Origin: a virus | Taxonomy: Duplodnaviria; Caudoviricetes | Virus record (IMG/VR): IMGVR_UViG_3300023197_000128 | Coordinates: 1 to 30,763 of that record | DNA: 30,763 nt | Reading direction: 5' to 3' (one strand) | Shown here: piece after piece, positions 1 to 30,763 of the stretch | Position numbering within the stretch: the first letter of the stretch is position 1 | Layout of the letters: every line of letters starts with the position of its first letter | The notes under the pieces: generated by a model | Told to the model about the DNA's origin: nothing | Seen by the model: only the letters and a program-made list of their open reading frames with translations | The model's database searches: none | Position numbers and translations under genes: made by a program

Positions 1-1
1 C

Positions 2-538
2 ACCGTTTCTCAGAACACAACCGATGACGAGCCGACGCTCCTCACCGACGGCGGGACGACCCGCCCCGACGAGACCGTCGAGCTGCGCATCCGAACCGAC
101 CGCGCGAACCTCGCGGGCGTCATCTCTGTCTACGGCATCGGTATCCACCACGCACCCGCGTTCGGACCCGCGGGAGACTTCCTCGAGGACGTCCTCGAGG
201 GGATGGAAGACGTCTACCCGACCGACACCCGCGTCGCGCATCTAAAGCAGTGGCTCGTCTCCGGCGGCCCCGGCGCCGGCCTCGACGTCGACGTCGAACT
301 GGTCGAGCTCGAGGACGATCCAGCGACCGACGCCGACCAGGACGGCGGGAACGACGGCGACGATCCCGACCGGGACGGCGTCGAGATCCCGATTGGCGAC
401 GGCGGCATCGCGGCGTCGTCGGCGTGCGCACACCGCCGGACGCGACGCTACGGACGAACCGACGACGAGGGCAACGCCGTGATCGAGGTCCGATGCGCCA
501 GCTGCGGTCGCACCCTCTCGGTCGGAGGTGACGCCTGA
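2..538 (+). CDS. Hypothetical protein, 5'-truncated, with C-terminal Zn-ribbon-like motif
   Basis: The frame of track ORF 203..538 is open back to position 2 (TVSQNTTDDEPTLLTDGG...). Acidic, ends C.H...CASCG, and its stop overlaps the next ATG (TGATG). Confidence 0.75.
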   Translation, partial: TVSQNTTDDEPTLLTDGGTTRPDETVELRIRTDRANLAGVISVYGIGIHHAPAFGPAGDFLEDVLEGMEDVYPTDTRVAHLKQWLVSGGPGAGLDVDVELVELEDDPATDADQDGGNDGDDPDRDGVEIPIGDGGIAASSACAHRRTRRYGRTDDEGNAVIEVRCASCGRTLSVGGDA

Positions 539-1020
539 TGGGTGGTCGTAAGTGCAGGAAGTGCGGCCAGCGAACGGGACCGAACCGCCGGCTCTGTAAG
601 ATGTGCTCGCTCGAGAAGCGCTATGGTACCGGGTTCGACCGCGGATCCGACGTCGACGACGAGCCCGACGAACTCGAGTACCGGTGCGTTGCCTGTGGTC
701 ACGAGCAGGTCGGCACGCTCTCCGACGACTGCGAGGAGTGCGGCGAGCGCCGCTGGCGGTACGTCGGCCCGATCCCCGGCGAGGAAGAGATTGCGACCGA
801 CGGCGGCACCGTGGAGCTCATCCCGGCGCGGATCGACTATGACGAGCTGATCGGCGCCGAGTGTCCGATCTGCGGCGAGGAGATGACCCCCGGCGCGGTC
901 CGGTTCAACGGACGCGCGTGGGAACACAAGTCGAGCGAGGCCCACCCGCAGGCCGGCCACCACCAGATCTCCGAGACGGTCGACGAAGACGTCGACGGTG
1001 AGGGTGGTGATTCGGGATGA
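538..1020 (+). CDS. Multi-CxxC zinc-ribbon protein
   Basis: CRKC/CKMC, CVAC/CEEC and CPIC motifs; upstream SD GGAGGTGA; translationally coupled at both ends. Confidence 0.8.
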   Translation: MGGRKCRKCGQRTGPNRRLCKMCSLEKRYGTGFDRGSDVDDEPDELEYRCVACGHEQVGTLSDDCEECGERRWRYVGPIPGEEEIATDGGTVELIPARIDYDELIGAECPICGEEMTPGAVRFNGRAWEHKSSEAHPQAGHHQISETVDEDVDGEGGDSG

Positions 1021-2354
1021 GCGACTTCGTCGCCGAGTGCGAGACCTGCGGCGTAATCGAGCGGGGCGACCTCGAGGAGGTCGGCGACGCCGCCGAGGAT
1101 CACGAGCAGTTCCACGACGTCCGCGTTCAGCGCGTCGCGACGGACGGCTCGGGCCACGTCTGCGACGCCTGCGGAGAGGCGTTCCGGACGCTTACGCGCC
1201 TCCGGCTCCACGAGAAGGACGATTGCCCAGAACGGGCTACCTTCGACCAGATCGACCCCGATGCGGCGGATGCTGACCACCAGGCCGCCGAAGGGCTACT
1301 GACCTGCCAGAACTGCGGCCGGGAGAACCCGAACGCGGACTTCGAGGAGACGACGTCGTTCGCCGACAGCGACTACCACCTCATCGTCGAGTTCGACTGC
1401 CGGCACTGCGGCTTCGAGAACGAGAACCGGGTCGTCATGACCGGCGTCGACCGCGACGATCTCGCCCGACTCCCCCCACACCTGCAACCGGACGAGATCG
1501 ACGGCGACCTCATGACCGATGGCGGTCGCCCTGCAGAACGCACCCTCGAGGATGCCGCCGAGCCCGCGATTGTCGGCACGTGCGAGACATGCGACGGCCG
1601 GCTCATCGAGCACGTCGTCGCACACCACGACGCCGAGGGCTCGGTCCAGCTCGTCTGCCAGGATTGCGACGTCGAAGTCCAGATCGAGTACGAGATCGGT
1701 TCCGAGAATCCGTGGGAGAAAGCGGCCGAAACCGACGGCGTCACCGACGCGACCGTGAAGGACGTCGCCTGGGTATACTGTGATCGCTGCCACGGCCACG
1801 GCCGCATCGAGGACCCGCTCTGTGACCTGCGACGCGCGATGAACGGTCGCGAGCACCCCTGCCCGGACTGTAGTGCGTCCGGGAAGGTGCCGCGGGTCGT
1901 CGAGACCGACGGCGGTCGCGACCAGGACGACACCGAGTTCTTCGTCGTCGACGAGGACCGCGGCGCCGTGGTCGCCGGCCCGTTCCACTCGAAGGAAGGG
2001 GCCGCCGAGGACGCACGCGACCGCGGTCCCAGCCACATCGTCGCGACCGAGGCCGTCCTCAAGATGATCGAGCTGACGTCGTCGACGACGATCCGCTGGG
2101 AGAACGACGACGTCGACGTCGTCACGGACGGCGGTATCGACTACGAGGCCTTCCTCGGAGACAACCATCACCTATACGATATATGTAACCGACAGTTCGA
2201 TACGATTGACGAGCTCGCGAACCACCACTGCATCGACGCGGAGGTCCCGATGATCACCCGCGAGGGACCCCTCGGGACAACCGTCCTCGGGCCCGACCCC
2301 GTCGCGTTCCAAGAGTGGGAGCGCCGCCAGGAGGTGGACGGCGATGTCGAGTGA
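1017..2354 (+). CDS. Modular multi-zinc-finger protein (C2H2, CxxC ribbons, DnaJ-like CxxCxGxG pair)
   Basis: CETC; CDACGEAFRTLTRLRLHEKDDC; CQNC/CRHC; CETC/CQDC; CDRCHGHG...CPDCSASG. Modules are separated by TDGG-type peptides. Confidence 0.8.
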   Translation: MSDFVAECETCGVIERGDLEEVGDAAEDHEQFHDVRVQRVATDGSGHVCDACGEAFRTLTRLRLHEKDDCPERATFDQIDPDAADADHQAAEGLLTCQNCGRENPNADFEETTSFADSDYHLIVEFDCRHCGFENENRVVMTGVDRDDLARLPPHLQPDEIDGDLMTDGGRPAERTLEDAAEPAIVGTCETCDGRLIEHVVAHHDAEGSVQLVCQDCDVEVQIEYEIGSENPWEKAAETDGVTDATVKDVAWVYCDRCHGHGRIEDPLCDLRRAMNGREHPCPDCSASGKVPRVVETDGGRDQDDTEFFVVDEDRGAVVAGPFHSKEGAAEDARDRGPSHIVATEAVLKMIELTSSTTIRWENDDVDVVTDGGIDYEAFLGDNHHLYDICNRQFDTIDELANHHCIDAEVPMITREGPLGTTVLGPDPVAFQEWERRQEVDGDVE

Positions 2355-2718
2355 GGACGTCACCGTTGTGAAGGGCTACGCGGACCTGATTAGCGACCCG
2401 AAGCTCGAAGGCGACGACCCGGACATCATCGCTCGCGAACTCCAGGATCACGGCCCGAAGGACGACTACCTCGTCGTCTGGCTCCCCGACTGGCTCGCCG
2501 AGGAGAAGCCGATCGAGCCGATCGACCGGAGCGAGAACGTCGTCTCCGGTCGCGTCGACCACGAGACGGCGAAGGCTTACCTCCTGGTCGACGGCCGCGC
2601 CGAGGTGTGGCTCCCGAAGAGTGTCATCCGGGTGTTCCGCCTCGACGCCGGCGTCGACGACCTGCAGATCCCGCAGTCGGGGCTCACCGACTACGCGACC
2701 GACGGAGGGGAACGATGA
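2344..2718 (+). CDS. Hypothetical protein (ETAKAY...WLPKS motif) with C-terminal PIP-box-like peptide
   Basis: Acidic ORF with upstream SD GGAGGTGG; ends QSGLTDYATDGGER. Confidence 0.75.
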   Translation: MSSEDVTVVKGYADLISDPKLEGDDPDIIARELQDHGPKDDYLVVWLPDWLAEEKPIEPIDRSENVVSGRVDHETAKAYLLVDGRAEVWLPKSVIRVFRLDAGVDDLQIPQSGLTDYATDGGER

Positions 2719-4115
2719 CGCTCTCGACCCAGCTCCGCGAACTCGCCGACCTGGTCGAACGCGTCGAGGACTCCCTCGACGTCGAGGTCCAGGACGCGCG
2801 ACTCGCCGGTGTGAGCGCGGACGGCGATCTCCTCCGCGGGGACCTGACTGTGCTGGCACCGATCGACGCCGACACCGCCGTCGAGTCCCAGTCGGTCACC
2901 GACGACGTCATCGACGAGGAGCCCGAGGCTGACGAGACCACGGACGACAGCCCGCTCGACGAGGCCGTCTGCGATGTCGAGGGGTGCGACTACTCGGGCT
3001 CGGAACGCGGCCTCGCGATCCACAAGGGCCGCGCGCACGCCGACGACGAGGACGAACGCGACGACGTCCAGGAGGACGCGGAGCCCGACGCCGCCGACGA
3101 ACCGGCGCCGGAGAGCGACGACCAGGCGACGGCCGACGAGGTCCCGCTCGAGGAGCAGATCGCGGACGTCCTCGAGGAGGAAGGCGAGGTCTCCAGCAAG
3201 GAAATCGAGCTTCTCCTGGAGACGTCGTCCTCGCACTACCGGAACATCCTCTCGCGGATGCAGCGCGACGGCCGCGTCGAGTCGCGACGCGATCCCGACG
3301 ACGGTCGGCGCCGGCTCTACCGGCTCGCCGCCGACGAGACCTCGCCCTCTTCCGAGGACGGCACCACCACGTCAGAGTCAGAGGCACCAGACGCCGACCT
3401 CGAGGAGGACGATGCAGCCGGCTCGCCGGCGGACACCGGCGAGGAGGACCGCGACGAGACAGATGCCGATACTGACGCCGGCGACGACGAGCCCGACGAG
3501 ATGTTCCCGCGCGACTGCCATTGCGGGGCGACGCTCGAGGACTCCCTCGAACTCGCGATCCACCGGACGGAAGAGCACGGCGTCCCACAGGCCCCGCTCG
3601 GTCACCTCGAGCCCGGCAAGTTCGAGGAGATCGTCCGGGAGGCCGAGGGGATCCAGGACGTCATCGACGAGGTCGGTTGGAGCTCCGAGAAGACGCTCCG
3701 AGTCATCGGGATGTACGACCTCGGCGACGTCGTCTCCGCCGCGCCCGATACTGACGACGACGTCGAGTCGGTCGAGGAGCCGGAGGCCGCCACGGCGACC
3801 GACGGCGGCGCCGCGACGGAGACCACCGACGGCGATTCGACCCCCCCCGTAGGTCAGAAAGCGGACGAGACGGACGGCGCCGACGCCGAGCCCGCGCTGG
3901 ACCTGGCGGAGTACGGCGTCGATCGGGACGAGCTCGTCGACGCGATCGCGGGCTCGCAGACCGTCCACCACGTCCAGCGCGATCTCCGCGTCGACCGGGA
4001 GACGACCACGGAGATCCTCACCCAGCTGGGGCTGTTCGAGGAGATGGCGACCGGCTGCCGACCGATCCGGGAGCAACAGGCACGCGACGCGGTCCGGAAG
4101 GAGGTGACTGCGTAG
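2715..4115 (+). CDS. Putative DNA-binding/regulatory protein with two C2H2 fingers and a MarR-like winged HTH
   Basis: Start moved to ATG 2715 (SD GGAGGGG, ATGA overlap). CDVEGC..HKGRAH; LSRMQRDGRVESRRDPDDGRRRLYRL wing motif; CHCG..HRTEEH; two similar helical segments near the C-terminus. Confidence 0.75.
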   Translation: MTLSTQLRELADLVERVEDSLDVEVQDARLAGVSADGDLLRGDLTVLAPIDADTAVESQSVTDDVIDEEPEADETTDDSPLDEAVCDVEGCDYSGSERGLAIHKGRAHADDEDERDDVQEDAEPDAADEPAPESDDQATADEVPLEEQIADVLEEEGEVSSKEIELLLETSSSHYRNILSRMQRDGRVESRRDPDDGRRRLYRLAADETSPSSEDGTTTSESEAPDADLEEDDAAGSPADTGEEDRDETDADTDAGDDEPDEMFPRDCHCGATLEDSLELAIHRTEEHGVPQAPLGHLEPGKFEEIVREAEGIQDVIDEVGWSSEKTLRVIGMYDLGDVVSAAPDTDDDVESVEEPEAATATDGGAATETTDGDSTPPVGQKADETDGADAEPALDLAEYGVDRDELVDAIAGSQTVHHVQRDLRVDRETTTEILTQLGLFEEMATGCRPIREQQARDAVRKEVTA

Positions 4116-4116
4116 C

Positions 4117-4209
4117 ATGAACCCGCCGCTACGCGTCGGCCTGCTGACGATGCTCACCGGACTGCTGACCGGCCTCCTGACGGCCGGCGTCCTGGAGGTG
4201 TGTCCGTGA
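4117..4209 (+). CDS. Small single-TM membrane protein (30 aa)
   Basis: MNPPLRVGLLTMLTGLLTGLLTAGVLEVCP; upstream SD GGAGGTGA; stop overlaps the next ATG. Not in the ORF track. Confidence 0.6.
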   Translation: MNPPLRVGLLTMLTGLLTGLLTAGVLEVCP

Positions 4210-4490
4210 TGGCGTGTACGCACCGCGACTCCGGCCTCCAGTGGGTGTCCGACCACGCGCAAGACCGCTGGCGCGACCGCGCCGAGCGCCCCGGCGGGAA
4301 CCTCCGTGCCGTCTGGCACGAGGCGACGGCGATCGACTACCCCAGCGCGTACCAGGACGCCTACGCGCGCTACCACCACCCCACGAATCTGGTCCTGCTG
4401 GCTCGCTGGGGTGAGTTGGTGACCTGCATCGACCTCGACGACCGCCCGCTTCGCGAACAGCAGCACGTTTTCAGTCAATTGGAGGACTAA
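4209..4490 (+). CDS. Small protein with SxHAxxRWxxR motif (possible DUF4258/RelE-like RNase fold)
   Basis: VSDHAQDRWRDR near the N-terminus and LVLLARWGELVTC beta-strands near the C-terminus; SD GGAGGTG. Confidence 0.55.
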   Translation: MACTHRDSGLQWVSDHAQDRWRDRAERPGGNLRAVWHEATAIDYPSAYQDAYARYHHPTNLVLLARWGELVTCIDLDDRPLREQQHVFSQLED

Positions 4491-4493
4491 TCT

Positions 4494-4664
4494 ATGGCAA
4501 CGACACAACCGACGAACCCGATCGACGTCATCGAGCAGCACGAAGAGGTATTTAAGACGATTCACGAGAAGGCAGACGACCCCACCGTCGCCGAGCGCTT
4601 CGGCGGCCAGCCGCTCGAACTCCTGGAGCTCGATCGCGACCGCAGCCGAGGTGATCAGCCTTGA
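4494..4664 (+). CDS. Hypothetical protein (56 aa)
   Basis: MATTQPTNPIDVIEQHEEVF...; SD GGAGG; converges on and overlaps the integrase stop by 10 nt. Not in the ORF track. Confidence 0.6.
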   Translation: MATTQPTNPIDVIEQHEEVFKTIHEKADDPTVAERFGGQPLELLELDRDRSRGDQP

Positions 4665-5944
4665 AGCTGGTCGTGGAGCTGCTCGACGTCGACGTCGTCA
4701 CCGACGACGTTGTTGAGCGCGGGGTACTCCTCGAGGATCTTCCCGAGCTCGACGAGCGCGCTGGCCGCGTCGCCGTCCTCGGTCTGGATAGCGTCGAGGA
4801 GTTCCATCGTCTGGTTCTTCTTCTGCCGGACGGAGTCGTGCGAGAGCGGCTGGCCGCACCACATGCAGTCAGCGCGCTCGCGCGGCGTCTCCTTCTGGCA
4901 CCGCGGGCAGTCGATCGGCGCGGTCGGCTCGGGGTCGTCCTCCTGGACGTCCATTCCGTGAGCCTTCGCGACGGCGCGGTCGTTCGCGTCGCCGAAGACG
5001 GCGACGTAGTGGGAGGCGACGTCGCTCCCACGCTCCCAGCCGTGGTGGTCCTCGAGGTGGGCCTGGCTGACGTTCTGGCTCGCGAGGAAGGAGGCGCTGC
5101 TCTTGCGCATCCGGCGCCACGTGATGTCGGTGTGGTCGATGCCGGCCTTCCGCGCGGGCTTCTTCATCATCTTCTGCTTCATCTTGTAGGAGACGTCGCG
5201 ACCACCGTCGAGGTCGCACCAGAGCGGCGCCGTCGGGTCGTCGCCCTTCGGGTGGTCGGAGAGCCATCGGTTCAGGTACGGGACGCTGGTGATCAGCGTG
5301 GGCGAGCGCTGGCCGGTCTTCCCGTCGACGGAGACTTGGAGGCCGTACTTGTGGTCGGTGACGTCACCGACGCGGAGTTCGCGCATCTCACCGCTGCGGG
5401 CGCCGAGGTCCCACGAGACGGCGACCATGGCCTCGTCGCGCGAGTAGCGGCACTTCTGGAGAATCGGGTCGATGTGGTCGTCCCACCAGAGCATCTTCGC
5501 CGGGTCGGGGCGGGGCTTGAAGCTCCGCGGGAGGGTCGTCTTGATCTCGCGCTTCATCACGGGCGGGGTGACGTCCTCCTTCTCGCGCTGCTCGACGGCG
5601 AGCTCGTGACCGAGGGTGCGCTTCCCGAAGATGCGGACCGCGACCCGGTAGTCTTGGTTCGTGTAGGGAGTTTCGTCGATGTCGTACTCGTCGTGGATCC
5701 AGTCGACGAGGTCCTGACAGGCGTCGGCGTCCGTGCGCGCGTCGACAAGGTCGACGGGTGCCTTCTCGCTCGCGATCGTCGCGTGCCGGAGGAGCTTCAG
5801 GTGGCGGTGCCAGGTGTACTCCTCGCGCATCCGCTTGAGTCGGTCGGAGAACTCGAGCAGCGCGTCTCGGTCGCGGTCGCTGCCGCCGCGTTCGCCGGCT
5901 TTGAGCTGCTCGCGGAGTCGGTTAGTGTGAGCTTTCTCGGCCAT
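4655..5944 (-). CDS. int: Tyrosine integrase (SNJ2-like haloarchaeal type) with C-terminal zinc ribbon
   Basis: Catalytic motifs GARSGE (R), GKTG (K), MRKSSAS (R), HHGW and SHY (Y); C-terminal CPRC...CMWC; start taken at ATG 5944. Confidence 0.92.
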   Translation of the reverse strand: MAEKAHTNRLREQLKAGERGGSDRDRDALLEFSDRLKRMREEYTWHRHLKLLRHATIASEKAPVDLVDARTDADACQDLVDWIHDEYDIDETPYTNQDYRVAVRIFGKRTLGHELAVEQREKEDVTPPVMKREIKTTLPRSFKPRPDPAKMLWWDDHIDPILQKCRYSRDEAMVAVSWDLGARSGEMRELRVGDVTDHKYGLQVSVDGKTGQRSPTLITSVPYLNRWLSDHPKGDDPTAPLWCDLDGGRDVSYKMKQKMMKKPARKAGIDHTDITWRRMRKSSASFLASQNVSQAHLEDHHGWERGSDVASHYVAVFGDANDRAVAKAHGMDVQEDDPEPTAPIDCPRCQKETPRERADCMWCGQPLSHDSVRQKKNQTMELLDAIQTEDGDAASALVELGKILEEYPALNNVVGDDVDVEQLHDQLQG

Positions 5945-5967
5945 GTGCCGTTTATGTACTTTAACCG

Positions 5968-6030
5968 TCGGCACTTGAACCAGTGGTACAATTCCGGCCC
6001 TTGGCTTCCTACCGTTGGTTCAAATGCCGA
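5968..6030. repeat. 21-bp imperfect inverted repeat flanking the att core
   Basis: TCGGCACTTGAACCAGTGGTA (5968-5988) and TACCGTTGGTTCAAATGCCGA (6010-6030) are 18/21 complementary, with a 21-nt spacer. Confidence 0.85.
5993..6006 (+). other. Putative attP core (TCCGGCCCTTGGCT), matching the 3' end of haloarchaeal tRNA-Cys
   Basis: Lies ~50 nt upstream of int. 5985-6006 GGTACAATTCCGGCCCTTGGCT differs at 2 positions from the tRNA-Cys 3' end as I recall it (GGTTCAAATCCGGCCCTTGGCT). No tRNA 5' half is present. Confidence 0.75.
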
Positions 6031-6075
6031 AATAAAAGCGGGTAATTCGGCGTGGACCAACGGGGGTGTCTCCGC

Positions 6076-6411
6076 TTGAGCGCGGACACCCCCAGCACTT
6101 CTGTGGCTGACTTCGATCACCGAGCAGCCTGCTTCACGTTCGACGCCCTCGAGAAGGTGATCATCCGGGCGGTGGCCGCCGACGAACTCGAGGTCGCCGC
6201 CGAGTACGTCGACACGCTGTTCATCCTCGCCGATCAGCTCGACGAGTTCCATGAAGAGTACCGTAGCGAGTCCGAGCGACTCGCGGACCGCGACGCGGAG
6301 ATCTCCCACGAGGAGGACGTCCTCGAGGAGGCCATCGCGACGGTCGCCCGCTGGGCGATCGCGAACGAGCATCCGGTTGCCGAGTGGTTCCAGGGAGGTG
6401 ACCAGGCGTGA
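6076..6411 (+). CDS. Hypothetical helical acidic protein
   Basis: Acidic ORF; probable TTG start at 6076 after GGGGGTG (alternative GTG at 6052); coupled to the next gene by GTGA. Confidence 0.7.
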   Translation: MSADTPSTSVADFDHRAACFTFDALEKVIIRAVAADELEVAAEYVDTLFILADQLDEFHEEYRSESERLADRDAEISHEEDVLEEAIATVARWAIANEHPVAEWFQGGDQA

Positions 6412-6650
6412 CGACCTGGCTGCTGATCGCCGCCGACGGCTACGGCTGTCACCTCGAGTCGGGGCTAAAGTTCACCACGCTCTGCGGGCGGACGTTCGAC
6501 GCTGAAGACGTCGAGCGCGTCCGCTACGAGGGCGCTGACAGCCACGACCATCCGCACTCCACGAAGTGTTTCGACTGCCTCACCGTCAGCGCTGGCGGGA
6601 CGATCGGTGAGCGTCGTCGCGAGCTCCACTTCGGGAGGGGATCCGCATGA
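6408..6650 (+). CDS. Small Cys/His-rich protein
   Basis: CH...TLCG...CFDC; SD GGAGGTGA; coupled at both ends. Confidence 0.7.
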   Translation: MTTWLLIAADGYGCHLESGLKFTTLCGRTFDAEDVERVRYEGADSHDHPHSTKCFDCLTVSAGGTIGERRRELHFGRGSA

Positions 6651-6757
6651 GCCGTCGATACCCAGACGGCCACTGCCAGACGTGTGGCGAGCCGCTTCGA
6701 TTCCAGCCGTGTCTCAACTGTGCTACACTGCGGCGAAACCGAGGTGATCTGGCGTGA
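6647..6757 (+). CDS. Small CPxCG-like zinc-finger micro-protein (36 aa)
   Basis: MSRRYPDGHCQTCGEPLRFQPCLNCATLRRNRGDLA; ATGA and GTGA overlaps at both ends. Not in the ORF track. Confidence 0.65.
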   Translation: MSRRYPDGHCQTCGEPLRFQPCLNCATLRRNRGDLA

Positions 6758-9700
6758 CGCCCGGCCTCGACTGGGAGGCGATCTTCTGGGAAGCCCGCGG
6801 CTACCTCGGCCTCGACGAGGGCGCCCCCGTCCCGCGCGAGGAACTCCTCGAGCAGGCGAAGGCCAACGGCTGGAGCGAGCGCGACTTCCAGGAGGCGCTC
6901 CGTGCGACCGACCAGGTCGAGCTCGCCGGCGACGATCTCGAGGGCGATCTCCAGCTCGTCGATGACGACGTCGACGAGGACAACCTCGACGATACACCAG
7001 TAGACGGTTTATCAACTACCGACGTCGACAACGATTCGGAGCCCGATCGGGACGACGACGCCAACGTCGTCTATTCCGAGCGCGACTGGACCGACGTCGA
7101 GGACGACGTCTACCCCGAGGCGATGATCGAGCGCGACGCCTGGATCCCGTGGACCTCCATCGACGGCCGGAAACAGCCGTACGCCCCCTACGCGCAGACT
7201 GAAAACGCCTACTCGTGGTCAGACGTCGACAACTGGACCGACTTCGAGAGCGCCCGCGACTGGGCTGAAAAGCATCCCCAGCTTAAGGGCGTCACTTACA
7301 TCCTCCAGGAGGAGGGCGGCAGCTACGCCGACTTCGGCGACCCGTTCCTCTTCGTCGACGGTGACGACGTCCGCGACCCCGAGACCGGCGACGTCGCCCC
7401 GGCGTTCGTCGAGCTGCTCGAGCAGCTTGGCGCGACGTACACGGACATCTCGACGTCGGGAACCGGTGTCCACGCGCTCTACCGTGGCGAACTTCCCGAG
7501 GGCGTCCGCACCGTCCAGTACGAGCTCCCCGACGACCAGGGCGAGGTCGAGATCTACGACCAGCGCCGCGTCTGCGTGATGACCGGCCAGCACGTCGCCG
7601 GGACGCCTACGATGATCGACGCTGTCGACGAGGCCGGCCTCGAGGACGTGATCGACGAGCACGCCACGCGCCGGTCGACGAACGTCGATCGCGAGGACTG
7701 GGAACCCGACTTCGACCGCGACGACCTCGACGGGATGGACTCGACGTCGAACATCCAGGCGATCTTCGACGCGATCCGCCAGGTCGAACCCCGGGACATC
7801 CGGCTGCGCTCGTCGAAGACCGAGGAGCGCGCCGACGGCACGCTCTCGTTCGACCCGACGTTCGACACCTCCCGCAGCGGGACCCGCCTCGGCTGGGACC
7901 CGGACATCGGTTGGATCTACCGCAAGGGCGACCGCGGCCTCGACGCCCTCCAGGTCGTCGCCCTCGAGGAGCGGATCATCAGTTCCGTCGACGACTACCC
8001 GACCGGGGAGGACTTCTGGCGCGCCGTCGAAGTGCTCCGCGATCGCGGTGCACGCATCCCCGAGTACGAGACGACGTCGTCCGGGACCGGCGCCGGCTCC
8101 ACCCAGTACGACGTCGAGATCTGCGACCCGCCGCAGCGGGCGGCCGAGACGTTCGACCGCGAGGAACGCTGGGAGGAGATCCAGGATCAGCGCCTCGAGG
8201 CCGCCCTCGAGGACGACAAGCTCCACCTCTTCGGCGACGAGGCCGGCGCCGGGAAGACGACGAACGCCGCCCTCGGCTCGCTCCAGCGCGAGCGGGCCCA
8301 CACCGTCTACTTCGACAAGCACCTGAAGGCCCGCGAGTTCGTCACCGACGACGCGATCGCCGACTTCGAGATCGACGTCTTCGACGACGCCGAGTACTTC
8401 CACCTCCGCGGCGCCGAGCAGAAGCGGAAGGGCCACTGCATGGACGCCGATCACGCCGACGAGGACTGCCCCGAGCACGGCCACACCGCCGAGTGCCCGT
8501 CGATGTGCCCGGTCTACGACCTCGACAAGGAGCACCCGACCCGGGAGGCCTACGAGGCGCTCGTCCGCGAGGTCGGTCCGAACAAGGCCCACCAGATCCT
8601 CGAGCTCCAGGACGAGACGGAGCACCCCTGGCACGAAGGCGAGTGCGCCTGGCAGGCCCAGTACTCGGCGCTCGAGACCGAGCCGTACGTCGCCGGCGTC
8701 CACCCGTACATGACCCAGAAGAGCGCTCGCGACACCGGGCTGAACATTATTGACGAGACGCCCGGCCTCGACGCCTTCGAGCGGTCGTTCTCCGTCCGCG
8801 ACCTCACGCGCATCGCGAATAGCCTCGACCGCCTCTCCGACCTGAAGCCCCGGGACGACCCAGTGAAGTACACGGCCCAGAACCTCGCGGCGTTCACGCG
8901 GGAGGTCGTCAACGTCCTCACCGACGTCGATGGGCCCGACTCCATCGAGGACCTCGAGGCGCCGCCGGTCGTCGGAAACGCCTACGAGACCCACAGTGAC
9001 GTCGCCGGCGGCTACGTCGAGCGGGAGGAACCCGAGGAAGACTGGCAGCTCGCGAACGCGCTCGCGAAGACGAAGGTCGACTTCGGCGAGACCATTCTCA
9101 CCCGGATGCAGAACGACAACTGGGAAGGGACGCCCATCTCGATCGACATCGTCCTCACCGCGGCCGCCGAGGCCGGCCTCGACCAGGAGCCCGTCATGCA
9201 GGCGGTCGCGATCCCGCCGATCCTCGAGGCCTGCCCGTGGTGCCAGTCCGAGCTCACCTACGACAACGGCGCCCACTGCTGTACCTCCGACGACTGCGAC
9301 TGGCACGAGGCCCACAACACGCTCATCCACGAGAACGCCGAGGCCGCCCGAGCGATGACCTGGGTCAAGCGTGACCCCTCCGACGCCCCAATCGGGCTGG
9401 CCTTCCGGTCGCTCCCGCTCCCCTCGGAGCTCCCCGACCCGGCGTCGACGATCGTCCTCGACGCCACGGCGAACCCCGAGAAGGTCGCGACGCTCTTCGA
9501 CATCCCCCCCGAGGACGTCGAGGTCTCGGGTGACGACCCGCTCAAGATGCCCGGCCTCCAGGTGACGCAGGTCCTCGACGGCCAGTACCACGCCGGCACG
9601 ATCGAGCAGGCGATCGACGAGGAGCGCTCGCTCGCCGACCGGATCCAGCGGACGATCGACACCGTCGGCACCGTCCACGAGAAGCCGCTGTTCATCTGCA

Positions 9701-10656
9701 AGTCGAGCCTCATCGCCGAGTTCGACTTCCCGGAGAACGCCGAGGTCCTCCACTACCACGCTACCCGCGGGCTCAACCGGAACGACTGCGACGCCGTCGT
9801 CTGCATCGGTGCCCCGCACCCGAAGCTCGAGGACCTCGAACGCGACGCCCAGCTGCTCGCGATGGGTCGCGACGACTTCGACGTCGGCGGCGCCGAGCAC
9901 TCGACCCGCGACGGCGCCGAGAACCCGCCCGTCTACCGGAAGCTCTTCTTCGAGGACGAGCACGGCCGCGGCCGAGCCGTCCCGACGAAGCGCTACACGG
10001 GCCTGGTCGGCGCGCTGTTCGAGGAGAGCCGCGAGTCCGAACTCGTTCAGGCCGTTCACCGGGTACGTCCCCTGCTGGCCGATGGAGACGACCCGAAGCA
10101 CGCCTACCTGCTGACGAACGTCCCGACGGCGCTGCCCGTCGACGAGGTCGCGACGTTCGAGGAGCTCGCCGATCCGCTCCGGGCGCTCATGCCGATTCCG
10201 GAGGGCGCGGTCGAGTTACTCGGTCACGTCGAGCGCGTCCTCGAGGGCGACGGGCCGGACGGCTTCCGTGCCGAGGCGCTCGTCGACGTCGACGCCGACG
10301 GTGCGGTCGAGATGAAGAAACGCGAGTTCCACCGGCTGGCGACCCTGTGCGGGATGGACGTCACCTACGCAACGGTATCCCGATACGTGAACGCCCTCGA
10401 GGAGGTCGGCCTCCTGGAGGGGCAGAAGTACGAACAGCACGCTGGGGTGGCCTACGCATCGGATCTTGCTACTTTCACATCGGCACTACAGGTTCTATCT
10501 GATTGTGGCAGTTTGAAAGTAGCCGCTCGCCGCCGCTTCCGGTCGATCGTGGCCGAATCGGGGTCGGCGCTGGACTGGCTGGCCTGGGCTCGCGAGGTGT
10601 TCGACCTCGAGTTCCCGGCCGCTGGTCGAGGTGCCCCCCCGGATGGCGGAGGATAG
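6754..10656 (+). CDS. Replication protein: AEP primase-polymerase fused to an SF2-like helicase with C-terminal wHTH
   Basis: AEP motifs FVDGDD, STSGTGVH and VEIYD. Helicase motifs AGAGKTT, IIDE, LDATA, RGLN and LVQAVHRVR. Cys clusters. C-terminal TYATVSRYVNALEEVGLL. Confidence 0.8.
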   Translation: MTPGLDWEAIFWEARGYLGLDEGAPVPREELLEQAKANGWSERDFQEALRATDQVELAGDDLEGDLQLVDDDVDEDNLDDTPVDGLSTTDVDNDSEPDRDDDANVVYSERDWTDVEDDVYPEAMIERDAWIPWTSIDGRKQPYAPYAQTENAYSWSDVDNWTDFESARDWAEKHPQLKGVTYILQEEGGSYADFGDPFLFVDGDDVRDPETGDVAPAFVELLEQLGATYTDISTSGTGVHALYRGELPEGVRTVQYELPDDQGEVEIYDQRRVCVMTGQHVAGTPTMIDAVDEAGLEDVIDEHATRRSTNVDREDWEPDFDRDDLDGMDSTSNIQAIFDAIRQVEPRDIRLRSSKTEERADGTLSFDPTFDTSRSGTRLGWDPDIGWIYRKGDRGLDALQVVALEERIISSVDDYPTGEDFWRAVEVLRDRGARIPEYETTSSGTGAGSTQYDVEICDPPQRAAETFDREERWEEIQDQRLEAALEDDKLHLFGDEAGAGKTTNAALGSLQRERAHTVYFDKHLKAREFVTDDAIADFEIDVFDDAEYFHLRGAEQKRKGHCMDADHADEDCPEHGHTAECPSMCPVYDLDKEHPTREAYEALVREVGPNKAHQILELQDETEHPWHEGECAWQAQYSALETEPYVAGVHPYMTQKSARDTGLNIIDETPGLDAFERSFSVRDLTRIANSLDRLSDLKPRDDPVKYTAQNLAAFTREVVNVLTDVDGPDSIEDLEAPPVVGNAYETHSDVAGGYVEREEPEEDWQLANALAKTKVDFGETILTRMQNDNWEGTPISIDIVLTAAAEAGLDQEPVMQAVAIPPILEACPWCQSELTYDNGAHCCTSDDCDWHEAHNTLIHENAEAARAMTWVKRDPSDAPIGLAFRSLPLPSELPDPASTIVLDATANPEKVATLFDIPPEDVEVSGDDPLKMPGLQVTQVLDGQYHAGTIEQAIDEERSLADRIQRTIDTVGTVHEKPLFICKSSLIAEFDFPENAEVLHYHATRGLNRNDCDAVVCIGAPHPKLEDLERDAQLLAMGRDDFDVGGAEHSTRDGAENPPVYRKLFFEDEHGRGRAVPTKRYTGLVGALFEESRESELVQAVHRVRPLLADGDDPKHAYLLTNVPTALPVDEVATFEELADPLRALMPIPEGAVELLGHVERVLEGDGPDGFRAEALVDVDADGAVEMKKREFHRLATLCGMDVTYATVSRYVNALEEVGLLEGQKYEQHAGVAYASDLATFTSALQVLSDCGSLKVAARRRFRSIVAESGSALDWLAWAREVFDLEFPAAGRGAPPDGGG
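10468..10523. repeat. Perfect 10-bp inverted repeat around an AT-enriched spacer inside the replication gene
   Basis: GCTACTTTCA (10468-10477) and TGAAAGTAGC (10514-10523); local codon usage is atypical. Confidence 0.7.
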
Positions 10657-10736
10657 TCCCCGCTCGACGACCGCCTCTCCCGGGGTGAACGGGCCCGCCG
10701 CCCCGGTGTCGAGTAGCCCAGGGTCCAGCACTCACC

Positions 10737-10973
10737 ATGACACGTGAACTCGCCGATGCCGATGACCTCGCCGATCTGCCGCCGAGTGCCAAGTACGTCT
10801 ACCACGTCCTTGAGGAGGAGGACGCGGATCAGCTCACGCGCCAGGAGTTGCTCGACCGCGTCCATCTAAACGAGCGGACGCTCGATCGGGCCCTCGATCA
10901 CCTCCAAAATGTCGACTGTATCGATAAGACGCGCGATTCCGGGGACCTCAGACAGGTAGTCGTCATTTTGTGA
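10737..10973 (+). CDS. Winged-HTH transcriptional regulator (MarR/TrmB-like haloarchaeal type)
   Basis: LPPSAKYVYHVL...LTRQELLDRVHLNERTLDRALDHL...DSGDLRQ. Confidence 0.8.
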   Translation: MTRELADADDLADLPPSAKYVYHVLEEEDADQLTRQELLDRVHLNERTLDRALDHLQNVDCIDKTRDSGDLRQVVVIL

Positions 10974-11020
10974 ATTACACTCAGATATATTACTCTCAGT
11001 CGATGATATTTCTCTCGACG
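10974..11020 (+). promoter_or_regulatory. AT-rich intergenic segment, candidate late-operon promoter/operator
   Basis: ATTACACTCAGATATATTACTCTCAGTCGATGATATTTCTCTC in an otherwise GC-rich sequence, with short imperfect direct repeats (TTACACTCAG/TTACTCTCAG). Confidence 0.4.
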
Positions 11021-11079
11021 GTATCGACGACTGGTCGCGCTCGCTTTTCAGCCGCCGATCGGCGGTGTCCTTCCCAGCC

Positions 11080-11643
11080 ATGGCTACATCATCCAGCACC
11101 CACCAAACCCACTCCCAGTCGAAACAGCCGCTCGACGACGACAAACTCGAGATCCCCGACGACCCGGATCGGGTCTTCGGAGAAGTCGTCGAGCGAAACG
11201 ACCGCGTCTGTAAGCACTGTTACCGCCGGCTCCGTCGGAAGGTAACTTTTCCTCGGGACGTCGGCCTGGACCACGGGGATCTCATGTCGTTCGTTGAGCA
11301 CGTCCTTCCGGACGGAGCGAAGTGGAACCTGCTCGATCGCAAGTACTACGAGCGCGTCGAGCTCCCCCAGCGCGTCGAGGGTGTCTACGACGACACGGGG
11401 AAGTCGCGGTACTGTACGAACTGCGGGACGGTCGACACCCACCGAACTCCCCCTACGCGGTCGAAAGAGCAGGCGTTCGAGGCCGCGGTCAACGTTTCGA
11501 CGACGCTTCACGAACTGGGCGTCGCTCACGACTGGGTGCATTTAGTCGAGCGCGTCCGGGAACTGAAAGGCCAACCGGAGACCGCCGGCAACGACTTCGA
11601 GTGTTTCCGGCGAGCGACAGCGGAAGCGATCCGGCGCGAATAG
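11080..11643 (+). CDS. Hypothetical protein with two CxxC motifs
   Basis: CKHC and CTNC; ATG at 11080. Confidence 0.7.
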   Translation: MATSSSTHQTHSQSKQPLDDDKLEIPDDPDRVFGEVVERNDRVCKHCYRRLRRKVTFPRDVGLDHGDLMSFVEHVLPDGAKWNLLDRKYYERVELPQRVEGVYDDTGKSRYCTNCGTVDTHRTPPTRSKEQAFEAAVNVSTTLHELGVAHDWVHLVERVRELKGQPETAGNDFECFRRATAEAIRRE

Positions 11644-11675
11644 CGCCGTTTCACCAGTCGACCTCGGCGATCCCG

Positions 11676-11840
11676 ATGAGTTCCAATTCTACTCAACCCC
11701 CGATCGAGGTCGCCGTCGGTGCGCCCCTGGTAGTCAGGGACCACGGCGACGAGACGGTCGTCGGGATCTACACCCGAGGCGGCTGGCGCGAACTGAAGCG
11801 GATTCGAGATCCATCTGGCCCAGGTCGTTCGAGGCCATGA
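11676..11840 (+). CDS. Small hypothetical protein (54 aa)
   Basis: MSSNSTQPPIEVAVGAPLVVRD...; its 3' end overlaps the tRNA-like element. Confidence 0.4.
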   Translation: MSSNSTQPPIEVAVGAPLVVRDHGDETVVGIYTRGGWRELKRIRDPSGPGRSRP

Positions 11841-11893
11841 ACAGCAGCGTCACACGTCGCTGCCCGTCGCCGGTTCGATTCCGGTCCTGGGCA
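11818..11893 (+). ncRNA. tRNA-like cloverleaf with an enlarged anticodon loop
   Basis: Acceptor GCCCAGG/CCTGGGC+A; D stem GTTC/GAAC; anticodon stem GCAGC/GCTGC with 10-nt loop GTCACACGTC; variable region CCGTC; T stem GCCGG/CCGGT with loop TTCGATT. Confidence 0.8.
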
Positions 11894-11917
11894 TGAAACA
11901 CATCACTGGTATCATGA

Positions 11918-12133
11918 ATGACAGTACGAAAGAAGGCCCGCTCGCTCGCAGGCCTCGCGGCGGTTATCACGCTGCTGGGCCTGATCGCGGCGGACACGAT
12001 CCATCCGCAGATCTCGTTGAGCCTCGAAGACAAAGTCATCCTCGTGAGCCTCATCTCCGCGCTACTCGGCGTGGACCTGGCTCTACGCGAACTCCCGATC
12101 AAGTTCACTCCCGGAGGGCAAGACGATGAGTGA
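11918..12133 (+). CDS. Small two-TM membrane protein (holin-like candidate)
   Basis: Basic N-terminus (RKKAR) followed by two hydrophobic segments. Confidence 0.65.
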   Translation: MTVRKKARSLAGLAAVITLLGLIAADTIHPQISLSLEDKVILVSLISALLGVDLALRELPIKFTPGGQDDE

Positions 12134-12443
12134 ACCGCCACTCGTCAACTTCCTCGGGATGATCGCCGGCGCCGTCTGGATGTCCAGCGCGCTGTACTTC
12201 CAGCTCATCCGCGAGCGTCGAGTCCACCCCGCGTTCGTCTCGGCGCTGTTCCTCATCGGCGTCGCGCTGATGATGGCCTCCTCGGCGATCGCCGTCGACG
12301 GCCGCCCCAGCTTCGTCGAGGTCCTCGCGCTCACCGCGAACGGACTCTTCATCGGACTCGGGTTCGCCGCCTGGTACGCCATCGAGAAGTACGCGACCCT
12401 CCAGGAGACGAAGAGCCTCGCCGAGGACGGCCTCGAGATCTGA
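12126..12443 (+). CDS. Three-TM membrane protein
   Basis: Three hydrophobic stretches; overlaps the previous gene. Confidence 0.7.
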   Translation: MSEPPLVNFLGMIAGAVWMSSALYFQLIRERRVHPAFVSALFLIGVALMMASSAIAVDGRPSFVEVLALTANGLFIGLGFAAWYAIEKYATLQETKSLAEDGLEI

Positions 12444-12446
12444 CCG

Positions 12447-12605
12447 ATGGACGACGAAGACGAGTACGTCTACGCTCTCGAGCTGACCGAGGACGAGGCC
12501 GAGGACCTCCTCGACGGGACGGAGATCCTCGTCGACGTCCCCGGCCAGTTCATCGAGAAGGACCCGACCATCGCGCTTCGCGTTGTCGACGACGTGGAGG
12601 ACTGA
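12447..12605 (+). CDS. Small acidic hypothetical protein (52 aa)
   Basis: MDDEDEYVYALELTEDEAEDLLDG...; fills the gap between its neighbours. Not in the ORF track. Confidence 0.65.
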   Translation: MDDEDEYVYALELTEDEAEDLLDGTEILVDVPGQFIEKDPTIALRVVDDVED

Positions 12606-12608
12606 CCG

Positions 12609-12815
12609 ATGGGATACGACTACCACTGCGACGTCCGGCTCGACGACGTCTGCGAGATCGGCGGCGACTACCCCGCCCTCGCCGGCCAGTTCCGGAAGGC
12701 AACGTGGCTCAGCGAGGAGTTCGGTGGCCGGATGCAGGAGATGGGCTACGAGCTCGGCGACACGGTCACCATCTGCCCCAGCTGCGCCGAGGAAGTCCTC
12801 CACCCGAAGGGATGA
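12609..12815 (+). CDS. Small Cys-containing (zinc-binding) protein
   Basis: C...CEI...CPSC; SD GGAGG. Confidence 0.7.
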   Translation: MGYDYHCDVRLDDVCEIGGDYPALAGQFRKATWLSEEFGGRMQEMGYELGDTVTICPSCAEEVLHPKG

Positions 12816-12819
12816 CACG

Positions 12820-13128
12820 ATGCACGGACCATCCGGCTCGTCGACGAACAGCCGCCAGCCCGCCCGCGAGGTCTTCTGGGAGCTCCACGACGCAGGGACG
12901 TACTCCTGCCCCGGCTGCGGGCGCGGTCGCGACGACGTCCAGAGCTTCCACGTCCACCACCTCGACGGTGATGCAACGAACCACTCCCGAGACAACCTCG
13001 TCGGGCTCTGCCCGACCTGCCACCTCGGAGACGAACACGACCGGCGGCTCCCCGACTCCACGACCGAGCCGCCCGGTGTCTACGGCACCGGCCCGCCGAC
13101 CGTCGGCGACACGAGTCCCGGTCCTTGA
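12820..13128 (+). CDS. HNH endonuclease (packaging-associated)
   Basis: CPGCG...HVHHLDGDATNHSRDNLVGLCPTCH; immediately upstream of the terminase genes. Confidence 0.88.
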   Translation: MHGPSGSSTNSRQPAREVFWELHDAGTYSCPGCGRGRDDVQSFHVHHLDGDATNHSRDNLVGLCPTCHLGDEHDRRLPDSTTEPPGVYGTGPPTVGDTSPGP

Positions 13129-13164
13129 CCGCGACATGACACCCGGAGTTTTGACGACCACGCC

Positions 13165-13731
13165 ATGACAGACGAAGATCCCGTCCTCGAGATCGCCGAG
13201 GAGGCCCCGACCGACGACGAGGGGCATCCTGTCCATCCGGACCCCGACAAGAGCCATCGGATCTGCGCGGCGACGAAGTCCGATCGGACGACGGCGACCG
13301 AGCACGGCCGGGAGCGTGACGACGTCGAGTACTGCACGCTCGCGGCTGGCTGGGGCGTCGACGACAAGTCCGAAGGGCCGTGTTCGCACCACACCGGGGC
13401 GATCGACAACCGCGGCGAGAACAACCCGAGCTTCGAGCACGGGGCGTTCGCCGAGCACTTCACCTCGCACCTCACCGAGGACGAGAAGGCGGCGTACGAG
13501 GACGCCCGGGAGATGCTCGACTCGCCGGAGGGCTCCCAGGAGGTCGCGAAGGCCGCGGCCTCGATCTGCCTCCAGCAGTTCCGGCGGTCGATGGACGAGC
13601 GGTTCCTCCGGCGGTTCGAGTCACTCTGCGACAAGTTCGGCATCGCGCCCGAGGACGAGCTGACCGTTCACCACGAAGGCCTCGAGGACGCGTTCATGTC
13701 GAACCTGAAGAGCTACTACGAGGAGGACTGA
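13165..13731 (+). CDS. terS: Terminase small subunit (probable)
   Basis: Position before TerL; C..TK...C...CSHHTG zinc motif and GENNPSFEHGAF, like the N..KHG motif of many TerS proteins. Confidence 0.7.
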   Translation: MTDEDPVLEIAEEAPTDDEGHPVHPDPDKSHRICAATKSDRTTATEHGRERDDVEYCTLAAGWGVDDKSEGPCSHHTGAIDNRGENNPSFEHGAFAEHFTSHLTEDEKAAYEDAREMLDSPEGSQEVAKAAASICLQQFRRSMDERFLRRFESLCDKFGIAPEDELTVHHEGLEDAFMSNLKSYYEED

Positions 13732-13732
13732 C

Positions 13733-15349
13733 ATGTCTACGACTTCTGAGACCGAGCCCGTCGACCCGCCGAAGCCCCCGGCGCACTACGCCGAGCGGGC
13801 AGACGCCGGCGACGTCACCTGGCTCGAGGACGCCATCGAGGACTACCTCGGGATCACGGTCGCCGGCGCGCAGGCCGAGATCTGCCGCGCGGTCGCCGAG
13901 CACAAACAGGTACTCGTGGTCACGGCGAACGGTCTCGGGAAGTCGTACATCCTCGCCGCGATCACGATCGTCTGGCTCCTCATCCGCTACCCCGCAGTGT
14001 CGTTCGCGACCTCGGGGACCGAGCGGAAGATGAAGCGGACGTACTGCAAGCCCGTCGAGGCGCTCCACGGGAACGGCCGCGTCCCACTCCCCGGCGAGTA
14101 CAAGAGCCGCCCTGAGCGCATCGAGATCGAGGGCGAGCCCGAGCACTTCTTCGAGGCCAGCTCCCCACGGGACGCCGGCGAACTCGAGGGTGTCCACGGG
14201 GCGTACACGCTGTCGATCATCGAGGAGGCGGACAAGGACGCCGTCGACGAGGACGTCATCGACGCGATGCGCTCGCTCGCGAGCGACGACCGCGACCGCC
14301 TCATCGCCATCGCCAACCCGCCGGAGGACGAGACCAACTCGATCTACGAGTACATGGAGGACCACCCGAAGTGGGAGGTCCTCCGGTTCTCGACGTTCGA
14401 CGCGCACAACGTCCAGGTCGAGCTCGGCAACGCCGAGGGCCCGCTGATCGACGGCATCGCGACGATCTCGAAGCTGGCCGACGACTGGGAGGAGTACAAC
14501 GGCTCGGCCTGGCCCGGCCTCAAGGAAGCCCGGCGCGTCTCCGCGCCGAAGCTCGACGAGGACGGAAACCCAGTGTTCCGGGACGACGACACGCTCGAGA
14601 ACAACCCCGACTTCCGGGCGGACCTCTCGAAGCGCTGGTACCGGCGCCGCGCCGGGATCATGCCCCCGGACGGCGCGAGCGTCCATCGGCCGTACGTCAT
14701 CGGCGACGTGAAGGACGCCTGGTCGCGCGGCGAGGTCCTCGACGAGGACCCCGACTTCGAGCTCCCGGCGCCGGTCGGCTCGGGGATCGACGTCGCCCGC
14801 TCGTCAGACCAGACCGTGCTGGCGACCGTCCACGGCGACGTCATCGAGATCCACTACGCCGAGCGAGGGACGAACCACATCGACCAGGGCGACGAACTCG
14901 AAGAGCTCCTCTTCGAGATGCCGCGTCACCCGGTCGCGGTCGACTTCATCGGTCACGGCTCGGCGATCCACGATCAGCTAGACGAAGTCCTCCCCGACGT
15001 CGGGAAGTTCGAGGCCGGCTCGACGGCCAGCCAGGAGACGACGTACTACTCGAAGTGGGCAGAGGGCATGGCGCTGCTCGGGGAGTTCCTCGACAACGGC
15101 GGTGTGATTCGTGAACGGCAACTTCGGAAGGAGATGCTCGCCGGCGCTCGCGAACTCGAGTTCACCGAGAAGTGGTACTCCAGCCGCGAGGACGAGGTCT
15201 ACACGCTCAGCTCGAAGGACGACATCAAGGATCGCCTCGAGCACTCGCCGGACTACCTGGACGCGGCGATGATGGCGGTCTGGGCGGCCTCGGACGACAC
15301 CGAGTTCGACGAGGCCGACGACGGCGAGGCCTTCCTCATCAACTACTGA
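13733..15349 (+). CDS. terL: Terminase large subunit
   Basis: Walker A TANGLGKS, Walker B IIEEAD, coupling motif IANP, nuclease motifs GIDVARSSD and SPDYLDA. Confidence 0.93.
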   Translation: MSTTSETEPVDPPKPPAHYAERADAGDVTWLEDAIEDYLGITVAGAQAEICRAVAEHKQVLVVTANGLGKSYILAAITIVWLLIRYPAVSFATSGTERKMKRTYCKPVEALHGNGRVPLPGEYKSRPERIEIEGEPEHFFEASSPRDAGELEGVHGAYTLSIIEEADKDAVDEDVIDAMRSLASDDRDRLIAIANPPEDETNSIYEYMEDHPKWEVLRFSTFDAHNVQVELGNAEGPLIDGIATISKLADDWEEYNGSAWPGLKEARRVSAPKLDEDGNPVFRDDDTLENNPDFRADLSKRWYRRRAGIMPPDGASVHRPYVIGDVKDAWSRGEVLDEDPDFELPAPVGSGIDVARSSDQTVLATVHGDVIEIHYAERGTNHIDQGDELEELLFEMPRHPVAVDFIGHGSAIHDQLDEVLPDVGKFEAGSTASQETTYYSKWAEGMALLGEFLDNGGVIRERQLRKEMLAGARELEFTEKWYSSREDEVYTLSSKDDIKDRLEHSPDYLDAAMMAVWAASDDTEFDEADDGEAFLINY

Positions 15350-15355
15350 TACATC

Positions 15356-16939
15356 ATGGGACTGAGAGAGTCACTTCGAGACCGAGTCGAACAGCTGGCG
15401 CCCGGCGGGGAGCCCGACCCTCGAGGCGAGCACCGCCGGGTAAAAACAACCGAGCGCGACAACGAGGGGATCATCACCTGGGTCCTCGGCTACAACACGC
15501 CGAGCCCGAGCACCGACGCGATCCTCCCCGAGGAGCGAGACGCCCCGGCGACGATCGCGACCAACTGGGAGAACTACTACAAGGACTTCGCGCTCACTCG
15601 AGCCCCGCTCCACCTCTTCGACGAGGCCGTCATCGAGCCCGGGTACAAGATCCGCGTCGAGGACGAGAACGGCGAGCGCGACCGCGACATGGAGGACGCC
15701 CTCAACCTCTGGGCGTCGAACTGCGTCATCCACGCCGGCGAGCTCGGCCACGACCTCCGGAAGCTCCTCGGCTCGCTCCCCTCGAAGCGCCGCGGGAAGG
15801 GGACCGTCCTGATCGAGAAGGTCGGCACCGACACCGATCCCGACGCGACGGTCGCGCTGATGTCGCTCGACCCGTCGACGTTCAAGATGCACACCCGGCC
15901 CCGCCAGCCGATCCTCATCCAGCCCGATGACGACGTCGACCGCGACCATCCGACGACGCCGTCGGGGAAGGCGGCCGCGTACACGCAGTACCACGAGGAC
16001 GTCCCCGGCCACGCCGAGAAGGACCCGATCCACTTCGCGACGACCGACATCCTCAAGCTGACCTACGACGCCGACGACGGCGAGGTCTGGGGGACGTCGG
16101 TCTTCGACGCGATCTCCGACCGGATCGACGCGCTCCGACAGAAGCTCGAGGACCGCGACTACGCCATCCGGCAGACCGGGTACGCCCACCGCATCTACAA
16201 CTCGGACAACTGGTCCCAGGAGGAGGCGAAGGCGTACGCCGAGGCCCACCGGGACGGCGAGGTCTCCAGCGAGTACGGCCCCGATGACGACGACGGCGGC
16301 GAGAAGAACTCGTTCGCCGGGCGCGTCGACTTCGTCAGCGACTCGGTGGACGTCCAGGTCGAGGAGGGGACGGTCCCCGACCTCGAGGACGCCATCCGGG
16401 ACGACGTCGAGCAGATCTTCTCGGTGATGCCCGTCGGGAAGTACCAGATCGCGTACGCCGACGACCTGAACCAGTTCGTCGTCGACCCGCAGCGGGAGCA
16501 GGACAAGGAGGCCGTCGACTCCGAGCGCCGGTACCTCGAGCGGAAGTTCGAGCCGATCATCGAGGAGAAGGCCGACGAACTCGCCAGCGGCGACCAGTAC
16601 TCGGGCGAAGTCTCCTTCTCGATCGAGCCGCCGGAGGACGAGAACCCGCTCCGTCGCGAGAGCTTCCCGGCCGACAACCTGCAGACGTTCGCGAACGCCT
16701 GGAAGGCGTACAAGCAGAGCGGCGCCGAGCAGGACCTCCCGCCCGAGGCGTTCGCCGAGTTCGCCGGCTTCGACCTCGAGGCGAAGCAGGACGAGTACGA
16801 GTGGGAGAGCGACCCGCTCGAGATCGAGGACGAAGACGACACGCAGGAGGCGATGGACGAAGTCGCCCCCGATGAAGAGGGCGAAGAGGACGCAGAGGAC
16901 GACGAAGGCGGCGCGGACGAGGGGGGTGAGCCCGCATGA
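15356..16939 (+). CDS. Portal protein
   Basis: 527 aa directly after TerL; acidic C-terminal tail; WGTS motif preceding a helical region. Confidence 0.85.
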   Translation: MGLRESLRDRVEQLAPGGEPDPRGEHRRVKTTERDNEGIITWVLGYNTPSPSTDAILPEERDAPATIATNWENYYKDFALTRAPLHLFDEAVIEPGYKIRVEDENGERDRDMEDALNLWASNCVIHAGELGHDLRKLLGSLPSKRRGKGTVLIEKVGTDTDPDATVALMSLDPSTFKMHTRPRQPILIQPDDDVDRDHPTTPSGKAAAYTQYHEDVPGHAEKDPIHFATTDILKLTYDADDGEVWGTSVFDAISDRIDALRQKLEDRDYAIRQTGYAHRIYNSDNWSQEEAKAYAEAHRDGEVSSEYGPDDDDGGEKNSFAGRVDFVSDSVDVQVEEGTVPDLEDAIRDDVEQIFSVMPVGKYQIAYADDLNQFVVDPQREQDKEAVDSERRYLERKFEPIIEEKADELASGDQYSGEVSFSIEPPEDENPLRRESFPADNLQTFANAWKAYKQSGAEQDLPPEAFAEFAGFDLEAKQDEYEWESDPLEIEDEDDTQEAMDEVAPDEEGEEDAEDDEGGADEGGEPA

Positions 16940-17658
16940 TCGACGCAGTCCGCGACCGGATCGTGGCGGTCACCCTCGCGGCGATCGCCGCGCTCGCCAG
17001 CACGCCAGTCGCCCAGGAGCTCCTCTCCCGGATCCCCCGCCTGCCCGGCGGCACCGAGTCCGCGATCGTCGCCGGCGTCGTCGTCCTCGTCTACGTCCGC
17101 GTCCAGGCCGACGAGCGCTGGTTCGGGCCCTCCGCCCGGTTCTGGTTCCCCCTCCGCCGGTACGTCGGCCTCCCGCTCGACCGCCTCCTCGAGTCCGTCC
17201 CGATGCTCTACGCGAAGACGTCGGTGTACGAGAAGGAGCTCGTCGCGACGGTCGAGTGGTCGGTCGAGGAGACGAACGACGCGCTGGCGGCGGCCGGCTA
17301 CGAGCCCCAGCCGCTCGCGAGCGTCGCCGTCGACTGGCTCGGTCGCCTCGAGCGGAGCTCCTGGGTACGGTACTACGGCCCGAAGCCGCTGGAGGGCTTC
17401 CTCCCGCAGCGGCTCCTCGCCCCGCTCCCCGAGTGGACGCGGCGCCGGCAGATCCACGCCCGGCCGTTCGCGTTCGACGAGGACGGCCCGACGACGATCA
17501 CCGCGCACGACGAGTTCAACCCCTGGCGGCCGATGCTCGCGCTCCCCCACATGCTCGGCATCACCTGGAACGCCGAGGGCGGCGTCGAGGCCGTCGACGA
17601 GGACCTCGACTTCGAGGGAGCGGAGACCGAGCTGGACGACGCTGAGGTGGGAAACTGA
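16936..17658 (+). CDS. Hypothetical protein with N-terminal hydrophobic/TM segments
   Basis: IVAVTLAAIAALA and IVAGVVVLVYV; coupled at both ends. Confidence 0.75.
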   Translation: MIDAVRDRIVAVTLAAIAALASTPVAQELLSRIPRLPGGTESAIVAGVVVLVYVRVQADERWFGPSARFWFPLRRYVGLPLDRLLESVPMLYAKTSVYEKELVATVEWSVEETNDALAAAGYEPQPLASVAVDWLGRLERSSWVRYYGPKPLEGFLPQRLLAPLPEWTRRRQIHARPFAFDEDGPTTITAHDEFNPWRPMLALPHMLGITWNAEGGVEAVDEDLDFEGAETELDDAEVGN

Positions 17659-17831
17659 TGGTCGAGCGCGAAGAGGCTGAGAAGGCGCTCGACGACTTCC
17701 TCGACAAGTGCCTCGACGACCTCGACCCCGTGGTTCTCGAGGAGATCCTGCAGACGCGGGCGCAGGACATGCGCGAACTGCAGGAGCCCGAGGTCACCGC
17801 GGACGACCTGGAGGACGGAACTGACGCATGA
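17658..17831 (+). CDS. Small acidic helical protein (57 aa)
   Basis: MVEREEAEKALDDFLDKCL...; TGATG and ATGA overlaps; SD GAGGTGG. Not in the ORF track. Confidence 0.65.
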   Translation: MVEREEAEKALDDFLDKCLDDLDPVVLEEILQTRAQDMRELQEPEVTADDLEDGTDA

Positions 17832-18964
17832 GCGCGACACCCACTCCCGAGGACGTCGGCCCCTGGGACACCATCTCCGGGCCGTCCGACGTCGACGTAC
17901 TCGGGGAACAGCTGGCGGCCGGCGCCGAGCAGCTGGCCGACGAGCACGCCCACCCGACGAAGGCCGGGAGTCGGGACGCGCACGCCAACGACCCGTCGAA
18001 GACGACGACGATCCAGCGGAAGTACGCCCAGAAGCTCCGCGGGCGCTTCGCGAACATCCGGGCGGAGATCCGGCGAGGTGTTGCTGACCGCGACGTCCTC
18101 GGCCTCCAGGAGGACGACGACGGGGAGGGCATCTCGCTGTCGGACATCCTCGCCGGCGACGACGTCCCGACCGACGTTCGCGAGCGGTTCGTCGAGCTGC
18201 TCGCCGACCAGGAGTACGGCGCCGCGCGGGACCTCGTCGAGCAGCTGGCGTCGGACTTCGACCCGGAAGACCTCGTCACTCGAGACTTCGAGTTCGACAA
18301 ACTCGCCCGGAAGCACGAGGAGTTCATGGCCTGGCTCCGGGCCCAGCAGGAGGCGGGCGTCCTCGAGGTCATCTCCCGGGACGGCAACACGTACGTCCGG
18401 TCGGCGTACGAGCGCGGCTGGAAGAACGCGAACTCCTGGATGGAGGCCGACCAGCTCCAGTCGGACCTCGCGACGGCGCTCCAGCGCCCCGTCCACCAGG
18501 AGAAGCTCTCGCTGCTCTACGAGCGCAACTTCGAGGCGCTCCAGGGCATCACCCAGGACGTCTCCCGGGAGATCTCGCGAGAGCTCGCCGAGGGGCTGAC
18601 CGAGGGCGTCCACCCGGACGAGATGGCTCGCCGGCTGACCGACCGCGTCGACAAGATCGGTCGGACGCGGGCGACCACCCTGGCCCGGACCGAGGTGATG
18701 TACTCGCACAACGAGGCGACCATCACTACGTACGAGCGGGCGATGGGGCCCGACGTCGAGGTCCAGGTGAAGGCGGAGGTCTCCACGGCCGCGGACCAGC
18801 ACGTCTGCGACATCTGCGAGCCGTGGGAGGGCGAGACGCTCCCGCTGGACAAGGCGCGTCGCGACGGCCCGCCGTTCCATCCTCGATGCCGGTGCATCGT
18901 CCTCCCGGCGACGTCGTCGACGAGTTCGAGCGCACCTCGAGCGTCGACGTCGCCGGCGTCCTGA
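17828..18964 (+). CDS. Head morphogenesis protein (SPP1 gp7/MuF family)
   Basis: RATTLARTE, VCDIC and PPFHPRCRC signatures. Confidence 0.92.
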   Translation: MSATPTPEDVGPWDTISGPSDVDVLGEQLAAGAEQLADEHAHPTKAGSRDAHANDPSKTTTIQRKYAQKLRGRFANIRAEIRRGVADRDVLGLQEDDDGEGISLSDILAGDDVPTDVRERFVELLADQEYGAARDLVEQLASDFDPEDLVTRDFEFDKLARKHEEFMAWLRAQQEAGVLEVISRDGNTYVRSAYERGWKNANSWMEADQLQSDLATALQRPVHQEKLSLLYERNFEALQGITQDVSREISRELAEGLTEGVHPDEMARRLTDRVDKIGRTRATTLARTEVMYSHNEATITTYERAMGPDVEVQVKAEVSTAADQHVCDICEPWEGETLPLDKARRDGPPFHPRCRCIVLPATSSTSSSAPRASTSPAS

Positions 18965-18984
18965 CCGGCGCCGGACCTGCGGCC

Positions 18985-19043
18985 ACCGTCTGTTGGACCT
19001 CTTCTCGCACGAGGAGAGCCGGGTTCGAGTCCCGGAGACGGCC
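18985..19043 (+). ncRNA. D-armless tRNA-like element (acceptor plus T arm)
   Basis: Intergenic. CCGTCT/AGACGG acceptor-like stem; CTCTTCTC-GCAC-GAGGAGAG hairpin; T stem CCGGG/CCCGG with loop TTCGAGT. Confidence 0.65.
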
Positions 19044-19060
19044 TGAAGGCATGATCTGAT

Positions 19061-20668
19061 ATGACCGACCCCCACGACGAAGAGCACGCCGAGACACTCG
19101 CGGGCGGCGTCGCCTCGATCGACGAGGACGACGAGGACCGGAAGGTCCGCATCGTTCCTCTCGGAGAGGGCGATACCACTCGCGGAGGCTCGGGTAAAGA
19201 GACGTACTGGGACCGGGAGGTCCTGAAAGACGCCGTCGACAGCGGCGCGTTCGACGGGGCGAAGCTCCTCAAGGGCCGCCCCGGCGAGGGCCACAAGGAC
19301 ATGCTCGAGCAGGCGGACCCCGACGAGATCGTCGGCTCCGCCGGCGAGTTCGAGTATGAGGACGGCGTCGGCCCGGTGTCCGAGAACGCGGAAGTTCTCG
19401 ACGACCACCTGGCCGACCTCGTCGACGCTGGCCTCGTCGAGGTCAGCCCCGACATGTGGCGCGTCCTCGGCGAGTACGACGAGGACCTCGGCGCTCACCG
19501 CGTCGACGAGATCCTCGACGTCCCGTACATCACCATCCTCGACCGCGGCGCCTCGGCTGGCGCCTCGATCGAGCCGGCCGATGACGGCGTCGAAGCGCTC
19601 GGCGGTGTCGGGCGCTGGCGGAACCGCGTCGACGAGCTGTCGGAGACGCTGGGCGTTCCGCCGGAGCAGCTGCAGGACGAGATCGACGCGTCCGACCGTG
19701 ACGTCGAGATCACCGTCGAGCAGCTCTCGCGTCTCTTCACCCTCCGGTTCCGCGCGTACGGCGAGATGTTCGGGGACGAGTTCCTCGACGAGGCGGTCGC
19801 GAACCTCGAGGCGATCGAGGGGATCTCGGCGACCCGCAGCGAGGACAACGACGACCCCGAACTGGTCGCGATCGTCGACCGCGAGGCAGTCGCCTCGCTC
19901 GACGACCTGAACGACCAGATCGTCGACGCGCTCCAGGACACTCCCTTCGAGGTCCACGATGACTACGACTGGATCGAGGACGTCGCGTGGGAGGGTCTCG
20001 CCGGGAGTTCCGGGCCCGAGGGACAGTCATCTGACGAGCGGGCGGAATCCCGTGCGGGATCCGGTACCGGAGGTTCCGGTACCAGCGGTACTTCGCAGAC
20101 CATGGAAAACGAAGACCTTCAGGAGCAGCTCGCAGAGGTCCGGACCGAGCGAGACAGTCTCGCCGACGAGAAGGACGACCTCGAAGAGCAGCTCTCCGAG
20201 AAAGAGGAAACGATCGAGAACAAGGACGAGCGGATCGAGCAGCTCGAGGAGGAGATCGACCCCCTCGTCGAGATGCTCGCCGAACTGGCGGCCGAGGACT
20301 CGCCGCTCCAGGCCGAGCAGCTGGCCGACCGCTTCGAGCCGAGCGAACTCGTCGAGACGCTGGCGCTCGACGCCGGCTGGACCGAGGACGACGACGAGGA
20401 CCCGGTCGAGATCGTCCGCGAGCAGCTCGCGGGGTCCCCGACCCCTCGCGGCGAGAGCGAGCCCGACGGTACGCCCGGCGGTGACCTCGGTGAGGAGGAG
20501 AAGCAGCACGCCGAGCAGCTGGCCGGCGAAGTGATGACGGCGTCGGACACGCTCGCCGCCGAGGGCTCGAACTACGAGTACCTCAAGCAGGAGTACGACG
20601 TCGACGCCGCCGAGTACGACAACGTCGAACAGCTCCGCGCGGCCGTCCGCGGCAACGGGGGTGACTGA
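19061..20668 (+). CDS. Prohead protease-scaffold fusion
   Basis: Lies between MuF and capsid. N-terminal domain with GH...EVSP...RGA pattern consistent with HK97/herpes-type serine proteases; GS-rich linker; coiled-coil C-terminal part from M at 20102. Confidence 0.7.
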   Translation: MTDPHDEEHAETLAGGVASIDEDDEDRKVRIVPLGEGDTTRGGSGKETYWDREVLKDAVDSGAFDGAKLLKGRPGEGHKDMLEQADPDEIVGSAGEFEYEDGVGPVSENAEVLDDHLADLVDAGLVEVSPDMWRVLGEYDEDLGAHRVDEILDVPYITILDRGASAGASIEPADDGVEALGGVGRWRNRVDELSETLGVPPEQLQDEIDASDRDVEITVEQLSRLFTLRFRAYGEMFGDEFLDEAVANLEAIEGISATRSEDNDDPELVAIVDREAVASLDDLNDQIVDALQDTPFEVHDDYDWIEDVAWEGLAGSSGPEGQSSDERAESRAGSGTGGSGTSGTSQTMENEDLQEQLAEVRTERDSLADEKDDLEEQLSEKEETIENKDERIEQLEEEIDPLVEMLAELAAEDSPLQAEQLADRFEPSELVETLALDAGWTEDDDEDPVEIVREQLAGSPTPRGESEPDGTPGGDLGEEEKQHAEQLAGEVMTASDTLAAEGSNYEYLKQEYDVDAAEYDNVEQLRAAVRGNGGD

Positions 20669-20670
20669 AC

Positions 20671-21123
20671 ATGGTTCAGGGAGACCTCCGACTCTACGAC
20701 CCCGGGCAGAGCCTCGACGTCGACGTCATCGCGGACCCCGGCGGCACGGTCGCCGACCGCGGTGACCCCGTCGAGATCGCCGGTGAGGCGAACGGGCGGA
20801 CGCAGGTCCAGCTCGTCCAGAACGCCGGCGACGGCATCGGGACGCTCAAGCGGGCGCCCGACGTCGACGACGCGGACTACGCGGCCGGCGAGGTCGCCGG
20901 GACCGGAAGCGCGCTCGCGCAGGGCCCGGTCGACTGGTACGAGGACGCCTCGGGCGGCGCCGTCGCACCGGGCGACCTGGTCGTCCTGACGGCGACGGGC
21001 GTCCGCGCCTACGACTCCGCCGGTGGTGACACGCCGGAGATGATCCTCGGGCGCGTCTTCGCGACCGGAACTCGAGCCAGCGCCGAGACCGCGAACAAGG
21101 TGGCCGTTCTGCGGCACAAGTAA
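20671..21123 (+). CDS. Head decoration/cement protein (probable)
   Basis: 150-aa Gly/Ala/Val-rich protein just before the capsid gene, the position of lambda gpD. Confidence 0.6.
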   Translation: MVQGDLRLYDPGQSLDVDVIADPGGTVADRGDPVEIAGEANGRTQVQLVQNAGDGIGTLKRAPDVDDADYAAGEVAGTGSALAQGPVDWYEDASGGAVAPGDLVVLTATGVRAYDSAGGDTPEMILGRVFATGTRASAETANKVAVLRHK

Positions 21124-21138
21124 CCCTACTGACAACAC

Positions 21139-22278
21139 ATGGCACGACTTAGTTTCAAGAAGGCCGGTCTGCTCTCGCCGAAGACGCTGCGCGAGGAGAT
21201 CGTCCAAGACATCGACCAGATGGATGAGATCCAGGGCGAGAACGTCGCCAGCGCGAACAGCGAGTTCGCCGCTGTCGACCTCGACGCCCCGGAAGAGAAC
21301 TACTTCCAGATCGGCGGCGCCGTCGCCCCGATGCGGGAAGTCGACCGCGCAGCCGAGTCCCCGATCGGGACGCTGGGCGACATCAGCGAGAAGGACATCA
21401 CGACCTACTCGTTCAAGGAGAAGATCGCCCCCGAGAAGGAGACCGACGCGAAGCTGAACAGCGAGCGGGAGATCCTCTCGCTCTACCGCTGGGGCGCGAA
21501 CCAGCTCCGGGCGGCGCTGTTCCTCACTCGCGAGCAGGTCACCTGGCAGGGCACCGCGAGCGTCGAAGGGTTCGTCGGGCAGGACGGGCAGACGCCCCAC
21601 TCGGACATCCCGACCGACAACGTCATCGACCCGGGCAACGCCTACGACGACCGGGCGAACTCGACGCCGTACCAGGACTTCTCGTACGCCTCGTACCTGC
21701 TGAACGAGGCCGACCAGACGTTCATGAACGCGCAGGTCACCGCCGACCCGGTGGCCTACGTCACGCCGTCGACGTGGCACGACATCAAGAACAACGGCGA
21801 CATGAAGGACCGGTTCTCGGGCGTCGAAGTCCGGGGCCTCACCGGCAGCCAGGTCCGCCGCCTCGTCGACGAGGAGATCCCCGAGATCCGGATGGTCAAG
21901 GTCAAGCTCCCGCGCACCGACGGCGACGGGAACTTCCTCGACGAGAACGGCGACGTCGTCAACGACGTCGACAACGCCGCGATGGACAACGTCCTCGAGC
22001 CGTACGACCCGGCCGCTGGCGAGCAGCGCCGGAACATCGTCATCGGGCGGCCCGGCCCGAGCTCGGCGTTCCTCCCGTGGTTCGGCGAGAACATGGGCGA
22101 GTTCGACGAGCCCGACGCCCCGTCGACCGACGGCGGCTTCGCCATCGACGAGAACCGCGGCTTCGGGACCCAGACGTGGATCGGGAACGACCCGGCCGTC
22201 ACCTGGCTCAAGGGCTTCCAGGACATCGGCTTCCACCTGATGCTCCCCGAGCAGTGGGTCGTCATCCGGGACATCTGA
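21139..22278 (+). CDS. Major capsid protein (HK97 fold)
   Basis: 379 aa; canonical position; low-complexity acidic tracts absent. Confidence 0.85.
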   Translation: MARLSFKKAGLLSPKTLREEIVQDIDQMDEIQGENVASANSEFAAVDLDAPEENYFQIGGAVAPMREVDRAAESPIGTLGDISEKDITTYSFKEKIAPEKETDAKLNSEREILSLYRWGANQLRAALFLTREQVTWQGTASVEGFVGQDGQTPHSDIPTDNVIDPGNAYDDRANSTPYQDFSYASYLLNEADQTFMNAQVTADPVAYVTPSTWHDIKNNGDMKDRFSGVEVRGLTGSQVRRLVDEEIPEIRMVKVKLPRTDGDGNFLDENGDVVNDVDNAAMDNVLEPYDPAAGEQRRNIVIGRPGPSSAFLPWFGENMGEFDEPDAPSTDGGFAIDENRGFGTQTWIGNDPAVTWLKGFQDIGFHLMLPEQWVVIRDI

Positions 22279-22286
22279 GGTGACCG

Positions 22287-22673
22287 ATGACTGAACTCAG
22301 ATGGACTCGCGACTCGACGTTCCAGGACGGCGGACGGAACTTCCAGGCGCGAGGCCCCGGCGTCTACGACGTCCCCGAGGAGGCGGTCGAGGAGTACCTC
22401 GACCACCGCTCGGGCGCGTGGGAACGCGTCGACGACACCGACGACGGAGCCGAGGCAGAGCCAGCGGCCGAAGACGAGACCGCCGACGCCCAGGACGCCG
22501 CCGCCTCCGAGGAGGAGCTGGCAGAGGTCCTCGACGGGACGATCGGCGAGGTCGAGGACGCCCTGGAGACCGGCGACTACGACGACGTCCTCGACGAGCT
22601 CGAAGCACTCGAGGAGGACGGCGAGGGCCGAAAGGGCGTCTTCTCGGCACTCGACGACCGTCGCGAGGAGTAA
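22287..22673 (+). CDS. Hypothetical virion-associated protein
   Basis: SD GAGGTGA; acidic linker; C-terminal E...RKGV helical motif resembling that in 23440-23736. Confidence 0.7.
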   Translation: MTELRWTRDSTFQDGGRNFQARGPGVYDVPEEAVEEYLDHRSGAWERVDDTDDGAEAEPAAEDETADAQDAAASEEELAEVLDGTIGEVEDALETGDYDDVLDELEALEEDGEGRKGVFSALDDRREE

Positions 22674-22676
22674 CTC

Positions 22677-23063
22677 ATGACCGAGCTCGAGGACGCCGAC
22701 TCGCGGACTTCCCTCGAGGCGGTGAAGGGCGGCGGCTTCCAGACGGGCCTCTCCGACGGCGAGATTCGCGAGTACATGGACGACGCGAACATGGAAGTCG
22801 ACGACCGCCTCAAGGGCCGCGGGCTCTCGGAACGCCGCCTCGCGAAGATCGAGCGGGAGCTGACCCGCCACTTCATCAAGTTCCTCGTCGACGAGGAGCG
22901 CCAGGTCGAGTCCGAAGACATCGGCCCGGTCTCCTTCGACTACGCCGGGGCGCTCTCGGCGGAGGGACTGAAGGCAACGACCCACGGGCAGCAGGTGATC
23001 GAGTACGACACCTCGGACACGCTCGGGCCCGACGGCGGTGACTTCTGGTCGGTGACAGCATGA
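22677..23063 (+). CDS. Head-tail adaptor (probable)
   Basis: 128 aa; position; GLKATTHGQQ...D motif reminiscent of DUF4054-type adaptors. Confidence 0.6.
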   Translation: MTELEDADSRTSLEAVKGGGFQTGLSDGEIREYMDDANMEVDDRLKGRGLSERRLAKIERELTRHFIKFLVDEERQVESEDIGPVSFDYAGALSAEGLKATTHGQQVIEYDTSDTLGPDGGDFWSVTA

Positions 23064-23443
23064 GCGGGTTCGCTGCTCGCCGAGCGCTCCGCCGCGCCGG
23101 CGTCGACGTCGAGCTCTACAACTTCGAGCAGGCGGCGGCGTCCGACTCCCGCGGGCAGCCCTGGACCCAGACCGCCGACTCGCCGCAGACGATCGACGCG
23201 ATCTCCGACCCCGGCGGGAAGTCAGTTTCCTACGGGACGTTCGGCGTCGAGGTCGACGCCGACCAGGTGTACCTCGTCGACGCCGGCCTCGTCGATGACG
23301 GCCTCCAGGACGGCGGCGGCGAGGGCGCCTCGGTCATCGTCCAGGACGGGAAGGCGTTCCGCGTGATGGAGGCCGACCGCTCGCAAGATCACGGGTTCGC
23401 CGTCCTCGAGTGCGAACTCGACCACGAGGTAGACCTGCAATGA
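23060..23443 (+). CDS. Head closure/stopper protein (probable)
   Basis: 127-aa beta-rich protein after the adaptor; DGKAFRV motif. Confidence 0.55.
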   Translation: MSGFAARRALRRAGVDVELYNFEQAAASDSRGQPWTQTADSPQTIDAISDPGGKSVSYGTFGVEVDADQVYLVDAGLVDDGLQDGGGEGASVIVQDGKAFRVMEADRSQDHGFAVLECELDHEVDLQ

Positions 23444-23736
23444 TCGAGAACTACGAGGACCTGAACCGAGAGGAGACGCTCGACGCTGTCGCCGACTTCG
23501 ACGGCGAGCAGCTCGCCGCGTTCGTCGACTACGAGCGCGAGCACAAGGACCGGAAGACGGTCATCGAGCCACTCGAGCGCGAGCTCGTCGACGTCGTTCC
23601 CGCGGGCAGCGCGGGCTACGGTGGACGGTACGTCGCTGGAGTCTGGTTCGACGACGTCTCCGAGCCGGCGACCGTCCGACGCTCGACGCGGATCGAGCAG
23701 GCGCTCGACGCCGGCGACCTCGAGGTGGTCGAGTAA
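23440..23736 (+). CDS. Hypothetical protein (YEDL...YEREHKDRKTV helical domain)
   Basis: Start at ATG 23440 (ATGA overlap, SD GAGGT). Confidence 0.7.
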   Translation: MIENYEDLNREETLDAVADFDGEQLAAFVDYEREHKDRKTVIEPLERELVDVVPAGSAGYGGRYVAGVWFDDVSEPATVRRSTRIEQALDAGDLEVVE

Positions 23737-23738
23737 CG

Positions 23739-24185
23739 ATGGTCCGCGACGAGAACAACTTCGACGACGTTCGGGACGCCTTCGACGCAGGCCTCGAAAC
23801 CGGCCTCGTCGAGCTCCACTCGAGCGTCCTGAAAGCGGTCCTGCGGAACATGGCCCGTGGCCAGGACGCGCTCGGGAACTCGTGGAAGCCGATCAAGGCG
23901 TCGACGCTCCAGTCGCGAAAGGTCCGGACGTCGTCGACGGCGCCGCTCGTCGACACCGGTGACCTCCGCGGTGACATCGGCTCGACGTCCGAGGTGAACA
24001 CGTCGGAGCTCTACGCAGTCATCGGGACGACGAAGAAGTACGGCGAGGTCCACGAGCTCGGCGCTCCGGAGGCGGGGATCCCTCGCCGACCGATCTTCGC
24101 GCCGGCCGCACGCCTCGCGTACCAGAAGGCACCCGACACGATCGGCGGCGAGATCAACGTCCGGCTCGAAGGCGCGGAGCTCTGA
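23739..24185 (+). CDS. Virion morphogenesis/tail completion protein (Mu gpG/P2 gpS-like)
   Basis: WKPIKAST, PLVDTGDL, KYGEVHELG and IPRRPIF motifs. Confidence 0.85.
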   Translation: MVRDENNFDDVRDAFDAGLETGLVELHSSVLKAVLRNMARGQDALGNSWKPIKASTLQSRKVRTSSTAPLVDTGDLRGDIGSTSEVNTSELYAVIGTTKKYGEVHELGAPEAGIPRRPIFAPAARLAYQKAPDTIGGEINVRLEGAEL

Positions 24186-24191
24186 CTGACG

Positions 24192-24779
24192 ATGCTCACA
24201 ACTGCCGAGGAGGACCGCTTCGAGGCGGACCTCCCGCTCACGCAGTCGATCCCGTTCGAGGGTGACGAGTACCAGTACGAGCTCACGCCGTTCTGGGCCG
24301 GCCCCGATCACTCGGGGAACAACGCCGCCGAGGTCGCCGAGTACCCGGCGCTGGTCCTGCAGTGGGACACTCAGGGCGCCGAGGATGAGGAGCGGAAGCC
24401 GCTCGGCGACGCCTCTCGGTTCGACGACCGCGGGGACGCCCCCGAGTTCGCGGAGATCCAGGCGGCCGGCTACGACGACGAGCTCTCGATCACCGTCGCC
24501 GTCGACGCGAGCCACGACGCGAACGGCGTTCCGCCGGACGTCCGCGGGAAGCAGCTCGCGCGGGCGCTCTGGCGGTACCTCCGGTTCGAGGCTGACCTCA
24601 ACTCGGAGGGCGCGAACGGCGAGCGACCGATGACGGTCGAGCCGGTCAACGCGCCGACGCCCACCCGCGTCGCTGGGACGTTCCGCGTCGAGTGGTCGGT
24701 CGCGATCTCCTACGTCGACGAGTACGAGATCGTCCACGAGACCGTCGCCGATGCGGAGTACTCCGTCGACATGGAATAG
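24192..24779 (+). CDS. Tail terminator/neck protein (probable)
   Basis: 195 aa immediately before the sheath gene; YPALVL motif. Confidence 0.6.
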   Translation: MLTTAEEDRFEADLPLTQSIPFEGDEYQYELTPFWAGPDHSGNNAAEVAEYPALVLQWDTQGAEDEERKPLGDASRFDDRGDAPEFAEIQAAGYDDELSITVAVDASHDANGVPPDVRGKQLARALWRYLRFEADLNSEGANGERPMTVEPVNAPTPTRVAGTFRVEWSVAISYVDEYEIVHETVADAEYSVDME

Positions 24780-24817
24780 CGCAGTAAGCAACGCGACACA
24801 TCAGACAACACGCACAA

Positions 24818-26113
24818 ATGCCAGTTTCAGTGGTCGACATCGACCTTACGGCAGAGATCGCGGCTCTCCCGCAGCCGACCTTCACCGACGTCGCCGTCAT
24901 CGGGACGGCGACCGCGGCGCCGCCGAACGCCGAGTTCGGCGAGGTCAACACGTACGGGAGTGCCGCCGAAGTAGCAAATGACTACGGGGACGGCTCGGAC
25001 GTCCACGAGTCCTCGAAGGAACTCGAGGGCCGAGGCGTCTCCGAGTGGTTCGTCCTCGTCCTCGAGGCAGTCGAGGAAACCGAGACCGTCGACGACGGCG
25101 CCGCCGTCTCGACCACGCCGGTCCTCGGCGACCCCGTCCCGACCGCCGCGGCTCGGGACGTCGTCTTCTCGACGAGCTCGCCCCCGGCGCAGCCGGACGA
25201 CGGCGAGGTCGCGATCAACACCGACACCGGTGAGGTCACGACCGACGACGGGACGAGCGCGGACATCACGTACTACCACGCGGACTGGACGCGACTCGAC
25301 CGGCTCGGCGCTGCCGATGCCGATCGCCTCCACCGCGCGAACACCCAGGCCGGGCGCGAGCACATCGGGACGTACGACGAGCTCACGACCTGGGCCGGCG
25401 GCAACCGCGCCGGCGTCGTCCTCCCGATGCGGGACGGCGTCCAGTACGCCGACGAGCAGGCCGCGATGGACGCGGCGCACGAGATCGCGGGCTACGTCTC
25501 GAGCGGGGACATCCTCGCCTTCGCGGTGAAGGAGTCGAGCGGCGACCCCGGCGGCGAGGTCCTCGGGCAGCTCGCGACGAACGACCCGTGGTACGATCCG
25601 TTCTTCGACGGCGACGGCTACGGCTTCGCGAACGACTACTACGAGGACGCCCTCGTCGGGGATCCCTCCTCAAAGGGGACGTTCGAGGGTGGCGACGACA
25701 ACGGGGACGGCCCCGTCAACGTCGTCATCAACGTCGGCGGGACGACCGTCCTCTCGAACTCGGTGTCGACGGCGGGCGCGTCGTCGAACTACCAGTACTT
25801 CGACGTCTCGATGACCGAGGCGTACGCCGCGGAGATCGTCGAGAACGCGCTGACCTCGCTGCGGCTGCGCGAGGACCGCGTCCCGTTCACGGCGGACGGG
25901 CGAACGATGATCTCGGCGACGATCAAGGACGCGTTCGCCGGCGACGTCGGCGGCGCCGACGACCCGTTCGCGGAGGTCTCGGTCAACGTCCCGTCGATCG
26001 ACGACCTCACGGACGACGAGAAGGCGAATCGGCTCTGGAGCGGGATCTCCATCGAGGGGACCCTCTCCGGGAACGTCCACGAGTTCGGTCTCGAGATGAC
26101 CGTCACGGTGTAA
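24818..26113 (+). CDS. Tail sheath protein (DUF3383-like)
   Basis: N-terminal YGSAAEVANDYG; C-terminal VPFTADGRTMI...DEKANRLWSGISIEGTLSGNVH pattern typical of sheath proteins. Confidence 0.85.
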   Translation: MPVSVVDIDLTAEIAALPQPTFTDVAVIGTATAAPPNAEFGEVNTYGSAAEVANDYGDGSDVHESSKELEGRGVSEWFVLVLEAVEETETVDDGAAVSTTPVLGDPVPTAAARDVVFSTSSPPAQPDDGEVAINTDTGEVTTDDGTSADITYYHADWTRLDRLGAADADRLHRANTQAGREHIGTYDELTTWAGGNRAGVVLPMRDGVQYADEQAAMDAAHEIAGYVSSGDILAFAVKESSGDPGGEVLGQLATNDPWYDPFFDGDGYGFANDYYEDALVGDPSSKGTFEGGDDNGDGPVNVVINVGGTTVLSNSVSTAGASSNYQYFDVSMTEAYAAEIVENALTSLRLREDRVPFTADGRTMISATIKDAFAGDVGGADDPFAEVSVNVPSIDDLTDDEKANRLWSGISIEGTLSGNVHEFGLEMTVTV

Positions 26114-26128
26114 CTTAGGTGATATAAG

Positions 26129-26536
26129 ATGCCACAAACCAGAGACTTCGACGTTGACCAGATCTCCGTCTTCATCGACGGCGAGCGCGTCGCCGACCTC
26201 GACTCGGTCGGCTGGGACGACTCGGCCGACCACGAGCACAACCGGACGATGGGCGACGACGGCAACGTCTGGGTCATCGTCGACGAGGAGGTCGAGGCGA
26301 CCGTCGCGGTGAAGGCCGTCTCGCAATCGATCCCCCGCCTCGAGCGGGCGTACAAGAACGCGGAAACCGTCTCCCTCGCAGTCCAGTACGCGGACGCAGA
26401 GCCCCGCGTCGAGTCGAACTTCCTCGACGGGAAGTTCCTCGGCTTCGGGCCCGCCGACGACTACGAGAACGACTCGATGCCGATGTACGAGGGCTCGCTG
26501 CAGTTCGACCGCGTCGAGCACGAGTACGACGAGTGA
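26129..26536 (+). CDS. Tail tube protein
   Basis: 135 aa after the sheath gene; FDVDQISVFIDG N-terminus, DUF3277-like. Confidence 0.8.
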   Translation: MPQTRDFDVDQISVFIDGERVADLDSVGWDDSADHEHNRTMGDDGNVWVIVDEEVEATVAVKAVSQSIPRLERAYKNAETVSLAVQYADAEPRVESNFLDGKFLGFGPADDYENDSMPMYEGSLQFDRVEHEYDE

Positions 26537-26552
26537 GACGTGAGAGGTGAAC

Positions 26553-27029
26553 ATGAGTTCTGATTCTACTGAGTCCGGTGACGACCAGCCGGACCCCGAC
26601 AGTACTGACACGGAAGCAGGAGCACAGGACGTCGAGGAGGAGCCGGTCGACCTGACGCAGGTCGACCCCGAGGAGATCGACCCCGAGGACCTCGAGAACC
26701 AGGAGTGGTCGCTCGGTGGCGAGGACACGGGCTACATCAAGTTCGGCGGGATGGTCTTCGAGGTCCAGGACCCCGAGGACGACGAGATCCTCAACCTCAT
26801 CGTCGGCGCCGCGACCGGCGAGGGCGAAGCCGGGCAGATGGAGGGCAGCGACCGGATGTTCGCCCTCTGCGACAGCGCCGTGGTCTCGCCGGAGCTCACG
26901 CCGGAGCGCTGGCGGCAGATGAAGTCCGGCGAGCGAATCGGCCTCACGATGCGGATCGCTGAGTGGGCCGGCATCGACCAGATGATGGATTTTCCCGAAG
27001 GTGGGGAAGCTCCCCCGCAGGGCAAGTAA
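26553..27029 (+). CDS. Tail assembly chaperone
   Basis: Between tube and tape measure; ATG 26553 after SD GAGGTGA. Confidence 0.75.
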   Translation: MSSDSTESGDDQPDPDSTDTEAGAQDVEEEPVDLTQVDPEEIDPEDLENQEWSLGGEDTGYIKFGGMVFEVQDPEDDEILNLIVGAATGEGEAGQMEGSDRMFALCDSAVVSPELTPERWRQMKSGERIGLTMRIAEWAGIDQMMDFPEGGEAPPQGK

Positions 27030-27292
27030 CGACGCGGATCCATCAGCAGACCGGCATCCCCCTCGAGGAAGTCGCGGAGTGGCCCTGGACGAAGCGGCTC
27101 TGGTACGCCGAGGCCTACGATGCGATCGAGCCGGACCAGTCCGAGCTCGGCGCCGGCGGCCTTGGGGGGCTCGAGGGACTCGACGTCGACGCCGGCGACG
27201 TCCCGGGCGACATCCCCACCTCGTTCGGTTCGACCGGGAGGGGCGTCACGAAGGGCGTCTCGAAGCATGACAACGTCTTATCGGTGAACTAA
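26987..27292 (+). CDS. -1 frameshift extension of the tail assembly chaperone (GT-type product)
   Basis: G_GAT_TTT at 26987-26993, followed by a GGGGA-AGC-TCCCC hairpin. The -1 frame is open to TAA 27292 (..RIHQQTGIPLEEVAEWPW..) with no good ATG start of its own. Confidence 0.7.
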   Translation, partial: GFSRRWGSSPAGQVTTRIHQQTGIPLEEVAEWPWTKRLWYAEAYDAIEPDQSELGAGGLGGLEGLDVDAGDVPGDIPTSFGSTGRGVTKGVSKHDNVLSVN

Positions 27293-27293
27293 C

Positions 27294-30200
27294 ATGGTAG
27301 GTTTTAGCGGCAACGTCCGACGGATAGCAACAGTACTGACAGCGTCCGATCGGGCGTCCGGAGACCTCCGCAGTGCCGAGAGCGCCGGTGACGACGCCGC
27401 CGAGTCGATGGGCCGCGCGGAGCGCCGCGCCCGTGGGCTCCAGATGGGGTTCATGGCGACCGCTGCGGGAGCCGTGGCCGCCGCCGGGGCGCTCGCCGGG
27501 CTGACCCGGCAGCACGGGCGGACCGAGAAGACGATGGCTCGGCTCGCGACCGTCTCCGGCGCGACCGACCAGGAGATGGAGAAGCTCCGAGACACCGCGA
27601 TGACGCTCGGAAAGGAGCTCCCGATCGCGATGGGCGACGCTGCGAACGCGATGGAGCAGCTCGCCTTCGCCGGCTTCGAGGCGTCCGAGGCCATCGACGC
27701 CGCTCACGGTGTCGCCGATCTCGCCGTCGCGTCGAACATGAACATGGCGCAGTCGGCGCGGTCGACCGCGTCGGCGCTGCGGATGTTCGGCCTCGAGGCG
27801 GACCAGACCGTCCAGGTCACGAGCGCGATGGCGGCGACGTTCAGCAACTCCGCAACGACGATCACCGAACTCTCCAGCGCACTCGAGTACGTCGGCGCGA
27901 CCGCGACGTCGGCCGGCGTCTCCCTGCAAGAGATGTCGGCAGCCATCGGCGTCCTCGCTGACCGCGGGATACGTGCGTCGAAGGCTGGGACGGCGCTGAA
28001 CACGACGCTCCAGCGGATCGTCTCCGGGAGCGGGAAGGCAGAGTCCGCGCTCTCGCGGCTCGGCCTCTCCGTCGACGACCTCACCAACTCGTCCGGAGAG
28101 GTCGCAGAACTCGGCGTCGTCCTCGGGACGATCGGCGAGCGCATGGAGAAGCTCGAGTCCGACGCCGAGCGGATGCAGGTCGCGACCGAACTCGCCGGCC
28201 GGCGCGGTGCTCGGGCGTTGCTCCCGCTCATCGAGTCCCAGGAGGACCTCAACGAGAAGATGGGCGACATCTTCCGGTCGGAGATCCGCTCGTCGATCGG
28301 CGAGCTCGCCCGGCTCTCCCAGGACGAGATCGGCGCCGTCGAGGAGGCCCTCGGCGGGATGGAGATCGACCGCGAGGACGTCACACCGAAGGACGTCATC
28401 CGCGGGCTCGAGGAGATGCGGGAGTCGGGCGTCGGCGTCGAGGAGATGGCGAGCCGCCTCGCAGCGGCACTCGGGATCTCCCAGAAGGCCGCGAGGTCGC
28501 TCGCCCAGGACGTCCACGACTCGTCGGTCTCGGCCGAGCAGCTGGCCGAGTCGATCGGCGGCGCGACGACCGCCTCGGAGATCGCCGCGTCCCAGATGGA
28601 CACGACCGCCGGCGCGGTCGAGTTCATGAAGTCGTCGTTCGACGCGATGACGTTCACCATCTTCACGGGAGCGGCGCCGGCGATCGAGTGGTTCAACGAG
28701 AAGCTCGCCGTCGGGATCAACGTCCTCAACGAGAACGAGACGGCGATGAAGGCCGTCGGCGGCGCGCTCGCCGCTCTCACAGGACTCCTTTCCGTCGCGG
28801 CCGTCGCGTTCGGCGCCGCGTACGTCCAGGCGACCGTCATCCCGGGGCTGATGACCGCCATCTCGGGCTCGTTCCTGACGGCCGCCGCTGGGGCGGGCTC
28901 CCTCACCGGAGCACTCGGCGTTCTCGCTGGCGTGGTCGCGTCGGTCGCGTGGCCGATCCTCGCGATCGTCGCAGCGGTCGGCGTCCTCGTCGCCGGGTTC
29001 TTCATGCTCAAAGAGGTCATCGAGAAGGACATCCTCGGCGTCGGGAGCGACCTCGCCGTCCTCATGGAGCGGATCGGGGCCGTCATCGACTTCCTGAAGC
29101 CGACGATCGACCCCCTCATCGGCATCCTCGTCGAGCTGGGGAAGATCCTGCTGGCCATCGCTGCGGCGCCGCTGGTCTTCCAGATCATGGCGATCATCAA
29201 GGGGCTGAAGCTCCTCTCCGATATCGTCGTCTGGACGGTCGACGCGATAATGGGCCTCGTCAACGGGACGAAGACCCTCGAGGGCGTGATGAACGACGCC
29301 GCCGGGAACATCGTCGCGTTCTTCTCCGGCATCGGCTCGACGATCGCGAACGCCCTCGGCTCGATCGACTGGGGCGCCCTCGCCTGGACGATCGTCGAGG
29401 GGCTCGCGACCGGGCTCGGCGCCGCGTTCGGCCTCTGGGTAAAAGGCTGGCAGCTGTACCTCGGATTCCTCGTCAAGTTCTGGACGACGGTCCCCGGCCT
29501 CGTCCTCGACGGGATCATGGCGCTCCCCGGGCTCCTCTGGGACGGCCTCAAGGCCGGGTTCGGCCTCTGGGTGAAAGGCTGGCAGATGTACCTCGGGTTC
29601 CTCGTCGACTTCTGGACGTCGGTCCCGGGAATCGCGATGAAGGCGGCGAAGAAGATCCCGCGGGCGATCATGAAAGGCCTCGAGGCGACGGCACCAAACG
29701 TCGCCGCGGGCATCCGGAAGGTCGTCCAGGTCATCCGCGACTTCCTCCCGTTCTCGAACGCGAAGCGGGGGCCGCTCTCGTCGATCATGAGCGTCGGCGG
29801 AAAGATCGTCGACGCGATCGCGAGCGGACTGAAGAACTCGGCCGGGAAAGTCGCGAGCGCGGCTGGCGACGTCGCCGGCGCCATCAAAGGGAAGCTCGAC
29901 GACGTCGTCTCCGGCGCGAAGGAGAAGGGCGCGGCGCTGGCCTCGACCGTTGCGGACGGCGCGAAGTCCGCCGGCGGAAAGGTCAAAGACGCCGTGACCG
30001 ACGTCGCCGACAAAGCGGGCTCGGTCCTCCCGATGTCGAACGCCGAGGAGGGGCCGTTCTCGAACCTCGTCGAGCGCGGCCAGAAGCTCGTCTCGACCGT
30101 CGCGAAGGGCGTCGAGGGCGAGGACTCGACGCTCCAGGACACCCTCGCAGGTGTTGCTGAGGGCACTCCGCTCGGGCAGGCCGCGTCGACGCTCGTCGGC

Positions 30201-30425
30201 GCAATCGGCGGCTCGGGCGGACCGGCGGCAGCACTCGGTGGCGGTCCCGCTGCCGGCGGCTCCGGTCGGCCGATCGAGATCGTCCTCGAGCAGACCAACC
30301 AGTTCGGCGACGTCGGCGATCGCGAAGAGATCCGTCGGATGGTCGAAGAGGCGACCCGCTCTGGCGGCCAGAACGCGCTCGCCGAGCTCGAGCTTCTGCT
30401 GAAACAGACGCTCTCGGAGGCTTAG
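27294..30425 (+). CDS. Tape measure protein (TP901-type core)
   Basis: 1043 aa, Ala/Gly-rich; LADRGIRASKAGTAL core motif; hydrophobic central region; Trp/Phe periodicity. Confidence 0.95.
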   Translation: MVGFSGNVRRIATVLTASDRASGDLRSAESAGDDAAESMGRAERRARGLQMGFMATAAGAVAAAGALAGLTRQHGRTEKTMARLATVSGATDQEMEKLRDTAMTLGKELPIAMGDAANAMEQLAFAGFEASEAIDAAHGVADLAVASNMNMAQSARSTASALRMFGLEADQTVQVTSAMAATFSNSATTITELSSALEYVGATATSAGVSLQEMSAAIGVLADRGIRASKAGTALNTTLQRIVSGSGKAESALSRLGLSVDDLTNSSGEVAELGVVLGTIGERMEKLESDAERMQVATELAGRRGARALLPLIESQEDLNEKMGDIFRSEIRSSIGELARLSQDEIGAVEEALGGMEIDREDVTPKDVIRGLEEMRESGVGVEEMASRLAAALGISQKAARSLAQDVHDSSVSAEQLAESIGGATTASEIAASQMDTTAGAVEFMKSSFDAMTFTIFTGAAPAIEWFNEKLAVGINVLNENETAMKAVGGALAALTGLLSVAAVAFGAAYVQATVIPGLMTAISGSFLTAAAGAGSLTGALGVLAGVVASVAWPILAIVAAVGVLVAGFFMLKEVIEKDILGVGSDLAVLMERIGAVIDFLKPTIDPLIGILVELGKILLAIAAAPLVFQIMAIIKGLKLLSDIVVWTVDAIMGLVNGTKTLEGVMNDAAGNIVAFFSGIGSTIANALGSIDWGALAWTIVEGLATGLGAAFGLWVKGWQLYLGFLVKFWTTVPGLVLDGIMALPGLLWDGLKAGFGLWVKGWQMYLGFLVDFWTSVPGIAMKAAKKIPRAIMKGLEATAPNVAAGIRKVVQVIRDFLPFSNAKRGPLSSIMSVGGKIVDAIASGLKNSAGKVASAAGDVAGAIKGKLDDVVSGAKEKGAALASTVADGAKSAGGKVKDAVTDVADKAGSVLPMSNAEEGPFSNLVERGQKLVSTVAKGVEGEDSTLQDTLAGVAEGTPLGQAASTLVGAIGGSGGPAAALGGGPAAGGSGRPIEIVLEQTNQFGDVGDREEIRRMVEEATRSGGQNALAELELLLKQTLSEA
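29421..29629 (+). repeat. Internal duplication in the tape measure gene (132-bp period)
   Basis: 29421-29497 and 29553-29629 encode FGLWVKGWQ[L/M]YLGFLV[K/D]FWT[T/S]VPG. Confidence 0.9.
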
Positions 30426-30429
30426 ACTC

Positions 30430-30763
30430 ATGGCACTACAAGGACCACAAGGACCGTCCGGCAGAACGCCGGACCGAGTAACGATCGGCGACGTCGTCCT
30501 CTCCGGCGTAACCCGGGTTGAGGGCGGCGGCGGCTGGAACGCGCCATCGAAGACTGCTGAGAAGGGCTTCTCGTACGACTCGTACGTCGATACGGAGCCC
30601 CTCTCCGCGTCGATCGAGGCGTGGGTCGACGATGCAGAGCTCCGGCGCCTCAAGGCGCTCCGGGACTCGACCGACCCGTTCCCGGCGTCGGTCGACCACG
30701 TCTCCCTCTCGCTGGCGAAGCTCGAGGACCTCTCGGTCGAACGGGAGGGCCGAATAAACTCCC
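30430..30763 (+). CDS. Tail tube initiator/baseplate hub-like protein, 3'-truncated
   Basis: ATG 4 nt after the TMP stop; MALQGPQGPSGRTPDRVTIGDVVL...AEKGFSYDSYVDTEP; open to the window end, so absent from the ORF track. Confidence 0.6.
   Translation, partial: MALQGPQGPSGRTPDRVTIGDVVLSGVTRVEGGGGWNAPSKTAEKGFSYDSYVDTEPLSASIEAWVDDAELRRLKALRDSTDPFPASVDHVSLSLAKLEDLSVEREGRINS

What the first reader, a model, noticed from the sequence alone, without database searches (positions are those of the whole stretch)
11818..11893. Full tRNA cloverleaf with a non-canonical 10-nt (or 6-bp stem + 8-nt) anticodon loop
Seen: all four stems pair, with U8, a canonical TTCGATT T-loop and discriminator A. The anticodon loop is GTCACACGTC: either a Val-like GT-CAC-AC plus 3 extra nt, or an 8-nt loop. 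Intact stems with an aberrant loop argue for a maintained non-decoding role. Inference: an RNase P/tRNase Z processing signal ending 24 nt before the membrane-protein gene, a decoy for anticodon nucleases or synthetases, or a frameshift-suppressor-like tRNA. Its 3' end (ATTCCGGTCCTGGGC, 11878-11892) matches the att region (ATTCCGGCCCTTGGC, 5991-6005) at 13/15 positions, hinting at a tRNA-Cys origin or a secondary att site.
Basis: partly seen in the sequence, partly recalled or inferred. Interest (0 to 1): 0.75.

Follow-up and report, generated by a model that had tools for sequence, protein, structure and literature searches.

The report
tRNA mimic before halovirus lysis genes
A tRNA-shaped RNA with no usable anticodon, likely descended from the host's cysteine tRNA, is conserved just ahead of the putative lysis genes in viruses of salt-loving archaea, and it likely marks where host tRNA-trimming enzymes cut the long late viral message, though no cut has been shown.

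Summary
The cloverleaf at 11818-11893 is real and under selection. The window is a tailed halovirus related to ChaoS9, phiH1 and phiCh1. All three carry the same element 25-28 nt before a membrane-protein plus holin gene pair; only ChaoS9's is annotated, as a tRNA-Arg of unclear function. Across 10 distinct copies the stems covary (97% of cells paired) and the D and T loops are nearly fixed. The 'anticodon' arm is a 7-8 bp helix with a freely changing 3-4 nt cap, not a 10-nt loop, so it does not decode. It is closest to host tRNA-Cys, whose 3' end is this virus's att site, but it is not a second att. Distant relatives put other tRNA shapes (true tRNA-Phe-like, long-armed, anticodon-less) in the same slot: 15 of 28 loci within 60 nt. 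A second mini-element precedes the prohead protease in 12 of 13 loci. Best reading (0.6): a viral t-element, cut by host tRNase Z and RNase P to punctuate the late transcript. Cleavage is untested; two RNA-run contigs span the would-be RNase P site. Earlier scan notes report similar mini-elements on other viral DNA.

The parts
11818..11893 (+). tRNA-like element, site 1: 7-bp acceptor, D arm, 8-bp arm (one U.U mismatch) capped by ACAC, 5-nt variable loop, T arm, discriminator A; no encoded CCA
11894..11917 (+). 24-nt spacer that would become the leader after a tRNase Z cut; ends in the conserved TGGTA..CATGAATG context
11918..12133 (+). 71-aa membrane protein, PHROG 24914 (homologue of ChaoS9_400, PhiH1_460, PhiCh1_440)
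12126..12443 (+). 105-aa putative holin, PHROG 27838; followed by HNH, terminase, portal and virion genes on the same strand
11665..11714 (+). kink-turn-like motif (CCC-GAT-GA ... GA-GG) just after the stop of the last accessory gene; motif match only
18985..19043 (+). tRNA-like element, site 2: 6-bp acceptor with 1:72 mismatch, D-loop remnant, hairpin, full T arm; 17 nt before the putative prohead protease gene at 19061
5993..6007 (+). att core: exact match to the 3' end of haloarchaeal tRNA-Cys(GCA), beside the integrase (4655-5974, minus strand); context, not part of the element
11065..11643 (+). upstream CxxC protein gene (homologue of ChaoS9_395), last gene before the structured intergenic region

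Best explanation
The element is a conserved, non-decoding tRNA mimic, likely derived from host tRNA-Cys, that likely acts as a processing signal (a viral t-element): host tRNase Z would cut after A11893 and RNase P before G11818, splitting the long late transcript just ahead of the membrane-protein, holin and packaging genes. Shown: the fold, its covariation, the strand (+), the closed anticodon arm, the fixed position and the interchangeability of tRNA shapes at this slot. Inferred: transcription as part of one long late RNA (from the phiH1 T(LL) map), recognition by the two enzymes, and the outcome. The outcome would be a lysis/packaging mRNA with a new 5'-monophosphate end and a 20-24 nt leader, whose stability and translation are uncoupled from the upstream accessory genes. 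The second element at 18985-19043 would do the same for the protease-capsid-tail block.
For: 1. Selection on shape: 10 distinct copies, mostly 68-84% identical; three close groups at 91-99%. 97.1% of 240 cells pair; 9 of 24 pairs and 33 cells change on both sides, against 11.5 in shuffles (0/500); slid controls pair 31-51%. RNAalifold finds the cloverleaf unaided. One-sided changes give G.U on the + strand.
2. What is kept is what the enzymes read. Acceptor, T loop and the D-loop GG are fixed while the anticodon cap varies: ARAGORN reads Val, Ala, Arg, Glu or undetermined. [quoted passage not shown]
3. Position: a T-arm plus acceptor detector fires within 60 nt of the membrane-gene start in 15 of 28 loci and within 2.5 kb in 20 of 28, and at the gp7/protease junction in 12 of 13. 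Background is 0.008 per kb; 9 of 11 hits in 522 kb lie at these two sites.
4. Unrelated tRNA shapes fill the slot: tRNA-Phe-like with RF00005 59-63 bits (L140, L146), long-armed (L117, L146, L147, L152), mini (L119), anticodon-less (L118).
5. In phiH1 the late transcript T(LL) starts at 44,961 and is drawn to about 21 kb (PMC6210493 section 3.1), which spans the element at 55,043-55,118.
6. t-elements flanking a crRNA are cut by RNase P and tRNase Z in Haloferax in vivo (PMC4326828, passages).
Against: No cleavage, transcript end or small RNA is shown. Two contigs from runs listed as RNA (one only guessed to be RNA) bridge the would-be RNase P site of the phiCh1 copy by more than 31 nt on each side. 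They may be precursor or DNA, but they do not show a cut there. The detector found nothing in 8 of 28 loci: L135, L148 and L127 have imperfect elements by eye, L013 and L144 have too little upstream DNA, and L011, L012 and L014 show none. So the gene pair can do without an adjacent element. phiH1 and phiCh1 have no detector hit at their head-gene junctions. The full D arm is invariant in this subfamily, more than RNase Z needs. From recall (Hoelzle 2012, not read; title seen in a reference list), several predicted Haloferax tRNA-like elements were not cleaved in vitro. The covariation shuffle ignores relatedness, and the 15 adjacent loci amount to about 10 lineages.
Confidence: 0.6

Rival explanations
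1. The element is the 3' domain of a roughly 250-350 nt structured viral RNA (kink-turn, GRYAA pentaloop hairpin, C-rich linker, tRNA-like end) that works intact, as a protein scaffold, antiterminator or stabiliser. At most tRNase Z trims its 3' end.
For: A kink-turn-like motif lies 246-966 nt upstream of the membrane gene in 12 of 25 loci. A G-GRYAA-C hairpin lies within 2 kb upstream in 14 of 27 loci against 0.007 per kb elsewhere. The upstream region aligns among phiH1, phiCh1, L004, L005, L006 and L026. Two contigs join upstream RNA to the element's 5' half.
Against: The window lacks the pentaloop and most of the aligned upstream region yet keeps the element. L118 and L135 show neither motif. 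Site-2 elements have no such upstream RNA. The CCCGATGA 8-mer also occurs 4 more times on the window's + strand. Contigs cannot show ends or strand.
Confidence: 0.2
2. The element is excised, gains CCA and serves as a decoy or inhibitor for a host tRNA-binding protein (anticodon nuclease, synthetase, or RNase P/Z themselves).
For: Full tRNA size, tRNA-Cys ancestry and a GCA remnant in 6 of 10 copies. Excision is expected if the enzymes cut.
Against: The cap is ACAC, GCAC, GCAA, UCG or UCCA, or the arm is absent. The discriminator is A or G, not the U of the host tRNA-Cys genes. A decoy would not need a fixed spacing to one start codon, nor a second copy at another gene boundary.
Confidence: 0.1
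3. It is a working tRNA, either ordinary (as annotated in ChaoS9) or a +1 frameshift suppressor with a four-base anticodon.
For: ARAGORN call; RF00005 above cut-off; ChaoS9 record annotates tRNA-Arg.
Against: The arm closes to a 3-4 nt cap in all 10 copies. U33 is present in 1 of 7 and a purine at 37 in 1 of 7 GCA/ACA-type copies. The apparent anticodon differs between orthologues. 35.6 bits is below all 89 host tRNA matches listed (44-73 bits).
Confidence: 0.03
4. It is a secondary attachment site or another DNA-level signal.
For: 13/15 match to the att region. Dyall-Smith et al. raised att as a possibility for the ChaoS9 copy, and the HF2 tRNA-like gene is read as attP.
Against: The acceptor and T stems change on both sides across copies, which destroys DNA identity with the host gene. 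The exact tRNA-Cys match lies at 5993-6007 next to the integrase, 5.8 kb away. G.U pairs point to a + strand RNA.
Confidence: 0.03
5. It is a decaying tRNA-Cys pseudogene picked up by imprecise excision, or a sequencing error in the loop.
For: 53 of 76 positions identical to a host tRNA-Cys; the virus integrates at tRNA-Cys.
Against: The same arm length is in L004 (95% identical), phiH1 and phiCh1. Compensatory changes occur in three of four stems. Unrelated tRNA shapes hold the same slot.
Confidence: 0.02

Closest known systems
Haloferax volcanii t-element (tRNA-like structure upstream of 5S rRNA; reused to release crRNAs; PMC4326828, PMC6546412, PMC3296008, passages read)
   Same: tRNA-shaped, non-decoding, T loop plus acceptor helix directly 5' of a downstream RNA in a longer precursor; same host enzymes available. 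T-loop motifs sit 311-595 nt upstream of tRNA-Cys in 6 of 9 host loci examined, in 5 of them next to what I recall as the 5S rRNA start.
   Different: Viral, in front of protein genes, leaving a 20-24 nt leader rather than a mature end; keeps a full D arm and a long closed arm; cleavage untested.
ChaoS9_TRNA1, annotated tRNA-Arg(TCG) of halovirus ChaoS9 (MK310226; PMC6471424, passages read)
   Same: It is the orthologue: same position, 77% identical.
   Different: The paper calls its function unclear and says ChaoS9 is the only one of the three viruses predicted to carry a tRNA. The element is in phiH1 and phiCh1 too, under hypothetical ORFs PhiH1_455 and PhiCh1_435, and the TCG is a 3-nt cap on a 7-bp helix.
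Haloarchaeal tRNA-Cys(GCA)
   Same: Best host match: top non-viral hit of the element's model in 10 of the 11 loci fetched; 53/76 identity; GCA remnant.
   Different: Loop closed into a helix, discriminator A instead of U, different D arm.
mascRNA/menRNA of MALAT1 and NEAT1, and mitochondrial tRNA punctuation (PMC4919922, passages read)
   Same: tRNA-like structures cut by RNase P and RNase Z to set the ends of neighbouring RNAs. The site-2 element and the minis of L008 and L119 give weak RF01684 matches (28.5-28.8 bits).
   Different: Below the family cut-off of 42.5; archaeal virus; resemblance of shape only.
HF2 tRNA-like gene HrrHF2_450, read as attP (PMC8707807, passages read)
   Same: tRNA-like sequence in a halovirus genome.
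   Different: That one folds poorly, matches a host tRNA 3' end exactly and lies by the integrase; this one folds well, covaries and lies at a gene-block boundary.

Membership tests
decoding tRNA gene | four-stem cloverleaf with U8, D-loop GG and T loop | tested here: met
decoding tRNA gene | RF00005 score above the gathering cut-off | tested here: met
   35.6 vs 29 bits; host tRNAs 44-73 bits
decoding tRNA gene | 5-bp stem with 7-nt loop, U33 and purine 37 | tested here: not met
   7-8 bp arm with 3-4 nt cap in all 10 copies; window has C at 33 and 37
decoding tRNA gene | anticodon and discriminator conserved among orthologues and matched to one amino acid | tested here: not met
   Val/Ala/Arg/Glu/undetermined calls; A or G discriminator vs U in host tRNA-Cys
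decoding tRNA gene | aminoacylated in vivo | not testable with these tools
   needs experiment
haloarchaeal t-element | acceptor helix stacked on a T arm with consensus T loop, no decoding arm needed | tested here: met
haloarchaeal t-element | lies inside a longer precursor directly 5' of the RNA it matures | tested here: inconclusive
   fixed spacing and the phiH1 T(LL) map; no transcript data for this virus
haloarchaeal t-element | cut by tRNase Z after the discriminator | not testable with these tools
   only contigs were available
haloarchaeal t-element | cut by RNase P at position 1 | tested here: inconclusive
   two contigs bridge the site in the phiCh1 copy; contigs cannot show ends
attP-type tRNA fragment | exact identity to a host tRNA 3' end | tested here: not met
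   12 of 15 against host tRNA-Cys; the true core at 5993-6007 matches exactly in 5 of 5 genomes
attP-type tRNA fragment | adjacent to the integrase | tested here: not met
   5.8 kb away
+1 frameshift suppressor tRNA | open 8-nt loop with a conserved four-base anticodon after U33 (definition recalled) | tested here: not met
   loop pairs up; cap varies
intron-containing archaeal tRNA | an intron in the anticodon loop bounded by a bulge-helix-bulge (definition recalled) | tested here: not met
   by inspection of alignment A3: the arm is only a few nt longer than a normal one and its sequence varies
mascRNA-menRNA (RF01684) | score above cut-off 42.5 | tested here: not met
   28.5 bits for site 2; not listed for site 1

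The most novel reading that the evidence does not exclude
Tailed haloarchaeal viruses run a tRNA-punctuation system on a late transcript of about 34 kb. A captured host tRNA-Cys, taken from the virus's own integration site, was turned into a cleavage mark, and with an upstream L7Ae-type kink-turn and a GRYAA pentaloop it forms a regulatory RNA that ties lysis timing and capsid output to the host's tRNA-processing enzymes. The slot shows the whole series from true tRNA to anticodon-less mini-element.
Probability: 0.25. Interest if true: 0.8.

Novelty: new variant of a known kind. Interest (0 to 1): 0.58.

Why it matters
Late-gene control in archaeal tailed viruses is almost unmapped; even the 3' end of the phiH1 late transcript is unknown. 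This element gives two exact, testable cut positions in classic model viruses where it has been overlooked or annotated as a tRNA or a hypothetical ORF. If cut, it extends t-element processing from host 5S rRNA to viral mRNA and offers a natural series showing how little of a tRNA the archaeal enzymes need. It also corrects three public annotations (ChaoS9 tRNA-Arg, PhiH1_455, PhiCh1_435). I found no paper describing it in nine full-text searches; subscription papers, including the original phiH and phiCh1 transcription work, were not searchable.

Tried and rejected
- Relaxed pattern scans were mostly noise. None of the 34 genome-contig hits lay by the gene pair. That scan also missed the phiCh1-type copy later found in G041, so it is incomplete. 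5 of 51 metagenome hits were genuine. All 7 hits of the stricter viral scan lay by the gene pair.
- L107 looked like a tandem element but is a host tRNA-Gly with a duplicated 3' end.
- Model R1 is too narrow for the other designs: 16 bits or less for L008 and L009. In 151 haloarchaeal genomes it found one true copy plus host tRNAs.
- RNA runs: over 20 kb of the phiCh1-type provirus, X1 gave 3 contigs (one on the non-coding region, two on upstream genes with 7 differences each) and X2 gave 1. The missing cover on flanking genes proves nothing, since the runs were chosen for holding part of this stretch.
- A coding explanation was rejected. ORFs from the kink-turn ATG run 3-185 codons with no shared protein. 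The window's 54-codon ORF 11676-11840 has GC3 0.67 against 0.93 for the terminase, no PHROG match and one weak tblastn hit (E 0.007).
- Rfam on 13 relative loci found only tRNA and sub-threshold mascRNA matches, with no family for the upstream RNA.
- The sigma-70 promoter scan does not apply to archaea and was ignored.
- Hoelzle 2008 was not held; it is cited only through other papers.
- The ARAGORN 95-nt tRNA-Gly call at 18949-19043 overextends; the element starts at 18985.

Full report
Setting. The window is a whole 30,763-base virus record. PHROG and Pfam matches give an integrase (4655-5974, minus strand), a primase-like replication protein (6754-10656), a 71-aa membrane protein (11918-12133, PHROG 24914), a holin (12126-12443, PHROG 27838), then HNH, terminase, portal, head-morphogenesis, neck, sheath and tape-measure genes on the plus strand. 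In the phage collection the stretch 11600-12500 matched phiCh1, ChaoS9 and phiH1 best, and each alignment began exactly at window 11818. The element therefore sits at the boundary between the accessory genes and the lysis-packaging-virion block of a tailed halovirus.

Observation. ARAGORN calls tRNA-Val(cac). RF00005 scores 35.6 bits in a narrow search, above the cut-off of 29 but below all 89 host tRNA matches listed for two genomes (44-73 bits). The fold is more stable than 200 of 200 shuffles. The single-sequence optimum is not the cloverleaf, which lies 2.1 kcal/mol higher. The loop reading needs correcting: it is 6 bp, a U.U mismatch, a C-G pair and a 4-nt cap.

Relatives. Ten distinct copies were collected: the window, phiH1, phiCh1, ChaoS9 and six environmental contigs. 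All lie 24-28 nt before the same gene. They are mostly 68-84% identical, with three close groups at 91-99%. RNAalifold predicted the cloverleaf with an 8-bp arm and 4-nt loop. On that structure 97.1% of 240 cells pair, 9 of 24 pairs change on both sides (shuffles 6.7, 20/500), and 33 cells do so (shuffles 11.5, 0/500); slid controls pair 31-51%. The shuffle ignores relatedness, so these are not probabilities. The D stem is invariant and says nothing on its own. The cap reads ACAC, GCAC, GCAA, UCG or UCCA, and ARAGORN labels the copies Val, Ala, Arg, Glu or undetermined.

Origin. The sequence at 5993-6007 matches the 3' end of a tRNA-Cys(GCA) exactly in 5 of 5 haloarchaeal genomes tested, so it is the att core. 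A model of the ten copies, run over 151 genomes, ranked tRNA-Cys as the best non-viral hit in 10 of the 11 loci fetched. The window's element is 53/76 identical to one such gene; all 8 tRNA-Cys sequences outranked every other tRNA in the sample, which was not a full tRNA set. Six of ten copies keep GCA in the cap and the window has ACA. Descent from tRNA-Cys is thus likely. A second att site is not: one difference from the core turns G-C into G.U in the T stem and the other is a two-sided change in the acceptor stem.

The slot, not the sequence, is conserved. More distant loci with the same gene pair came from viral contigs and from haloarchaeal genomes. After collapsing loci identical around the gene start, 28 remained, some still close pairs. 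A fixed detector (T arm plus at least 6 of 7 acceptor pairs) fired within 60 nt of the start in 15, about 10 lineages, and at 156-1091 nt in 5 more; in L008, L136 and L137 an extra gene intervenes. It found nothing in 8: L135, L148 and L127 have imperfect elements by eye, L013 and L144 lack upstream DNA, and L011, L012 and L014 show none. Background was 0.008 per kb, and 9 of 11 hits in 522 kb of viral and proviral DNA were at the two sites described here. The designs differ: tRNA-Phe-like with 59-63 bits (L140, L146), long-armed (L117, L146, L147, L152), mini (L119), and without any anticodon arm (L118). L117, L146 and L147 carry two elements about 290 nt apart.

A second site. Window 18985-19043 is a mini-element 17 nt before the 535-aa gene annotated as putative prohead protease in ChaoS9. 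It is present in 12 of 13 loci with this gene, absent only in the most distant, L164; its hairpin varies in length and sequence while acceptor and T stems stay paired. phiH1 and phiCh1, whose head genes differ, have no detector hit there.

Mechanism. Shown: shape, strand, position, interchangeability. Inferred: function. The phiH1 record places the start of late transcript T(LL) at 44,961, and the paper draws its unmapped end at about 21 kb (PMC6210493, section 3.1 read), so the element at 55,043-55,118 would be internal to it. In Haloferax, t-elements are cut by RNase P and tRNase Z in vivo (PMC4326828, PMC4946936 and PMC6546412, passages), and tRNase Z makes the 5S rRNA 5' end at such a structure (PMC3296008, passage; Hoelzle 2008 itself not held). 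Two methanogen RNase Zs cut after the discriminator, need the acceptor stem and a mature 5' end, and tolerate loss of the D or anticodon arm (PMC7479834, passages). That fits the conservation pattern. I put 0.6 on punctuation of the late transcript. Whether cutting raises or lowers holin output cannot be told from sequence.

Against. No cut is shown. One contig from a metatranscriptome (244 nt) and one from a run only guessed to be RNA (151 nt) lie on the non-coding region of the phiCh1-type locus and bridge the would-be RNase P site, ending inside the element. Contigs show neither ends, strand nor level, so this is at most a hint of uncut or precursor RNA. It keeps alive the rival in which the element ends a longer RNA. 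That rival also has a kink-turn-like motif in 12 of 25 loci and a GRYAA pentaloop hairpin in 14 of 27. The window keeps the first motif but not the second, and the kink-turn assignment rests on my recall of the consensus.

Novelty. The ChaoS9 paper annotated its copy as tRNA-Arg, called the function unclear, suggested att or regulation, and stated that only ChaoS9 of the three viruses has a tRNA (PMC6471424, passages). The phiH1 paper has no occurrence of 'tRNA'. Passages of PMC8707807, PMC7911831, PMC8651126, PMC4284463, PMC4919922 and PMC2841640 did not describe it; supplements were not read. Nine searches found no description. Five earlier notes of this scan report acceptor-plus-T-arm elements in other haloviruses and in a Methanobrevibacter provirus; I did not check them, and my reading was recorded before I saw them. 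No look-alike stretch of this DNA was in that index. Verdict: it works like a t-element but is not shown to be one; it is not a decoding tRNA; new variant of a known kind; interest 0.58.

Noticed in passing
window 11914-12129: The membrane gene starts in a conserved ATGAATG in 21 of 25 loci. The first ATG opens another frame that in 16 of 21 has the same codon count as the membrane ORF and stops on an ATGA, in the window the holin start. It could be a translational-coupling or dual-start device, or a by-product of GC-rich codons.
   Followed up: partly
window 11665-11714; L003 2248-2300; L002 2274-2325: Kink-turn-like motif CCY-GAT-GA ... GA-GG right after the last accessory gene in 12 of 25 loci; a possible L7Ae site.
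   Followed up: partly
L003 2420, L004 2818, L006 2806, L117 1200, L140, L148, L152, L008, L127, L136: G-GRYAA-C pentaloop hairpin with 6-7 bp, varying stem, in 14 of 27 upstream regions against 0.007 per kb elsewhere; absent from the window's region. It resembles phage boxB loops (recalled).
   Followed up: partly
L003 about 2384-2470; L004, L005, L006, L026: A further element about 30-50 nt upstream of the main one, with a 7-bp outer helix, long arm and T-loop-like hairpin on a 3-bp stem, followed by a C-rich linker. The window lacks it.
   Followed up: partly
L140 2417-2490; L146 2365-2439; L147: Canonical-looking tRNA-Phe(GAA) genes at the same gene-block boundary, in L146 and L147 paired with a long-armed mimic about 290 nt downstream; the stretch between could be released as a discrete RNA.
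   Followed up: partly
L003 2252-2605 (PhiH1_455); L002 2387-2608 (PhiCh1_435): These annotated hypothetical ORFs overlap the element and are likely spurious: the ORF from the same ATG stops after 48 codons in the close relative L026.
   Followed up: partly
window 11676-11840: 54-codon ORF starting in the kink-turn bulge and ending in the element's D loop; no coding signature, no family match.
   Followed up: yes
window 12583-13128: This ORF matches two separate stretches in phiH1, L117 and L118 (about residues 6-69 and 80-181), so a small CxxC gene and the HNH gene may be fused or frameshifted here.
   Followed up: no
L170, L173, L211, L213, L216, L218: T-loop motifs 311-595 nt upstream of host tRNA-Cys, probably the host t-element before 5S rRNA (5S start recalled).
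   Followed up: no
L107 1751-1829 and following 130 nt, minus strand: Host tRNA-Gly followed by a duplicate of its 3' end and trailer, like an integration scar.
   Followed up: no
L114 5293-5362, L129, L159, L161, L146, L147, L135: TTTAT directly follows several elements; in L135, L146 and L147 it lies 29-32 nt before the first ATG, where an archaeal TATA box would be (recalled), so some lineages may also have a promoter here.
   Followed up: no
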